This document shows positions 1 through 64,000 of a stretch of DNA of 64,000 nt, in pieces (within the stretch, counting starts at the first letter, position 1; every line of letters starts with the position of its first letter). The position numbers and the translations under genes are program-made. This stretch comes from an uncultured Candidatus Saccharibacteria bacterium (GTDB lineage Bacteria > Patescibacteriota > Minisyncoccia > Phycocordibacterales > UBA9973), in contig CAZUZL010000005.1 in the NCBI GenBank assembly GCA_964625065.1, positions 2,072-66,071 on the forward strand. The letters run 5' to 3'. Under the pieces are notes generated by a model that ran no database searches, was not told where the DNA came from, and saw nothing but the letters and a program-made list of their open reading frames with translations.

Positions 1-333
1 GAAGAATGGGGTTTTGTAGGGGCAGTATTGTTGCTGTTGCTTTACGGTATTATTTTCTGGCGTATATACGACACAGCCACAAAAGGTGAAACAAATTTCG
101 AAGTACTGTTTGGTGTCGGTGTGGCCATATATTTACTGGCACACATTATAATAAACATTGGTATGAACATTGGCATAATGCCCGTAACCGGTATACCACT
201 ACCACTAATGAGCTACGGTGGGTCGCATTTAGTTACAGAAATGTTAGCGTTAGGGTTACTGTCATCTACACGCCGTTATGCACGTGCAACCCAACGCAGT
301 AGCATGACCAGTATGTTAGTTGGTAGTATTTAA
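1..333 (+). CDS. SEDS-family cell-cycle protein FtsW/RodA, C-terminal part (5' end lies outside the window)
   Basis: The translation ends ...GIPLPLMSYGGSHLVTEMLALGLL, which is the conserved C-terminal SEDS motif. The ORF is open from base 1 and stops with TAA at 331-333. Confidence 0.75.
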   Translation, partial: EEWGFVGAVLLLLLYGIIFWRIYDTATKGETNFEVLFGVGVAIYLLAHIIINIGMNIGIMPVTGIPLPLMSYGGSHLVTEMLALGLLSSTRRYARATQRSSMTSMLVGSI

Positions 334-343
334 TATATATAAA

Positions 344-961
344 ATGGACAACACACTTGATCTAAAAATTTTCAATACATTACATAGCTTGGCTTTTCAT
401 TATGCTTGGTTCGACAAACTTGTTATTTTTCTTTCAAATAATTTTGGTTATTTATTAATTTTAGTTTGTTTTGTGTATTTGCTTTTCAGACACATAGACC
501 CGTCTGACAAACACACCATCATTAATTGGCAGACACCACACCCCATACTACGTCGCCGTATTAAGGAAATTATATTTATTTTCGGTGGGGCAGGGTTTTC
601 TTGGCTGTTAGTTACTGGACTGAAGGACCTTTTTGTAAACCCACGGCCATTTATACTATACCCAAGTATTGAAACTTTGTTTCGTTTTGGTTCGTTCGAA
701 TCTTTTCCATCAGGTCACTCTGCATTTTATGCTGCATTAGCTGTATCTATATTTGCATACCACCGTCGGGCAGGTATATGGTTTGCGGTAGGGGCAGTTG
801 TTATAGGTGTGTCACGTGTTATAGCTGGGGTGCATTTTCCACTAGATGTATTGTTTGGTTTTATATTTGGGGCGTCAGTAGCCACACTGGTCTATGCCAC
901 ATTCCGGGCACTAGCTAAACGCTATAAAAAACAAGTAGATTTTGTATTTGAAAAGCTATAA
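344..961 (+). CDS. PAP2-family phosphatase (undecaprenyl-diphosphatase/PgpB-like membrane phosphatase)
   Basis: PAP2 motifs PSGHS and SRVIAGVHFPLDV are present and the protein has several transmembrane segments. The ATG at 344 (MDNTLDL) is preferred over the upstream TTG at 320, which would overlap the previous gene. Confidence 0.7.
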   Translation: MDNTLDLKIFNTLHSLAFHYAWFDKLVIFLSNNFGYLLILVCFVYLLFRHIDPSDKHTIINWQTPHPILRRRIKEIIFIFGGAGFSWLLVTGLKDLFVNPRPFILYPSIETLFRFGSFESFPSGHSAFYAALAVSIFAYHRRAGIWFAVGAVVIGVSRVIAGVHFPLDVLFGFIFGASVATLVYATFRALAKRYKKQVDFVFEKL

Positions 962-990
962 ACCCTTGTTCTACAAGGTTTTAATATCTA

Positions 991-1019
991 TTGACTTTAT
1001 ATACAAATAGGTGTATAAT
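991..1019 (+). promoter_or_regulatory. Consensus sigma-70-type promoter (TTGACT-N17-TATAAT) upstream of ORF 1064
   Basis: TTGACT at 991-996, a 17-nt spacer, then TATAAT at 1014-1019. Confidence 0.55.
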
Positions 1020-1063
1020 ACAGATATAATTTTAAGTTTTTTAACCTTTAATAATCTGTAAGC

Positions 1064-1750
1064 ATGACACAAAATGTAGGCAGTATGACTCGTGGCCAAG
1101 GCAACGAAATACTAAACCAAATCGAAAACGCCTGTAAAGAAATGGGTGTAAATCCTGAAGAAATAACAAGTGAATTTATTCGCGAAAAATATTTCTTTCA
1201 GAAAAGTATTGATTATATTTCTGCAAAGAAGGCAGAAAAAACAAAATCTTTTGTTGAAATCAAAACTTTAACTTCTGACGGCCGTACCGGCGAGCAATTC
1301 TTGTCTGATTTAGAAAAGGCAGGATTGTCGTTTAGTGGCTTCACCAAAACCATGATGAAAGGTAAAGAATTCAACGCGACAGTTACTACTGGTACGAAGT
1401 ACCGCATTGCTGTCATAAAAGGCGAGGAATTTACTGATGAAGATCGCAACATTGCAAACATCCGCAATGAAATTGCAAAGTTGGGTGGAATTATGCCACC
1501 GGCAGAACTATCTCCCTTGCTGCGTTTGAATTTTTCAGATGAAGAAATCAAAGCACTGGGTTTGTCGTGGATAATACCAGTACACGAACCTATCGATGAT
1601 TCCAGTGGCCGCCCGGAATTGCTCGGCCTCCGCGCCAGCAAACTCGACAACCAGTTGAATGCCTACTATAGCCACGGGGCGTATGGGTGGGATATCAAGA
1701 GTGGTTTTGCCTTCCTGCTTCCGCTCGGTACTGATGTTTTAGAATCTTAA
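1064..1750 (+). CDS. Hypothetical protein (228 aa, no recognisable family)
   Basis: Long ORF with a consensus promoter upstream and a hairpin plus T-run terminator at 1785-1820. No motif recognised. Confidence 0.5.
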   Translation: MTQNVGSMTRGQGNEILNQIENACKEMGVNPEEITSEFIREKYFFQKSIDYISAKKAEKTKSFVEIKTLTSDGRTGEQFLSDLEKAGLSFSGFTKTMMKGKEFNATVTTGTKYRIAVIKGEEFTDEDRNIANIRNEIAKLGGIMPPAELSPLLRLNFSDEEIKALGLSWIIPVHEPIDDSSGRPELLGLRASKLDNQLNAYYSHGAYGWDIKSGFAFLLPLGTDVLES

Positions 1751-1784
1751 TGTTTTCTGGACTAAGTTCTTTGCTCTTCCGTAT

Positions 1785-1820
1785 AATCTTCCCTTAACAA
1801 AGGGGAGATTTTTTTATTTT
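1785..1820 (+). terminator. Rho-independent terminator
   Basis: Hairpin atcttccctt-aaca-aaggggagat followed by ttttttatttt. Confidence 0.5.
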
Positions 1821-1885
1821 CCGCCATAAGTCGGGCATATGGCAAGTGTTGCAATTTTGTCAAAAGTCTATAAAATAAAGGAATT

Positions 1886-3298
1886 ATGTGGAAAACAAGA
1901 ATTACAGCGCTGATCGTCCTTATTCTGGCAGCAGGATTGGGGTATTTTGTATATACATCAGAAATGAAGGCTTCAATAGCAAATGAAGCCCCAACAGCTG
2001 ATGCCGTACAACCAAAGAAAACATTCATGAACAGTCATGGTTTTAAATTAGGTCTTGACCTTAAAGGTGGTTCACACTTGGTTTACCAGGCTGACGTAAC
2101 TACCGTTAAGGGCGACGTAGGCGAAGCCATGGCGTCACTACGTGACGTTATCGAACGCCGTGTTAACGCACTTGGCCTATCAGAACCTATGGTTACTGTA
2201 GAAAACGCAGGTTTTACTAATGGTGGCGAACATCGTTTAATAGTAGACCTACCAGGTGTAACAGATATTAACCAAGCTATAAAACAAATTGGCGAAACAC
2301 CTGTACTTGAATTTAAAACTAAAAACCCAAACCCAGCCCCACAACAAATTACTGTTGGTAAAGACGGTACTGCAAACATTGTTGTAGACCCAAACAACGA
2401 ATGGGTGCCAACTGGTCTAACGGGCGCATACCTTGACCACACAGCAGTTGAATTTGATCAAACAACAAACGAACCAAAAGTTTCGTTGGTGTTTAACAAA
2501 GAAGGTGCAGCATTGTTCGAAAAAATAACTTCTGAAAATATTGGTAAACAAGTTGCTATATTCCTAGATGGGGGCATACTTTCAGCACCAAATGTAAACG
2601 AAAAAATTACAGGTGGTTCAGCTGTTATTTCAGGTAACTTTACACCAAAGGCAGCGAAGGATTTGTCTGACCGCTTGAACTTTGGTGCATTACCTGTTTC
2701 AGTAAACCTTGTTTCTACACAAACTATCGGGGCTTCACTTGGAACTAACGCAGTACATGCTGGTGTTAAGGCTGGTATTGTTGGTTTCCTACTAGTAGCA
2801 CTATTTCTAATACTTTGGTACAGACTACCGGGTATTATTGCAGTGCTTTCACTTTCTGTTTACGTTCTGATTGTTCTAACAATATTTAAAATGATACCAG
2901 TTACATTAACTGCAGCAGGTATTGCTGGGTTTATTATATCTATCGGTACTGCCGTGGATGCAAACATACTTATATTCGAACGCATGAAAGAAGAATTGCG
3001 TCGTGGCAAAGACCTATCAGGTGCTATACGTGCAGGTTACGACCGTGCATGGACATCTATCCGTGATGCAAACATTTCTTCTATTATTACAGGTGTAATA
3101 TTGTACAGTTTTGGTACAGTGTTAATCAAAGGTTTTGCACTAACACTTATTATTGGTATGTTGGTTGCACTATTTTCAGCTATTACTGTTAGTCGGGTGT
3201 TTATATACGCACTATCTATAAAACGCCAAAACAAATTTGTTTCATTCTTGTTCGGTTCAGGTTTCCGCGTTATCAAGTCGTCGAACAATGCCAACTAA
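1886..3298 (+). CDS. secD: Protein translocase subunit SecD
   Basis: N-terminal TM segment, GLDLKGGSHLVYQAD, and a C-terminal 6-TM RND-like domain; typical SecD length and motifs. Confidence 0.9.
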   Translation: MWKTRITALIVLILAAGLGYFVYTSEMKASIANEAPTADAVQPKKTFMNSHGFKLGLDLKGGSHLVYQADVTTVKGDVGEAMASLRDVIERRVNALGLSEPMVTVENAGFTNGGEHRLIVDLPGVTDINQAIKQIGETPVLEFKTKNPNPAPQQITVGKDGTANIVVDPNNEWVPTGLTGAYLDHTAVEFDQTTNEPKVSLVFNKEGAALFEKITSENIGKQVAIFLDGGILSAPNVNEKITGGSAVISGNFTPKAAKDLSDRLNFGALPVSVNLVSTQTIGASLGTNAVHAGVKAGIVGFLLVALFLILWYRLPGIIAVLSLSVYVLIVLTIFKMIPVTLTAAGIAGFIISIGTAVDANILIFERMKEELRRGKDLSGAIRAGYDRAWTSIRDANISSIITGVILYSFGTVLIKGFALTLIIGMLVALFSAITVSRVFIYALSIKRQNKFVSFLFGSGFRVIKSSNNAN

Positions 3299-3337
3299 CC
3301 CTGTACGCTAATCACTTACCACTAATCACTAAAAAAT

Positions 3338-4234
3338 ATGTTTATCATTAAATACAAAAAATTCTTCATTTCACTTTCAGTACTACTTGTTGCTGGTTCT
3401 ATAGTTGCAATTAGTGCATTTGGTTTGCCACTAGGTATAGACTTCAAAGGTGGTGCATTAACTGAAGTTGCGTACACTACAGAACACCCAACCGTCGAAG
3501 TTCTATCTGCTGAAATAAAAACCTTAAACTTTGGCGAAGCAACATTGCAACCAACAGGCGACACTGGTTACTTTATTAAAACTCGTGCATTGTCAGAAAC
3601 AGAACGCGAACAGCTTTTAGCTACTATTAGTTCTGGTACAACAGGTACAGCGAGTTTGAAAAGTTACACATCTATTGGTCCGTCAGTAGGGCACGAACTT
3701 ACTCGTAAAATGATATTAGCAATTATATTTGTTGCACTGGCTATTATATTATTTATTGCATATGCATTCCGTAATGTTACACGTCCAGTATCTAGTTGGA
3801 AATATGGTTTTATTGCCATCGTTACACTTATACACGACATTATGATTCCGATCGGCGTGTTTGCTATCTTGGCCCGCAGTTATGGTGCCGAAGTAGACAC
3901 ACTGTTTGTGGTGGCTATATTAACTGTACTTGGTTTGTCTATATCAGACACTATTGTTGTGTTCGACCGTATCCGTGAAAACATTCGTGTTACTAAATAC
4001 GCAACATTTTCTGAAACAGTTGGCCATTCATTAAAGGAAGTTATAACACGTTCTATCAACACTTCTGCAACTGTTATTATGGTGTTGCTTGCGTTATTCT
4101 TCTTCGGTCCATCTACAACCCGCGTGTTTGCTCTTATGATGACAGCCGGTATGTTTTTCGGAGCATATTCATCTATATTCCTAGCGTCACCACTATTGGT
4201 CTATGTAGAACAATGGCAAAAAGGCAAGAAATAA
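3338..4234 (+). CDS. secF: Protein translocase subunit SecF
   Basis: GIDFKGGALTEV and the 6-TM SecF architecture. It follows secD immediately as a separate gene, not a fusion. Confidence 0.9.
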   Translation: MFIIKYKKFFISLSVLLVAGSIVAISAFGLPLGIDFKGGALTEVAYTTEHPTVEVLSAEIKTLNFGEATLQPTGDTGYFIKTRALSETEREQLLATISSGTTGTASLKSYTSIGPSVGHELTRKMILAIIFVALAIILFIAYAFRNVTRPVSSWKYGFIAIVTLIHDIMIPIGVFAILARSYGAEVDTLFVVAILTVLGLSISDTIVVFDRIRENIRVTKYATFSETVGHSLKEVITRSINTSATVIMVLLALFFFGPSTTRVFALMMTAGMFFGAYSSIFLASPLLVYVEQWQKGKK

Positions 4235-4248
4235 AATTCGTATAAAAG

Positions 4249-4282
4249 TAACCCCGTCGCTCGCGAACGACGGGGTTTTACT
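4249..4282 (+). terminator. Rho-independent terminator after secF
   Basis: ccccgtcgctcgcgaacgacgggg hairpin followed by ttttactt. Confidence 0.6.
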
Positions 4283-4334
4283 TTGGGGGGTGGGGGCGGT
4301 ATAATAGGGGGTATACAAATTAACACATAAAAAC

Positions 4335-4889
4335 ATGATACTTTACATTATTTTAGGCATTATTGCAGTTATTATTATCTGGTTCGTTGTTTCTTACAAC
4401 GGTTTTGTTGCGTTTGTTAACCGTGCAAAGGAAGCCTGGGCAGACATAGACGTACAACTAAAACGCCGTTACGACCTTATACCAAACCTAGTAAACACAG
4501 TTAAGGGTTATGCTACACATGAATCTAGCGCATTTGAAAACGTAACTAAGGCCCGTGCAGCAGCTATGGGTGCAGGTACACCAGCTGAAAAAGGCGCAGC
4601 AGAAAACATGTTGTCTGGTACATTAAAATCTTTGTTTGCTATAACAGAAGCTTACCCTGAACTTAAAGCTAACGAAAACTTTATGTCTTTACAACGCGAA
4701 CTGTCAGACACAGAAGACAAAATACAAGCATCTCGCCGGTTCTACAACGGTAACGTTCGCGACCTAAACACAAAAATAGAAATGTTCCCGGGTAACATTA
4801 TCGCTGGTATGTTCGGTTTCGCTAAAATGGAATTATTCCAATTAGAAGCTGGTAGTGAAGAAAGAAATGCAGTAGAAGTAAAATTCTAG
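4335..4889 (+). CDS. lemA: LemA family protein
   Basis: N-terminal TM segment followed by the conserved LemA region NGFVAFVNRAKEAWADIDVQLKRRYDLIPNLV. Confidence 0.85.
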   Translation: MILYIILGIIAVIIIWFVVSYNGFVAFVNRAKEAWADIDVQLKRRYDLIPNLVNTVKGYATHESSAFENVTKARAAAMGAGTPAEKGAAENMLSGTLKSLFAITEAYPELKANENFMSLQRELSDTEDKIQASRRFYNGNVRDLNTKIEMFPGNIIAGMFGFAKMELFQLEAGSEERNAVEVKF

Positions 4890-4939
4890 TAAAAAAAGTA
4901 CAAAACGAACAGTATAATTAAATAATAAAAAATTAAAAT

Positions 4940-5437
4940 ATGAACACTCAAATAAAACAACGACTACTGATAATACTAATACTTACCGTTTTGGTAATGG
5001 TTGGTTTATATGTATGGAAGAATTCTAATAAAACAGTTAAAAGCCCAAGCTTTATCGAAGAACCAGTTTCTACTGTTGTTGGCCCAGCTGTGTTAACTGG
5101 TGCTGGTACAGATACTGCGAAAGATTTATCGGCTTTTTCTATTATGCCTGGCACTAAGGTACACGGCATACTTTCGTACAGGGGTACTATATCAGGCGGG
5201 TATTTCTTTGAAGGTAATATTTTAATCAATATACTAGACGCAAATAAAAAAGTTTTAAAGAATTCTAACGCAGTAGCAAAAACAGAATGGATGACTTCCG
5301 GCCCAGTAGACTTTGAAGGTAACATAGACTTTACCAATATAGCCAAAGGCCCGGCATATCTAGAAATACATAACGACAATGCATCTGGTTTACCAGAAAA
5401 AGATAAAAGTGTGTTAATACCAATAACAATATATTAG
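4940..5437 (+). CDS. Hypothetical membrane-anchored/secreted protein, possibly with a Gmad2 Ig-like domain
   Basis: N-terminal TM anchor or signal peptide. The C-terminal beta-rich segment (GTISGGYFFEGNILINILDANKKVL...EGNIDF) resembles Gmad2-type Ig-like folds; this is a weak call. Confidence 0.45.
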   Translation: MNTQIKQRLLIILILTVLVMVGLYVWKNSNKTVKSPSFIEEPVSTVVGPAVLTGAGTDTAKDLSAFSIMPGTKVHGILSYRGTISGGYFFEGNILINILDANKKVLKNSNAVAKTEWMTSGPVDFEGNIDFTNIAKGPAYLEIHNDNASGLPEKDKSVLIPITIY

Positions 5438-5477
5438 TTTACAGTGTACAGTTAACAGTTTACAGAGTAGTAATACA

Positions 5478-5843
5478 ATGGAAAACACGAAGAAAATTAA
5501 CTCATTCAAAGATTTGATAGTTTGGCAAAAAGGTATGTTGATTCTAAAATTGACTTATACTATTACAAGCAAACTTCCACAAAGTGAAATGTTCGGCCTG
5601 GCTTCTCAGTTGCGTCGTTGTGCCTTATCAATTCCTTCAAATATATCAGAAGGACAAGGTAGGGGAACTAGAAAAGATTTCGCTAATTTTCTACATATAG
5701 CACTAGGTTCATTATCTGAATTAGAAACACAAATATTGTTTTTAGAATCAGAATATAAAAATATTTCGATTGGAAATATACTTACTGAAATAGAGGAAGA
5801 AAGAAAAATGTTATCTAGTATGATTAAAAAATTAAAACAGTAA
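5478..5843 (+). CDS. Four-helix-bundle protein (TIGR02436 / 23S rRNA intervening-sequence protein family)
   Basis: FKDLIVWQKGM...LASQLRRCALSIPSNISEGQGR...FLHIALGSLSELETQ matches the family signature. Confidence 0.8.
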   Translation: MENTKKINSFKDLIVWQKGMLILKLTYTITSKLPQSEMFGLASQLRRCALSIPSNISEGQGRGTRKDFANFLHIALGSLSELETQILFLESEYKNISIGNILTEIEEERKMLSSMIKKLKQ

Positions 5844-5895
5844 GTTTTATTTTTGTACACTGTTCACTGTCAACTATAAACTGTAAACTGGCTCT

Positions 5896-6804
5896 ATGGC
5901 AACTTTATACACACATCAAGACAGTAATACTCGCAAAACATGGCTACTTATGTCCGTGTTTTTGATCGTGGTTATTGCTATTGGTTTTGCATTTGCCCAG
6001 GTGTATAACAACCCAAACATACTATATGTATTTGTGGCTTTTAGTATATTAATGAACATTACTGGTTACTGGTTTTCAGACAAAATTGCACTTTCTATTG
6101 CTGGGGCAAAACCTGCAACCAGGGAAGAATATTTTGACTTGTATAACGTAGTTCAAAACCTTTCCATTACCGCTGGTCTACCTATGCCTAAGTTATATGT
6201 AATACCCGACAATGCACCAAACGCCTTTGCTACAGGGCGCGACAAGGACCACGCTGTGGTGGCGGTAACAACAGGTTTGCTGGCTATAATGAACAAAGTT
6301 GAACTAGAAGGTGTTATAGCCCACGAACTCTCACACATAGGTAACCGCGACATGTTGGTGTCTACAGTTGCAGTGGTATTAGTTGGCTTTATTTCTATTG
6401 TTTCTGATATGTTTATACGTACCACTATGTGGGGTGGTCGTAGTAACGACGACAGGGAAGGTAGTCCGCTAATAATGGTAGTTGGTATAGTTTTGTCTAT
6501 ACTTGCACCTATTGCTGCAACACTGTTGCAGTTTGCTATATCACGCAAACGTGAATTTTTAGCCGACGCGTCTGGTGCGTTGCTGACACGCTACCCACAG
6601 GGTTTGGCAAGTGCATTAGCTAAACTACGCGACTATAGTGTGCCTATGCAAAAACAGTCTACAGCTATAGCGCATTTGTACATTTCAAACCCATTCGGTG
6701 AAGGTAGTAGTTTCGGTAAATCCGCCAGCTGGCGGATAGGTAATTTATTTTCTACACACCCGCCACTAGAAGATAGGATAAAGGTATTAATGGAAAACAG
6801 ATAA
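5896..6804 (+). CDS. htpX: Zinc metalloprotease HtpX (M48 family)
   Basis: HELSHIGNRD HExxH motif, 4 TM segments, typical HtpX length. Confidence 0.9.
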   Translation: MATLYTHQDSNTRKTWLLMSVFLIVVIAIGFAFAQVYNNPNILYVFVAFSILMNITGYWFSDKIALSIAGAKPATREEYFDLYNVVQNLSITAGLPMPKLYVIPDNAPNAFATGRDKDHAVVAVTTGLLAIMNKVELEGVIAHELSHIGNRDMLVSTVAVVLVGFISIVSDMFIRTTMWGGRSNDDREGSPLIMVVGIVLSILAPIAATLLQFAISRKREFLADASGALLTRYPQGLASALAKLRDYSVPMQKQSTAIAHLYISNPFGEGSSFGKSASWRIGNLFSTHPPLEDRIKVLMENR

Positions 6805-6964
6805 TACATTTGGAATTTCTTTAATTAATTGGTAATATAGTGGCGAACTTGTTCATTTAATTTTTCAGCAGTTACTATTATTAAAGGTGCTGCGAAGGCC
6901 CACATGCATTTTGTATGTCCGCCTGGGTGTATTGTTCTCGCTAGGCGGGAAGGGTGCCCCCGAA

Positions 6965-7050
6965 GGAGACGTCGCATAGCGGTCTAGTGCACTACCTTGG
7001 AAAGGTGGCAGGGTGTTAAAGCCCTCGGAAGTTCAAATCTTCTCGTCTCC
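6965..7050 (+). tRNA. tRNA-Ser (anticodon GGA), class II with long variable arm
   Basis: Hand fold: acceptor GGAGACG/CGTCTCC, D-arm containing GG, anticodon stem CTACC/GGTGG with loop TTGGAAA, long variable arm with a GGG/CCC stem, T-arm GGAAG-TTCAAAT-CTTCT. CCA is not encoded. Confidence 0.8.
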
Positions 7051-7053
7051 TCA
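7035..7053 (+). repeat. 19-bp direct repeat, copy 1 (3' end of tRNA-Ser); copy 2 at 7228-7246
   Basis: aaatcttctcgtctcctca occurs at 7035-7053 and again at 7228-7246. Confidence 0.7.
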
Positions 7054-7227
7054 CACTAAAGTTAAACCTGACTTCGGTCAGGTATTTTAGTGTGAGGAGA
7101 CACAGCAAGTAAACTGCTTTACTTGCGTGAGAGATTTGAACGCCGGAAGATAAAATTTTTAGCAGAAAATTTTCTGAGGCGGTGCCCAGCCCGAGCCGAG
7201 TGGTCCGACGAGGCGAGAGGCGAGGGA

Positions 7228-7246
7228 AAATCTTCTCGTCTCCTCA
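7228..7246 (+). repeat. 19-bp direct repeat, copy 2 (duplicate of the tRNA-Ser 3' end)
   Basis: Exact match to 7035-7053, separated by a roughly 175-bp hairpin-rich segment. Confidence 0.7.
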
Positions 7247-7268
7247 ATATTTATAGTATAATTAAAAC

Positions 7269-7664
7269 ATGGAAGAATTAAAAAATTTAGCCGACAGATC
7301 AATAGAAAGCTTAAAAACTATGCAACACCCCATTGTGCGTGTTTGTGGTCCATTAACTACTGGCCCACATAGTTACGACGAAAATATTAAAAGGTTTGCA
7401 AAAGCCGAAGCTGTTCTGACTGAAAAAGGTTACAATGTTTTTTATCTAGATGACACAGAAAACGAAATACAGGGCAAAAATTATTCTTGGCCCGATATAC
7501 AACAATATTTCCATGAACCAATATTGCGCTCAGGTCTAATAGATATGGCTTTCTTTTTACCAGACTGGCAGGCATCTACAGGGGCAACTTGGGAACATAA
7601 CATAATAGAAAAAGAAACAAATATAAAAATAGAATATATAGAAGAAAGTTGGTTAAACGACTAA
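7269..7664 (+). CDS. DUF4406-like protein (nucleoside 2-deoxyribosyltransferase-like fold), tentative
   Basis: IVRVCGPLTTGPH...FAKAEAVLTEKGYNVF...IDMAFFLPDWQASTGATWEH resembles the DUF4406 pattern; the assignment is uncertain. Confidence 0.45.
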   Translation: MEELKNLADRSIESLKTMQHPIVRVCGPLTTGPHSYDENIKRFAKAEAVLTEKGYNVFYLDDTENEIQGKNYSWPDIQQYFHEPILRSGLIDMAFFLPDWQASTGATWEHNIIEKETNIKIEYIEESWLND

Positions 7665-7786
7665 AAACGACGTGTATTGCAATACTCCATATGTGTGTTA
7701 CACTACAGATGTATTTTGGTATGTTTGCCTATGTGCGTAGCATTATCAAAATAGGTCAAATTTAGCACATAAGCAAAAACATATAT

Positions 7787-8143
7787 ATGGCAGTAAAACT
7801 GTATGTGAGTTCTCTACCGTACTCTGTACGCGACGAGGCTCTAAAAGACTTCTTTGCCCCAGCTGGCGAAGTAGTTAGTGCGCAAGTCGTCATGGAACGC
7901 GAAACTAACCGCTCTCGCGGGTTCGGTTTCGTAGAAATGGCTGACGAAGCCCAAGCCAACAAAGCTATCGAAATGCTCGATGGTAAAGAAATGGACGGCC
8001 GCACAATTCATATTGCTATTGCACGCCCTAAAGAAGAAGGCGCGCCTCGTCGTTCAAACGGTGGTGGTTACCAGGGTGGTAACGGTGGTAGTTATGGTGG
8101 CAATCGCGACGGAGGTTTCCGTGGCGGTCGTGGCCGAGAATAA
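7787..8143 (+). CDS. RRM-type RNA-binding protein with glycine-rich C-terminal tail
   Basis: RNP-2 motif LYVSSLP, RNP-1 motif RGFGFVEM, and a GGYQGGNGGSYGG tail. Confidence 0.85.
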   Translation: MAVKLYVSSLPYSVRDEALKDFFAPAGEVVSAQVVMERETNRSRGFGFVEMADEAQANKAIEMLDGKEMDGRTIHIAIARPKEEGAPRRSNGGGYQGGNGGSYGGNRDGGFRGGRGRE

Positions 8144-8163
8144 TAGAAATAATATTCTTATAC

Positions 8164-8194
8164 AAAAACTCCCTGAAAGGGGAGTTTTTGTATT
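8164..8194 (+). terminator. Rho-independent terminator
   Basis: aaaaactcccctgaaaggggagtttttg. Confidence 0.6.
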
Positions 8195-8196
8195 GC

Positions 8197-8282
8197 GGAA
8201 ACGATGAGATTTGAACTCATGATACAGTTGCCTGTATGTCGGTTTTCGAAACCGGTGCCTTCAACCTCTCAGCCACGTTTCC
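8197..8282 (-). tRNA. tRNA-Ser (anticodon CGA), class II
   Basis: Reverse complement reads GGAAACGTGGCTGAGAGGTTGAAGGCACCGGTTTCGAAAACCGACATACAGGCAACTGTATCATGAGTTCAAATCTCATCGTTTCC. The acceptor, D, anticodon (loop TTCGAAA), variable and T arms all fold, and the sequence is very similar to E. coli tRNA-Ser. Confidence 0.8.
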
Positions 8283-8295
8283 ATAAACACAACTC

Positions 8296-8345
8296 TACTA
8301 CCAATTAAGGAATTTGAAAAGCCGTTACTGTTTAGTAACGGCCTT
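8296..8345. terminator. Bidirectional hairpin terminator
   Basis: gccgttactgtttagtaacggc is flanked by an A-run upstream and a T-run downstream. Confidence 0.5.
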
Positions 8346-8365
8346 CGGTTTTTGGGGTGGGGTTT

Positions 8366-8746
8366 CTAAGCAACTAGTCGCATTTCTACGATTTGTTCAT
8401 AAAATATTTCATATTTTTCAGGTACTGTACTGTAATTTTTAAAGTCGGATAGTTTAATGCCAACTTCACAGGCCTTTTTAGTTAGTCTGTTGTATACAGC
8501 AATTGCTTTTTCGGCATAAACCTTTATTGCGGGTTTATTGCCTTCACTTTTTTTAACGAAAGATATAAGATGGTCTATTTCTAGGCGCATCCAGTCTTTC
8601 ATTTCTACAGGGCAAAATTTCTTCTCCGGTCGTTCGCCGGCTTCATGTGTTCTGGCACCTGTTTCGATGTCAGATTTAGAAATTAATACATTAGTTTTTG
8701 AAGCAGTTGCTTCAGCGGATCCGGAGTGTAATTTTTCTGGAATCAT
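8366..8746 (-). CDS. Hypothetical protein (126 aa)
   Basis: ORF only; no motif recognised. Confidence 0.35.
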   Translation of the reverse strand: MIPEKLHSGSAEATASKTNVLISKSDIETGARTHEAGERPEKKFCPVEMKDWMRLEIDHLISFVKKSEGNKPAIKVYAEKAIAVYNRLTKKACEVGIKLSDFKNYSTVPEKYEIFYEQIVEMRLVA

Positions 8747-8887
8747 GTGCTAAAAATTTTGTTTAGTTGTTTTTAAGTACGAAAACTATCTCCCAATAGT
8801 ACTACTTTATCGGTAAACGTCAATAGTCAACAAATAAGAAGGTGGATAACTTCTTTAAATTTCTACGGCAAGGTATAATATACCAAT

Positions 8888-9472
8888 ATGACAAACGAAC
8901 CCTTCCAAAAGGCCTATAAAGCCCTAAATACAGCCCAGAAACAGGCTGTAGACGCCATAGACGGCCCAGTTATGGTTGTAGCAGGTCCAGGCACTGGCAA
9001 AACCCAGGTGCTGACTTTACGCATTGCTAACATACTTGAAAACACCGACACCGAGGCAAACGGTGTGTTGTGTCTAACTTTTACACGCTCAGGTGTGTCG
9101 GCTATGCAAGACCGTTTAGAGTCGTGCATTGGCCAGTTGGCACGCAGTGTTACCATAACTACTTTTCATAGTTTTGCTATTTCATTGATAGAAAAAAACT
9201 ACAGTTTGTTAGACTTCCACACCATGCCAACACTATTAGAAGACTCGCAAGCAGTGTTACTAGTAGACGAACTACTAGAAAACAATATGTGGACATACCT
9301 ACGCCCACGCACAGACCCAACAAAATATTTTAATGATTTAAAAAGTTTAATATCTGTATTAAAACGTGAAGGTATACAACCACAAAGTTTTTTAAATATT
9401 ATTGAATCTGAAATTAAACAATTAGAAACAGACCCAGACAATGTGTCTACTCGTGGTGTTACAAAAGGGTAA
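8888..9472 (+). CDS. UvrD/PcrA-family helicase, N-terminal fragment (motifs I and Ia), ends at an in-frame TAA
   Basis: GPGTGKT Walker A and TFT motif Ia. A TAA at 9470-9472 is in the same frame as the downstream ORF. TATAAT at 8874-8879 sits 8 nt before the ATG, suggesting a leaderless transcript. Confidence 0.7.
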   Translation: MTNEPFQKAYKALNTAQKQAVDAIDGPVMVVAGPGTGKTQVLTLRIANILENTDTEANGVLCLTFTRSGVSAMQDRLESCIGQLARSVTITTFHSFAISLIEKNYSLLDFHTMPTLLEDSQAVLLVDELLENNMWTYLRPRTDPTKYFNDLKSLISVLKREGIQPQSFLNIIESEIKQLETDPDNVSTRGVTKG

Positions 9473-11899
9473 TTGAAAAAGGAAATAGAAAAGAAAATAG
9501 AAAGTCTAAACCGTACACGCGAAGTAGTATTGTTCTACGAACAGTACGAAGAAATAAAACACGACCATAACCTAATGGACTACGACGACGTACTAACATA
9601 CGCAGTAGACCTAGTGGAACAGTTTGAAAATGTTCGTGCTGATGTACGCGAAAATTACCTTTATGTTTTAGTAGATGAACACCAAGATTCGTCTGGTATA
9701 CAAAACAGGTTTTTGAAGGCAGTGTGGGCTGAAGTAGAACAACCAAACATATTTGTAGTTGGCGACGACAGGCAACTAATATACGGTTTTTCAGGTGCAA
9801 ATATAGATTACTTTAACGAATTTAAAACTGCATTTGGTAAAGCACAAAAAATTGTGCTTACAGAAAACTACCGTTCTACTGCACCGATACTAAACCTGGC
9901 CGACGACCTTCTAAAAAGTTCTATAACTACAGAGGCGCTACATAGTAACAAAACAGGCACTGACAAAGTAAATTTGTCCGAATACAAATACAACCGCGAC
10001 GAAATAATAGGCGCCGGTTTATATTTTAAAAAATTAATCGAATCTGGAACAAAACCAAATGAATGTGCAATATTGTTACCTAAAAACAGACATGTCCGCC
10101 AAGCTGTAACAACACTACGTTCTATGGGTGTACCTGTTGTATCAGAACAAAGTGTGTCTTTGTTAAGTTTGCCACAAACTCAGTCACTGTTACGTGTGTT
10201 AGGTATACTAGTAAACCCATACAATGGTATTTTATTAAACGAAACGTTGCTGGACGCAACCAGTGGTATACCGGCTTTTGTTGCATATACTTTTATAAAA
10301 AATACTAAGAAGTCTGAAAACCTGACAATAGACGACATGGTAGAAAACAACAAACATACAGGTATGTTCGCTGGCGCCGACAGTGTTGCCATGTTTGGTA
10401 CTAAACTAAAAACTTGGGTAGACACAATGGCTGGCGAAAAAGTTTCGCACATAGTTAGTGTTGTTGGCAACGAACTACTTATAGACCAAGCTAAAAACCA
10501 TGAAGACCTTTTAAGTTCTATAGAAGTTGTGCGTAGTTTTATACATGCGTCATTAGCCTGGGAAGAAAAACCTGCCCGAATGACTCAGTCAGGCGGGAAT
10601 GTAACATTAGGTTTAAAAGACTTTCTAACTTATATACAAAGACTAACCACATATGGTAACCATATTGAAGTTGCTGCACTTGGTAAAGACGAAGGTGTAC
10701 ATGTAATGACACTGCATAAATCTAAGGGTTTAGAATACGACCATGTTTGGATAGGCCACATGAACGAAGAAATACTGATGGGTTCTAAACATACCGTATT
10801 TACATTACCTGAAAAAGTTAAACAAAGCATAGCTGAACGCGACACTATAACTGCAAAGCGCGAACTTTATGTTGCCATTACTCGTGCTAAACAGTATTGC
10901 ACTATTAGCTATGCCCAAATGCGCGACGACGGTGTAGAACTAAGCCAGGCAAACATAATTGCAGATTTACCCCAAGAACATTTTATACATACAAATGCAA
11001 CAGAAAACGAACAAACAATATTAGCAGAAAATGCACGTTTATATGCAGTAAAACCACAGACGCAAGAAGAAGTAGAACTGTTAGAACAAGTTAAAAACTT
11101 TGTACACGACAGGTTTGCCGAAACAAAAATATCTGTGTCTATGTTAAACAACTTTTTCGAATGCACATGGAAATGGTATTTTAGAAACTTTTTAAAACTA
11201 CCTGAAGTTAAAGGTGTTTCGTTGGCATTGGGTTCTGCTGTACACAACACCATAGAATTTATTTTAAAAGAAAAATCTTTACCTGCTGATATAGAAATTA
11301 AAAAATTCATAATGCAGTCTTTGCAAAAAGAAAATGTTACCGATGTAAAGGAAATAGCTAGACTGGGCAAAGTCGCACACAAAGCAGTAACAACTTGGGT
11401 AGAAGGCTACTACAGTACACTGTCTAAAGACCGAGAATCTGAACGTGCACTTAGTTACCGCGACAAAATGTTTCCAAACTTATCTATGTTCGGTAAAGTT
11501 GACCTTACAGAACGCACAGGTGCCGGTGTGGTTATAACAGACTTTAAAACAGGTAGTAGTAAAACATCTGGTGTAATAGAAAAATTGGATGACGAAGGTA
11601 GGCTGTCTTCATATATGCGCCAGTTGGCAATGTATGCATACCTAGTAGACAGAACAGAAGGTAACATGCCCGACCAACTAAGGTTACTGTTTCTAGAAGA
11701 AGATGCAAAAAACAAAAACAAACTTTACAGCACACACATTACCGGCGAACAAATAGATTTATTAATACGCGATATTTCCAACTACCAAACATGGCTAACA
11801 GACGGCACATGGGTAAACAGACCATGTAATGCAGTGTTATATGGTGGTGGTGTTTGCGAATACTGCGCCCGCATGGAACGCATAATGGGCAAACAGTAA
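9473..11899 (+). CDS. UvrD-family helicase remainder fused to a C-terminal PD-(D/E)XK nuclease with a Cys cluster (AddA/AddB/Cas4-like); same frame as 8888..9472
   Basis: DYDDVL, VLVDEHQD (motif II), VGDDRQLIYGF (motif III), TLHKSKGLEYDHV (motif V/VI). C-terminal VDLTERTGAGVVITDFKTG nuclease motif with C...C-x9-C-x2-C cysteines. Confidence 0.75.
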   Translation: MKKEIEKKIESLNRTREVVLFYEQYEEIKHDHNLMDYDDVLTYAVDLVEQFENVRADVRENYLYVLVDEHQDSSGIQNRFLKAVWAEVEQPNIFVVGDDRQLIYGFSGANIDYFNEFKTAFGKAQKIVLTENYRSTAPILNLADDLLKSSITTEALHSNKTGTDKVNLSEYKYNRDEIIGAGLYFKKLIESGTKPNECAILLPKNRHVRQAVTTLRSMGVPVVSEQSVSLLSLPQTQSLLRVLGILVNPYNGILLNETLLDATSGIPAFVAYTFIKNTKKSENLTIDDMVENNKHTGMFAGADSVAMFGTKLKTWVDTMAGEKVSHIVSVVGNELLIDQAKNHEDLLSSIEVVRSFIHASLAWEEKPARMTQSGGNVTLGLKDFLTYIQRLTTYGNHIEVAALGKDEGVHVMTLHKSKGLEYDHVWIGHMNEEILMGSKHTVFTLPEKVKQSIAERDTITAKRELYVAITRAKQYCTISYAQMRDDGVELSQANIIADLPQEHFIHTNATENEQTILAENARLYAVKPQTQEEVELLEQVKNFVHDRFAETKISVSMLNNFFECTWKWYFRNFLKLPEVKGVSLALGSAVHNTIEFILKEKSLPADIEIKKFIMQSLQKENVTDVKEIARLGKVAHKAVTTWVEGYYSTLSKDRESERALSYRDKMFPNLSMFGKVDLTERTGAGVVITDFKTGSSKTSGVIEKLDDEGRLSSYMRQLAMYAYLVDRTEGNMPDQLRLLFLEEDAKNKNKLYSTHITGEQIDLLIRDISNYQTWLTDGTWVNRPCNAVLYGGGVCEYCARMERIMGKQ
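10571..10597 (+). repeat. GC-rich mini-element inside the uvrD-like gene: cctgcccgaatgactcagtcaggcggg
   Basis: Same family; encodes KPARMTQSGG. Confidence 0.7.
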
Positions 11900-11971
11900 A
11901 ACCCCTTGCAAGGTGCTAAACGTGCTATACTTAAAACGGCTTTATACATACGGTCAAAGGCTCAACTATTT

Positions 11972-12238
11972 ATGGAAACTCTATTAAAGGCCGACGTATT
12001 TTTCTTCATTACCAGCATATCGGTGGTGGTGTTAACTATTATTTTATCAATATTCTTGTATTACCTTATAAGTGCTATGAGGCACTTTCGAAAACTTGCA
12101 ATCCAAGTTGAAGAAAACTTAGGCAGTGCAAGTGCACAAGTAGAAGAAATGGTAGAACGCGTTTCAGATAGTTTTGTATTCTCTTTTTTATTTCCAAAGA
12201 AAAGAAAAAAACACGCTAAAGTTGTTTTGGAAAAATAA
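11972..12238 (+). CDS. Hypothetical small membrane protein
   Basis: ORF with one TM segment; the start was taken at the first ATG (METLLK). Weak call. Confidence 0.3.
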   Translation: METLLKADVFFFITSISVVVLTIILSIFLYYLISAMRHFRKLAIQVEENLGSASAQVEEMVERVSDSFVFSFLFPKKRKKHAKVVLEK

Positions 12239-12266
12239 GTTATAAAACCTAATCAGAAAATTAAAT

Positions 12267-12692
12267 ATGAAAAACAACACTGGAAAAGTTTTGGCCGTGG
12301 GTGCAGGTGTGGCAGCGTTGGCAGCAGTAGGGTACTTCTTCTTTGGGCCAAACGGGCAAAAGAATATTAAAAAGACAAAAGGTTGGATGATAAAATTCAA
12401 AGGCGATGTAGTAGACAAACTAGAAGACGCCAAGGAAGTTACTGAAGACAAATACCATTCTATAGTAGACTCTGTAGCTAGTGTTTATACAAAAAACAAT
12501 AAAGCAACAAAAGAAGAAGTTGCAGACCTAGTTAAAGACTTGAAAAAACATTGGAAAGCAATAGCAACAAACACCAAAGGTGCAGGTAAAGAAATAAAAA
12601 GTACAGCTAAAAAAGTTGTGTCTGCAACAAAAAACAATATTAAAAAGCTTGCCCGAAATTCACAGAAAGGCGGGGCCGTAAAAAACAAATAA
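12267..12692 (+). CDS. YtxH-like (DUF948) lysine-rich membrane-anchored protein, tentative
   Basis: N-terminal GAGVAALAAVGYFFFGPNG anchor followed by a K/E-rich helical region. Confidence 0.45.
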   Translation: MKNNTGKVLAVGAGVAALAAVGYFFFGPNGQKNIKKTKGWMIKFKGDVVDKLEDAKEVTEDKYHSIVDSVASVYTKNNKATKEEVADLVKDLKKHWKAIATNTKGAGKEIKSTAKKVVSATKNNIKKLARNSQKGGAVKNK

Positions 12693-12696
12693 ATTT

Positions 12697-12849
12697 ATGA
12701 TAATAACTATTGCAATACTGCTGTTAATATTATGGTTTTTAGGTTTGGTAACTGCATATACATTAGGCGGGTTAATACATGTGTTGCTAGTGGTGGCAAT
12801 TGTGCTGTTAATAGTACGCCTTATACGTGGTGAAAAGCTTGTAGACTAA
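12697..12849 (+). CDS. lmo0937-family small membrane protein (50 aa)
   Basis: Hand-translated: MIITIAILLLILWFLGLVTAYTLGGLIHVLLVVAIVLLIVRLIRGEKLVD. This matches the short lmo0937 family pattern and is not in the ORF track because it is under 60 aa. Confidence 0.55.
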   Translation: MIITIAILLLILWFLGLVTAYTLGGLIHVLLVVAIVLLIVRLIRGEKLVD

Positions 12850-12861
12850 TAAAAAATACAG

Positions 12862-12893
12862 TTAAAAACACCATATTTTATGGTGTTTTTATA
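12862..12893 (+). terminator. Rho-independent terminator
   Basis: aaaaacaccatattttatggtgttttt. Confidence 0.6.
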
Positions 12894-12894
12894 T

Positions 12895-12922
12895 TTGAAA
12901 AATACGTAAAATGTGGTAATAT
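12895..12922 (+). promoter_or_regulatory. Candidate promoter with extended -10 (TTGAAA-N16-TGgTAATAT) upstream of the tRNA-Thr pair
   Basis: TTGAAA at 12895-12900, TGg plus TAATAT at 12914-12922. It sits about 150 nt upstream of the tRNAs, so the leader is long and the call uncertain. Confidence 0.3.
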
Positions 12923-13074
12923 AAATTCGCCGTTGTAAACGAAGTTTTCATCGACATCGCTCGAAGTACCAAAATGCAAGCATTTTCCTACTTCTCGCTT
13001 GTCGCAGTAAGCGAACCTTGCACCGGCTTCGCTCGGAAGGAATGAATAAGTAAACTTTTCATTCTTCCTCGCTC

Positions 13075-13150
13075 GCCGTTGTAGCTCAGTTGGTAGAGCA
13101 CGTCATTGGTAATGACGAGGTCACCGGTTCAATCCCGGTCAACGGCTCCA
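13075..13150 (+). tRNA. tRNA-Thr (anticodon GGT), CCA encoded
   Basis: GCCGTTG acceptor, GCTC/GAGC D-stem, CGTCA-TTGGTAA-TGACG anticodon arm, ACCGG-TTCAATC-CCGGT T-arm, CAACGGC-T-CCA. Confidence 0.9.
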
Positions 13151-13153
13151 AAA

Positions 13154-13226
13154 GCCGATATAGTTCAGTGGCAGAACATTGCTTTCGTAAAGCACAAACG
13201 TGGGTCCGATTCCCGCTCTCGGCTCA
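13154..13226 (+). tRNA. tRNA-Thr (anticodon CGT), slightly imperfect stems
   Basis: GCCGATA acceptor with one T/C mismatch, GTTC/GAAC D-stem, anticodon loop TTCGTAA, T-loop TCCGATT. It ends 7 nt before the prfB ATG. Confidence 0.6.
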
Positions 13227-13233
13227 GAAAATT

Positions 13234-14124
13234 ATGAACCCTGAAGAAATTCAAAACCGCATAGACGAAATAGAAACCCAAATGGCCGGTGGGGATTTTT
13301 GGAATGATAAAAATACAGCCCAAGGTTTGATAAAGGAACTGGGTGAACTGAAAGATAAAAAAGACGGCTTGGGTAAATACGACCGCGGTGGGGCAGTGTT
13401 AACTATACTGTCCGGCGCAGGTGGCGACGATGCAGAGGATTTTTCTGCAATGCTACTGCATATGTACCAGAAATATTGTGATAGAAAAAACCTGTCTTAC
13501 AAAGTTACCGATGCAAATGAAAACACAAATGGTGGCTACCGGCATGTAACTATGGACATAACAGGCAATCCGCCAGCTGGCGGAGCATATGGTTTATTGA
13601 AGTATGAATCTGGTGTGCACCGTTTAGTGCGTCAGTCGCCGTTTAATGCAGATGCTAAACGGCAAACGTCTTTTTCTTTGGTGGAAATAATTCCTATTAT
13701 AGAAAAAACTTCTGCTATACAAATTGCACCATCTGATTTAAAAGTAGAACTTTCTAAGTCTGGTGGGCCCGGTGGCCAAAACGTAAACAAACGCGAAACC
13801 GCTGTACGCATAGTGCACATACCAACAGGCATTGCTGTGTCTGCATCTACCGAACGCAGTCAGGAACAAAACAAAGAACATGCAATGCAGTTGCTAATGG
13901 GTAAACTAATTAAAAAATCTGAAGACGAACATAAAAGCTTAGAAGAAAGTATGCAAATATCTAAAACCACAGATATAGAGTGGGGTAGTCAGATGCGTTC
14001 GTATGTACTACACCCGTACAAGATGGTCAAAGACCACCGCACAGGCTATGAAACCAGTGACGTATCTCTGGTTCTAGAAGACGGCAACATTGATGGTTTT
14101 ATAGAAGCAGAAAAATCGGCGTAA
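13234..14124 (+). CDS. prfB: Peptide chain release factor 2 (RF2), no programmed frameshift, short N-terminal domain
   Basis: SPF tripeptide motif (RQSPFNADAKRQ), GGQ motif (SGGPGGQNVNK), C-terminal DGNIDGFIEA. The reading frame is continuous. The ORF track start at 13090 is an artefact that runs through the tRNAs. Confidence 0.85.
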   Translation: MNPEEIQNRIDEIETQMAGGDFWNDKNTAQGLIKELGELKDKKDGLGKYDRGGAVLTILSGAGGDDAEDFSAMLLHMYQKYCDRKNLSYKVTDANENTNGGYRHVTMDITGNPPAGGAYGLLKYESGVHRLVRQSPFNADAKRQTSFSLVEIIPIIEKTSAIQIAPSDLKVELSKSGGPGGQNVNKRETAVRIVHIPTGIAVSASTERSQEQNKEHAMQLLMGKLIKKSEDEHKSLEESMQISKTTDIEWGSQMRSYVLHPYKMVKDHRTGYETSDVSLVLEDGNIDGFIEAEKSA

Positions 14125-14226
14125 AATTTATGTTTCTAATTCAGCCCCTCTCCATTATTTATGGAGAGGGGTCGGGGGTGAGGTTTGTATTTTGTTATTC
14201 TCCTTCAATTTAGTATAATAGGGGGT

Positions 14227-14907
14227 ATGATTAGATTTGAAGCAGTTTCTAAAATTTATGAAAACGAAAGCCTTTCAATAGACCATGTGTCGTTTGAAAT
14301 AGCCCAAGGCGAATTCGTGGTTTTTGTCGGCCATTCGGGCGCAGGCAAAACAACATTAGCTAAACTGCTACTAGCTGAAGAACGCCCAACAGAAGGTGTT
14401 ATAACTTTCGAATCTATAGACATAAACACTTTAAAAAACCGCGACCTTACAAACTACCGCCGACGCATAGGTGTAGTTTTCCAAGACTTCCGCCTACTAC
14501 CAAACAAAACCGCATTTGAAAACATTGCCTTTGCCATGGAAGCTGTCGGTAAAAGCGACGAAGACATAACAACTGACGTACCACATGTATTAGAACTAGT
14601 AGACTTGAAGTCTAAAATGTTCCATTTTCCACACCAAATGTCTGGTGGAGAAAAACAAAGGTTAGCCATAGCCCGTGCCATTATAACCCAACCTGAAGTT
14701 GTAATAGCCGACGAACCAACAGGCAACCTAGACCCCACAAATGCCCGTGAAGTTATACAAATACTGAAGAAAATAAACGAACTAGGCACAACTGTGCTAC
14801 TAACTACCCATAACCGCGACATTGTCGACGGTCTAGGTAAACGCGTTATAACACTGGAACGTGGCGCCATAATACGCGACGAACAAAATGGCAAATATTC
14901 GCTTTAA
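14227..14907 (+). CDS. ftsE: Cell-division ABC transporter ATP-binding protein FtsE
   Basis: Walker A GHSGAGKTT, LSGGEKQR signature, Walker B VVIADEPTGNLD. TATAAT at 14214-14219 lies 7 nt before the ATG. Confidence 0.9.
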   Translation: MIRFEAVSKIYENESLSIDHVSFEIAQGEFVVFVGHSGAGKTTLAKLLLAEERPTEGVITFESIDINTLKNRDLTNYRRRIGVVFQDFRLLPNKTAFENIAFAMEAVGKSDEDITTDVPHVLELVDLKSKMFHFPHQMSGGEKQRLAIARAIITQPEVVIADEPTGNLDPTNAREVIQILKKINELGTTVLLTTHNRDIVDGLGKRVITLERGAIIRDEQNGKYSL

Positions 14908-14923
14908 TTGATATAATTACAAT

Positions 14924-15844
14924 ATGTTTTGGACTAATCTAAGAAGAATAATGCGGGCAGGGTATACCAGTTTTAAACGTGGTGGTACTGTTACATTTGC
15001 ATCTATACTAACCCTGGTTATAACACTGTCGTTGATAAACTTTATTGTACTTATGAACGTGGCTGTAAACAGCACTGTGCAAATGGTTAAAAATAAAGTC
15101 GACGTTATAGTTTACTTTGTACCAAGTGCAGACGAAAAAAAGATTCTAACTTTACAAGAAAACATAAGTAAACTTACACAAGTTAAAAACGTTACATATG
15201 TGTCACGTGCAGACGCACTGGCCGAATTTGAAAAGAAACACGTTAACGACTACGTAGAACTACAGGCCCTAAACGAAACACCCGACAACCCTTTTGGTGC
15301 AGAACTTAAAATTGTAGCTTCATCAGTTGCAGACTACGACACTATATCTAGCTACCTTAAAAACGAAGTTATGCAAAAACAAGGTTACGACAACCTAGTA
15401 GAAAAAATAAACTATGCAGAAAACAAATTAGTTATAGACAAACTAAACCGTGTTATAGAAAACGCACGTGTTATAGCCGGTATACTATTAATTTTGTTTG
15501 CACTGGTTGCTATTGTTATAACACATAACACCGTTCGACTAACCATATACACTGCCCGCGAAGAAATAGCCGTTATGCGTCTAGTTGGTGGGTCTAGGTG
15601 GTATGTACGTGGTCCGTTTATTGTACAGGCCATAATCAGCAGTACTTTGGCCGCCGTTATAACCACTGTTTTGTTTATGCCTATTTTGTATTATTCTTCA
15701 GGTGTGGCAAACTTTTTTGGTGTAGACTTTTTTGCATACTATATACGCCACCTATATGTAGTGTTACCTATACTGCTAGGTAGTGGTATAGTTCTGGGTT
15801 TTATTTCGTCGCTTATTGCAACTAGAAAATACCTATCATTATAA
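14924..15844 (+). CDS. ftsX: Cell-division permease FtsX
   Basis: N-terminal TM segment, periplasmic domain, and the C-terminal FtsX 3-TM domain (MRLVGGSRWYVRGPF). Confidence 0.85.
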   Translation: MFWTNLRRIMRAGYTSFKRGGTVTFASILTLVITLSLINFIVLMNVAVNSTVQMVKNKVDVIVYFVPSADEKKILTLQENISKLTQVKNVTYVSRADALAEFEKKHVNDYVELQALNETPDNPFGAELKIVASSVADYDTISSYLKNEVMQKQGYDNLVEKINYAENKLVIDKLNRVIENARVIAGILLILFALVAIVITHNTVRLTIYTAREEIAVMRLVGGSRWYVRGPFIVQAIISSTLAAVITTVLFMPILYYSSGVANFFGVDFFAYYIRHLYVVLPILLGSGIVLGFISSLIATRKYLSL

Positions 15845-15881
15845 TTATAAAATTTTATAAATTCGGAACATCAAATAATAT

Positions 15882-17642
15882 ATGAAAAACGAAAAGATAA
15901 AAGTTAAGAAAGATTTATCAGATTGTAAATATATTTTTGTTGTCGGCGGGGTTATATCAGGCGTGGGCAAGGGCATAGCCGCTTCGTCTATTGCTAAAAT
16001 ACTACAGGACCGTGGCCAGGTAGTTACCGCCATTAAAATAGACCCATATATAAACATAGACGCAGGTACCATGAACCCCACCGAACACGGCGAGGTTTTT
16101 GTGCTTACAGACGGCGACGAATGCGACCAGGACATGGGTAACTACGAACGTTTCCTTGGTCTAAGCTTAACCCGCACAAACTACATGACAACCGGCCGTG
16201 TATACCAGTCTGTTATAGAACGTGAACGTAACTTAGAATACGGTGGTGCATGTGTACAGGTTGTACCGCACATACCACTAGAAGTTATACGCCGTATAGA
16301 ACATGCCCGTGACGAAGCCAAGGCGAACGTAGTTGTTATAGAAATAGGCGGCACTATAGGCGAATACGAAAACATATTGTTTCTAGAAGCTGCCCGCATG
16401 TTAAAACTACGCCACCCGAAAAATGTTTTTGTGGCAGTAGTTTCGTACCTACCTATACCTAGTAAGGTTGGCGAAATGAAAACCAAACCAACCCAACACG
16501 CAGTGCGTACGCTAAACGCTTCTGGCATACAACCAGATTTAATAATTGCCCGCAGTCAAGTTCCACTAGATGCGAAACGCAAAGAAAAACTTTCTATGTT
16601 CTGTAACGTACCAGTAGACCGTGTTATATCTGCACCAGACGTAGATTCGGTTTACGACATACCAATGAACTTTGAAAAGGAAGGTCTAAGCGACATGATA
16701 TGCGACATAATGGGTATGACATGTTCCGTAGGCGAAACCCCACGTGCACGTGCATGGAAGTCTTTTGCTAAAAAAGTACACACAGTTAAAAAGGAAGTAA
16801 ACATTGCAGTTATAGGTAAATATTTTGGCACAGGCGACTTTGTTCTGTCAGACTCGTACCTGTCTGTTATAGAAGCTGTAAAATATTCTGCATATGCAAA
16901 CAATGTTAAACCAGTTTTAACTTGGATCAATTCATTAGACTTTGAAAATCCTGCCCGAATAACGAAGTCAGGCGGGAAAAAATTAAAACTAAAAGACTTA
17001 AAAAAATACGACGGTATACTAGTACCAGGTGGTTTCGGTTCACGTGGGGTAGAGGGTATTATTTCTACTATCGAATTTGCACGTACAAATAAAATTCCAT
17101 ACTTTGGTTTGTGTTATGGCATGCAACTTGCTGTTATAGAATACGCACGTAATGTATTAGGTTTGAAAGACGCGCATACTAGGGAAGTTAACCCTAAGTC
17201 TACAAATATGTTAATAGACATTATGGACAGCCAGCGCGACAATGTTGCCCACAGCAAGCTCGGCGGTAGTATGCGTCTAGGTTCGTACCCATGTGTTTTA
17301 TCTGCCGGCAGTATTGCACAAAAGGCATATTTTGGTACAACTAAAAAAGCCAAGGAAGCTAAAAACACTATTATCGAACGCCACCGCCACCGCTACGAAG
17401 TTAACCCTGCATATATAGAACGTTTACAACAAGCTGGTTTGAATTTCTCAGGTATGTCGCCAGACGGAACATTGTGTGAAATAGCCGAGTTGTCTAGAAC
17501 CAAACCTGCCCGACATGGAGGTTTTGGCGGGCACCCGTTTTTTGTTGGTGTACAATTCCACCCAGAATTTTTGGCACACCCACTGGCCCCACACCCACTA
17601 TTTTCTGAATTCATAAAATCTGTAATAAAGAATAAAAAATAG
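15882..17642 (+). CDS. pyrG: CTP synthase PyrG (contains two in-frame palindromic mini-insertions)
   Basis: GGVISGVGKG, GNYERFL, the glutaminase domain GILVPGGFG and QFHPEF. Extra peptides NPARITKSGGKK and KPARHGGFGG are inserted relative to canonical PyrG, as judged against the recalled E. coli sequence. Confidence 0.95.
   Translation: MKNEKIKVKKDLSDCKYIFVVGGVISGVGKGIAASSIAKILQDRGQVVTAIKIDPYINIDAGTMNPTEHGEVFVLTDGDECDQDMGNYERFLGLSLTRTNYMTTGRVYQSVIERERNLEYGGACVQVVPHIPLEVIRRIEHARDEAKANVVVIEIGGTIGEYENILFLEAARMLKLRHPKNVFVAVVSYLPIPSKVGEMKTKPTQHAVRTLNASGIQPDLIIARSQVPLDAKRKEKLSMFCNVPVDRVISAPDVDSVYDIPMNFEKEGLSDMICDIMGMTCSVGETPRARAWKSFAKKVHTVKKEVNIAVIGKYFGTGDFVLSDSYLSVIEAVKYSAYANNVKPVLTWINSLDFENPARITKSGGKKLKLKDLKKYDGILVPGGFGSRGVEGIISTIEFARTNKIPYFGLCYGMQLAVIEYARNVLGLKDAHTREVNPKSTNMLIDIMDSQRDNVAHSKLGGSMRLGSYPCVLSAGSIAQKAYFGTTKKAKEAKNTIIERHRHRYEVNPAYIERLQQAGLNFSGMSPDGTLCEIAELSRTKPARHGGFGGHPFFVGVQFHPEFLAHPLAPHPLFSEFIKSVIKNKK
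16950..16976 (+). repeat. GC-rich imperfect-palindrome mini-element inside pyrG (copy 1): cctgcccgaataacgaagtcaggcggg
   Basis: Motif CCTGCCCGA-N9-TCAGGCGGG, in frame, encoding PARITKSGG. Confidence 0.7.
17505..17531 (+). repeat. GC-rich mini-element inside pyrG (copy 2): cctgcccgacatggaggttttggcggg
   Basis: Same family as 16950; encodes KPARHGGFGG. Confidence 0.65.
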
Positions 17643-17660
17643 GCCAACTGCTTGTATTTG

Positions 17661-17688
17661 TTGACTTTTTTGTGTTTTATGTTAGAAT
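17661..17688 (+). promoter_or_regulatory. Sigma-70-like promoter (TTGACT-N16-TAGAAT)
   Basis: TTGACT at 17661-17666 and TAGAAT at 17683-17688, about 175 nt upstream of ORF 17862. Confidence 0.45.
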
Positions 17689-17861
17689 GCAACAAAAGCA
17701 CAAATAAATATGAGTTCAATAAAATTTAACAAAATCAACGAACCCTGAAAATATGGGAGGAATTTAACCTTTTAGCTGTCTTTTTAGAGCTTTGTCATAA
17801 AAATCTAAAAAGTAAACCTTTTAGTTCTGCGATAGGTTCGCAACTAGAAAATTCTAAATCT

Positions 17862-18944
17862 TTGCGTAGGCTGGTTAGGCCTATACCGTATTATAAAGTT
17901 TTACGTAAGATACTTGAAAATAAAGGGGTTTTTGACCCTAAAGAATACTTACCAAGTTTACCAACTTCTTTAAGAAGTAAGTTTTCTTGTGAAGCTGATA
18001 TTCTTTTTTCTGCTAATACACAAAAGCTTTTTTTGTTCCCATGGTTTTTAAGCCACTGGTTACGCCAGAAAAGAGTTTGCCATATCGACTGTTTGAACAA
18101 AATTCAACCAGTTGTGCCTACTAAAGAAAACTACTTACGTTTTCTACCATTCGACGACTTTTTACTGTCATTGCCAGAGCCGATTTGTGCTGCAAAGATT
18201 AAAGAAAATTTATTGCACCCGTTCAAGCTATTCTTTGTTCACAGAGAAGGCGATAGAATTTACTTGCTGGGCCTCAGAGAAGACATTGAATTGAATCTTA
18301 AAGAAATATCAGAATTCAATGAAGAAGATAATTCAAAAAAGATCAAAGAATTAAAGTATGGCGAAACTCGTTTTTCTAAAAAGTCTTTTGGTATTGATGA
18401 TTCAAATTTTATTTATGTAAACTGGATAGTTGACGTAACAACTGGTGAAAACATAGTTTGCAAAGATTTTGAGATGCAAAATATTTCCTGGGATGATGAA
18501 GAAAATTTTATCCGTAAAATGAAAGAAGAAAATGACGATAGTAGCTTAAATGTTGCCGGCATCGTTTTTTGGTTAAACGGTTTATGTAAACTTTTTGCCA
18601 CTTCTGCCAAGTCGGAATATGAATTTATTTCTAACCCGACCTCGTACAAACCAAAAGTTTCTAAAGGTAAACATGCTTGCCCTGTAGAACCAGAAATGGA
18701 ATGGTTTGAAGTTCCACACAGTACCACTGTTTATCTGACAATGGAGGAAAAAGAAAACGAAAGTCAGATGATTTCCAGAATCGGGTCTAGTAAAAAACCT
18801 CATCCTAGAAAAGAACACAAGCGTCGGTACCGCGATGCAAACGGTGAAATTGCCCGCATAATCGATATTGAAAAAGTTATGGTGCATAATTACAAGGAAA
18901 CCCCAGGTATGCAGTCTGAGGGGGCTGTAAGCAAGATCAAGTAA
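17862..18944 (+). CDS. Hypothetical protein (360 aa) in an AT-rich segment; start codon uncertain
   Basis: Long ORF with a promoter upstream and a terminator at 18966-18996. The first in-frame ATG is at codon 205, so a TTG or GTG start is assumed. Confidence 0.4.
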   Translation: MRRLVRPIPYYKVLRKILENKGVFDPKEYLPSLPTSLRSKFSCEADILFSANTQKLFLFPWFLSHWLRQKRVCHIDCLNKIQPVVPTKENYLRFLPFDDFLLSLPEPICAAKIKENLLHPFKLFFVHREGDRIYLLGLREDIELNLKEISEFNEEDNSKKIKELKYGETRFSKKSFGIDDSNFIYVNWIVDVTTGENIVCKDFEMQNISWDDEENFIRKMKEENDDSSLNVAGIVFWLNGLCKLFATSAKSEYEFISNPTSYKPKVSKGKHACPVEPEMEWFEVPHSTTVYLTMEEKENESQMISRIGSSKKPHPRKEHKRRYRDANGEIARIIDIEKVMVHNYKETPGMQSEGAVSKIK

Positions 18945-18965
18945 AGCAATTCTAAATAAATTCCA

Positions 18966-18996
18966 AGAGAGTCACATGACTCTCTTTTTTTTGTGC
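18966..18996 (+). terminator. Rho-independent terminator
   Basis: agagagtcacatgactctc followed by tttttttt. Confidence 0.6.
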
Positions 18997-19035
18997 CAAT
19001 TTTGAAAATGGTAAAAACAGGTCTATACTGTATAT

Positions 19036-19287
19036 ATGCAAAAACTTTGGTTTAAACGCAAAAAATATGGTTGGGGTTGGGTACCTGTAACATGGCATGG
19101 GTGGTTAGTAATTTTAATATATGTTGCCTGTATGGTTGGTGTAGCCACATTGTTAGATGGTGGTGTAGAAAAAGATTCAAACTTTTTGATACGTTTTATT
19201 GTACCTTTTGTATTTTTTACATCGATACTTATTGCCATCTGCTATAAGAAAGGTGAAAAGCCTAAGTGGACTTGGGGCGGGAAATAA
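19036..19287 (+). CDS. Hypothetical small membrane protein (83 aa, Trp-rich)
   Basis: ORF with 2 TM segments, followed by a terminator at 19291-19321 (aaaactcccgtaatgcgggagttttgttttt). Confidence 0.4.
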   Translation: MQKLWFKRKKYGWGWVPVTWHGWLVILIYVACMVGVATLLDGGVEKDSNFLIRFIVPFVFFTSILIAICYKKGEKPKWTWGGK

Positions 19288-19333
19288 AACAAAACTCCCG
19301 TAATGCGGGAGTTTTGTTTTTATAGATTCTTTG

Positions 19334-19404
19334 CTGCGAGGCTAGGACTCGAACCTAGATACACGGTTCCAGAAACCGTAGTCCTACCATTAGACGATCT
19401 CGCA
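19334..19404 (-). tRNA. tRNA-Gln (anticodon CTG)
   Basis: Reverse complement reads TGCGAGATCGTCTAATGGTAGGACTACGGTTTCTGGAACCGTGTATCTAGGTTCGAGTCCTAGCCTCGCA-G. U1-A72 and G73 are typical for Gln; anticodon loop TTCTGGA; T-arm CTAGG-TTCGAGT-CCTAG. There is one A/C mismatch in the acceptor stem. Confidence 0.75.
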
Positions 19405-19407
19405 ATA

Positions 19408-19662
19408 CTATTTTTTATTATACAATAGTTTTTGTTTTAATACCTCTCTTCCATAACCAGTCTTATAAAACCTTTCAGACTGTCTTGCTAGATCATATGT
19501 TATGTATGCTTCATAAAAAATTAAATCAAACGGGCGGTTTTTACTGGTATATATACCGCCAATTCCGTCATTATGTTCCTTAAACCTTCTTTTAAGATTA
19601 TCAGTACTACCTACATATAAACGGTTATTTTTCTTACTTTTTAAAACATACGTATAAAACAT
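19408..19662 (-). CDS. GIY-YIG nuclease family protein (YhbQ-like, 84 aa)
   Basis: YVLKS...LYVGSTDNLKRRFKEHN...YEAY...R.SERFYKTGYGRE matches the GIY-YIG fold pattern. Confidence 0.8.
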   Translation of the reverse strand: MFYTYVLKSKKNNRLYVGSTDNLKRRFKEHNDGIGGIYTSKNRPFDLIFYEAYITYDLARQSERFYKTGYGREVLKQKLLYNKK

Positions 19663-19775
19663 AAATTATGTCCCTGCCTCGTCGGCAGGTCGCCGTAGAG
19701 GCGACTACCATTAGACGATCAGGCAATAAGTCTTATTATACATAATTTATAAGGATTTTCAAGGTACTTAATTTT

Positions 19776-20993
19776 ATGCTATACTTACAATCTTCTATGA
19801 AAAAACCAACCATATCACCCAAAGCCATAATACTTTCCACCGTATTCCTAGACGTTGTAGGTATCGGTCTTATAATTCCAGTACTACCTTCGTATGTCGA
19901 ATCTTTTGGTGTGTCGCATCTTGCTGTAACCGCATTGTTTGCTGTGTTTGCATTGTGTGCGTTTTTATCCTCACCTATATTAGGTGTTATATCAGACCGT
20001 AAGGGCCGTCGGCCTGTGTTGTTAGTTAGTTTGGCGTCTAGTGCAGTAGGGTGGTTAATATTTGCATTTTCACACAGTGTAGTTGGTCTATTCATTGGCC
20101 GTATTATAGACGGGTCTGCAGCAGGTAACATATCTACAGCGCAGAACTACCTAGTGGACATATCTAAAGACGAAAAGGAACGCGGTCAAAACTTGGGGCT
20201 TATTGGGGCAGTGTTCGGTATTGCATTTATTATTGGTCCGCTAGTTGGTGGTTTGTTGTCTAGTTTTTATAAACCACTGCCGTTTATTGTTGTTGGTTTT
20301 CTAGCTGTAATAAACACAATACTGGCATACTTTTTCTTGCCCGAAACACACCACGAACGCAACCCAGAAAAAATGTCTTGGAACCCATTTGCACCCCTTG
20401 CTAAGGCAATGAAGTCTAAAACTTTAACACCGCTATATATAGCATGGTTGTTGTTCGGTATTGCTGCGTCGGCAAACCAGTCTGTGTTTGCATTATATTT
20501 ACAAGCCAAGTTTAGTTGGGGTGTAATAGCAGCGGGTACCATGATGGCAGTGGTTGGTATTGTTATTTCTATAAATCAGGCAGTTTTAATTAAAAAGTTT
20601 TGGTTAAAACGTTTTTCTCCGGCAATGTTAAACTTGTGGTTGTTAGTACCGTTTGCAATAGGGTATGTAGTTATGGCACTGCCATACAAATGGGTGTTTA
20701 TACTTGGTTTAATTGTTACTGCATTTGGACAGTCTGTTTACCGTGTTACTATGACCAGTCAAACAGTAGGTAAAGCAAGTAAAATGGAACAGGGCGAAAC
20801 CATGGGGGTATTGGCGTCACTTATGTCTTTATCTATGGTTATAGGGCCTTTATTGGGCGGTCTGGTGTATGGTTACGCACTACCGGCACCATTTTACCTT
20901 TCGGCTGTAATACTGGTTGTAGCGTTCGTTTTGTTATACCGTGCCAACATTAAAACCCCACCGATGGACATACCCGGCGTCCAGGCAATATAG
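19776..20993 (+). CDS. MFS transporter (drug:H+ antiporter-like, 12 TM)
   Basis: MFS motif A GVISDRKGRRP; 12 predicted TM segments. Confidence 0.85.
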   Translation: MLYLQSSMKKPTISPKAIILSTVFLDVVGIGLIIPVLPSYVESFGVSHLAVTALFAVFALCAFLSSPILGVISDRKGRRPVLLVSLASSAVGWLIFAFSHSVVGLFIGRIIDGSAAGNISTAQNYLVDISKDEKERGQNLGLIGAVFGIAFIIGPLVGGLLSSFYKPLPFIVVGFLAVINTILAYFFLPETHHERNPEKMSWNPFAPLAKAMKSKTLTPLYIAWLLFGIAASANQSVFALYLQAKFSWGVIAAGTMMAVVGIVISINQAVLIKKFWLKRFSPAMLNLWLLVPFAIGYVVMALPYKWVFILGLIVTAFGQSVYRVTMTSQTVGKASKMEQGETMGVLASLMSLSMVIGPLLGGLVYGYALPAPFYLSAVILVVAFVLLYRANIKTPPMDIPGVQAI

Positions 20994-21006
20994 TATAATT
21001 ATATAT

Positions 21007-21543
21007 ATGAAAATAATCGTTGCGTCATTAAATAAACAAAAAATATCTGCTGTCGAAGAAACAATAAAAGACTACCCAATGTTTTTTGAAGCAACAGTTG
21101 TTGGAATGGAAGTTTCTACTGGAGTTTCTGATCAACCGAAGTCTTTGAATGAAACAGTACAAGGTGCAATCAATAGAGCAAAATCAGCTTGGGGCAATTG
21201 TGATTATAGTATTGGTATAGAAAGTGGTGTAGTCGATGTTCCATTTACAAAAACAGGTATGATGGACACTTGTGTATGTGCAATTTATGATGGAAACGAA
21301 ATTCATCTTGGGCTTTCGTCCGCATTTGAACCACCGAAACTAGTTGCGAAATATATGCACGAAGGCATGAACATGTCTGACGCAACTTTTGCTGCGGGTT
21401 TAACTGAAAATAAAAAGATTGGTGCAAGTGAAGGTCTAGTTGGTATTTTAACCAACGGACGACTTACTAGACTAGGTTATACCAAACAAGCTCTAACAAC
21501 TGCGTTAATACATTTAGAAAACGAACATCTATACAAACAATAG
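21007..21543 (+). CDS. Inosine/xanthosine triphosphatase-like NTPase (YjjX / DUF84 family)
   Basis: MKIIVAS...NK.K...V...SGVSDQP...ETVQGAINRA...IGIESGV...GILTNGRLTR parallels the recalled E. coli YjjX sequence. Confidence 0.65.
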   Translation: MKIIVASLNKQKISAVEETIKDYPMFFEATVVGMEVSTGVSDQPKSLNETVQGAINRAKSAWGNCDYSIGIESGVVDVPFTKTGMMDTCVCAIYDGNEIHLGLSSAFEPPKLVAKYMHEGMNMSDATFAAGLTENKKIGASEGLVGILTNGRLTRLGYTKQALTTALIHLENEHLYKQ

Positions 21544-21595
21544 CTAACAATTAAGTACATGTATAACGGTATTTAAATTGTGATATAATAAAAAT

Positions 21596-22231
21596 ATGAA
21601 ACAACTACGCATGGAACAACTAGCAGACGGTATATTTGCTATCGTTATGACTTTATTAGTTTTTGAAATACATGTACCTGACTTAAACGGGGTAGTAACA
21701 GCTGGTAAACTAGCTATGGCCATGTTGTCTAACATACCCGCTGTACTATCTTTTATACTTAGTTTTATTTTACTTTTTACATACTGGCGTAGCCACCATT
21801 TTATAACATCTGTTTTTGCTAAAAACATAGACATAAATATGACAAACATAAATGCAATTTTCCTGTTGTTTGTCGCATTGGTGCCTTTTTCGTCTAGTTT
21901 GTTGGGTAGGTATTCTACAAACATATTTGCCATAATTATATTTTCTTTGCACGTTATATTTATCGGCTTGTCTTTATACAGAATGCGCCGTTATGCAGAA
22001 AAATCTGTACAAATAGAAACAGACGTAATAACTGTTTACGAACGTAACCATGCATATGTACGTATATTGTTTCCAGTATTCTGTGCAGTTGTGGCTATAG
22101 GTGTAGCGTACTACAGTACAACATTGTCACTATTTTTGTTGACTATAGGTATACTTTTCAACTTGTCTAAACACAGTACTTCTTATATATTTGCATTCTT
22201 GCGTTTGTTTAATAGAAATCTGGAAGGGTAG
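21596..22231 (+). CDS. TMEM175/DUF1211 family membrane protein (putative K+ channel-like)
   Basis: MEQLADGIFAIVMTLLVFEI signature helix and a 6-TM architecture. Confidence 0.7.
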   Translation: MKQLRMEQLADGIFAIVMTLLVFEIHVPDLNGVVTAGKLAMAMLSNIPAVLSFILSFILLFTYWRSHHFITSVFAKNIDINMTNINAIFLLFVALVPFSSSLLGRYSTNIFAIIIFSLHVIFIGLSLYRMRRYAEKSVQIETDVITVYERNHAYVRILFPVFCAVVAIGVAYYSTTLSLFLLTIGILFNLSKHSTSYIFAFLRLFNRNLEG

Positions 22232-22284
22232 TTCCTCGCCCTATGTAGGGGGAAGTGCCGAAGGCGGAGGGGGTATGTGCTGGC

Positions 22285-22318
22285 TGAAATTAAAAAACAC
22301 CAGCCAGGTGTTTTTTAT
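22285..22318. terminator. Bidirectional terminator hairpin
   Basis: aaaaacaccagccaggtgtttttt. Confidence 0.55.
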
Positions 22319-22333
22319 TTATGTAAAATCTTT

Positions 22334-23263
22334 TTAAGAATTTGCTATACCTAACAACTGTAAGAATTCTGCTAATTCTTTACCTTTTATTTCACGGTAT
22401 GAACCTAATGGTAGTTTACCCAGTTCAATGTTCATTACACGGAAACGACTTAGTTTATCTACTTCAAAACCTAAGGCTTTACACATACGTCGTATTTGGC
22501 GGTTACGGCCTTCGGTTAGAACTATTTCAAATGTATGGTTGTCTATACGTCGGATTTTAGTTGGGCGTGTAAGTTCGCGTGGGGTTATACGTACACCGTC
22601 GCGCATTTTAGCAAGAAACTGGTGTGTAATAGCACGGTTAACTACTACGCGGTATTCTTTGTCGTGTTCACGTTGTGGCGACAGTAAACGGTCTGTAACA
22701 CGTCCGTCGTTTGTCATTATTAGTAGACCACTCGAGTCTTTGTCTAGACGTCCAACAGGAAACACATTGGCATTAAATTCTGTTACCATGCGTATGTCGC
22801 GTTCGCCCTCCTGCGCACCTATGGTAACTATGCCAACTGGTTTGTTATATGCAAAATATACAGGTTGTTCACGCTTTTGTCCGACAATGTCTATCTGGTC
22901 AGTAGGTAATACTTTTTGGCCTATACTAGCAATCTGCCCGTTAACAATAACAATACCGTCGGCCAACATTGCGTCTGCCATTTTACGTGTAGCTATGCCA
23001 AGTTCAGAAAGGCGTTTGTTTATGCGTACAGCGCCGTTAGCAGACTTCTTCGGTATAGGGCTTTTACCTTTTGCTTTAACAGGTGTGCCATCTGGGTTTA
23101 CTACTGGTCTAACACCTGTGTGTGTAGTGTTTGTACCTGCAACTGCCTTTACTCTAGGCGCTGGTTTCCAACCACGAGGCACTTCAATACCTGACGCCTT
23201 CATTTTTTTGATGATGGCTTTTTTCTTATTAGCTGCGTGTTTTTTCTTACCTAGTTTTGTCAT
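22334..23263 (-). CDS. rluB: RluB/RsuA-family pseudouridine synthase with S4 domain and a basic N-terminal extension
   Basis: S4 domain (RINKRLSELGIATRKMA), the catalytic Asp motif GRLDKDSSGLLIMTNDG, and KEYRVVV...GRNRQIRRM. Confidence 0.85.
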   Translation of the reverse strand: MTKLGKKKHAANKKKAIIKKMKASGIEVPRGWKPAPRVKAVAGTNTTHTGVRPVVNPDGTPVKAKGKSPIPKKSANGAVRINKRLSELGIATRKMADAMLADGIVIVNGQIASIGQKVLPTDQIDIVGQKREQPVYFAYNKPVGIVTIGAQEGERDIRMVTEFNANVFPVGRLDKDSSGLLIMTNDGRVTDRLLSPQREHDKEYRVVVNRAITHQFLAKMRDGVRITPRELTRPTKIRRIDNHTFEIVLTEGRNRQIRRMCKALGFEVDKLSRFRVMNIELGKLPLGSYREIKGKELAEFLQLLGIANS

Positions 23264-24413
23264 ATAGTTCGTGTACGTTGTTAGTTGCGTATAATGTAAT
23301 CATAACAGTTAACCCTAATAATAGATACAGCACGTCTTTGTTAGCAAAATATATAACAAAAGACCCTATAATAGGCATAACAACATATGCAAACGGTGCC
23401 ATTGAACGGAAAACCCATAAAGTTTCTACGTCGCCTTCGGCTGTGTTTTCAAAAAAGTTGTATTCAGAAACAGCTTCTATTGTTGCTGCACCAACACGTG
23501 TTAAAAATAGTGTTAATGCTAACAATGCTATATTGCCAGTAGGTATAAATGGCAAAGACATTGTTGCCAGTGCCATTATTATAATAGCGGTGCGAAGTAG
23601 TTTTTTCTGGCTTACACCCATGTCTACTAATATACCAATAGGGTACTGAAGCAAAACAAACGCAGACAGCATAACTGTAAAAATAATACCAATGTTTGTA
23701 GACGACAAACCATGCACTGTGCGTAGGTATGAAGCTATGTATATAACCATCCATACATAGAACCACTGTAGGGTAAAGTTTATAACCATAATGCTACGTA
23801 ATGCCGGTTTTGCCCAAGTGTTTTTTATGGCTTTTAGAATAGATGTATGTGCACGTGCTTTGTGTTCAATGTTTTTTAAACTACTATGTATAACTATAAA
23901 CAGTACTAGTAAAACTACAAAACTAATTGCATACACAGACGCAATACCTATTTTGTCTGTACTGAAACCGGCAATAGATGGCGCAAAAAGCCAACCCAAG
24001 TTTACCGCTAGTAAATATAGTCCACGTATATGGCCTGTTGTAGTTGGTGTTAGGTAGTGTTCCAGTACCAAGTCGTACAAGAAAAAACCAAACGACGTTA
24101 GCACCATATAGCACAGTAAACCTGCAACTATAACTGCACCCACAGAACCGTACAATACAAAACCTAATCCTGCCAACAGTAAACCTAGTGTATATAGAAG
24201 GGTTTTTCTAATACCAAATTTATTAATTATAGAATTAGAATAAGAAACTACAATAACAGTTAGTATAGAAGCTAATGTATATAAAATTCCAACCCAAGAT
24301 TCGCTAATGTATTTTTCAAAAAAAGTAGCATTAGTGTATGTTGTTACCGCTGCCTGGAATGCAAACAGTACAGTTGCAGCTAGTATTATTTTTAGTTGCC
24401 TTGGGTACTTCAT
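23247..24413 (-). CDS. MFS transporter (12 TM)
   Basis: Hydropathy pattern with 12 TM segments; overlaps the rluB start by 17 nt. Confidence 0.65.
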   Translation of the reverse strand: MKYPRQLKIILAATVLFAFQAAVTTYTNATFFEKYISESWVGILYTLASILTVIVVSYSNSIINKFGIRKTLLYTLGLLLAGLGFVLYGSVGAVIVAGLLCYMVLTSFGFFLYDLVLEHYLTPTTTGHIRGLYLLAVNLGWLFAPSIAGFSTDKIGIASVYAISFVVLLVLFIVIHSSLKNIEHKARAHTSILKAIKNTWAKPALRSIMVINFTLQWFYVWMVIYIASYLRTVHGLSSTNIGIIFTVMLSAFVLLQYPIGILVDMGVSQKKLLRTAIIIMALATMSLPFIPTGNIALLALTLFLTRVGAATIEAVSEYNFFENTAEGDVETLWVFRSMAPFAYVVMPIIGSFVIYFANKDVLYLLLGLTVMITLYATNNVHELYDKTR

Positions 24414-24415
24414 AT

Positions 24416-26416
24416 TTAGAATGTCATTAATACTGGTATAACAACAGGGCGTTTTGCTGTTTTTTGGAATAGGAATTTAGAAACAGTTTCGCCAACAGCG
24501 TTTTTAATTGCGTCTACATTGTTTGCACTTACGCGGGCGTATTCAACTTCTACAGTCTTTTTAACCATGGTACGTACAGTGTGGAACAGTTCTTGGTTTT
24601 CCTTGATATAAACGAAACCTCTGGAAATAATGTCTACAGATTTTTTAAGTCTGCCACTACCAGCGTCTATAGCTGCAATAACTATAAATATACCGTCTTG
24701 AGAAAGCATACCGCGGTCGCGTATAACAACGTTTTGTTCGTCGCCAACACTAAACCCGTCTACCATCATGGCTGACGCTGGGGCTTTTTCTTTGCGTACA
24801 CCTATTTTAGTACCGTTGTCTGTAATTTCGATAATACTACCGTTGTCTGGCACTATTATGTTTTCTTCGGCCATACCTAGGTCCATAACTAGTTCCTTGT
24901 GTAGTTGTAGGCGGAAGTGGTTACCGTGTATAGGAATAAAGAATTTTTCTTTAACTTTTCTGTGTAGCCATTTAACGTCTTCTTTGTTTCCGTGGCCGGT
25001 TGCGTGAACATATTCTTCGCCCGGGGTACGGTAACTGATAATTTTAACGCCTTGTCTAGCTAGACCGTCTTTCATTTTTTCTACACCACGTTCGTTACCT
25101 GGAATAATAGATGCTGAAAGCACAATACGGTCGCCCTTTTTAAGCATTAGCTTTTTATTTGTTTTGTTTGCAACACGGTTTAGACCGCCAAATTCTTCAC
25201 CTTGGGCACCTGTAATTAAAACAAGTATTTTGTTAGGTGGGTAGTTGTCTATTTCGTCCAAAGGTATAATGGTTTCTTTTTTAATTTTAAGTAAACCAGC
25301 CTGTATAGCTATTTCAATGTTTGTTTTCATTGAACGGCCTTCTAGAACTATTTTTTTACCAAGTTCTTCGGCAACTTGAACAATGCGTATAAGTCTAGTT
25401 AGGTGTGAAGCAAATGCCGCAATAAATATACGGTTGTTGCTTTCACGGCGTAGAATGTTTTCTATACCTTGGTGCACCTTTATTTCAGGCAAAGCAAAAC
25501 CTTCGTTTTCAATGTTTGTTGAATCTGTCATTAACAACAATGTGTTTGCATTGTCGAAAATTTTGTATTCTTTTTCTTCGTGTTCAGTTGGTATACCGTC
25601 TAGGTGGTCAAGTTTGTAGTCGCCTGGGTTTACTATCCAGCCGTATGGTGTGTCGATAATAACACCCATAGAGTCAGGTATAGTATGTGTAACACCCCAG
25701 AATTTAACCTTCATGTTACCCATGGTTATAACTTCGTCTTTTTCAACGTTTATAGCGTTTAGTGCTGGTAGGTGAGGGAATTCACTTTGTCTTTTCTTAA
25801 GCATTAATATAGTTAATGCACGTGAATATACAGGTGGGTTGCCAATACGTGACAGTACCAAAGGCACACCACCGATGTGGTCTAAGTGGCCGTGGGTTAT
25901 TATAAGGGCGCGTATTTTGTCTTTTCTTTCTTCTAGGTAACGTGTGTTTGGTATAACATAGTCTATACCTGGTGTGTCTTCTGTAGAAAAATGCATACCT
26001 GCGTCGATAACAATAATGTCGTCGCCGATTTCGATGGCGGTCATGTTTTTACCGATTTCTTCTACGCCACCTAGGGGTATTATGCGTATTACACCTGGGG
26101 CAACAGCTGGTATGTTGTCGCTGACGCGTTTAACTTCACGTTCCATTGATACTGGTGGGGCCTTTGGTTTGCGTTGTGCACCAAATTTTGAATACTGAAA
26201 ACTACCAGAACGTTTAGCACTGCTGTTTTGGTTGTTGTTAGTAAAACGTCGTGGGCCTGCTGGTGTTGTTGCACGGGCTAGGGCGTCGCCCAACGAGTCT
26301 TTAACTGGGGCTGTGCCAGTTTGTGCTGGTCTAGCGGTACCCAGGTATGGTCGGCGGGGGTGGTTGTTTCTATTGTGTTGCGGTCTTGCTGAATTTTGTT
26401 TGTTTTGTGGTTCCAT
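24416..26416 (-). CDS. rnj: Ribonuclease J (metallo-beta-lactamase/beta-CASP) with a ~100-aa disordered basic N-terminal extension
   Basis: ITHGHLDHIGG (HxHxDH), beta-CASP motifs, and the C-terminal RNase J domain. Confidence 0.9.
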   Translation of the reverse strand: MEPQNKQNSARPQHNRNNHPRRPYLGTARPAQTGTAPVKDSLGDALARATTPAGPRRFTNNNQNSSAKRSGSFQYSKFGAQRKPKAPPVSMEREVKRVSDNIPAVAPGVIRIIPLGGVEEIGKNMTAIEIGDDIIVIDAGMHFSTEDTPGIDYVIPNTRYLEERKDKIRALIITHGHLDHIGGVPLVLSRIGNPPVYSRALTILMLKKRQSEFPHLPALNAINVEKDEVITMGNMKVKFWGVTHTIPDSMGVIIDTPYGWIVNPGDYKLDHLDGIPTEHEEKEYKIFDNANTLLLMTDSTNIENEGFALPEIKVHQGIENILRRESNNRIFIAAFASHLTRLIRIVQVAEELGKKIVLEGRSMKTNIEIAIQAGLLKIKKETIIPLDEIDNYPPNKILVLITGAQGEEFGGLNRVANKTNKKLMLKKGDRIVLSASIIPGNERGVEKMKDGLARQGVKIISYRTPGEEYVHATGHGNKEDVKWLHRKVKEKFFIPIHGNHFRLQLHKELVMDLGMAEENIIVPDNGSIIEITDNGTKIGVRKEKAPASAMMVDGFSVGDEQNVVIRDRGMLSQDGIFIVIAAIDAGSGRLKKSVDIISRGFVYIKENQELFHTVRTMVKKTVEVEYARVSANNVDAIKNAVGETVSKFLFQKTAKRPVVIPVLMTF

Positions 26417-26426
26417 AAATTTAATG

Positions 26427-28292
26427 TTAATTGTTATTTTCTATTTCTGTATTTGTTTCGGTTAATTTCTTGTCTTTGTTAAAAAATGTATAAACAGGTT
26501 GTGTAACTAAAGCCCAGTTTGAAACTGATGCAAAACGTTCTTTAGGTGAACTAATGTTTGTTGTTGCGTAGCCAGTTAGGTTTTTGTTTGTAATGTATAT
26601 GTACGAAGGGCTGTATAGGAATATGGCTGGCATGTCTTTGACTAATGTTGTAATGGTCTGGTCTACAAGTTCTGACTGTATTTCTGGATCTGTTTCTGTA
26701 AGTAATGATTCTAAGAATTTGTCGACATTTTTGTCAGCGTATTCGGTTATGTTTAGACCAGGGTCTTTGCGTTGGCTAGAATGCCAGAATGCATACATGT
26801 CAGTAGGGGTACTAACAGACTGTGCGTATAGTAGTACTTCAAAATTTCTGTTTCTGATTACGTCGTTATGTAGTGTGCTTTGGTCTATGTAGTTTATAGA
26901 AACGTTTATACCAATGTCGTGTAGTTGTGTTTGTATAAGTTCTGCAACTTGGCGTAGTTCAGGTGTGTCTAGTGTTGTAACTGTAAACGAAGCTTCTGTT
27001 GGTGTGCCTGCTACAGACACTGTTTTAGAAACTACTTTTTTAGTTGTTTTTTTACCAACTTTTACAGACACTGTTTCCTGTACTGTTTTACTAGTAACCT
27101 GTGGGTGTTCGTAAACACCTGAAACGTTTTTCTTCCAACCTGCGTTTTCTAGTATTGCCAACCCTTTTTCTATTTCAATGTTTCTGTCTATTTCTAGTGG
27201 GCTAACTATAGAAGTCGGAACTGGTAAATTTGTAGCTTGTCCGTGGCCATATAGTGCGTCTTTTACTATTTGCTCGCGGTTTATTAGTAGGTCTAATGCA
27301 CGTATAACATGTGGGTCAGAAAAAACACTAGACTTGTTTTTGTTTATAAAAAGTCCGAACACTCGTGTAAATGTATTGTCGTATATTTCGTGGCTGTTTT
27401 TACTTGCTGAAACTGCTTTTGGGTTTACACCACCGGCTTGGTCTACTACACCACCAGTTAGTGCGTTTTCTAGGCCTGTTTCGTTTTCATAGAAAGACAA
27501 AACTATCTTAGAAATGTTCGGTGTTCTGTTTGGGTTTTTTGTGTTTCTGTTTAGTACTATTTCGTTTATAGCACCGTTTGTATCCAAGGTTTTTTTAGAT
27601 ATTTTGTATGGTCCGGTTCCAACAGATGCAATAGTGTATGCATTGGGTTGTAGTTGTTCTGGTGCAGTGTTACCCCAAATGTGTTCGGGTACTATACCTG
27701 TAGTTGCAAGTTCTAAGAAACGTGAAAAAGGTCTTTTGAGTTTAAACACAACTGTGTTTCCGTCTGGGGCAGTTACTGTTATACCTTCCCATAGTATTTT
27801 CTTAGGGCTTTTTGTTGCTGGGTTTTGTATTGTTTGTATTGTGTAAACTACGTCTTTTGATGTAACAGCTGTTCCGTCTGAAAAACGCATTTTAGGCGCT
27901 ATTGTAAATGTATAGGTAAGTTCGTCGTTAGACACAGTGTAGTTCTGCGCAATGTCAGGTGTAAAACTACCATCGGCTTCCTTATGTATTAAACCTGAAT
28001 ATACCAAACTAGAAATGTCGCGGTCTGCGTCGCTAAGTGCAAACACTGGGTTTATCTGGGCAGGTTTACCTATAATACCTTCACGTAATGTGCCACCAAC
28101 GTCTGGTACAAATGTAACAAAATTGTAGTTAATGCGTAAAAGTATAGTAAAAACAGAAAGTATAAATACAGCAACTAATGCGCCGTAACCTAACCATTGT
28201 TTTAAAGAAAAGCTTTGAACTGCTACCCGAAGTTCTTCACGTGATGCAAAAATGTTGCGGGGTTTTTTTAAGAAGCGAAGTATGTTTTCCAT
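26427..28292 (-). CDS. ABC transporter substrate-binding protein, family 5 (OppA/DppA-like); no cognate permease in the window
   Basis: N-terminal TM or signal segment. The length and motifs (GTGPYKISK..., ...VLNRN...) fit SBP_bac_5. Confidence 0.75.
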   Translation of the reverse strand: MENILRFLKKPRNIFASREELRVAVQSFSLKQWLGYGALVAVFILSVFTILLRINYNFVTFVPDVGGTLREGIIGKPAQINPVFALSDADRDISSLVYSGLIHKEADGSFTPDIAQNYTVSNDELTYTFTIAPKMRFSDGTAVTSKDVVYTIQTIQNPATKSPKKILWEGITVTAPDGNTVVFKLKRPFSRFLELATTGIVPEHIWGNTAPEQLQPNAYTIASVGTGPYKISKKTLDTNGAINEIVLNRNTKNPNRTPNISKIVLSFYENETGLENALTGGVVDQAGGVNPKAVSASKNSHEIYDNTFTRVFGLFINKNKSSVFSDPHVIRALDLLINREQIVKDALYGHGQATNLPVPTSIVSPLEIDRNIEIEKGLAILENAGWKKNVSGVYEHPQVTSKTVQETVSVKVGKKTTKKVVSKTVSVAGTPTEASFTVTTLDTPELRQVAELIQTQLHDIGINVSINYIDQSTLHNDVIRNRNFEVLLYAQSVSTPTDMYAFWHSSQRKDPGLNITEYADKNVDKFLESLLTETDPEIQSELVDQTITTLVKDMPAIFLYSPSYIYITNKNLTGYATTNISSPKERFASVSNWALVTQPVYTFFNKDKKLTETNTEIENNN

Positions 28293-28403
28293 ATAATAAG
28301 AAACTAAAAGTTTATAACATAATAGTTAGAATGATTAATGTACAGGTAAAAATACCCATATATGAGAAGAGTATAAGCAATTTAACTTAAAACCAAACGT
28401 GAT

Positions 28404-28640
28404 TTATTTCGGAAATACAAGTGTAAGTATAGTACTAACAACGAAAATAATAGCAACAACCATTGTTGTTACAAATAGTACTTTTTCAAATCCGCGACGT
28501 GTGGTGTGGATTGAACTTGCTTCGCCACCACCAAAAGCACTACCAGCACTGGCGCCAGTTTGTTGGAGTAGGATAGAAAGTATAAGGATACAAGAAGTCG
28601 TTATCTGGATCCACGGTAAGAGAGATTGCATAATTCCCAT
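28404..28640 (-). CDS. secG: Preprotein translocase subunit SecG (start trimmed to an internal Met; the ORF extends to 28700)
   Basis: ILLQQTGASAGSAFGGGEASSIHTTRRGFEKVLFVTTMVVAIIFVVS matches the SecG signature of a gly-rich loop between 2 TM segments. Confidence 0.7.
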   Translation of the reverse strand: MGIMQSLLPWIQITTSCILILSILLQQTGASAGSAFGGGEASSIHTTRRGFEKVLFVTTMVVAIIFVVSTILTLVFPK

Positions 28641-28738
28641 ACCAACTATAGTAGCATATGGGGCCAATATGTGCAAACTACCATGTTGCTTTAATTCCAA
28701 AATTGCCTCATTATATATATGTGATAGAAAAATATCTT

Positions 28739-29506
28739 ATGAATTATGATGAATACAACAGTAGTCGTCATACAGCGCCGTATTCATATATTTATACTCA
28801 TAATGGGCAGTATATTTATTATATGGGGGTTAGCCATTCTGCTGATCCTAAAAATCCAATGTACGACACAATACGTGCTTTTTGGCAGGACTTTCTAAGT
28901 CATGCGGACAAAGATAAAGCGATTGTTTTTATAGAAGGTGGTGACTGGCCAATGTCAGAATCAGAAGAACAGGCAATATTAAAAGGTGGGGATAGTCAGT
29001 TTACAAAATATATAGCAACACGTGATGTCGTAGAAACATTTTCGCCAGAACCACCAGATGAGGAAAAATTTAAATACTTTTTACAGCATTTTACTAAAGA
29101 CGAAATAGTTTATTACGAATTTGCCCGCATGGCCCACCAGTGGAACAAACTTCTTGAAAAGCCTGATTTTGATGTTTATATAGAAGGTATTTTCCAGTCA
29201 GTAAAAAGGAGTACTCAGTGGACAGATTTCGATTTCTCAATAAATCACATGGCCGAAATTGAAAACCAGTTATTTGGTCGTGATTTTGACAAAAATGACA
29301 GAGATTTTTACAACCACATCATAAACCCAACTATTCCGGCAACTAGTCGTATTAACGAATTGTCACGTTTCGAAGATAGTGGCTACAGAGACAGATATAT
29401 ATTAGGCCAAATAGAAAAATACTGGCACGAAGGTAAAAACATGTTTATTGTCTATGGCTATACCCATGCTATTATGCAGGAACCCGCAATACGAAAATTG
29501 GATTAA
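28739..29506 (+). CDS. Hypothetical protein, possibly TraB/GumN-family-like
   Basis: The ATG at 28739 (MNYDEY) is preferred over the GTG at 28658. YYMGVSHS and FIVYGYTHA weakly recall the TraB/GumN signature. Confidence 0.35.
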   Translation: MNYDEYNSSRHTAPYSYIYTHNGQYIYYMGVSHSADPKNPMYDTIRAFWQDFLSHADKDKAIVFIEGGDWPMSESEEQAILKGGDSQFTKYIATRDVVETFSPEPPDEEKFKYFLQHFTKDEIVYYEFARMAHQWNKLLEKPDFDVYIEGIFQSVKRSTQWTDFDFSINHMAEIENQLFGRDFDKNDRDFYNHIINPTIPATSRINELSRFEDSGYRDRYILGQIEKYWHEGKNMFIVYGYTHAIMQEPAIRKLD

Positions 29507-29593
29507 ACACTATATAATACAAGTCCTTAAAGTGGTATTTTAGTTATACACATCTGTTTTGATTGCAGTCTAAAATGGTGTATAATAGTGGGT

Positions 29594-29926
29594 ATGAGTC
29601 GGAAGATGATAAAAAACGCCAGCTACTATTCAATAACACTGTGTTTGACAGTGATGTTGTTATGCTCGGGCGCATTTGCTGCCCAGGCGCGTGTTGTGCG
29701 TGAAGTATCTAATACCAACGAATCTACCATGGCAGTTGGTGGTACATGTTCTACCAGTACCGTTATAACCAATGCTGACCGTAACACCATTTCTGCACTA
29801 TTAGTAGGTACCACCATAACCCAACCAATACCTAGTACCGAAACCGTAATATGTTCTGGAACCACACCACTACTGTCTGTTGCATCTAGTTCCGAACGTA
29901 CGCGTGCACCCCCTGTAAATGCCTAA
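29594..29926 (+). CDS. Small secreted Thr/Ser-rich Cys-containing protein (signal peptide plus ~80-aa mature part)
   Basis: Signal peptide MIKNASYYSITLCLTVMLLCSGAFAAQA. TATAAT at 29581-29586 lies 7 nt before the ATG (leaderless pattern). Confidence 0.4.
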   Translation: MSRKMIKNASYYSITLCLTVMLLCSGAFAAQARVVREVSNTNESTMAVGGTCSTSTVITNADRNTISALLVGTTITQPIPSTETVICSGTTPLLSVASSSERTRAPPVNA

Positions 29927-30036
29927 AGGGCATACATACATAGCGTCGGCTATAATCCGACTGGTGGCGGCCTAAAGTAGTATTATGAGTGCTACTGTAG
30001 ACAAATCTACTCTTAAGAAAAATATTTTAAAAAACT

Positions 30037-30073
30037 CTTCAAGCTCCACTTGAGGAGTTTTTTGATTTATAGT
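30037..30073 (+). terminator. Rho-independent terminator
   Basis: aactcttcaagctccacttgaggagttttttg. Confidence 0.5.
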
Positions 30074-30149
30074 AAGTTTGTTCTTAGATAAATAGCATTG
30101 CTTTTTTTTGTTATCTATGGTATAAATTATATAGCAATTATTTTTGTAC

Positions 30150-30941
30150 ATGAGTTTAAATATATACATCCGTTCAGTATTATGTATCGTAATACTATTT
30201 TTGTGGCCCTTTTTTGGAAAAGGACAAACTTCTAATATTTACAGCTATAATCCAGGTGAACATGGTTTCAATGATGGTTTAATGCTGTATACATCTATTT
30301 TCCCATCGAATAGTGATACTTTGATCTTTCACAGTAATCAATTTGTTACTCCGCTTGAAGAAAATGACATTAATGGAATACCAGGATCCTCGCCTTTACG
30401 CGGGATTCGGTGGGACATAAAAGCAGTGTCTATGTATTCTGATACGCAAAAGGTAAACTTTTTGTTTAGCTTTTGGGACATGAGAACACCTTCATACAAC
30501 CCTAATCCTTCGGGCTTGTATTATTTGGTGCATAGAACTAGAGGTTCAGAAGTAGGCACAAAGTGGATATTAGAGGACTCAGTGTATGGGTACTCTGTTG
30601 ATTCAGTAGTGTTTAGAAATGTAAGTATTCCTCCAGGCGATCAGGAATGGACCATTGCTTCACCTTCAAGTGAATCCATTCTTCCTCCTCCGATGTGCCG
30701 TACTTTATCTGTATCATTAAATGAATCAAGAGATACATGTATTGTCGAGGTTATTCTTGCTACTTCAAATACTATTAAAGTAAAGATGAGTATAAACGAC
30801 GGAAGAGCTTATTCTCGCAAGTATCATTTTGAAAGAGGTATAAATTATATAAAAATACCTATACGTCGCGATGATTTTCAAAATATACATGTGGTTGTAG
30901 ATCAAAAGTTTGGTGCGCACTACGAACAGTGGATGAATTAA
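30150..30941 (+). CDS. Hypothetical secreted protein in an AT-rich singleton island
   Basis: Signal peptide MSLNIYIRSVLCIVILFLWPFFGKGQT. Local GC is about 35%, against roughly 42-45% in the housekeeping genes (estimated by eye, not computed). Confidence 0.45.
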   Translation: MSLNIYIRSVLCIVILFLWPFFGKGQTSNIYSYNPGEHGFNDGLMLYTSIFPSNSDTLIFHSNQFVTPLEENDINGIPGSSPLRGIRWDIKAVSMYSDTQKVNFLFSFWDMRTPSYNPNPSGLYYLVHRTRGSEVGTKWILEDSVYGYSVDSVVFRNVSIPPGDQEWTIASPSSESILPPPMCRTLSVSLNESRDTCIVEVILATSNTIKVKMSINDGRAYSRKYHFERGINYIKIPIRRDDFQNIHVVVDQKFGAHYEQWMN

Positions 30942-31015
30942 TTATATCTAGATGATATTTTGAAGCCCGCCATTATTAAATGGCGGGTTTTGTATTTTAT
31001 GTTATAGTTCTTTGT

Positions 31016-31771
31016 ATGAACGAAGAATACATATACGGCCAACACCCGATAGAAGAAGTGCTAACACGCGACCCTGGTCGTGTAGAAAAGGTGTATTTTA
31101 AAGACGGTATAAGTCGTGAAAAAACAAACGACCTTATAACAATGCTACAGAAAAACAAAATACCTTTTTCTTATGTGCCTGAAGCTCAGCTAAACCGTAT
31201 GGTCCGCGATGGCAACACACAGGGTATGGTAGCTACTATACGACCAGTGGCAATGTTAGACTTTGCAACTTGGGCCAAGTCTATGCACCATGCCGGTTCT
31301 TTTACAGACAAACCTGTTTGTGTTGTATTGTTCGACGAACTACAAGACCCGTTTAATGTAGGCGCTATTATACGTAGTGGTACGGCTTTTGGTGTAACTG
31401 CATTTTTGTTTCCAAAACATAACCAAGTTGGCATAACCTCAACAGTTATGAAGGCTGCTGCTGGAACTGCAGGCGTAGTGCCACTTGTTTCTATAGGTAA
31501 TGTAAACACAACAGTGCGCGCACTGAAGGAATACGGTTTCTGGGTATATGGTTTATCTGAAAAAGGCGACACATTGTTAAGTAAAGAAGACTTTCCAAGG
31601 CCAACATGTATAGTGGTAGGTAACGAAGACGTGGGTATACGTGCAAAAACTTTTGAACTTTGCGACACAACACTTTCTATACCAATGGACAACAATGTAG
31701 ATTCGTTAAACGTTTCAGTTTCAACTGCATTGGCACTATACGAATGGAAAACAAAAACTAATACACAGTAA
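31016..31771 (+). CDS. rlmB: TrmH/SpoU-family rRNA 2'-O-methyltransferase (RlmB-like)
   Basis: N-terminal YGQHPIEEVL (RlmB substrate-binding domain) and SpoU motifs VLFDELQDPFNVGAIIRSG and VVGNEDVGI. Confidence 0.85.
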   Translation: MNEEYIYGQHPIEEVLTRDPGRVEKVYFKDGISREKTNDLITMLQKNKIPFSYVPEAQLNRMVRDGNTQGMVATIRPVAMLDFATWAKSMHHAGSFTDKPVCVVLFDELQDPFNVGAIIRSGTAFGVTAFLFPKHNQVGITSTVMKAAAGTAGVVPLVSIGNVNTTVRALKEYGFWVYGLSEKGDTLLSKEDFPRPTCIVVGNEDVGIRAKTFELCDTTLSIPMDNNVDSLNVSVSTALALYEWKTKTNTQ

Positions 31772-31821
31772 TTATTTATTTTTCTTCATATTCGATTAAG
31801 TATCTGATATAATAAAATGTA

Positions 31822-34146
31822 ATGGACGACCCTATTACATATTTTGGTACAACAGACTACCGCAACAGGCAGGTGAAGTTTGGTATTAAAGCAAAAGACA
31901 GAACGAAACATTTATATGTTATCGGTAAATCTGGTATGGGTAAATCTACATTGCTGGAAAACATGGCAGTGCAAGACATTCAGAACGGCGAAGGTGTAAC
32001 CATTATAGACCCACACGGTTCGATGGTAGACAAAATGTTAGAATACATACCTGAACACCGCATAAACGATGTTATTTATTTTGCACCTTTCGACCTTGAA
32101 AACCCAATTGCATTTAACATAATGGAAAACGTTGGTGCTGACAAACGCCACCTAGTTGCCAGTGGTTTGATGTCTATATTTAAAAAAATATGGGAAGACG
32201 CATGGTCTGCCCGTATGGAATATATTTTAAACAACACCATATTGGCACTACTAGAATACCCCGGTTCAACATTGATGGGTGTTAACAAAATGCTTTCAGA
32301 CAAAGTTTACCGTAAAAAAGTTGTAGACAATGTTACAGACCCATCCGTTAAATCTTTCTGGGTAGACGAATTTGCAAAATGGACAGAACGTATGGCTGCC
32401 GAATCTGTGCCGGCTATTCAAAACAAAATTGGTCAGTTTACTGGTAACCCGATAATACGTAACATTGTTGGGCAGGCTAAATCTTCTTTTGATATTCGTG
32501 AAGTTATGGATAAGAAGAAAATACTTCTGATCAACCTTTCTAAGGGGCGCATTGGTGAACAAAACGCATCACTATTAGGTGGTATGCTTATTACCAAGGT
32601 TTACCTTGGTGCCATGTCGCGTGCAGATGTACCTGCGTCTGTTATGCACGTGCTACCTTCGCACTATTTCTATGTGGACGAATTCCAGTCTTTTGCATCA
32701 GATTCTTTTGCCGACATTTTGTCTGAAGCCCGTAAATATAAACTATGTCTAAACATAGCCCACCAGTATGTAGCACAAATGACAGAAAACGTACGTGACG
32801 CAGTTGTGGGTAACGTTGGTACCATGATTATATTCCGCATTGGTTCTGCTGATGCTGAAATGTTTGAAAAAGAATTTATGCCAGTGTTTACTGCCGAGGA
32901 TATTGTAAACTTGGATTTTGCACAGATGTATTTGCGTATGACCATAGACGGCATAGCATCAAAACCTTTTTCAGGTACAAGTTTGCCACCTATAGCGCCA
33001 CCCGTTATATCTTTCCGTGAAGAAGTAATGCGTGCTTCACGTCGTAACTTTGCTAACAATAGAACAGAAGTAGAAGCTGTAATTGCCAAAGAACTAGCAA
33101 CCGAAGAACCTGAACGTCGTCCCCGCCCGAACGACGGTTCAGTCGGGCAGGCCAAAACTGACACACCACGCCCTGATGGTACTGCACCAGCAGGTAGTTA
33201 TACAAAACCTGCATACAACAACGGTCCAGCAAAACCAACAACTGGTTACCAGGGTAATAACCCTAAACCATATAATGCTGACAAACCCGCATACCAGGGT
33301 GGTTCAAACGTGTCTGCACCGATTTCTAAAACTCAAACAACTACTACAGTTACAACAAACACAACAAGTGCTTCTGAAAAACCTGTATATAACAAACCCG
33401 CTTTTGTTAAACCAGTAAAGCCAACAATAAACCTAGGCGAGGCTATTAAAAAAAGTTTAGAAAATGTAGATGTGCCTGAAAAAGAAATTGTTGATGCATC
33501 TAAAAAACAACAACCTGCTAATGTTTCTAATACTGAAAATAAAAATGTACCTACAATAGGGCACCACAAACCACAACCATTTAAAAAACCTGATGTAACT
33601 ATTGCCGACAAACAAATTGAAAAAAACAAAACAGATGAAGTTAAACAAACAGGGCATAGTTCTATATTAAAAAACATACTTATTGAACTAGAACACAGTA
33701 TAGAAGAAAACATTGCCCCACATGTAAACCCTGAAAACGACAAAGTTGTTCTAAACCACCACAGTGCACCAACAGTGCAAAATACAGAAGCCACCACTAA
33801 AAAAGATTACGTTGAACTTAAAACCATACCTACTACCATAGCCCAACCAGCTAGTACCACAACTAAACCTGCACCAAGTAAAAACGAAGAATCGTTAGCT
33901 GCATTACGTGCCGCACTGTCCAATATACCTACACCTTCTACACCAGCAAAACCAAGTTTTGAAACTAAAAAAGTTTTTAAACCAATTTCAGGTAGTGCCC
34001 CTGCGCAACAGCCACTGCAAAATTCTAGTACTGGTACGCAAGTAAATAATGTGTCTGAGCCTAAAAACCCAGAACCAGCAACTGAACCAAAACAAGTTCA
34101 AGAAGTACCAGAAGATGTTTTGAAGAAAGTACTAGAAACTGAATAA
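31822..34146 (+). CDS. TraD/TraG/VirD4-like coupling-protein-family ATPase with a ~350-aa low-complexity Thr/Pro/Lys-rich C-terminal tail
   Basis: Walker A VIGKSGMGKST, Walker B HYFYVDEFQSF. The motif ARKYKLCLNIAHQYVAQM...VGNVGTMIIFRIG resembles the VirD4/TrwB RKYG...QS.AQL block. No other T4SS genes are nearby. Confidence 0.55.
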   Translation: MDDPITYFGTTDYRNRQVKFGIKAKDRTKHLYVIGKSGMGKSTLLENMAVQDIQNGEGVTIIDPHGSMVDKMLEYIPEHRINDVIYFAPFDLENPIAFNIMENVGADKRHLVASGLMSIFKKIWEDAWSARMEYILNNTILALLEYPGSTLMGVNKMLSDKVYRKKVVDNVTDPSVKSFWVDEFAKWTERMAAESVPAIQNKIGQFTGNPIIRNIVGQAKSSFDIREVMDKKKILLINLSKGRIGEQNASLLGGMLITKVYLGAMSRADVPASVMHVLPSHYFYVDEFQSFASDSFADILSEARKYKLCLNIAHQYVAQMTENVRDAVVGNVGTMIIFRIGSADAEMFEKEFMPVFTAEDIVNLDFAQMYLRMTIDGIASKPFSGTSLPPIAPPVISFREEVMRASRRNFANNRTEVEAVIAKELATEEPERRPRPNDGSVGQAKTDTPRPDGTAPAGSYTKPAYNNGPAKPTTGYQGNNPKPYNADKPAYQGGSNVSAPISKTQTTTTVTTNTTSASEKPVYNKPAFVKPVKPTINLGEAIKKSLENVDVPEKEIVDASKKQQPANVSNTENKNVPTIGHHKPQPFKKPDVTIADKQIEKNKTDEVKQTGHSSILKNILIELEHSIEENIAPHVNPENDKVVLNHHSAPTVQNTEATTKKDYVELKTIPTTIAQPASTTTKPAPSKNEESLAALRAALSNIPTPSTPAKPSFETKKVFKPISGSAPAQQPLQNSSTGTQVNNVSEPKNPEPATEPKQVQEVPEDVLKKVLETE

Positions 34147-34230
34147 TATAAAAAGGACAGTGTGTACTGTCCTTTTTATATATGTGTAAAAGTGCTTGAT
34201 GTGTCAAAAAACTAGTAGTAAAATAAAAGC

Positions 34231-35715
34231 ATGAAAACACACACATTCAAACGGGCGTGGTGGGTACGTGCGGTTTTTGGTTTTTGTTTAGTATTTTTAT
34301 TCTTAAATATAAATAAGGTTTATGCAGATGTTTATATAAACGAAGTTGCTTGGATGGGTACAACAGTTTCGTATCTAAACGAATGGATAGAGTTATATAA
34401 CGACGGGGTAAACGACGTAGATCTAGACGGCTGGGTTATAGTTTCCGACGACGGAAGCCCAAATATAACAATTAGCAGTGCAACAAACAGTGTTGTTGGT
34501 GCAAAAAAATACTACCTAATAGAACGCACAGACGACACAACCGTGCCTGATGTTACAGCAGACTTTGTGGCGGCGTTCGGTAGTGGTTTGTCTAACAGTG
34601 GTGAGGCTTTATTACTAAAAAAACCAGACGGTGCAATAGTTGAAACTTTAGATTTTAAATCTGGTTGGCCAGCAGGCGACAACACTACAAAACAAACAAT
34701 GCAACGTGTAGGCAGTGCCTGGGTTACGGCTACACCAACACCACGCGCGGTAAATGCTGGTGCTGTAGTTCAAACAGCTGGTGGAACCGGCGGTGGCACG
34801 GGTAGTACAGTAAATGTAACAGCAAGTTCTGACACCACTAAAAAAGAAGTAGTACCACCTAAGCCTAAGATTTCTATTATTTCTAGTAAAACAATATTAA
34901 CAAATGTGTCAGCTAGTTTCGACGCATTGTATACAAATTCTAGTAATGTAAATGTATTAAGTGGGTATTTTGTATGGAGCATGGGTGACGGTACAACATA
35001 CACATTTACCCAACAAAAAAAGTTTACACATATATACCAGTACCCAGGCGACTACACTGTTAGTGTGGCGTATTTTTATAACAGCTGGTCAGAAGACCCA
35101 ATAATAGAAACAAACACTGTTGTGCATGTTGGTAACGCAGGCGTCAGTGTTAGTGCACAGGGTACAGATGGAACAATATTGGTTAAAAACAGCACAGACC
35201 AAGACATAAACATATCTAAGTGGCAAATATACGAAGGTTCTAACGTATATAGTTTTCCATACGGTATGGTTGTGTTGGCAAATAAAAGTATTGTTATACC
35301 AGCACATGTAACTGGTTTTAATGGTTTACAAAACCCAACACTGTACTACCCAAGTGGGTTGGCATATGCAAATTCGAATGCAAATAATTTTGCAAATCAA
35401 TCTACACCTGTAATAAAAAATATTACTAAAAACAACATACCTAATACTAATGCAAACATAGTATATAAAACTTATAACCCACAAACTGCTATAGGTAGTT
35501 CTGTGCTAGAAACAACAAATACACAAATATTAAATTCAGAAAACCCTGTTCCGTTGTTTGCTAATGCACTAGGTACAGTACAAACAAAAAACACCCGTCG
35601 GTGGGTATTTGTTGTTTTCGGTATTATTGTGTGTGGGTTGGGGTATTTGGCAATGAAGCTTTATCGTTCGAAACCGGATTCTGCAACTGAGTCTTTTCAT
35701 CTGGTTGACGAGTAG
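34231..35715 (+). CDS. Lamin-tail-domain (LTD) plus PKD-domain surface protein with a C-terminal TM anchor
   Basis: Signal peptide; the LTD signature VYINEVAWMGT...EWIELYNDG..VDLDGWVI; a PKD-like segment GDGTTYTF...HIYQYPGDYTVSV; and a C-terminal TM helix. Confidence 0.7.
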   Translation: MKTHTFKRAWWVRAVFGFCLVFLFLNINKVYADVYINEVAWMGTTVSYLNEWIELYNDGVNDVDLDGWVIVSDDGSPNITISSATNSVVGAKKYYLIERTDDTTVPDVTADFVAAFGSGLSNSGEALLLKKPDGAIVETLDFKSGWPAGDNTTKQTMQRVGSAWVTATPTPRAVNAGAVVQTAGGTGGGTGSTVNVTASSDTTKKEVVPPKPKISIISSKTILTNVSASFDALYTNSSNVNVLSGYFVWSMGDGTTYTFTQQKKFTHIYQYPGDYTVSVAYFYNSWSEDPIIETNTVVHVGNAGVSVSAQGTDGTILVKNSTDQDINISKWQIYEGSNVYSFPYGMVVLANKSIVIPAHVTGFNGLQNPTLYYPSGLAYANSNANNFANQSTPVIKNITKNNIPNTNANIVYKTYNPQTAIGSSVLETTNTQILNSENPVPLFANALGTVQTKNTRRWVFVVFGIIVCGLGYLAMKLYRSKPDSATESFHLVDE

Positions 35716-36448
35716 TAATATTGATATTATTTAAATCAGCTTCTAGCGCGTCGGCTTCGTCTTTTGTAGGGGCAGCTGCTGTAGTAACAGCGTCTTTAAC
35801 TTCAGAAGTTTTTAAAGTTAGTGCAATGTTAGTGTCTTTTATTATTTGTTTAGTTTCGTCACTTTTATTGTCGGCTAGTTCTGTTATTGTGGCTTGGCGG
35901 GTAGCAATGTCGTTTGTAATTTTAGTTGCAGTGGCAATAGCGTCTGTTACATCAGATTTAGCTACAGTGTTCTGTGCTTCGGTGTTTTCTGTTGTTACTT
36001 CTTTTTCTACATCTGCAACTGCACTGGCAACTTTGTCTAGGTGTGCGGCTAGTTGTTCTGTTACAACGGCTTGTTTTTCTGCTGTCATGGCACCTGTTTT
36101 AACTAATGTTTCTATTTCGTCGAAACGTGTCATAAGGCGTGTTTGTTGTTGAAGAAGTTTTTCTTTTGGTGTTTGGTTCGTCATGCTTTTTACTTCTTCT
36201 ATATGAAGTTTAACACTGTATAGTGTGTCGCCGGGTAGGGCTTTTTGTGCGCCGTATGTTATACCACCAGCGGTAAGTAGTAACATAGACATTGCTGCAC
36301 TAGCGGTTTTAACATACCAAGACATGCCAAGTGGCGAACGAACAAATGCAGGGTTCTGCATGGTGTTCGAATGTAGGTATGCACGCATTTGGCGTATTTC
36401 GCCATCTGTCATGTTTGGTGTATTTAGTTTATTAAAAATTTGTTTCAT
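35624..36448 (-). CDS. Putative membrane-anchored anti-sigma factor (DUF5667-like, coiled-coil/Ala-Thr-rich ectodomain)
   Basis: Lies immediately downstream of, and overlapping, the ECF sigma gene. Single TM segment (MSMLLLTAGGITYG) and a long helical A/T/E-rich extracytoplasmic region. Confidence 0.45.
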   Translation of the reverse strand: MKQIFNKLNTPNMTDGEIRQMRAYLHSNTMQNPAFVRSPLGMSWYVKTASAAMSMLLLTAGGITYGAQKALPGDTLYSVKLHIEEVKSMTNQTPKEKLLQQQTRLMTRFDEIETLVKTGAMTAEKQAVVTEQLAAHLDKVASAVADVEKEVTTENTEAQNTVAKSDVTDAIATATKITNDIATRQATITELADNKSDETKQIIKDTNIALTLKTSEVKDAVTTAAAPTKDEADALEADLNNINITTRQPDEKTQLQNPVSNDKASLPNTPTHTQ

Positions 36449-36461
36449 ATATTTTGTATTT

Positions 36462-36959
36462 TTATGACGAATTCGACCCAATTAGTTTTTTTAATGCATT
36501 GTGCGCTCGGAAAAGTTTTACTGATGCAAATGCGTTTGATATTTTAAGTATGCTAGCTATCTCAGGTATGCTCATGTCGTTGTGGTACCGCAGTATCAGT
36601 ATTTCGTGGTGTTCAGGGTGCAGGTCGGGTACTAGCCTTAGCATTTCAGGAATGGTTTCGTGGTCTGGCTGAACTGTGTCTGCTAAGTCGTAACCTTCTT
36701 CTACCATTTGGTCTAACGAAACTGACTTTTTCTTACGGTAGTAGTCTATAATGGCATTTCTGGCTATGCGGTATAGAAAGGCACGCATGTTACGCAGGGT
36801 AACATCGCCGTCTTTAATATACGACCATAGTTTAACAAAGGTTTCCTGAGTCAGGTCCAGTGCTTCGTTTCTGTCCGAGACTTTAAGGTATATAAATCGG
36901 AAAAGAGCATCTTTTTCTGACTCAAATAACGCCATATATTGTGTTTCTATATTTTTCAT
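36462..36959 (-). CDS. RNA polymerase ECF-type sigma factor (sigma-70 regions 2 and 4)
   Basis: Region 2 (LTQETFVKLWSY, RIARNAIIDYYRKK) and region 4 (LILRYHNDMSIPEIASILKISNAFASVKLFRAHNALKK). Confidence 0.85.
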   Translation of the reverse strand: MKNIETQYMALFESEKDALFRFIYLKVSDRNEALDLTQETFVKLWSYIKDGDVTLRNMRAFLYRIARNAIIDYYRKKKSVSLDQMVEEGYDLADTVQPDHETIPEMLRLVPDLHPEHHEILILRYHNDMSIPEIASILKISNAFASVKLFRAHNALKKLIGSNSS

Positions 36960-37105
36960 GGCTTTTGAGCTCGTTAATGATGACGTTTAAAGGCGACTTT
37001 TATTACAGTATTATAGCAGACCACAGTTTAAATAAAAAGGTGTAAAAATAAGGCAAAAACGCCTTGTTTATAGGCCTATAATGGAATATGTGGTATAGTG
37101 TGTAA

Positions 37106-38311
37106 ATGGAAAAGAAAATACTTATTATAGGGGGTGGTTTTGCTGGTGTAACTGCAGCCAGAGAAATGGCCAAAAAGTCGCCTAAATCGAACATAACCCT
37201 TATTTCAAATAAATCTTATTTTGAATACTACCCGGCGCTATACCGTATACTTTCAGGCATGTCGCCCATAGAAGTCTGTGTTCCGTTAGAAGACGTTTTA
37301 CCTGAAAACGTAACCATAGCCAAAGACACTGTTATAAAAATAAACCCAACTGAAAAAGAAGTTGAAGGTGGTTTAGGTTCGTACCAGTACGACGACTTGG
37401 TTCTGGCATTAGGTTCAGAAGTAAACTACTTTGGTATAAAAGACGCACCAACAAACACATACAGATTTGGCACAACAAACAGTGCTATAGAAATAAAAAA
37501 CAGAATGATAACATTGTTCGAAGAATACGCCAGTGGCGGTAAACAAGAACATAAACTACATGTAGTTATAGTAGGTGGTGGGCCAGTTGGTGTAGAACTT
37601 TCAGGTTCTTTGTCTGTGTTTATGCACCGCTTAGCTAGAAAGTATAATGTAGACCGTAGTGCCATGCAGATTACATTGGTAGATTCTGGCCCACGAGTTT
37701 TAGGCCGTTTTCCGGAACAAGTTTCAAAACATGTACAAAACCGTTTAGAAAAAATTGGCGTAAAGCTTTCTCTTGGATGTGCTATATCTGACATACAACA
37801 CCAGCAAGTTTGTTTACCAGCAGAAAACCTACTAGCAGACACAATAATATGGACAGCTGGTACAAAACCAAATTCGTTATACAAAGACATACCAGGTATA
37901 GTGTTAGATGAAAAAACAAAACGCGTTGTTGTCGACGAATTCCTTGGTGCACAGGGCCTACCTAACATATATGTAGTTGGCGACGGTGCTGCTACACCAA
38001 ATTCTGGTTTAGCACAGACTGCAATGTACGACGGTAAATATGTAGCAAACGTAATACTTGCTAGGGGAAAAAACACACCTGACAGAAAAATTAAAAAATA
38101 CAAAGTTCCTGTAACAGGGTACATAGTACCTGTTGGTATGGGCTGGGCGGCATTTGTTTATAAGAAATTCCGAATGTATGGTACTGTAGCGTTTATGTTA
38201 CGTTTAGCTGTAGACTTTGAATTTTTGTTCAGACTACTACCTTTGGCCAGAGTTCTGGACTTGTACTGGGAAGGTTTTCGCTACCGTGTAATAGAAATAA
38301 TAAAAAGATAG
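37106..38311 (+). CDS. ndh: Type II NADH dehydrogenase / FAD-dependent pyridine nucleotide-disulfide oxidoreductase
   Basis: Two Rossmann motifs: ILIIGGGFAGV and VVIVGGGPVGVE. Confidence 0.85.
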   Translation: MEKKILIIGGGFAGVTAAREMAKKSPKSNITLISNKSYFEYYPALYRILSGMSPIEVCVPLEDVLPENVTIAKDTVIKINPTEKEVEGGLGSYQYDDLVLALGSEVNYFGIKDAPTNTYRFGTTNSAIEIKNRMITLFEEYASGGKQEHKLHVVIVGGGPVGVELSGSLSVFMHRLARKYNVDRSAMQITLVDSGPRVLGRFPEQVSKHVQNRLEKIGVKLSLGCAISDIQHQQVCLPAENLLADTIIWTAGTKPNSLYKDIPGIVLDEKTKRVVVDEFLGAQGLPNIYVVGDGAATPNSGLAQTAMYDGKYVANVILARGKNTPDRKIKKYKVPVTGYIVPVGMGWAAFVYKKFRMYGTVAFMLRLAVDFEFLFRLLPLARVLDLYWEGFRYRVIEIIKR

Positions 38312-38326
38312 TTCAGAATTTATAAT

Positions 38327-39187
38327 ATGAAAAACAACTACACTAATTCAAATAAAAGTATTATATCAGAAAAAGATTCTGGTGCAGTTTCAAAACAACA
38401 AGATGGTTCTGTACTACCTACTTCATGGAACCCGGTTTCTACTTGGTACGACGAATACCTACAAAAATCTAATACACTACAGAGCGAAGTTATATTACCA
38501 AACCTATTACGTATGTTAGGTATCAAAAAAGGCGACAGTATACTGGACGTAGCCTGTGGCCAGGGTTATTTTACAGAACGTTTTGCACAACTTGGCGCAA
38601 ATGTATACGGCACAGATATATCTAAGGAACTTGTTGCCATTGTAGAAAAAAATGCCAAGAAACAAAACCTAAATATAAACTACCGCATACTACCAGCACA
38701 CAAGGCACCACACCTACCAGACATGCGCGTAGAAACTATTACAGTTGTATTAGCTTTTGAAAACATAGAAAACATTGCCGACACATTAACCGAAATGAAC
38801 CGTGTGTTAGTTCCAGGTGGCCGTGTGTTGATAGTGCTTATGCACCCAGCTTTTCGTGTACCACAGGAAAGTTCTTGGGGTTATGACACTGAACGTAATG
38901 TACAGTACCGCACAGTAGAACGCTATTTGTCTGAAGCAACATATAAAATAGACATGCACCCAGGCAAAGGCGGTAAAAAACATATTTCAACAGGGGACAT
39001 AACACTTTCATTCCACCGTTCAATGCAGTGGTATATGAAGCATTTTGCCAAGGCTGGTTTTGTAATGTCACGTTTAGAAGAATGGATATCACACAAGGAA
39101 AGCAATGTTGGTCCACGCAAACTTGCCGAAGACCGCGCCCGCAAAGAAATACCAATGTTTATGTGTGTAGAACTGAAGAAGATCTAA
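38327..39187 (+). CDS. Class I SAM-dependent methyltransferase
   Basis: Motif I ILDVACGQGYF; post-I DIS; motif II VLVPGGRVLI. Confidence 0.8.
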   Translation: MKNNYTNSNKSIISEKDSGAVSKQQDGSVLPTSWNPVSTWYDEYLQKSNTLQSEVILPNLLRMLGIKKGDSILDVACGQGYFTERFAQLGANVYGTDISKELVAIVEKNAKKQNLNINYRILPAHKAPHLPDMRVETITVVLAFENIENIADTLTEMNRVLVPGGRVLIVLMHPAFRVPQESSWGYDTERNVQYRTVERYLSEATYKIDMHPGKGGKKHISTGDITLSFHRSMQWYMKHFAKAGFVMSRLEEWISHKESNVGPRKLAEDRARKEIPMFMCVELKKI

Positions 39188-39221
39188 TAACTAAAACTCC
39201 TGAGAAATCAGGGGTTTTCGT

Positions 39222-39250
39222 TTGACAAAATGTAATAATGGGTGTATAGT
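39222..39250 (+). promoter_or_regulatory. Island promoter motif TTTGACAA-N17-TATAGT (copy upstream of ORF 39274)
   Basis: TTGACA at 39222-39227, 17-nt spacer, TATAGT at 39245-39250. Related copies are at 40344-40373, 39728-39753 and 43569-43599. Confidence 0.45.
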
Positions 39251-39273
39251 AAACTTCTAAAAAAGTTCTTAAA

Positions 39274-39672
39274 ATGAAAAAGTTTACTACATTCCTATTG
39301 TCCGCAACATTATTTGCGTTAGTTTTACTTCCGGTTGTTTCGGTTCATGCCCAGAAATCTTCCAATGTATGTGTGGATTCCACATTCCAACTTGTACGTA
39401 TCGACGATCGAATTTTCGAAATTATTATAAACACTAGTGTAGCCACTAATACCATTTCTGATTACGAAAAAAAGTTTGTAGTTATCAGTGACACACTTGA
39501 TGCTGCAGAGATTCGAAAAGATTGGGGAACATACTATGATTCAAAAAAACAATTAGCACTCATGATGGATGAACTAAATGCATTATTAATCGACATGAAT
39601 AATCAAAAGAAAGAAATGTTGTCTTTGTATGATCGACGGAACTATCTAATTGCTTGGTTGCATCATAAATAA
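39274..39672 (+). CDS. Hypothetical secreted protein (132 aa)
   Basis: Signal peptide MKKFTTFLLSATLFALVLLPVVSVHA; AT-rich island. Confidence 0.4.
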   Translation: MKKFTTFLLSATLFALVLLPVVSVHAQKSSNVCVDSTFQLVRIDDRIFEIIINTSVATNTISDYEKKFVVISDTLDAAEIRKDWGTYYDSKKQLALMMDELNALLIDMNNQKKEMLSLYDRRNYLIAWLHHK

Positions 39673-39776
39673 TAAAACAATGTTGAGTTTTTTAAAGCCT
39701 TTGTATTTAATATGAAGGCTTTTTAGTTTGACAAAATCTGTAAAAAATATAGTCTGAATGTAGATTAAACTATATT

Positions 39777-40208
39777 TTGCACATGAAGAAGCATAAATAC
39801 CCTCGTGAAATGGTGGACATAATTGTGGCTGATAAAGATTATTTTTTGTTGTTTTTTGCAAGTTTGTATTTAAAAACAAACGATATATTTTATTTACCAA
39901 AACTAAGGAAAAATGGTGACTACACCATGAAGTGTCCGATACATAAGGAAAGAACCCCATCACTAAGAATAAATGCAAAAACTAATTTATTCAAATGTTT
40001 TGGTTGTGGCCGTTCAGGTAGTAACATACACCTTATTGAGGAAGTTAATAAAATTTCGTTTGTGCAGGCAATACGATATGCCATACAACTAAAAACACCA
40101 CAGCAAAAAGTAGACTTGAACCAAACTAAAATAATATTTAGTTCTGCTGAAAAAGACTACCCACAAAAAGAATCAGATCCGGATGACAATTACGATCTGC
40201 CATTTTAA
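39777..40208 (+). CDS. Stand-alone DNA-primase-type CHC2 zinc-finger protein (no TOPRIM or primase catalytic domain)
   Basis: CPIHKERTPSLRINAKTNLFKCFGCGRSGSNIHLIEEVNKISFVQAI matches the DnaG zf-CHC2 region (compare the window's own dna[31 protein letters not shown]). The true start may be the internal MKCPIH. Confidence 0.55.
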   Translation: MHMKKHKYPREMVDIIVADKDYFLLFFASLYLKTNDIFYLPKLRKNGDYTMKCPIHKERTPSLRINAKTNLFKCFGCGRSGSNIHLIEEVNKISFVQAIRYAIQLKTPQQKVDLNQTKIIFSSAEKDYPQKESDPDDNYDLPF

Positions 40209-40238
40209 AAACCCGAACACTAGTGCTCGGGTTTTACA
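40209..40238 (+). terminator. Rho-independent terminator
   Basis: aaaacccgaacactagtgctcgggtttt. Confidence 0.6.
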
Positions 40239-40343
40239 TTATTGCGAATCCTTAGTCGTGGGATTGCCGTTTATGTTCTAATGGCGACAAGGAGCAATAT
40301 CTGGATACTATCAATAATTTTAAAGTAAATCAATGTGCAGTGT

Positions 40344-40373
40344 TTGACAACTCTATGAATATTTTTGTATAGT
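40344..40373 (+). promoter_or_regulatory. Island promoter motif TTGACA-N18-TATAGT upstream of ORF 40398
   Basis: TTGACA at 40344-40349 and TATAGT at 40368-40373. Confidence 0.4.
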
Positions 40374-40397
40374 GAAATCTAACAAAAGTTCTGTGTT

Positions 40398-40925
40398 ATG
40401 AATCTAAATAGGAAAGCACCCGGCACTGAAAAGTTTACTTGTTTTGAAATAGTCGACAGGCGTTTCGACATAGTAAAAAATGAAATCACCACTTCTCTTA
40501 GTCTATACGAAGAAAGCTTTGATTTTAAGAATGACATTAGCTGTAAAAAGCCTCTAACTAAAATACTGAAAAATTTTAGTCGGCGGTTCTACCCAAATCA
40601 GGCATTAAGTATTGATACATATGAAAGTTTCAAATACTTGTTTCTGATTTCTGAAGTCAATTATTTTTACGTAACACTATGTTTAAAATTGGATTTAAAC
40701 AACAACCCAACTTTAAACATTTACCAAGCGTTCAACAGTGGTAAGCCATTTATTTTCGAGGAAGAAAAGCCGATTTTTAAGGCTTTTAACTACGAATATG
40801 GGTATTTTTTTAACCCGTATGAATTAAAATTTGAAGTCAGGGAGGCCGAAAATTTAAAGCTACCTGAAGACTTAGAAAAGTTGTGCGTACCACTGATTAC
40901 CAAGGTTAAATCTTTGGTAAATTAA
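40398..40925 (+). CDS. Hypothetical protein (175 aa)
   Basis: ORF in the AT-rich island with a promoter motif upstream; no recognisable domain. Confidence 0.35.
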   Translation: MNLNRKAPGTEKFTCFEIVDRRFDIVKNEITTSLSLYEESFDFKNDISCKKPLTKILKNFSRRFYPNQALSIDTYESFKYLFLISEVNYFYVTLCLKLDLNNNPTLNIYQAFNSGKPFIFEEEKPIFKAFNYEYGYFFNPYELKFEVREAENLKLPEDLEKLCVPLITKVKSLVN

Positions 40926-40976
40926 ATTTTTAAAATCTAGAACAAGAACGCCAGCAGTTTTAATTGCAGGTGTTTT

Positions 40977-41585
40977 TTATTTTTCAGAAAGTTTTTTCAA
41001 TATTTTTGGTATTTGTTTAAAATCTTTCAGTAGTATTGCACGCATACCACCGTTATATAGTGCAGCAGCAGGGTGGTATAGGGGTAGAAAATGTGTGGTT
41101 TTAAGTTCTGTAATTACTGAAGTATTTTCTGTGCCTTTATATTTTTCAGTATCTATTATTTTACCGTGTGCATCAGATATACTAAGTTCCGGAAAAAAGC
41201 TGTTCAATGCATGTCTACCTAAAAACACAATTACGTCTGGTTTAATGTAATTTAGTTCGGCAACTAACCATGCACGGCATTGTTGTTTTTCGGTGGGTGT
41301 TGGGTCGCGGTTCTCGGGTGGGCGGTATTTAACTGTGTTGGTTATGTATACATCGGCCCGGTCCATTTTTATAGACTGCAACATTTCTGCTAAAAACTTG
41401 CCCGCAGCACCGACAAAAGGCACACCTGTTTCGTCTTCTTTTTTACCTGGGGCTTCGCCTATAAAAACCACGCGTGCCTTTGGGTTACCGTTACCAAACA
41501 CAGCTTGTTTAGCTGTGTTTTTTAGTTCGCATTCGCAAACGCTGTCGTAATATGTGTGTAGTTTATGTAGTGTAGTAAACTGCAT
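40977..41585 (-). CDS. Uracil-DNA glycosylase, family 4
   Basis: GEAPG motif (VVFIGEAPGKKEDETGVPFVGAAGKFL) and C-terminal HPAAALYN. Confidence 0.85.
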   Translation of the reverse strand: MQFTTLHKLHTYYDSVCECELKNTAKQAVFGNGNPKARVVFIGEAPGKKEDETGVPFVGAAGKFLAEMLQSIKMDRADVYITNTVKYRPPENRDPTPTEKQQCRAWLVAELNYIKPDVIVFLGRHALNSFFPELSISDAHGKIIDTEKYKGTENTSVITELKTTHFLPLYHPAAALYNGGMRAILLKDFKQIPKILKKLSEK

Positions 41586-41679
41586 AGGGTAATTATAGCA
41601 TTATAAAACAATGGTTTTAATGTATTGACTATAAGGCATAAATATGCTATAATGGAAGGAAGTTTACAGTTATTTGAAA

Positions 41680-41760
41680 ATAGTAAATTGTTGTGATTAG
41701 TTTGTCCAAGTCTCTATATTATTGGGTATTTGGACAAACTAATCAATTAAACAACAATTT
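41680..41760. repeat. Long imperfect inverted repeat (MITE-like or operator-like) upstream of ORF 41775
   Basis: gattagtttgtccaa at 41695-41709 pairs perfectly with ttggacaaactaatc at 41730-41744. The flanks (aaattgttgtg / caattaaacaacaattt) extend the repeat imperfectly. Confidence 0.5.
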
Positions 41761-41774
41761 AAATTAACCACAAA

Positions 41775-43505
41775 ATGAAAAGTTTTACTTACCTACTTCG
41801 AGGATTTACATGTCTTTGGATTGTATTCGCTGGCAACAGTGTCTTAGCACAAGGTGCTGTAAAAGATACATTTGATTTTTATCAATATGATTCTTTTAAG
41901 CACAATGATTCTATAGATTTTATCGGTTTTCCGATACTTGAAAACAGTGATGGAAGCTATTCAAAATTAGTTTCCTATGGGATGAATAGGGATAAATACC
42001 TTTTTCGTTATGATTCAACAATGCAATTTCTTGACTCAACTGTGATAGAAAACTATGAAGCGGGATCAAATTATAGAGTTGGAGGCATAACCTATATGAA
42101 AAGAAACACCATAGGTTACTTGATCACTAACATGATAGGTATATATCAATATGATTCTTCTAATCAGATTGTTTGGAAAATATTTTTGAATTATAATCTT
42201 GAATCAGTCACAACTACACCAAATGGGTATGCTGTGATTGGAACAAAGGTTTCGTCTTGGGGAAATACGGGCTGGGGGACTAATATGGATACATTGTGTA
42301 AAATAGTTAGCCATATTAGTTTTTCCGGCAACCTACTTTGGGAGCAGAAATATAGAGTTCTGATTGATACACCAATCAATTATTACGGCTGGTATGAAGA
42401 TGGAATTATCTATAATCAAAATAAAATTTATTTTGCCTACATGGATTCAACTGAACAAAGATCAAATACATGGACCCCATCTTCAGTGGTAGTAAAAATC
42501 GATTTGTCTGGAAATACAGTTTGGCAAAAACACATAGATATTTCTGCTGGAACTTTCAAAAAAAATTCCAAAGGCATTTTCCTTTTTGGAAACGAAGAGG
42601 ACACCACAAATACGTATAGTACATACCGCATGTATAAATTAGACACCAGTAATGGCAATGTTAATTTATATTTGAGGTATCCTAATTGGGGCGGGTTATT
42701 TCATTATCATGATACTTTATGGCTACGTGTAATAAGACAAAATTACTGGGTTGCTGCCCAAAATAAAACAATCATTACAATAGAAATAATTAATATTTTG
42801 GGTGTCGATAGTGTTCAGTTGTATTATACATCAGATTATGTAAAGTTAACCGATACAACTATTAATCCTTATGGTCCGTACCCTATTTACATGGATTCAA
42901 AAGAAAACTTACTTACTAGTCTATTTGTAACAAAACACTTAAATTATTATTCGGAACTCATAGGAACTATTTTTTGTAAATTTGTTCTAAGAAAGGACAC
43001 CGTTAGTGTTCTGCCTATTAAACTTATAACATTCACTGGAATGTTACGGGGTGATGATGTTCAATTAAACTGGACTACTGCCACTGAAACAAATAACGAT
43101 TATTTTGAAGTGGAGAAGAGCCTCGATGGTAAAAGTTTTACTAAGATAGGTTTTGTAAAAGGTGCAGGCAACAGTATGAATGTTCAGAAATACAATTACA
43201 TTGATGTATCTGCAAACAATGAAGTTTTGTACTACAGACTAAAACAAGTTGACTATGATGGAAATTTTTCTTATAGCAATATTGTTGTTGTAAAACAAAA
43301 TAAAAGTTCTGTTAAACTGTACCCAAACCCATTCGAAAACCACGTTACTGTTTATGGTCATGGCGACATTGTAATTACCGACATACTTGGAAAAATTTAT
43401 TTTTCTGGCACTGTCGGCAATGTGCAAACCATAGACTGGCCTACTGGTGTGTATTTGGTTCAGTGTATGATTAACGGGGAAGTAAAAAAGATTGTTAAAA
43501 ACTAA
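41775..43505 (+). CDS. Secreted protein with a Bacteroidetes-type T9SS (Por) C-terminal sorting domain
   Basis: Signal peptide. C-terminus reads ...VKLYPNPFENHVTVYGHGDIVITDILGKIYFSGTVGNVQTIDWPTGVYLVQCMINGEVKKIVKN, the Por_Secre_tail signature. Confidence 0.75.
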   Translation: MKSFTYLLRGFTCLWIVFAGNSVLAQGAVKDTFDFYQYDSFKHNDSIDFIGFPILENSDGSYSKLVSYGMNRDKYLFRYDSTMQFLDSTVIENYEAGSNYRVGGITYMKRNTIGYLITNMIGIYQYDSSNQIVWKIFLNYNLESVTTTPNGYAVIGTKVSSWGNTGWGTNMDTLCKIVSHISFSGNLLWEQKYRVLIDTPINYYGWYEDGIIYNQNKIYFAYMDSTEQRSNTWTPSSVVVKIDLSGNTVWQKHIDISAGTFKKNSKGIFLFGNEEDTTNTYSTYRMYKLDTSNGNVNLYLRYPNWGGLFHYHDTLWLRVIRQNYWVAAQNKTIITIEIINILGVDSVQLYYTSDYVKLTDTTINPYGPYPIYMDSKENLLTSLFVTKHLNYYSELIGTIFCKFVLRKDTVSVLPIKLITFTGMLRGDDVQLNWTTATETNNDYFEVEKSLDGKSFTKIGFVKGAGNSMNVQKYNYIDVSANNEVLYYRLKQVDYDGNFSYSNIVVVKQNKSSVKLYPNPFENHVTVYGHGDIVITDILGKIYFSGTVGNVQTIDWPTGVYLVQCMINGEVKKIVKN

Positions 43506-43523
43506 ATATAAAATTTAGTAATA

Positions 43524-43556
43524 AAGCCTGATCGTAATTGACCAGGCTTTTTTTGT
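43524..43556 (+). terminator. Rho-independent terminator
   Basis: agcctgatcgtaattgaccaggct followed by ttttttg. Confidence 0.55.
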
Positions 43557-43637
43557 GTAAAATAAACTTTGACAAACATGTCTAATATATGATATAAAAT
43601 AATAAATATAAATTTTTTCACTTCTAATTTTACTACC

Positions 43638-44015
43638 ATGAAAATATTAATTTCTTTATTTTTTGTAATTATGTTGGCCATTAGTCCACTGTCTGTAAAG
43701 GCACAATGTGGGTTCCGATTTTCAGAATACATATTAAACGAAAACACTGCACCTGTTGCAGTTGATCAAGTTAGTACTACTTTCAATCCAGAAGTTTTGT
43801 ATACACAGTCAATTTCTGTGTACCCAAACCCTTTTGCGGACAAACTTTTCATTACTACTGATAAAGAGCAGTCAGTTATAATTACTGATGTAACAGGGAA
43901 ATGTGTTTTCAGTGGTACAGTCAATAATACAGCACTAAACACAAGTCTATGGACTTCGGGTCTGTATATAATCCGTAGCACAGACGGTAGAGTACAAAAG
44001 TTCTTAAAAGAATAA
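43638..44015 (+). CDS. Small secreted protein with a T9SS C-terminal sorting domain
   Basis: Signal peptide, then ISVYPNPFADKLFITTDKEQSVIITDVTGKCVFSGTV...SGLYIIRSTDGRVQKFLK. Confidence 0.7.
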   Translation: MKILISLFFVIMLAISPLSVKAQCGFRFSEYILNENTAPVAVDQVSTTFNPEVLYTQSISVYPNPFADKLFITTDKEQSVIITDVTGKCVFSGTVNNTALNTSLWTSGLYIIRSTDGRVQKFLKE

Positions 44016-44035
44016 TTCTACATTAGTGTGAATTT

Positions 44036-44068
44036 AAAAACCGCTTATATAATATAATGCGGTTTTTT
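44036..44068 (+). terminator. Rho-independent terminator
   Basis: aaaaaccgcttatataatataatgcggtttttt. Confidence 0.6.
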
Positions 44069-44204
44069 GTATACCTGTGGATAACCCAGAGGTTTAACCT
44101 CTGTGAAAAAGAGGTTGTGCCATGCCCTGTAGTGAAATTTTATTACCATTAAACTTAAAAAAGCGATACTTTCAAAAATTTCTACTACGGGGTATAATAC
44201 CCCC

Positions 44205-44435
44205 ATGTCTATGTTAAAGAATTTTTTGATGAAGAAGATGCTGAAAAGCCAGTTAAAAGGCATTCCAGAAGCGGAGCAAGACCGTATTATTACTATGGTT
44301 ACAGAAAACCCTGAATTATTCGAGAAAATAGGTAAAGAAGTCCAAGAAAAGGTAAAAGGTGGCATGAACCAAATGGAAGCCACCAAGCGTGTAATGGACA
44401 AATATAAGTCGGAAATTGAGAAAGTAATGAAATAG
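44205..44435 (+). CDS. Hypothetical small K/E-rich protein (76 aa), probably leaderless
   Basis: TATAAT at 44193-44198 lies 6 nt before the ATG. The stop codon overlaps repeat-family-2 copy A. Confidence 0.4.
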   Translation: MSMLKNFLMKKMLKSQLKGIPEAEQDRIITMVTENPELFEKIGKEVQEKVKGGMNQMEATKRVMDKYKSEIEKVMK

Positions 44436-44483
44436 TCACCACCCCGTCACCGGAGTGCCACCCCTCCTCCACAAGGAGGGGAT
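44433..44483 (+). repeat. Repeat family 2, copy A (~50 bp, contains the hairpin cccctcc-tccacaa-ggagggg)
   Basis: tagtcaccaccccgtcaccggagtgccacccctcctccacaaggagggga. A near-identical inverted copy is at 62718-62767 and a diverged direct copy at 62772-62817. Confidence 0.7.
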
Positions 44484-44709
44484 AAAAACCTTGACTTTGT
44501 TGGGGTTTTTTGCTAGGGTAATGGGGATTGAAGCGATTGAGTTACGGGTGGGCAATCAATCTTTATTAGCAATACAATATATTTATTTTGCTATCTTTCA
44601 TGTCTTTGGGGGGAATTAAATAATTTTAACGAAGGTGCTTTGTATTTATACAAGCGCCGGAATTTTTATTTTTAATTTTTTGCACAGGTTTGGTAGGTAG
44701 AATATTATT

Positions 44710-47700
44710 ATGCAAGATATCGCACAACGACCAAAGAAGTATTTTTCTAAATACAAGGCACCATTGGTACCTTTTCCTGACTTGATCGAAAACCAAGTTA
44801 ATTCATATAAATGGTTAATCGAAAAAGGTCTATCAGAAGTTTTTGCCGAGTTTTCTCCTATTAAAGATTATTCAGAGAAAAAGTTCGACCTTGAGTTTGC
44901 TTCGTTTTCAGTAGGTGAACCTAAGTACACCGAGGCACATGCCAAAGAAAACAAGTTAACATACGAAGCGTCAATAAAGGCCCGCGTTAAGCTTATCAAT
45001 AAAACAATGGGTTCTACAAAGGAACAAGAAATTTTCCTTTCTGATATCCCACTAATGACCCCACACGGTACATTCATCATCAACGGTGTTGAACGTGTTA
45101 TCGTTCCACAACTTGCACGTTCTGCAGGTGTGTTCTTCGTTGACCAAGAAATGAAGGGCAAGATAATGTTCGGCGCAAAGATAATTCCTGCCCGCGGTGT
45201 ATGGCTTGAAATAGAATCTGAAGCAGACGGTACACTAGCTGTACGTATAGACAAAAAGCGAAAGTTCTCAATCCTTTCACTGCTACGCGTTATGGGCTAC
45301 CATACCGACGAACAAATTTTGGCTTTATTTGCCGGCTCACCCCACGAAAATATCGTTAAACTTGCTATAGAAAAAGACACTACTAAAACAGTGCACGATG
45401 CATATATAGAAATATACAAACGTCTACGCGACGGCGACCTAGCTACTGCAGACAACGCCAAGGAACATGTAGATTCATTGTTTACTAAAACACGCTACGA
45501 TATATCACCAGTTGGACGTTTTCGACTTAACCAACAGTTCGGTGGTCCAGTTGATGAAAAAGCCCTACAACAACGTGTACTAACCAAGGAAGATGTAGTT
45601 GCTATAATGAAGCACACATTAGACCTAAACATCAACCCTGATGCTCGTCCAGAAGATATCGACCACCTTTCAAAGCGACGTGTTAAATTCGTAGGCGAAA
45701 TGATGCAAGCTAAAATACGTGTTGGTATGACACAGATCAAGCGTAACGTTCAAGACAGAATGTCTGTTATCGAATCTGACAACACACTACCTATGAACGT
45801 TGTTAACCAACGTCCACTACAGGCACGTATTAAAGAATTCTTTACTACAAACCAACTTTCACAGTTCATGGACCAAGAAAACGTTTTGGCTGAAACTGAA
45901 CACTTGCGTCGTTTGTCAGCGCTAGGGCCCGGCGGTCTAACACGCGAACGCGCATCACTAGAAGTTCGCGACGTGCACACTAGTCACTACGGACGTATTT
46001 GTCCTATTGAAACACCTGAAGGTGCAAACATTGGTTTGGTTGTACACTTAGCTACATATTCACGTATTAACGAGTTCGGTATTATCGAAACTCCTTACAT
46101 GAAAGTTAAAAAAGGCACACTTACAGGTGAAGTTGTTTACTTAAACGCGTTAGAAGAAGAACGTTACAACATTGCACATGCCCAGAACGACCGCAACGAA
46201 GCTGGTACATTTACCAACAAAAAAGTTGCTGGACGTTTAAAAACTATTCCAGGTCTTATGGACAAAGACGATGTAGAATTTATAGACATTGCTACAAACC
46301 AACCTTTCTCTATTGCAGCTTCTATGATTCCATTCCTAGACCACGATGATGCAAACCGTACTCTGATGGGATCAAACATGCAACGCCAAGCTGTGCCATG
46401 TCTACGCCCCGAAGCACCACTAGTTGCAACTGGTATGGAAGCACTAGCATCTAAAGACTCTGGCCGTGTTATCGTAGCTGGTACAGAAGGTACTGTGTCA
46501 TATGTAGACGGAAAGAAAATAATAATTACAGACAAAAAAGACGAAAAACATACATACACACTAACTGCGTTTTCAAGAACAAACAGTTTCTCTGTATTCC
46601 ACCAACGCCCTATAGTTTCGTTCGGTGAAAAGGTTAAAAAAGGTCAAGTTATAGCCGACACTAGTTCTACTTCAGGTGGACAAATGGCACTTGGTCAAAA
46701 CGCATTGGTAGCATTCATGGTATGGAACGGCCAGAACTACGAAGACGCGATAATTATTTCAGAACGTCTAGTTAAGAATTCTAAATTCAGTACAATACAC
46801 ATCGAAGAATACGAATGTACAGTTCGTGACACTAAACTTGGCGCTGAAGTTACTACACGCGACATTCCAAACGTTGGTGAAATCAAGTTGAAAGATCTAG
46901 ACGAAGAAGGTGTTGTACGTGTTGGTGCAGAACTTCGCGAATCAGACATACTGGTTGGTAAAATTACTCCAAAAGGCGAAACAGAACTTACTCCAGAAGA
47001 AAGACTGCTTCGTTCAATATTCGCGGAAAAAGCTCGCGATGTGAAGGACACATCTCTACGTATGGACAAAGGTACACGCGGTCGTGTTATCGGTGTTAAA
47101 ATATTCTCTCGTGAAGGAGGACATAACTTGGAATCAGGTGTTATTAAGAAAATCGTTATTGAAGTTGCACAAGTTCGTAACGTATCAGTAGGTGACAAAC
47201 TTGCTGGACGCCACGGTAACAAGGGTGTTATTTCAGTTGTACTTCCAGAAGAAGACATGCCATACATGGCAGACGGACGCCCAGTAGACGTTGTACTAAC
47301 ACCACTTGGTGTTCCATCACGTATGAACTTGGGTCAGATTTTGGAACTTCACTTAGGTATGGCTGCAGAACTAAACGGCTACCAAGCAGTGGTACCAGTG
47401 TTCGGTGGCGCAACAGTAGAAGAAATCCAAAAGGAACTAGTTACAGGTGGTTTCCCAGAATCAGGACGTATACCACTATACGACGGACGCACTGGTGAAA
47501 AATTCAACAACGACATTTCAGTAGGTTACATGTATATTCTAAAACTTCACCACATGGTTGAAGACAAACTACACATGCGTTCTATTGGTTCGTATTCACT
47601 TATTACTCAGCAACCACTAGGCGGTAAAGCACAAGGTGGTGGACAAAGATTCGGAGAAATGGAAGTCTGGGCACTAGAAGGTTACGGAGCAGCACACATG

Positions 47701-47877
47701 TTACGCGAAATGATTACAGTTAAGTCAGACGACATTGTCGGACGTTCAGAAACATTCGACGCTATTATCAAAGGCGAACCACTACGCGCACCAAACGCAC
47801 CAGCATCGTTTACAGTTATGTTGAACTACCTACGAGGTCTAGCGCTTAATGTCGATCTAAAGAAAAAGATTAAATAA
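44710..47877 (+). CDS. rpoB: DNA-directed RNA polymerase subunit beta (compact, 1055 aa)
   Basis: Conserved blocks throughout, for example GRHGNKGVIS, the rifampicin region, and the C-terminal LNVDLKK. Confidence 0.97.
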   Translation: MQDIAQRPKKYFSKYKAPLVPFPDLIENQVNSYKWLIEKGLSEVFAEFSPIKDYSEKKFDLEFASFSVGEPKYTEAHAKENKLTYEASIKARVKLINKTMGSTKEQEIFLSDIPLMTPHGTFIINGVERVIVPQLARSAGVFFVDQEMKGKIMFGAKIIPARGVWLEIESEADGTLAVRIDKKRKFSILSLLRVMGYHTDEQILALFAGSPHENIVKLAIEKDTTKTVHDAYIEIYKRLRDGDLATADNAKEHVDSLFTKTRYDISPVGRFRLNQQFGGPVDEKALQQRVLTKEDVVAIMKHTLDLNINPDARPEDIDHLSKRRVKFVGEMMQAKIRVGMTQIKRNVQDRMSVIESDNTLPMNVVNQRPLQARIKEFFTTNQLSQFMDQENVLAETEHLRRLSALGPGGLTRERASLEVRDVHTSHYGRICPIETPEGANIGLVVHLATYSRINEFGIIETPYMKVKKGTLTGEVVYLNALEEERYNIAHAQNDRNEAGTFTNKKVAGRLKTIPGLMDKDDVEFIDIATNQPFSIAASMIPFLDHDDANRTLMGSNMQRQAVPCLRPEAPLVATGMEALASKDSGRVIVAGTEGTVSYVDGKKIIITDKKDEKHTYTLTAFSRTNSFSVFHQRPIVSFGEKVKKGQVIADTSSTSGGQMALGQNALVAFMVWNGQNYEDAIIISERLVKNSKFSTIHIEEYECTVRDTKLGAEVTTRDIPNVGEIKLKDLDEEGVVRVGAELRESDILVGKITPKGETELTPEERLLRSIFAEKARDVKDTSLRMDKGTRGRVIGVKIFSREGGHNLESGVIKKIVIEVAQVRNVSVGDKLAGRHGNKGVISVVLPEEDMPYMADGRPVDVVLTPLGVPSRMNLGQILELHLGMAAELNGYQAVVPVFGGATVEEIQKELVTGGFPESGRIPLYDGRTGEKFNNDISVGYMYILKLHHMVEDKLHMRSIGSYSLITQQPLGGKAQGGGQRFGEMEVWALEGYGAAHMLREMITVKSDDIVGRSETFDAIIKGEPLRAPNAPASFTVMLNYLRGLALNVDLKKKIK

Positions 47878-47894
47878 TCTAACACGTAATAATT

Positions 47895-50800
47895 ATGAAA
47901 ACATTTGATACAACAAATTTCAATAGTATCGGCATATCGTTGGCTAGCCCAGAACAAATGCTGGAATGGTCATACGGTGAAGTTACAAAGCCTGAAACTA
48001 TAAACTACCGAACTAGTCGCGCTGAACGCGGTGGCTTGTTCGACGAACGTATATTCGGTCCAGAAAAAGACTACGAATGTTACTGTGGTAAATACAAACG
48101 CATCCGTTACGCAGGTATAATCTGTGAAAAATGTGGAGTTGAAGTTACTAAGGCCATCGTTCGTCGTGAACGCATGGGCCACATCGAACTTGCTGCACCT
48201 GTTGCGCATATATGGTTCCTAAAGGGTGTGCCTTCACGTATGGCACTTGTACTTGGTATTCAGGCACAAGACCTTGAAAAAGTGGTTTACTTTGCAGGTT
48301 ACATTGTAACTAAAATAGACCAAGCTGAAAAAGAACGCATACTGCACGACCTAGACACTGAATTTAAATCAAAAACAAAAATGTCTGCAGACGAAGACAC
48401 TCGTGGTAAACTTCGCGACTTGTTTGCACAAGCTAAAAAAGAAGTTACAGAAATAGTGCAAGGTAAAGTTCTAAACGAAATAAACTACCACCACTATTCT
48501 CTAAAATATGGTTCATGTTTCGAAGCCTCAATCGGTGCTGAATCTATATACGAAATATTTAAAAACACAGACCTAGTTAAACTTAAAGAAAAACTAGAAA
48601 CAGATCTACCAAAAACAAACAGCCTAGACCGCGAACGTACACAGAAACGTCTAGCGTTGGTACGTTCTATGGTAACTGCAAAGGTACGCCCTGAATGGAT
48701 GTTCCTAAAAGTTATACCAATTATTCCACCAAACTTGCGCCCAATGGTAGCCCTAGAAGGTGGCCGCCATGCAACATCAGACCTAAACGACCTATACCGT
48801 CGCGTTATAAACCGAAACAACCGTCTGAAAAAACTTAAAGAAATAGGTGCCCCAGACGTAATTCTACGTAACGAAAAACGTATATTGCAGGAAGCTGTAG
48901 ATGCACTAATAGACAACAACAGTGGTTCAGCTGGTGGTGCTGCAGTTAGTCAGTCACAAAAACGTGCATTGAAGTCACTGTCTGACAACCTACGTTCTAA
49001 ACAAGGTTTGTTCCGTCAAAACTTGCTTGGTAAACGTGTAGACTACTCAGCCCGTTCAGTTATTGTGGTTGGTCCACAACTTAAACTTAGTCAATGTGGT
49101 CTACCCAAGGAAATGGCATTGGAACTTTTCCGCCCATTCGTAATATCTAAAATCCTTGCTCGCGAACTAGCATTTAACATTCGTGGTGCAAACAAACTTA
49201 TCGAAGAACGCACAGCAGAAGTGTGGGCAATACTAGACGAAGTTATCGAAGGTAAATTCGTGTTAGTTAACCGTGCACCTACACTGCACCGCCTATCTAT
49301 ACAGGCTTTCAACCCAGTGTTGATCGAAGGTAAGGCTATACAACTACACCCATTAGTATGTACAGGTTTCAACGCCGACTTCGATGGCGACCAGATGGCC
49401 GTGCACCTACCACTTTCAGTTGAAGCTCAAGCTGAAGCTGGCAACCTAATGGCTGCAACTAAAAACCTACTTAAACCTGCAAACGGCGACCCTATTGCAA
49501 CAGCAAAACTACTCGACATTATTTTGGGTACATACTGGATGACAAAAAACATCGAAGGTGAAAAAGGTGAAGGTTCAGTATTTTCATCACCTAACGAAGC
49601 ATTGTTAGCGTATGACTTTGGACATATAACATTCCATTCATTGATAAAAGTTCGTGGCGACAGTCGTTCTAAATTTGCACCATTTGAAGGTACACTAATA
49701 GAAACAACTGTTGGACGAATATTGTTCAACAACATTTTCCCAGAAGACTTCCGTTACATTAACGAAGAAATGACAACTAAAAAAGTTCAGGCATTAGTAG
49801 ATGCATTTATTACTTCATATGGTTTCGATTCCGCACCTAAACTTCTAGACGCCATCAAAGATTTCGGTTACCGTTATGCAACTATATCAGGCCACAGTTG
49901 GGCAATAGATTCTGTACGTATTCCAGAAAAGAAACAAGAAGTTGTTGCGGTTTATCAAAAGAAAAACGATGAATTATTTGCTCAACATGCAGAAGGTCTA
50001 ATTTCAGAAGACGAAAAATACCAGAAATTCCAAGAAATATGGAACGAATGTAAAAAAGAAGTTGAAAAACTTCTACCAGCAACTCTTGATTTGCGCGGTT
50101 CATATAACGACATGTACAAGTCAGGCGCACGTGGATCATTAAACAACATGACGCAGATGGTAGGTATGAAGGGTCTGATTCAAAACAACCAGGGTCGCAT
50201 TATCGAATTCCCAGTTATACCGTCATATATCGAAGGTTTGTCACCTGTAGAATACTTTATTACTACACACGGTTCACGTAAGGGTCTTTCAGACACCGCA
50301 CTTAACACTGCAAAGGCAGGTTACCTAACACGTCGTTTGGTTGACGTTGCTCAAGATGTAACAATAACTACAGCAGACTGTGGCACTAAGGAAGGTAAAA
50401 CTATACGTAAACAAATAATATCAGGTTTGGAAATACCACTATCTAAAGGTCTAGCCGGACGTGTATTGTTAGAAGACATTAAAAACGCCGAAGGTGTAAC
50501 AATGTACAAAAAAGGTACATTAATAATGAAAGACGAAGCTGTTAAAATAGAAAAAGCAGGTATCGAATCTGTAAAAGTTCGCACACCACTTTCATGTAAA
50601 AATACATACGGTATTTGTCAGCTTTGTTATGGTCTAGACTTTGGACGTAACCACCTAGTAAACATCGGTGAAGCTGTTGGTATAGTTGCCGGCCAAGCTA
50701 TCGGTGAACCAGGTACACAGCTAACACTACGTACATTCCACCAAGGTGGAGTTGCGGGTCTGGACATTACAGCGGGTCTACCACGTGTCGAAGAAATCTT

Positions 50801-51545
50801 TGAAAAACGTGCACCGAAAAACCACGCTATTGTTTCTAAAACAGCAGGTGAAGTTATAGAAATAAAAGACAACGGTAAAGAAAAAATAGTTACTGTACTG
50901 TCAGATACAAAGTTCGACGGCAAGTCAAACACTATCGAATACAGTGTAACATTCCCACGCTCAGTTGTAGTTTCAAAAGGTCAACGTGTTGTAGCTGGCG
51001 GACTATTGTCAGACGGATCTGCATTGATCGACGACATTTTTGCTGCAGGTGGCAAAGAAATGGCTCAAGAATACATTATTCATGAAATTGCAAAAGTGTA
51101 CGAAGTGCAAGGTGCATCTATTGCCCCTAAGCATATCGAAATAGTTATACGTCAAATGTTCTCTCGTGTACGTATAACTGACGCCGGCGACACTGTTCTA
51201 ACACCAGGCACTGTTATTGAAAACTTTGAAATGTTAGAAGAAAACGTTCGCGCCAAAGCCCAAGGTCTACGTGAAGCAAAAGGCGACATGATAGTTCTAG
51301 GCATAACAACAACAGCACTTGAAACTAAGAGTTGGTTGTCTGCTGCGTCATTCCAACACACAAACCGTATATTGATAAACAATGCACTACGTGGTGGCGA
51401 CGACGACCTACGTGGTTTGAAAGAAAACGTTATTGTTGGTCGACTGATTCCTGCAGGTACAGGGTTCGGCAAACAAGGGCTGACACACTTAGACGAAGTT
51501 AAAGAAGACGTTGCTGAAACAGAAACTACTAACGAGGTAGAATAG
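47895..51545 (+). CDS. rpoC: DNA-directed RNA polymerase subunit beta' (1216 aa)
   Basis: Zn finger CYCGKYKRIRYAGIICEKCGVEV and the catalytic NADFDGDQMAVH. Confidence 0.97.
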   Translation: MKTFDTTNFNSIGISLASPEQMLEWSYGEVTKPETINYRTSRAERGGLFDERIFGPEKDYECYCGKYKRIRYAGIICEKCGVEVTKAIVRRERMGHIELAAPVAHIWFLKGVPSRMALVLGIQAQDLEKVVYFAGYIVTKIDQAEKERILHDLDTEFKSKTKMSADEDTRGKLRDLFAQAKKEVTEIVQGKVLNEINYHHYSLKYGSCFEASIGAESIYEIFKNTDLVKLKEKLETDLPKTNSLDRERTQKRLALVRSMVTAKVRPEWMFLKVIPIIPPNLRPMVALEGGRHATSDLNDLYRRVINRNNRLKKLKEIGAPDVILRNEKRILQEAVDALIDNNSGSAGGAAVSQSQKRALKSLSDNLRSKQGLFRQNLLGKRVDYSARSVIVVGPQLKLSQCGLPKEMALELFRPFVISKILARELAFNIRGANKLIEERTAEVWAILDEVIEGKFVLVNRAPTLHRLSIQAFNPVLIEGKAIQLHPLVCTGFNADFDGDQMAVHLPLSVEAQAEAGNLMAATKNLLKPANGDPIATAKLLDIILGTYWMTKNIEGEKGEGSVFSSPNEALLAYDFGHITFHSLIKVRGDSRSKFAPFEGTLIETTVGRILFNNIFPEDFRYINEEMTTKKVQALVDAFITSYGFDSAPKLLDAIKDFGYRYATISGHSWAIDSVRIPEKKQEVVAVYQKKNDELFAQHAEGLISEDEKYQKFQEIWNECKKEVEKLLPATLDLRGSYNDMYKSGARGSLNNMTQMVGMKGLIQNNQGRIIEFPVIPSYIEGLSPVEYFITTHGSRKGLSDTALNTAKAGYLTRRLVDVAQDVTITTADCGTKEGKTIRKQIISGLEIPLSKGLAGRVLLEDIKNAEGVTMYKKGTLIMKDEAVKIEKAGIESVKVRTPLSCKNTYGICQLCYGLDFGRNHLVNIGEAVGIVAGQAIGEPGTQLTLRTFHQGGVAGLDITAGLPRVEEIFEKRAPKNHAIVSKTAGEVIEIKDNGKEKIVTVLSDTKFDGKSNTIEYSVTFPRSVVVSKGQRVVAGGLLSDGSALIDDIFAAGGKEMAQEYIIHEIAKVYEVQGASIAPKHIEIVIRQMFSRVRITDAGDTVLTPGTVIENFEMLEENVRAKAQGLREAKGDMIVLGITTTALETKSWLSAASFQHTNRILINNALRGGDDDLRGLKENVIVGRLIPAGTGFGKQGLTHLDEVKEDVAETETTNEVE

Positions 51546-51546
51546 T

Positions 51547-53226
51547 ATGACGTCTGCAGTTACCCAGATAAAGGAACGACTTGGTATTGTCGAAGTCATT
51601 TCAACGTATATTGCGGTTAACCAGGCGGGTAGACAGTTTCGTGCAAGGTGTCCTTTCCATTCAGAAAAAACAGCCTCGTTCTACATATCACCAGAAAGAA
51701 ATTCGTACCATTGTTTCGGTTGTAGTAAAGGTGGCGACATTTTTACATTCGTCGAAGATATGGAAGGTGTAACTTTCAAAGAAGCATTAAAAATTCTTGC
51801 TGACCGTGCAGGTGTAGTACTGGACGACTATGTACACACAGTAGACGACACAGCGGTACTGTATTCTATATTAGAAAAGTCTAAACAATATTTTGTTAGC
51901 CAAAATATAGAAGCTTCAAAAAAATATGTATCAGACCGAGGTATAACACAAAAAACTACTGAACATTTTCAAATAGGGTATGCCCCTAACGAATGGCGTA
52001 GTTTAGTTGAACACCTGTGTAAAAACGGTTTCAAAGATGCAGACATTGTTAGGTCTGGCATGGCCATAGAAACAGAACGTGGTATATACGACCGTTTCCG
52101 TGGGCGTGTAATGTTTCCGATAAACGACACACAGGGCAGGGCAGTTGGTTTCTCAGGGCGTATACTACCAGTGTACGATGTGCCTGGTAAAAGCGGGGAC
52201 AAACCAGCCAAATACATAAATTCTCCGGAAACAGATTTGTACCATAAATCTACAATACTGTATGGTTATGACAAAGCCAAAAACGCATTGCGCACCAGTG
52301 GGTATGCAATTGTGGTTGAAGGTCAAATGGACTTGGTTCTGTCGCATCAGGCTGGGTTTGAACAAACTTTAGCTGTATCAGGTACCGCATTAACTAATAC
52401 CCACCTTGATCTGATAGGTAGGTTTACAAAGAAAATTTTATTTTCTTTTGACGGCGACGAAGCTGGTATAAAAGCATTAAAACGCAGTGTAGAAGAAGCA
52501 CTAGCTAAAGACTTTGACATAAGGGTTGTAAAAGTTCCAGTAGGTAAAGACCCGGCAGATATTATTTCTACAGACCCCGAAGAATGGAAAAATATAGTAA
52601 GTCAGTCTACATCTATAATAGAATACTTGTTACTACACTATGCAAAAAAACATACAGATATTCGTGAATTCAGAAACATAGTAGACAAAGAAGTCTTGCC
52701 TTATGTTAGGTCTATAAACAAATCTATAGACCGTGCGCACTTTATAAACTTAGTTTCCAGAGCTGTAGATTTGCCCGACGCTGTTATAGCAAAAGCCGTA
52801 CAGGAAATAAGTTTAGCGCCCCGTGCTGTAGAAAACGACTTACCTAAAAAAGAAAACCTTTCTGCTGAAACCATACTGTTAGGTTTAATATCTTTAGAAA
52901 AAGAATCGTACCCATTACTAAACGGCGTTTCAATAGAAAAACTGTTTAGCCAGTATATGGACCTGTCAGTAGACGAATGGAAAATAACAATGGAATCTGT
53001 CGATGCGGGTTACGCAAGTTCAGTTGCAGAATATTTGTTGCTACAAACCGAAGACCACGCAATGCAGTTTGTATCTGACAATGTAATGAAGGTTGCAGAA
53101 AAAAGGTTGTTCCAAGCCCTGTCGCACTTAAAAAAACAAGGTTTGGGTACACCAGAGGAAATGCATTTGTTTACAGACCTGACTCGACGGGTCGACAATA
53201 TTAAAAAAGATCGTCATAATGTATAA
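51547..53226 (+). CDS. dnaG: DNA primase DnaG
   Basis: CHC2 zinc finger [11 protein letters not shown]...[11 protein letters not shown], the RNA-polymerase domain, and the TOPRIM motifs EGQMD and DGDEAG. Confidence 0.9.
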
Positions 53227-54598
53227 TATGAAATCAAAATCAACAAAAAAGATCGTAAAAAAACCAGCCCGACAAAGTCATTCTGGCGGGGTTGTTAAAA
53301 AACCTGTAAAAAAGCCAGCCCGACCGAGTCATTCTGGCGGGGTTGTTAAAAAAACAGCACCTAAAAAAGTTGTTAAAAAAACAGTTGCAAAAAAACCAGC
53401 CCGACCGAGTCATTCTGGCGGGGTTGTAAAAAAACAACCAGCTAAAAAAATAGCGCCTAAAAAACCTGTCCGAACTACTGGCGGAGTTGTTTCAAAATCT
53501 AATTCTAAAAAAACAAAAGCACAACTTACAACAGAACTGTTAGAAAAACAATCAAATATTTTAGTCGAAAAGGGTAGAAAGCGAGGTTTCATAACCTTCG
53601 ACGAAATACTTAAAACTTTTCCTGATATTGAAAACAATGTTCTGTTTTTAGACGAACTTTATGAAAAGCTTTCAACTGTAGGTGTCGACGTACTAGAAGG
53701 TGGTAACTTGCTAGATGTTGACGCTGAAGTAAAAGAAATAATTACCGGCAGACACCATGACCCGTCTTACGATTCTATACAAATATACCTTAAGGAAATA
53801 GGTCAATACCCGTTGATATCTTCTGCAGAAGAACGCAACCTAGCAAAACGCATCGAAGTGGGCGACAACGAAGCTAAAAATTTGTTGGCACGCGCAAACT
53901 TGCGTTTGGTTGTGTCTATTGCTAAAAAATACCAAAACCGCAGTGCAGACCTATCTTTACTTGACCTGATACAGGAAGGTAACATAGGTTTGTTCAAAGC
54001 CGTAGAAAAGTTCGACTGGCATAAAGGTTATAAATTCAGTACATATGCAACATGGTGGATACGCCAATCTATAACTCGTGCATTAGCCGACCAGTCTAGA
54101 ACAATACGTATACCTGTGCACATGGTTGAAACTATTTCTAAATACAAACAAGTTTACCGACGCCTTTCACAGGACCTAGGCCGCGAACCACTGGCCGAAG
54201 AAATAGCTACAGAAATGGGTGTTGAAGTTGAAAAAATTCATGTTATCGAACAAATCAGTCAAGAAACAACATCACTAGAAAAACCAATAGGTGACGACGA
54301 AGACAAATCTACACTAGGCGAATTTATTCCTGATGAAAAAATTCTACGCCCAGACCAAGACGCTTCACGCCGTATACTTTCTGACCAGATACACGAAGTT
54401 TTGGCAGAACTTTCACCGAAGGAACAAAAGATTCTAGAAATGCGTTATGGTTTACACGACGGTGTACAACATACATTAGAAGAAGTAGGTAAAGAATTTG
54501 GTGTTACTCGCGAACGTATTCGTCAGATCGAAGCCAAAGTCCACGACAAACTTCGAAGTAATGAAAAAATAATGCGCTTAAAAAATTATTTTGATTAA
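53219..54598 (+). CDS. rpoD: RNA polymerase sigma factor RpoD (sigma-70) with a Lys-rich N-terminal repeat region
   Basis: Regions 1.2 to 4 are present ([53 protein letters not shown]). The N-terminus has three copies of KKPAR(Q/P)SHSGGVVKK. Confidence 0.9.
53264..53423 (+). repeat. Three tandem copies of a GC-rich mini-element inside the 5' end of rpoD (ccagcccgac[a/c][a/g]agtcattctggcgggg at 53264-53291, 53315-53342 and 53396-53423)
   Basis: Near-identical 28-mers spaced 51 and 81 bp apart, in frame, each encoding KKPARxSHSGGVV. They are related to the pyrG and uvrD elements. Confidence 0.75.
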
Positions 54599-54610
54599 AA
54601 TACATAGAAC

Positions 54611-54651
54611 AAACAAATTCCCCACCAGTCAGACTGGTGGGGAATTTGTTT
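54611..54651. repeat. REP-like perfect palindrome, copy 1 (aaacaaattccccaccagtcagactggtggggaatttgttt)
   Basis: Perfect palindrome. Near-identical 31-bp cores occur at 55361-55391 and 56144-56174. Confidence 0.85.
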
Positions 54652-54668
54652 AGTGATATAATATTAAT

Positions 54669-55361
54669 ATGGGAACAAGAAAATTTCCACTTTGCGATAA
54701 TGAATATTTTCATTTATATAATCGTGGAAATAGCAAACAAAAGATATTTTTAGACGGTCAAGATTATGAGCATTTTATAAAGTGCATATTTGTTTGCAAT
54801 TCATATAAAAAGTATAAATTTAGAGACGATATTGTTGATCTCGGCATTGATGCTTTTGAGTTCGATAGAGCAGAGACAATCGTCTCTATAGGCGCATGGG
54901 TTTTAATGCCAAATCACTTTCATATCTACATTATAACGGCACATCAGTCAGATCGGTGGAAAGATTTAGAACGTAATAGAATTTCTGAATTTATGCGTAA
55001 AGTCTTAACTGCGTATAGTTTATATTTTAATAAAAAATATGAAAGAACCGGCGGTTTATTTGAAGGTGTATTTAAATCAATACACATTGGAAATGATAAT
55101 CAAGCAAAATATCTATTTTCTTATATACACTTAAATCCAATAAAGCTTATTCAAAAAGACTGGAAGGAAGTAGGAACAATAGATGTTAAAAAAGCACTAA
55201 AATTCTTAGAAGGTTATAAATGGAGTAGTTACATGGACTATAAGGGTATTATAAGGAAAGAAAATGCTATTTTAAACACAGAGTATTTTCCAAAATATTT
55301 TTCTGATATTAAAGATTTTGATAGGGAAATATTAAATTGGTTAGAATATAAAGAATTATAA
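54669..55361 (+). CDS. REP-associated tyrosine transposase (RAYT; IS200/IS605-like Y1 HUH transposase)
   Basis: HUH motif LMPNHFHIYI; catalytic Tyr region YLFSYIHLNPIK; YNRGN...IF; C-terminal WSSY. Flanked on both sides by the REP palindrome. Confidence 0.75.
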   Translation: MGTRKFPLCDNEYFHLYNRGNSKQKIFLDGQDYEHFIKCIFVCNSYKKYKFRDDIVDLGIDAFEFDRAETIVSIGAWVLMPNHFHIYIITAHQSDRWKDLERNRISEFMRKVLTAYSLYFNKKYERTGGLFEGVFKSIHIGNDNQAKYLFSYIHLNPIKLIQKDWKEVGTIDVKKALKFLEGYKWSSYMDYKGIIRKENAILNTEYFPKYFSDIKDFDREILNWLEYKEL

Positions 55362-55391
55362 ATTTCCCACCAGTCTGACTGGTGGGAAATT
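55361..55391. repeat. REP-like palindrome, copy 2 (aatttcccaccagtctgactggtgggaaatt)
   Basis: 31-bp palindrome between the RAYT and HNH genes. Confidence 0.85.
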
Positions 55392-55441
55392 GAAAAATAA
55401 AAATTGCTGCATATTTTAAAATAATATGATATGCTGCGACT

Positions 55442-56137
55442 GTGAAGAAAATTTTAGACGATATTCTAAGTTATAGAGAAATGTGTGATTCTGAGAAAAC
55501 CCAAACTATGCAACGTGGGATGAATTTTCGCATGAAACCAACATATTCTGTTATTTTGATGTCCCAAAGATCAAACGCCCCTTACTCAGATAAGGTTTAT
55601 AAAGATGGAGTAACTATTGAATACGAAGGTCATGATGTTTCAAGAAAATACTCAGAAAATCCAAAAGAACAAGATCAGCCTGATAAATTACCAAGCGGTA
55701 CTATAACACAAAATGGTTATTTTATAAAAGCTATTAATGAATATAAAGAAAATAAAAGCAAACCAGAATTAGTAAAAGTTTATGAAAAAGTATTTTCAGG
55801 GGTGTGGTCATTAAAAGGATATTTTGATTTGATAGACTATAAAATCATTCATGATGGAAAGAGAAATGTTTTTCGTTATATTTTAAAATTGTCTGACAGA
55901 AAAGAAAATTCTAATATGGGAGATATTAACATTGGACACACTAGATTAATTCCATCAGAGGTTAAAAGAGAAGTTTGGAAAAGGGATCAAGGAAAATGTG
56001 TTTTATGTGGTGATTCTAAAAACCTCCACTTCGATCATGACTTACCTTTTTCGAAGGGTGGTACAAGTCTTTCTTCAAATAATGTTAAATTGCTTTGCAT
56101 GAAGCATAATTTACAAAAATCGGATAATATCCAATAA
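55442..56137 (+). CDS. HNH endonuclease with an unassigned ~170-aa N-terminal domain (possibly a PUA/SRA-like modified-DNA reader; candidate modification-dependent restriction enzyme)
   Basis: C-terminal HNH motif CVLCGDSKNLHFDHDLPFSKGGTSLSSNNVKLLCMKHNLQKSD. The N-terminal domain was not recognised with certainty. Confidence 0.65.
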   Translation: MKKILDDILSYREMCDSEKTQTMQRGMNFRMKPTYSVILMSQRSNAPYSDKVYKDGVTIEYEGHDVSRKYSENPKEQDQPDKLPSGTITQNGYFIKAINEYKENKSKPELVKVYEKVFSGVWSLKGYFDLIDYKIIHDGKRNVFRYILKLSDRKENSNMGDINIGHTRLIPSEVKREVWKRDQGKCVLCGDSKNLHFDHDLPFSKGGTSLSSNNVKLLCMKHNLQKSDNIQ

Positions 56138-56143
56138 ATTATT

Positions 56144-56174
56144 AAATTTCCCACCAGTCAGACTGGTGGGAAAT
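56144..56174. repeat. REP-like palindrome, copy 3 (aatttcccaccagtcagactggtgggaaatt)
   Basis: Identical core to copy 1. Confidence 0.85.
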
Positions 56175-56256
56175 TCTATGTAAGGGGAGGCCGGTAGGGG
56201 GTATTTATTTTGTTCATTTTTGTGCATTGCAATATTTGTTATGGTATAATTTAGCT

Positions 56257-58218
56257 ATGATAAAAAAGTCTAGTATAGCACTTGTGTTAATGCTTGTTGT
56301 TGGCGGTTTTTGGTTTGGCTTAAGCCATTCTAAAAAAGTTCATGCAGCAACAACTGACAAAATAACCGGTTACGCTTGGTCTACAAACGTGGGCTGGGTT
56401 CGCATGAATTGCGAAAACACAACTTCAGATAACACTTGTGCCACTGTACAGTACGGTGTAGAAGCCGACCATGACACTGGTGTTCTGTCTGGCTACGCAT
56501 GGTCTTCTATAGTGGGTTGGATTTCGTTTAACGAAACTTCTGGTTGCCCTAGTCCTGGGTATAGTCATTATAACGACAACAAAGACTGCCAACCGCGTGC
56601 ATTGTTTAGTTATGGTTCAGGTGGCGCAGACATTGTGGGTTGGGCACAGGTTGTAGGTAGTGGCGAATGGATAAGTCTAAGTTGTTTAAACACATCTACT
56701 TCGTCTAATACATCTGGTTACTGTAACTCTAGTAACCATAAAGTTACATACCCAAACGACAATGGTCCAAGTTTAAATAAAAACGGTGGCCCACTGTCAG
56801 GGTATGCATATGGTTCGGGTGGTACTAGTGTTGGCTGGTTAGATATGTCCAAAACTATTTGGAACATCGGTAGTTTGTTCTGCGACCAGTACCCAAACGA
56901 CCCAGCTTGTGTTAATGCACTTTATTTAGTTGCCACACCTTCTACTGGCGCAACGCCTGGCACAACACCTGGTATAGACCTAGAATGGGGTTCTAACAGT
57001 CACACCGCATTTACAGGTGCATGTACTGCAAGTAGTGTACCTGCTTCTTGGTCTGGAACTAAAACTAAACCGTCTAGTGCAAACAGTTGGTCTGTAACTG
57101 AAACAGCTGTAGCTGTGCCATACCCAAACTTACCTTCTACTGTTATAACTTATAAAATAACATGTCCTACTGGTAGTAGTAGTTCAGTCAGTGCAACAGC
57201 AGATGTAGACGTAAGTATACCAACATGGTCAGTTTCTTTGACAGCAAATGGTAAAACACCTACAGCAACAGTTTCATACGGTGGTAGTTTGTCATTGGTA
57301 TGGTCTACAACTAATGCACCAACAGGTACAACATGTAGTGCACCTATCTGGGCACCAGGCCAAAGTGGTACAAACATAACAACTTCTATAAGCAATGTTA
57401 CAAATTCTGCAAACTATACAGTTGTATGTACACCACCAGGCGGTTCGTCTTATGCTAAAACAGCTTCTGTGCAGGTTAACGTAGTTAAGGTTACTTCTTT
57501 CCCACAAATAGGTTGTTTCCAACCTGGTAACAACCCTGTATTAACTTGGTCTTCTGAAAACGCTGCAACATGTAGTATGTCTGCACCTGGTGGCAGTACA
57601 GTTTCTGGACTTGCCTCATATTCTGGTGGAACTGCATTTACTCAGGGGGCAGGCCAGTACACACTAACATGTAAAGACACTACAAACACATATACTTCAG
57701 GTGGTAACAATTCTATAAACGCAACACAATGTATACCAAACTTCACTATAGATAGTTCAATGTCTTGTAACGGTAACCCTAATGCAAACGGTGGCATTAT
57801 AACAGACAACGCATTTCAGAAACTTGTAGTAAAGTCTGGTGCAGTTTACGTTGCTAAAATTCCGGTAAACATAACACCACAAACAGGGTTTAATTTTGAT
57901 GTTAGTTACACGTTCTTAAAACCAGCAACATCGGCATGGATGCCAGTAACAGTAAAATGGGCAAGCGGTGGGTCTGGTAACGTAGTTGTAAAAACAAATG
58001 CAGGTGGCTATGCAGACACATTAATACTAACCGCGCCAACATTAGCCGACATGCAGGCTTTGTTTACTGGTGTTGCAAACGGTTACCAGGGTGTAACTGT
58101 ACAGGCACAGCGTGTAAACAGTACGCCGGCACAACTTAAACCAAACCCAGCTGTATATAACTTTAGTGTATGTGCACCAGGCGGCGGTGGGGTAAAGCCA
58201 GTATTTATTGAATCTTAA
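56257..58218 (+). CDS. Large secreted Ser/Thr/Gly-rich surface protein with repeated SGYAWSxxVGW motifs
   Basis: Signal peptide MIKKSSIALVLMLVVGGFWFGLSHSKKVHA and four G(Y/W)A(W/Y)S..VGW repeats. TATAAT at 56244-56249 lies 7 nt before the ATG. The ORF track extends the start to TTG at 56227. Confidence 0.5.
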   Translation: MIKKSSIALVLMLVVGGFWFGLSHSKKVHAATTDKITGYAWSTNVGWVRMNCENTTSDNTCATVQYGVEADHDTGVLSGYAWSSIVGWISFNETSGCPSPGYSHYNDNKDCQPRALFSYGSGGADIVGWAQVVGSGEWISLSCLNTSTSSNTSGYCNSSNHKVTYPNDNGPSLNKNGGPLSGYAYGSGGTSVGWLDMSKTIWNIGSLFCDQYPNDPACVNALYLVATPSTGATPGTTPGIDLEWGSNSHTAFTGACTASSVPASWSGTKTKPSSANSWSVTETAVAVPYPNLPSTVITYKITCPTGSSSSVSATADVDVSIPTWSVSLTANGKTPTATVSYGGSLSLVWSTTNAPTGTTCSAPIWAPGQSGTNITTSISNVTNSANYTVVCTPPGGSSYAKTASVQVNVVKVTSFPQIGCFQPGNNPVLTWSSENAATCSMSAPGGSTVSGLASYSGGTAFTQGAGQYTLTCKDTTNTYTSGGNNSINATQCIPNFTIDSSMSCNGNPNANGGIITDNAFQKLVVKSGAVYVAKIPVNITPQTGFNFDVSYTFLKPATSAWMPVTVKWASGGSGNVVVKTNAGGYADTLILTAPTLADMQALFTGVANGYQGVTVQAQRVNSTPAQLKPNPAVYNFSVCAPGGGGVKPVFIES

Positions 58219-58228
58219 TTAAATGTAT

Positions 58229-58258
58229 AAAACAGCATATTTCTAAATATGCTGTTTT
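58229..58258 (+). terminator. Rho-independent terminator
   Basis: aaaacagcatatttctaaatatgctgtttt. Confidence 0.6.
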
Positions 58259-58289
58259 ATTATGTTTTTCGATATGATAGAATAAAAAT

Positions 58290-58574
58290 ATGGAAACATC
58301 TGAACAATATCTAGAAAAAATAAAAAACAGTGACTTGTCTAATAAAACTAAACAAGCCATTGTTGCATTGGTGGGCGAGCAAGTTCTAACCCAGGAATTA
58401 AAAGACCAAGCCAAGGCCATAATTGCCGCTGAAATAGAGGAAGAAACCAAGGGTATGTTTGTAGAAGAAGACGACATGGACATGTCTGCCGGCGTACCAA
58501 GTGGCTTTATAGAAGAAGGTGAAACTAAGGAGACAGAAGCTGAGTCTGAAGACTCTGAACCCGAGGAAATGTAA
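58290..58574 (+). CDS. Hypothetical small acidic protein (94 aa)
   Basis: ORF followed by the bidirectional terminator 58588-58616 (aaaaagccggtggggtacaccggcttttt). Confidence 0.35.
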   Translation: METSEQYLEKIKNSDLSNKTKQAIVALVGEQVLTQELKDQAKAIIAAEIEEETKGMFVEEDDMDMSAGVPSGFIEEGETKETEAESEDSEPEEM

Positions 58575-58632
58575 TGTAGAAAATAAAAAAAAAGCCGGTG
58601 GGGTACACCGGCTTTTTGAATCAAGTAAATAG

Positions 58633-59226
58633 TTATTTATCTACTTTTTTGCGACGTTGGAAAATGAATCTGGTGTCTAAAGGAAAAATATTTTTGGTTT
58701 GCAAATCACCAGCATCAAGTGTCAGAATATTTTCATAGTTGTAGAGAGTAAAGAAGTTGTTGTCATAATTCATGGCAATTACCATCCACTCTTTTTCTTT
58801 TTGATCCAAGTAATTTATACGAAGGCAAGGTCCAATAAGCGGGTGGCAAATATCTAATCCAAATCTTTTAGCCTTAGAAATAATACTTTCGTATCTTACT
58901 TCATTCTTAAAACCAAGGTCGGCAGGTGAAATATTAACTAGCTCAATACTTTCTTCTACCATATTCTGGATGTCGGCATCACAATCGTCGATTATGTAGT
59001 TAGCTAAACCTCCCACTTCAGCAAGCGAGCAATTTCTTTTCAAAAGGTCAATCAAGCCTTCTGCATCTTTTTGAGGTCCAACGGAAATTCTTCTCCAGAT
59101 AGGGAAGGTAATCTCATTGTTTTCGATAATTGTTTTACCTGATAGAAAAAGTTTGACCCCATCCATTCCTCCGAGTTTGTTTACGATGGCCTCTGCTTGG
59201 CCAAAAGTCAGTTGTCCGTATTTCAT
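58633..59226 (-). CDS. Hypothetical protein (197 aa)
   Basis: ORF only; no motif recognised. Confidence 0.4.
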   Translation of the reverse strand: MKYGQLTFGQAEAIVNKLGGMDGVKLFLSGKTIIENNEITFPIWRRISVGPQKDAEGLIDLLKRNCSLAEVGGLANYIIDDCDADIQNMVEESIELVNISPADLGFKNEVRYESIISKAKRFGLDICHPLIGPCLRINYLDQKEKEWMVIAMNYDNNFFTLYNYENILTLDAGDLQTKNIFPLDTRFIFQRRKKVDK

Positions 59227-59464
59227 GATTAAAAATAATGATTAAAAGACTGATAGTCTTTTTGTTGCCGCTGTCCGCGGTAGGAACTAGACTTCATTAT
59301 AACAGTCATAGCCAGGAAACATCACATTGTAATGCCTTTTGGCTATGACAGTTATGTAAAATATTTAAAGAACGTACATTTTTATTATAGCATTTTTAAT
59401 ATAAAAAGTCAAATAAAAATACCCTTATTTTGTAAGGGTATTTTTATGGAACTTTTACTGTTTT

Positions 59465-60304
59465 TTATGATGCTGATGAATTGATAGTAAACATTGCATC
59501 TAAGTATTTCCAGAATGTTGCGTCGTCTGAAAGTTTTGCAACACATTCACTGGCTACTGCTTCCATGCGGGCTTTAGGGTGTAAACCATCTAGTGGGTAG
59601 TGGCGGTAAACCCATGCAACTTTGTCCCCATAGGCGTCTTTTATTTGGTGCATAGTTGTGTGGAAACGTTGGCAGTATGGGCAGTCTGAATCAGAATATT
59701 CCACTATTATTATTGGTGCGTTAGGGCTACCTACAATATGGTCGCCCGGCAGTAGTACTGTTGTTGCAGTGGGTTTCTGTTCTGCTTCTAGTGGTATGGT
59801 TTTACCTGCCAAGCCTGCGTCTATAACTGTTTTTATTGTTTCTATAGGCAAAGACCCAACGATTTGTATTTGTTGGTTAGTGCTTGCAACCATAATTATA
59901 GAAGTTGGTGTGCCTTGTATACCCAGTGGTGCTGCAAGGGCAATCTGGTCTTTTACTGTTTGTTCTGCGTCAGCAGCATCCATACATGCTTCAAATTTGT
60001 TTGCATCAATGCCCATGTTTGTAGCAAAAAGTTCTATAGCACTGTATTCTTTACCATTAGTTGGTTTGTTGTTTGTTTTATCCGGTGCAAAAACAAATAT
60101 CAAGGCAAGACCTATAATAACAGCTGCAGTAACTACAGCTTGGGGCAAACCGAAACCTGTGTTAGTTGTTTGGTTTGCTGTAGCACCCTGTACTGTTTTT
60201 TCAGTATTTTCAGGTGCTATGTTTGTGTCGTTTTGTGTGTTGTGTTCATTTTCCATGTGTGTATTATACCGCGTAGTAGAACTTTTTGGAAGCAAAAAAT
60301 TCAC
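59465..60304 (-). CDS. DsbA-family thiol:disulfide oxidoreductase (thioredoxin fold, CPYC) with an N-terminal membrane anchor and linker
   Basis: SDSDCPYCQRFH active site; a TM segment near the N-terminus; terminator at 59421-59451 (aaaaatacccttattttgtaagggtattttt). Confidence 0.75.
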   Translation of the reverse strand: MNFLLPKSSTTRYNTHMENEHNTQNDTNIAPENTEKTVQGATANQTTNTGFGLPQAVVTAAVIIGLALIFVFAPDKTNNKPTNGKEYSAIELFATNMGIDANKFEACMDAADAEQTVKDQIALAAPLGIQGTPTSIIMVASTNQQIQIVGSLPIETIKTVIDAGLAGKTIPLEAEQKPTATTVLLPGDHIVGSPNAPIIIVEYSDSDCPYCQRFHTTMHQIKDAYGDKVAWVYRHYPLDGLHPKARMEAVASECVAKLSDDATFWKYLDAMFTINSSAS

Positions 60305-60381
60305 TACCCGGCAGCCCCCTTAATTTGTTGCATTAATCTTATTTTATGCTATTATATTCCTATTGCCACTAATGGTAATAA

Positions 60382-60456
60382 GCCGCTTTAGCTCAGTTGG
60401 TAGAGCAATACTTTTGTAAAGTATGGGTCCTCGGTTCAAGTCCGAGAAGCGGCTCA
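60382..60456 (+). tRNA. tRNA-Thr (anticodon TGT)
   Basis: GCCGCTT acceptor, GCTC-AGTTGGTA-GAGC D-arm, ATACT-TTTGTAA-AGTAT anticodon arm, CTCGG-TTCAAGT-CCGAG T-arm, AAGCGGC-T. Confidence 0.9.
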
Positions 60457-60640
60457 AAATCTAGATATCTTAAATAGTTATAAATACATAACTAAAGTAT
60501 GTGGTTCCTGATCAAGTCTGAGAAGGGACTCAAATAATATATATATATTAAATAGTTATAAATACATAACTAAAGTATGTGGTTTCGGTTAAGTCCGAGA
60601 AGCGGCTCCAAGTATAAACTTCTTAAACATTTATAAATAC
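60457..60640 (+). repeat. Two tandem ~70-bp units, each containing a degenerate copy of the tRNA-Thr 3' half (pseudo-att sites)
   Basis: Unit 1 at 60472-60539 and unit 2 at 60547-60614 both begin taaatagttataaatacataactaaagtatgtgg... Their 3' parts mimic the tRNA T-arm and acceptor: ttcctgatcaagtctgagaagggactca and tttcggttaagtccgagaagcggctcca. Confidence 0.7.
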
Positions 60641-60696
60641 ATTAGAACGCGATAAATAAATAAAAGCCCCTTACGGGGCTTTTATTTATTTATCGC
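60640..60696. terminator. Long perfect palindrome / bidirectional terminator (cgcgataaataaataaaagccccttacggggcttttatttatttatcgcg)
   Basis: Roughly 52-bp perfect inverted repeat with a GC core flanked by A/T runs. Confidence 0.6.
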
Positions 60697-61099
60697 GTTC
60701 CTCTTCTTTTATTTTTGCCTTTAGTTGTTTTATTTTATATTTGTATTCTACAACACTACGCCAGAAGAATGAATTTTGGTGTTCCTCGGGGGTAATAGGT
60801 TTTTTCGAGAAGAACGCATATACTCGTGGCATGTTAGTTTCGAAAAACTTTGCTATACGTGCACTTGTGCGTATTCTAAGTTCAGAAATGGTTATAAATG
60901 CACGATGTAGTCCACGACTTATACGATATGCGATAAATTTTAATGTTTGTGTAACAACCCTTTTTTCATGTAATTGTGTTTTATGTATAGTGTCTACTGT
61001 TATAACACCAGTGCGTAGTAAATACGCGCGGTAGCAAGTTGTAACATACAACGCGACAGCAGATAGTATAAATATTACGATTAAAAAAGTTGTACCCAT
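60686..61099 (-). CDS. Hypothetical membrane protein (137 aa)
   Basis: ORF with an N-terminal TM segment, downstream of tsf. Confidence 0.35.
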   Translation of the reverse strand: MGTTFLIVIFILSAVALYVTTCYRAYLLRTGVITVDTIHKTQLHEKRVVTQTLKFIAYRISRGLHRAFITISELRIRTSARIAKFFETNMPRVYAFFSKKPITPEEHQNSFFWRSVVEYKYKIKQLKAKIKEEERDK

Positions 61100-61108
61100 A
61101 TCTATTTA

Positions 61109-61882
61109 TTATACTGTAAATTGAGTAAATGAAACAATACTTGCACCAGCTTCCTTAAGTAGTTGACCGATAGTTTTTGAAGGGTCTTTGATAAAGTTTT
61201 GTTCTACCAAAGTGTATTCCTTAAAATATGTGTCTAGTTTACCTTGAAGTATTTTTGCTTTCATTTCAGCTGGCTTGTCAGATTCGTTAACTTCAGCAGT
61301 AAATAGTTCTGTAACTTTTACTTTGTCGTCTTCACTGATGTCGGCTGTTGTTGTAAAACGTGGGTACATAGCTGTAACATGCATTGCTATGTCGCGTGCT
61401 AGGTCTTTGTTACCACCTTCTAGTACAACTACAGCGGCGTTTTTACCATTGTGGTTGTATGAACCAACTGTAGAACCTGCAAGTACCACAGTTGTACCAA
61501 GTTGGATGTTTTCGCCAATCTTTTGTACTAATGGGTCTATCATTTCTTTTGCTTTCGCTGTTACTGCATCTGTGCCTTCAGTTAACGCAAGGTCGGTTAG
61601 TGTGTTAACTAATGCTACGAAGTCGTCGTTTTTAGCAACGAAGTCTGTTTCGCATAGTAGTGTTATAACAGCTGTTTTGTCAGCGCCGTCTTTAACGTTT
61701 ATCAAACCTGCGCCTAATGTTCGGTCTGATTTTTTAGCAGCACTTGCACTTGATTGTTTGCGTAGCAATATCAAGGCAGTTTCCATGTCGCCTTCACTTT
61801 CTTCTAAAGCTTTTTTACATTGCATTACTGATACACCTGTTGTATCGCGTAATTCTTTTACCATTTCAGTTGTGATTTTCAT
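61109..61882 (-). CDS. tsf: Elongation factor Ts
   Basis: N-terminal UBA-like region (LRDTTGVSVMQCKKALEESEGDMETAL) and the EF-Ts dimerisation domain (LLCETDFVAKN). Confidence 0.9.
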   Translation of the reverse strand: MKITTEMVKELRDTTGVSVMQCKKALEESEGDMETALILLRKQSSASAAKKSDRTLGAGLINVKDGADKTAVITLLCETDFVAKNDDFVALVNTLTDLALTEGTDAVTAKAKEMIDPLVQKIGENIQLGTTVVLAGSTVGSYNHNGKNAAVVVLEGGNKDLARDIAMHVTAMYPRFTTTADISEDDKVKVTELFTAEVNESDKPAEMKAKILQGKLDTYFKEYTLVEQNFIKDPSKTIGQLLKEAGASIVSFTQFTV

Positions 61883-61911
61883 AAGAACAATTTAAATTAA
61901 TGTTTTTAAAA

Positions 61912-62583
61912 TTATTGGTTTTTGTAAGCTTTTTTAAGCTCGTCAATAAAGAATGAAATACTAGATACAGACCCATCGTTAGCAACAATAGGGAATGTAG
62001 CAACGCGGTTGTCGCAGTCTGTGTTCATAAGTGCAATAACTGGTATGTTCATTTTTTGGCATTCAGTAACTGCAATGTGTTCGCGTTTAGCGTCAACAAC
62101 TATAACCGCAGCCGGCATAGCTGTCATTGTTATAAGACCTGAAAAGTTTGTTTCCATATCAGCTATTTCACGGTCGATAAGTAAACGTTCTTTCTTAGTG
62201 TATTTTTCAAGTTCACCACTGTCGCGGTCAGCTTTTAGTTGTATTAAGCGGGCGATACGTTTTTTAATTTCAGAAAAGTTTGTTAACACACCACCTACCC
62301 AACGTTCAGTTACAGAAAGGGTACTAGTGTCGGTTGCAGCATCTAATACTGCTTTTTTGGCTTCAGGTTTTACCCCGACCCAAAGTATTTGTTTGCCTTT
62401 TGAACCAAGGTCTTTCAAAAATGTTTTTGCATTTTCTAGTTGAACTTCAGTTTGTGTAAGGTCGATAATATCAACACGGTTTTTGGTGCCGTATATAAAT
62501 TTTGATGCAGAAGGGTGGCGACGAGTTTTTGAATACCCGAAATGCGCACCTTTTTCGAACATCGTGTCAATAAGGTTAGACAT
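61912..62583 (-). CDS. rpsB: 30S ribosomal protein S2
   Basis: GAHFGYSKTRRHPS...ILWVGVK...ERWVGGVLTNF...VIVVDAKREHIAVTECQKMNIPVIAL. Confidence 0.95.
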   Translation of the reverse strand: MSNLIDTMFEKGAHFGYSKTRRHPSASKFIYGTKNRVDIIDLTQTEVQLENAKTFLKDLGSKGKQILWVGVKPEAKKAVLDAATDTSTLSVTERWVGGVLTNFSEIKKRIARLIQLKADRDSGELEKYTKKERLLIDREIADMETNFSGLITMTAMPAAVIVVDAKREHIAVTECQKMNIPVIALMNTDCDNRVATFPIVANDGSVSSISFFIDELKKAYKNQ

Positions 62584-62717
62584 AAAAAATTCTATGGTTA
62601 ATTATATAATGCTTCCGTTTTTAAGCATTCCAGCCTATTTACAAAGGGTTTTAACCTTCACGGAAGTAATGCCATAGTACCAGAAAAACGCCTATTTTGC
62701 AAGGTGGGGGATTGTTC

Positions 62718-62817
62718 ATCCCCTCCTTGTGGAGGAGGGGTGGCACTCCTGTGACGGGGTGGTGATTAAATTAGTCACCACCTCGCCCTGCGGGCACTCC
62801 TCCTCAATAAGGAGGAG
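62718..62817. repeat. Repeat family 2, inverted pair (copy B at 62718-62767 inverted, copy C at 62772-62817 direct) between divergent rpsB and proS
   Basis: The reverse complement of B is near-identical to 44433-44483 with one mismatch. C is a diverged direct copy (tagtcaccacctcgccctgcgggcactcctcctcaataaggaggag). Confidence 0.7.
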
Positions 62818-62867
62818 ATTAGTCATCGTTTGTAAAAACCCTTTTTTTAGAGTAGTATGTCTATATA

Positions 62868-64000
62868 TGAAACAGTCACATTTGTTTACCAAGACCAAAA
62901 GAGAAGCCCCTTCTGACGAAGTGGCTAAAAACGCCCAATTGCTTATAAGAGCAGGGTTTATTCACAAGGAAATGGCCGGGGTATATTCTTATTTACCTCT
63001 TGGTTTAAAAGTGATCAAAAAAATCGAAGACATAATTCGTGAAGAAATGGATGTAATTGGTGGTACTGAAATGCGTACATCTGTAATGCAAAACAAAGAA
63101 GTATGGGAAAAATCTAATAGATGGGACGATGCAATTGTAGACAACTGGTTTAAAACCACTTTAAAAAGTGGCACAGAAATAGGTTTGTCTTTTACTAATG
63201 AAGAAGCTTATGCAAATATTTTAAAACAATATGTTAGCTCATATAAAGATCTGCCACTGTACCCATACGACTTCAAGAATATTTTTAGAAATGAAACACG
63301 AAGTAAATCCGGTATCTTACGTGGCCGCGAATTTTACTGGAAGGCATTGTATTCATTTTCAAAAAACGAAACCCAGCATAATGAATTTTACGAAAAGGCT
63401 AAACAGGCGTATACAAATATTTTTGACAAAGTTGGCATCGGACATGTTACATACATGACTTTTGCCTCTGGTGGGTCGTTCTCAAAATTTTCGCACGAAT
63501 TCCAAACACTGACTGATGCAGGGGAAGATACTATTTATATTGATACAGACAAAAAGATTGCAGTTAATAAAGAAGTTTACAATGATGAAGTTTTAGAAAG
63601 TTTAAGTTTAGATAAAAATAATTTAATAGAAAAAACCGCGGTTGAAGTTGGTAATATATTCTCACTAGGAACAAAATTCTCTGAACCATTTGATTTGAAA
63701 TACAAAGACGAAAACGGAGAGGACAAACTAGTTGTAATGGGTAGTTACGGTATAGGTCTAGGTAGACTTATGGGTACTGTTGTAGAAGTTCTGTCTGATG
63801 AAAAAGGCATTGTTTGGCCTGCATCTATTGCACCATTTGCTGTGCATTTATTGGTATTAGGTAATGATGAAGTGGTTACAAATACAGCAAATGAAATTTA
63901 TAAAAAAATGACTGAACAAAATATAGAAGTATTATTTGACGACCGTACCGGTGTAACAGCAGGAGAAAAATTTGCAGATGCAGATCTAATAGGTTTACCA
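62868..64000 (+). CDS. proS: Proline--tRNA ligase (partial; continues beyond the window)
   Basis: Hand-translated from the ATG at 62868: MKQSHLFTKTKREAPSDEVAKNAQLLIRAGFIHKEMAGVYSYLPLGLKVIKKIEDIIREEM... with class II aaRS motifs (FRNETRSKSGILRGREF). The ORF is open to the window end. Confidence 0.9.

Follow-up and report, generated by a model that had tools for sequence, protein, structure and literature searches.

The window analysed here, that is, the whole 64,000-nucleotide stretch of DNA, is best explained as host chromosome of a member of the Patescibacteria of the 'Nomurabacteria'/Minisyncoccia type, and the repeat array within it as part of the 3' trailer of the tRNA-Thr(UGU) transcription unit. 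Namely, the 3' side of the tRNA-Thr gene carries two units of 76-78 bp and a truncated third, each unit being composed of an AT-rich spacer of 13-16 nt, a 38-nt segment and 24 nt copied from the T-arm and acceptor 3' strand of the tRNA. The features of the locus are as follows, with the means by which they were recognised in brackets.

60382-60456, plus strand: intact tRNA-Thr(UGU) gene (ARAGORN; Rfam tRNA; body identical in the related contigs L010, L005 and L045)
60457-60470, plus strand: spacer Sa, AAATCTAGATATCT (sequence)
60471-60508, plus strand: unit 1, conserved 38-nt 5' segment, TAAATAGTTATAAATACATAACTAAAGTATGTGGTTCC (nhmmer match; repeat families D3 and D4)
60509-60532, plus strand: H1 of unit 1, decayed copy of the T-arm and acceptor 3' strand, TGATCAAGTCTGAGAAGGGACTCA, ending in CA (tRNA alignment)
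60533-60548, plus strand: spacer Sb, AATAATATATATATAT (sequence)
60549-60586, plus strand: unit 2, conserved 38-nt 5' segment (nhmmer; repeat family D4)
60587-60610, plus strand: H2 of unit 2, copy of the T-arm and acceptor 3' strand, GGTTAAGTCCGAGAAGCGGCTCCA (exact recurrence of the tRNA 3' end)
60611-60623, plus strand: spacer Sc, AGTATAAACTTCT (resembles the spacer that follows the tRNA in L045, AAGAATAAACGTCT)
60624-60644, plus strand: truncated third copy of the 5' segment, TAAACATTTATAAATACATTA (repeat families D1 and D2; blastn-short)
60645-60700, either strand: palindrome, a bidirectional intrinsic terminator of 26+26 nt with a 4-nt loop (inverted repeat I1; terminator scan; fold energy)
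60686-61099, minus strand: convergent ORF of 137 aa, orf137 (ORF list)

ARAGORN calls tRNA-Thr(tgt) at 60382-60455, and the Rfam tRNA model scores 70.4 bits over 60382-60454. The tRNA body is 60382-60454, with the discriminator T at 60454, and is followed by CA (...GGCT-CA), meaning that one C of the CCA is missing in the gene. Downstream of it, the copies run head to tail at a near-constant period (spacings of 78 and 75), for which Tandem Repeats Finder gives a period of 78, 2.7 copies and 81% matches over 60436-60642. The 38-nt segments of the two full units differ at a single position (repeat family D4 extends over 49 nt at 94%), and each contains a 7-6-7 palindrome, which in unit 1 reads TAGTTAT-AAATAC-ATAACTA; from AATAC onward, the segment of unit 1 corresponds, in diverged form, to the tRNA's anticodon arm and variable loop. 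In unit 2, the last 18 nt of the tRNA body are repeated exactly at 60591-60608; H2 ends in CCA, its T loop is without C56, and it is identical in L005 and L045. The truncated third copy agrees with the full copies at 17 of its 21 nt, and nhmmer returns only a non-significant match on it (E = 8.2). That tandem units follow the tRNA had been claimed in a preliminary description of this DNA, and is borne out both by the repeat period and by the global alignments of the two units to the tRNA, which score 19 and 28 and beat every one of 2000 shuffles (mean 2.2, maximum 14). In other words, the formal alignment to the tRNA 3' half that was then suggested as a check comes out better than random. The two units of that description stand, with their limits refined to 60471-60532 and 60549-60610; the third, truncated copy had been missed, and the similarity to the T-arm and acceptor, while present, reaches further back than was described, to the anticodon stem.

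How, then, is the unit related to the tRNA? Both full fragments are co-oriented with the gene and lie downstream of it, and in each about 45 nt are tRNA-derived, the similarity setting in at the anticodon stem, on its 5' strand (AATAC), and reaching the 3' end (family D3). Identity is perfect from the T loop onward only (20 nt), the similarity back to the anticodon stem being diverged. In particular, the terminal unit differs from the tRNA at 8 of the 32 columns left of the T loop and at 0 of the 20 right of it (Fisher p = 0.017), and 4 of the 7 positions of the anticodon-loop 'overlap' differ from the tRNA. The tRNA covariance model finds no match on the units. What is more, the first ~21 nt of the 38-nt segment are without resemblance to the tRNA or the local flank, and the ~35 nt ahead of the tRNA copy in each unit match neither the 5' part of the tRNA nor the ancestral flank. 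Namely, the spacer together with the first 12 nt of the unit shows no similarity to tRNA positions 1-26 (shuffles on seven segments, p = 0.36-0.89), its similarity to the ancestral flank is not significant, and nothing like the 5' segment is found downstream of the tRNA in the unit-free and outgroup genomes. These comparisons speak for a mosaic origin of the unit. Two other origins were also considered: a duplicate of the whole tRNA with a decayed 5' half was rejected, as residual 5' similarity is absent, and derivation of the 5' segment from the ancestral flank is unsupported by the similarity tests.

One could still argue for a purely local origin, in which slippage duplicated the tRNA gene, or its 3' part together with the flank, and the 5' portions then decayed. 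Indeed, the period of 76-78 bp is near the length of a tRNA, the locus bears signs of template-switch mutation in the form of a palindrome extended so as to mirror coding sequence, and the E. coli tyrT locus indicates that tandem repeats carrying a tRNA 3' end are possible without mobile elements. We consider such an origin very doubtful all the same, given that the 5' part of the unit is no closer to the tRNA than shuffles are and not significantly similar to the flank, that the differences from the tRNA are clustered, unlike those expected of uniform decay, and that the genomes without units and the outgroup hold nothing similar to the 5' segment downstream of the tRNA.

The array is followed by a palindrome whose arms, at 60645-60670 and 60675-60700, are perfect over 26 nt; with its 4-nt loop it measures 56 nt, so that its perfection was correctly described at the outset, while its size had been put too low, at 52 bp. 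Its folding energy is -41.8 kcal/mol (z = -12), it is the sole terminator-like site that the terminator scan finds in 60200-60800, and its right arm includes the 3' end of the coding sequence of the minus-strand ORF, namely the final four codons (E-R-D-K) and the stop codon. The palindrome is the terminator common to the tRNA unit on the plus strand and the convergent rpsB-tsf-orf137 operon on the minus strand. Nor does it cap the array, as had been proposed: it is a pre-existing bidirectional terminator, present with arms of 17-18 bp in all relatives and extended to 26 bp in the window's lineage only. Since there is no terminator ahead of the palindrome, transcription of the tRNA presumably runs on through the array, which would then be removed in 3' processing. 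The terminator pattern, when run against metagenomes, gave nine matches, all unrelated. As for orf137, it is 85-91% identical in nucleotide sequence in the relatives and has no Pfam or PHROG match. Correction of quasipalindromes by intrastrand template switching is an established mutational mechanism, and the locus resembles its products in that the left arm gained 8-9 nt exactly mirroring the coding right arm; it differs in that the event is read here from a comparison of alleles alone, with no intermediate observed. The extension may thus have arisen by snap-back synthesis, with the coding right arm as the template, in the same error-prone, hairpin-rich context as the array.

The history of the array can be followed in some 25 contigs, which stand for seven or eight related lineages and in which copy numbers derive from short-read metagenome assemblies. 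The architecture of the window's array recurs in L045, L049 and L047. No unit is present in L010, L039, L040, L042, L043, L051, L012, L050 and L059; there is one in L004-L008, L049 and L047, and there are two in the window and in L045. By gene identity, the lineages are ordered as ((window, L010 group including L047), L004/5, L045), L011, L012, and the distribution of units across this order implies that they arose before the split and that part of the L010 group, though not L047 with its one unit, has since lost them. The terminator-proximal fragment ends in the ancestral CCA in all unit-bearing relatives but L047. In L045, moreover, H2 with its CCA is followed by AAAATAAAGATAAATAAATAAAAGCCCC, to be compared with AAAATACAGTAAAATAAAT... 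and ATACACAGATAAATAAAT..., which follow the tRNA in L010 and L039, respectively; that is to say, the H2 of L045 abuts the very flank that adjoins the tRNA in unit-free genomes. From the ancestral CCA and, in L045, the ancestral flank, we interpret the terminator-proximal copy as the probable displaced original 3' end of the tRNA, attR-like in character.

Several features point to exchange between the copies. The unit of L049 is chimeric, in that it starts like H1 and has an intact T loop and a CCA end, and the H1 signature TCCTG.TCAAGT is common to it, to unit 1 of the window and to unit 1' of L045. Spacers are permuted: the 14-mer Sa, which follows the tRNA in the window, is found unchanged after unit 1' in L045, between units 1' and 2' (and with 1 nt different in L049 and L047), and the Sc of the window resembles the post-tRNA spacer of L045. 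Finally, position 5 of the unit is T in both copies of the window and A in both of those of L045, a variant common within each genome. Together, the variation between zero, one and two copies, the chimera, the shuffled spacers and the in-genome variants suggest unequal recombination and gene conversion of one 76-78-bp unit.

Could the array be an artefact, namely a repeat-induced mis-join in a metagenome-assembled genome? Among the Logan contigs of the same strain (SRR13208906), L001 reproduces unit 2, Sc, unit 3 and the palindrome exactly and L003 the tRNA part, with both contigs breaking inside the array, and the junctions from Sa through unit 1 to Sb in the window are without independent confirmation; repeats of this kind do break short-read assemblies at tRNA genes. 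That said, there is unique spacer sequence at every junction, a single unit is seen in five assemblies independent of one another (L004-L008), two units in a separate JGI assembly, with a partly matching Logan contig (L045 and L046), and none in at least six assemblies, and we regard an artefact as extremely improbable.

The explanation that we prefer, and consider moderately probable, is that the array is a cargo-less tandem repeat of 76-78 bp, variable in copy number, and as such an unstable recombination scar at a tRNA hot spot. In this scenario, one recombination event into the 3' half of the tRNA, be it site-specific integration or tRNA-anchored import, would have brought in foreign DNA, which regenerated the tRNA and pushed its original 3' end downstream, leaving an attR-like scar, and nearly all of the imported DNA would then have been lost. 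The direct repeats of the tRNA 3' half would thereafter drive unequal homologous recombination and gene conversion: the unit-free allele would be restored when the terminal copy recombines with the 3' half of the tRNA itself, and misaligned exchange would add units. If so, the allelic series at this one tRNA, comprising unit-free, one-unit, two-unit, chimeric, unit-plus-cargo and tRNA-replaced forms, illustrates how displaced tRNA fragments may become an unstable tandem repeat that reshapes the 3' flank of the gene.

Genes for tRNAs are classic entry points for foreign DNA and, to our knowledge, the mobile elements and attachment sites of Patescibacteria are poorly charted. The locus is a strain-variable tRNA hot spot. 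L047 carries 3.65 kb of unique foreign DNA (30% GC) distal to its unit, with a far junction that has no tRNA fragment, and neither PHROG nor PADLOC finds anything on this cargo; in other relatives (L011-type contigs) the tRNA is replaced, with the breakpoint exactly at CTCCA, and lineages that share 93-97% identity on the tsf/rpsB side share 75-77% on the dsbA side. Of an integrated element at the tRNA-Thr of relatives, which the preliminary description had suggested looking for, there is thus the foreign DNA of L047, albeit not between the tRNA and a fragment. As far as the scar reading is concerned, it counts against it that the seeding event is not observed, and that the sole cargo lies on the far side of the unit.

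No integrase, Phage_integrase or recombinase Pfam domain was found among ~35 ORFs of the window (the scan took in every one of 200-500 aa except 40977-41585, of 202 aa) or in the variant loci of L047 and L011, and no cargo lies between tRNA and fragment in the ~25 related contigs, in which the two are 13-16 nt apart. Viral contigs contain no exact match to a 24-mer of the unit, unit 2 compared by blastn with collections of phages and plasmids has no hit other than at E >= 0.05, and the 3' 18-mer of the tRNA has matches only in one high-GC phage tRNA array and in two coding regions. Neither a donor of the ~35-nt foreign part nor an element bearing an attP was found anywhere in the sequences searched. 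The 7-6-7 palindrome, of 20 nt, has a match in one AT-rich phage contig, which we judge to be due to chance, as it ends after 24 nt and has no tRNA nearby. A dispersed element of the REP/RAYT or MITE type, or an operator, was rejected for this palindrome, whose only copies in the 64 kb are those of the array. A Y1_Tnp-like ORF near the array scores under the Pfam cutoff.

These findings bear directly on the view that two independent, related tyrosine-integrase elements integrated serially, each leaving an attR-type fragment, with their bodies later deleted. In the islands catalogued by Islander and TIGER, the att scar consists of an intact tDNA and a displaced fragment, accompanied by a tyrosine integrase and the island itself (PMC4383910, PMC9897764), and the locus resembles these tDNA islands and prophages in several ways: an intact tRNA is followed by co-oriented 3' fragments that reach the tRNA 3' end, the homology, though diverged there, starts at the anticodon arm, which would fit the anticodon-centred att class, the outermost fragment retains the original chromosomal flank (L045), and the hot spot is strain-variable. 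The fragments' configuration and orientation fit such islands (PMC4383910). In addition, the tRNA and the inner fragment end in CA and the outermost one in CCA, as if each event had imported a CA-type end, variants common to both units could reflect a local variant of the element, and att-flanked prophages do exist in Patescibacteria (bioRxiv 10.1101/2024.03.08.584096). Yet the array has no integrase and no cargo between its copies, whereas in the tandem arrays of Islander each member has its own integrase (PMC4383910); the interval is 13-16 bp here and at least 2 kb in islands; the putative overlap in the anticodon loop, which must match, does not; and the fragments form a homogenised tandem repeat of strain-variable copy number. 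Serial integration would also require at least two independent deletions, each of which spared the same remnant of 13-16 nt plus 38 nt, the spacers show homology among themselves, and the unit is in no element of the viral, phage and plasmid collections, while the chimera, the permuted spacers and the polymorphism of zero, one and two copies are more simply obtained by unequal exchange. For these reasons, we find serial integration quite improbable. The original reading of the fragments as an att footprint holds in so far as they are co-oriented, downstream and, in L045, joined to the ancestral flank, and falls short in integrase, cargo and matching overlap; the proposed search for an integrase and attP came back empty in the ORFs and collections covered, and of the two histories suggested for the stacked copies, repeated integration and excision or tandem accretion, the former is unsupported in view of the copy-number variation, chimera, shuffled spacers and common variants. 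In other words, stacked tRNA fragments need not mean stacked integrations.

The array can also be compared with tandem repeats of other kinds. The array is like a VNTR evolving by unequal crossing-over and gene conversion in that its units are head to tail and range from 0 to 2.3 copies among relatives, with chimeric units, permuted spacers and variants common within a genome; it is unlike one in that an essential gene anchors it, the 3' part of this gene serving as its first copy, and in that conservation is much stronger in one segment of the unit than in the remainder. The tyrT-tyrV locus of E. coli (NC_000913.3) has three copies at a spacing of 178 bp, of which the last overlaps tyrV by 19 nt; these rttR/rtT, or tpr, repeats are 178 bp long and each contains the 3'-terminal 19 nt of tRNA-Tyr. 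Both arrays consist of tandem units directly after a tRNA, within its transcription unit, each with a tRNA 3' end. There is, however, no sequence similarity between them, and Rfam, at E up to 10, does not match the rtT RNA family anywhere in 59000-62000; a unit here measures 76-78 bp, includes about 45 nt of tRNA and has no small ORF, and the copy number varies among close relatives.

What the scar reading does not explain is the conservation of the 38-mer (search pattern AGTTATAAATACATAACTAAAGTATGTGGTT). Its mean identity is 97% among 6 units of 4 lineages, compared with an average of 72% for the spacers and with synonymous divergence, measured as differences at four-fold sites in neighbouring genes, of 14-20%, and for a given pair the probability that the terminal unit of 62 nt would show two or fewer differences is about 3e-3 to 1e-4. 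Within one orthologous unit, unit 1 of the window and unit 1' of L045, H1 has changed at 6 of 24 positions and the 38-mer at 1 of 38 (Fisher p = 0.011). A neutral scar would be expected to decay, and such conservation thus suggests either gene conversion together with constraint, or very recent spread; it leaves room for function.

The corresponding alternative is that the 38-mer and the tRNA-like 3' part are a selected module, kept for a purpose, be it as a stable trailer-derived small RNA (compare rtT and 3'ETS-leuZ of E. coli), as a protein or recombinase binding site at the 7-6-7 palindrome, or as a decoy or landing pad that keeps tRNA-targeting recombinases off the functional gene. Apart from the contrasts in conservation just given, it is in keeping with this idea that the truncated third copy is less conserved (17/21), that the array lies inside the tRNA transcription unit, ahead of its sole terminator, and that tRNA trailers can act as RNAs (PMC8166272; rttR, bioRxiv 10.1101/2024.07.17.603846). 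Like the 3'ETS-leuZ sponge of small RNAs (PMC8166272), the units sit in the 3' external transcribed spacer of a tRNA, before the terminator; unlike it, they are missing from many close relatives, hence dispensable. There is, furthermore, no covariation, and the sole variable position disrupts the outer base pair of the hairpin; the predicted folds of single units are weak, barely more stable than those of shuffles (z of about -2 in the window and -0.4 in L005); Rfam holds no known RNA family for the units or the non-coding stretch of L011; the palindrome is not found elsewhere in the 64 kb; and constraint can be mimicked by gene conversion within a genome. Also, the only promoter match inside the unit is a weak one on the minus strand, reliant on the non-conserved spacer. 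All in all, we judge a functional module unlikely, although deserving of consideration.

In its more specific form, in which the 38-mer and the tRNA-like 3' part would be a selected module of this clade of Patescibacteria, acting either as a landing pad or recombination site with the 7-6-7 core or as a trailer small RNA, the proposal seems to us rather unlikely. If it were true, a landing pad would take up foreign DNA beside, and not inside, the essential single-copy tRNA-Thr(UGU), a trailer small RNA would carry a mimic of the tRNA 3' half, and the copy number of the module would be tuned by unequal recombination. The conserved 38-mer is, at any rate, a candidate recombinase or RNA-processing site in an uncultured lineage.

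The repeat array downstream of the tRNA-Thr(UGU) gene is a real feature, and the description that fits it best is a cargo-less tandem repeat, variable in copy number and made up of displaced tRNA-Thr 3' fragments, at a recombination hot spot. The window is bacterial chromosomal DNA (33-42% GC; its genes include secDF, a prfB-type release factor, ftsEX, sigma-70, rpsB and tsf). Among genome records, it is nearest to metagenome-assembled Patescibacteria that bear the label 'Candidatus Nomurabacteria bacterium' or 'Minisyncoccia bacterium'. The array occupies a 429-nt intergenic region between a DsbA-like gene and orf137, to which the tRNA gene, being on the plus strand, is convergent. ARAGORN and Rfam concordantly place the intact tRNA at 60382-60454/5, Tandem Repeats Finder gives a period of 78 bp and 2.7 copies over 60436-60642, and a repeat search aligns the copies in register, 78 and 75 bp apart.

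Features of the array and its flanks
59465-60256, minus strand: DsbA-like gene, flanking the intergenic region on one side
to 60456, plus strand reading: tRNA end, ...GGCT-CA
60457-60470, plus strand reading: spacer Sa
60471-60508, plus strand reading: unit 1, 38-nt 5' segment
60509-60532, plus strand reading: unit 1, tRNA-like part H1
60533-60548, plus strand reading: spacer Sb
60549-60586, plus strand reading: unit 2, 5' segment
60587-60610, plus strand reading: unit 2, tRNA-like part H2, with CCA at its end
60611-60623, plus strand reading: spacer Sc
60624-60644, plus strand reading: truncated third 5' segment
60645-60700, plus strand reading: palindrome
60686-61099, minus strand: orf137, conserved, 137 aa, last gene of the rpsB-tsf-orf137 operon

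The similarity of the downstream units to the tRNA, noticed in the preliminary description, is borne out by formal alignment. Namely, the alignment scores of the two downstream periods are 19 and 28, as against a shuffle mean of 2.2 and maximum of 14, and none of 2000 shuffles equals them. The similarity reaches beyond the T-arm and acceptor, running from the anticodon stem 5' strand through to the 3' end (tRNA, AATAC-TTTTGTA-AAGTATG-GGTCCTCGGTTCAAGTCCGAGAAGCGGCTCA; unit, AATAC-ATAACTA-AAGTATGTGGTT(C/T)C...). In the units, 4 of 7 anticodon-loop positions are replaced, the T loop of unit 2 is without C56, and unit 1 has lost 2 nt from its T stem and carries further changes; the tRNA covariance model reported neither unit at E up to 10.

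The perfect palindrome said to cap the array is likewise present, with 26-nt arms and a 4-nt loop in the repeat search, and a terminator scan finds it to be the sole terminator-like site within 60200-60800. Its right arm is the orf137 stop codon plus the last four codons, and is constrained by this coding end. The terminator is present in all relatives, where its arms are 17-18 bp. Only the window lineage, including a same-strain Logan contig (L001) with the identical extension, has 8-9 additional left-arm bases (GAACGCGAT), an exact mirror of orf137 coding sequence, located at the truncation point of the third unit. Templated snap-back copying could have produced this extension, and would also have removed the remainder of unit 3.

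Approximately 25 contigs from related organisms, recovered with flanking-gene proteins, provide an allelic series, and nucleotide identities of tsf, rpsB and orf137 order the lineages as ((window, L010/L039/L047 group), L004-L008, L045), L011, L012.

Alleles of the locus in related contigs (L numbers)
L010, L040, L042: 0 units; tRNA-CCA, then AAAATACAGTAAAATAAATAAAAGCCCC, then terminator
L039, L043, L051, L050, L012, L059: 0 units
L004-L008 (five independent assemblies): 1 unit and a 9-nt stump of the next
L049: 1 unit, tRNA-like part chimeric (H1-like start, intact T loop, CCA); same stump as L004-L008
L045: 2 units (1' and 2'), no stump; L046 matches in part
L047 (L010 group): tRNA, Sa, 1 unit, second terminator, 3.65 kb of 30%-GC DNA, usual terminator
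L011, L054-L058: tRNA absent; unrelated DNA meets the usual flank exactly at CTCCA
L009, L014, L015 (more distant): tRNA orientation opposite relative to tsf-orf137; no units in L014 and L015, and the L009 contig stops within the tRNA

The unit-free state, seen in the outgroups L012, L050 and L059, is the ancestral one. The units, in turn, are older than the point at which the window, L004/5 and L045 lineages diverged, because these have derived features in common (a T inserted in GTGG, a TTCC stretch, the C56 deletion in H2 and TCCTG.TCAAGT in H1). Consequently, the L010-type genomes, unit-free although closest to the window, must have lost their units. Such loss would be easy. In particular, the terminal copy H2 in L045 precedes the same kind of flank as follows the tRNA in unit-free genomes, so that recombination of H2 with the 3' half of the tRNA itself would restore the empty allele precisely. 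This ancestral flank, together with the retained ancestral CCA, suggests that H2 is the displaced original tRNA 3' end. CCA persists in the displaced terminal fragment of all unit-bearing relatives but L047, while the working tRNA gene ends in CA in the window (60454-60456), L045, L049 and L047, all unit-bearing, and in the unit-free outgroup L012; CCA is encoded in unit-free relatives such as L010 and L039 and in L005. What is more, the L049 chimera, permuted spacers and a concerted variant of the 38-nt segment indicate that the array recombines. Namely, the tRNA is followed by Sa in the window, L049 and L047, whereas in L045 Sa comes after unit 1'; the L045 post-tRNA spacer is matched by Sc of the window; and the sole variable position of the 38-mer reads T,T in the window versus A,A in L045, a pattern that points to concerted evolution within genomes.

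Could the two copies instead record two separate integrations, as had been proposed? Repeated deletions would be needed, each leaving near-identical remnants, and for this reason the model is poorly supported. Cargo at this locus does occur in one close relative, L047, whose strain-specific insert (positions 4990-8640, Logan SRR33541911; 3.65 kb, 30% GC versus 37% in the core) separates the tRNA-Thr unit from the shared terminator. No cargo is seen between tRNA and unit, this sole insert being distal to the unit, and the intervals between copies are 13-16 nt. The insert brings in a terminator that immediately follows the tRNA-like fragment. It encodes proteins of 650 and 56 aa and a membrane protein of 417 aa, which match nothing in Pfam, PHROG or PADLOC and have no homologue in the window. 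In the L011 type (L011 5210-5550, also L054-L058), tRNA-Thr and dsbA next to the shared terminator are replaced by a non-coding stretch of approximately 350 nt, richer in GC, containing internal inverted repeats and lacking an Rfam match, then by a ResIII/DEAD helicase fragment; the breakpoint coincides exactly with CTCCA at the tRNA 3' end. The L011 lineage has 92% amino-acid identity in EF-Ts and 87% nucleotide identity in tsf, and L059, whose orf137 protein is identical to that of this lineage, retains the tRNA.

As for the first unit, the differences between the terminal unit and the tRNA are clustered, with 8 among the 32 columns to the left of the T loop and 0 among the 20 to its right (p = 0.017). 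The spacer and first 12 nt of the unit resemble tRNA positions 1-26 no better than shuffles do (p = 0.36-0.89) and the ancestral flank not significantly, and no further unit copies occur in the window or any fetched locus. An outside sequence block joined to resident sequence in a tRNA 3' half is a trace of recombination into the tRNA gene (PMC4383910, PMC9897764), and we therefore infer that an event of this kind may have seeded the first unit, a reading that is weak on several points. No carrier of the unit was found among viral, phage and plasmid sequences. The integrase expected in the same genome was absent from the roughly 35 window ORFs scanned, which included every ORF >=110 aa in the 200-500 aa range except 40977-41585 (202 aa), and from the variant loci. 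Compared with an Islander-type island scar, the array agrees in configuration, orientation, end fragment and flank, but differs in integrase, length and tandem arrangement, and consequently should not be filed as an island or tandem of islands. That said, it plausibly descends from an island-type integration event.

The main rival is that the unit is a functional module, either a trailer RNA or a protein or recombinase site. Across six full units from four lineages, mean identity is 97% in the 38-nt segment, as against 72% in the spacers and 83% in the distal tRNA-like part, and the orthologous inner unit of window and L045 differs at 1/38 positions in the 38-mer versus 6/24 in H1 (p = 0.011). 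Four-fold degenerate sites of tsf, rpsB and orf137 diverge by 14-20% between these lineages, a rate at which the chance of seeing 1-2 differences across the 62 nt of the terminal unit is about 3e-3 to 1e-4 per pair. Gene conversion explains the identity within genomes but not across lineages. Either the segment is constrained or its copies spread recently. However, many relatives are without units and RNA folding predictions reach z of about -2 and -0.4, which is marginal; in the 38-mer palindrome TAGTTAT-N6-ATAACTA the inner 6 bp are invariant and the sole variable base belongs to the outermost pair, and covariation is consequently lacking. We therefore keep a function as a rival of low probability to the displaced-fragment repeat. 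The closest structural analogue is the E. coli tyrT-tyrV distal repeat (rttR/tpr), with no sequence relationship to the array; in NC_000913.3 we find three tandem copies of 178 bp, the last overlapping 19 nt of the tyrV 3' end. What function such trailers could have is exemplified by 3'ETS-leuZ, a functional tRNA trailer (PMC8166272).

Some observations concern the surroundings. The dsbA side of the tRNA (59465-60256) shows 75-77% identity among lineages versus 93-97% on the tsf/rpsB side (61109-62583), which marks the tRNA/terminator as a recombination boundary between a fast-changing and a conserved block. At 54669-56137, an ORF with a weak IS200-like Y1 transposase match (18 bits versus a Pfam cutoff of 23) adjoins an HNH endonuclease for which type II restriction-enzyme models give matches too; a search for a link between this pair, 4-5 kb from the array, and the repeat found none. 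A second short-range tRNA 3' end duplication in the genome is that of tRNA-Ser(GGA) (6965-7245, no Rfam match), whose last 18 nt (AATCTTCTCGTCTCCTCA) recur exactly at 7228-7245, 176 nt downstream and just ahead of the start of ORF 7269-7664; between the copies lie the tRNA 3' end repeated in inverted form over 16 nt, a minus-strand T-arm-like motif and a GC-rich stretch. Finally, at 19333-19730 on the minus strand, 16 nt from the 5' part of tRNA-Gln(CUG) (GATCGTCTAATGGTAG) are duplicated approximately 300 nt upstream of the gene, and the copies flank a small GIY-YIG-like ORF (MFYTYVLKSKKNNRLYVGSTDNLKRRFKEHNDG...); the arrangement resembles an insertion of the homing-endonuclease type next to a tRNA, with part of the tRNA duplicated.
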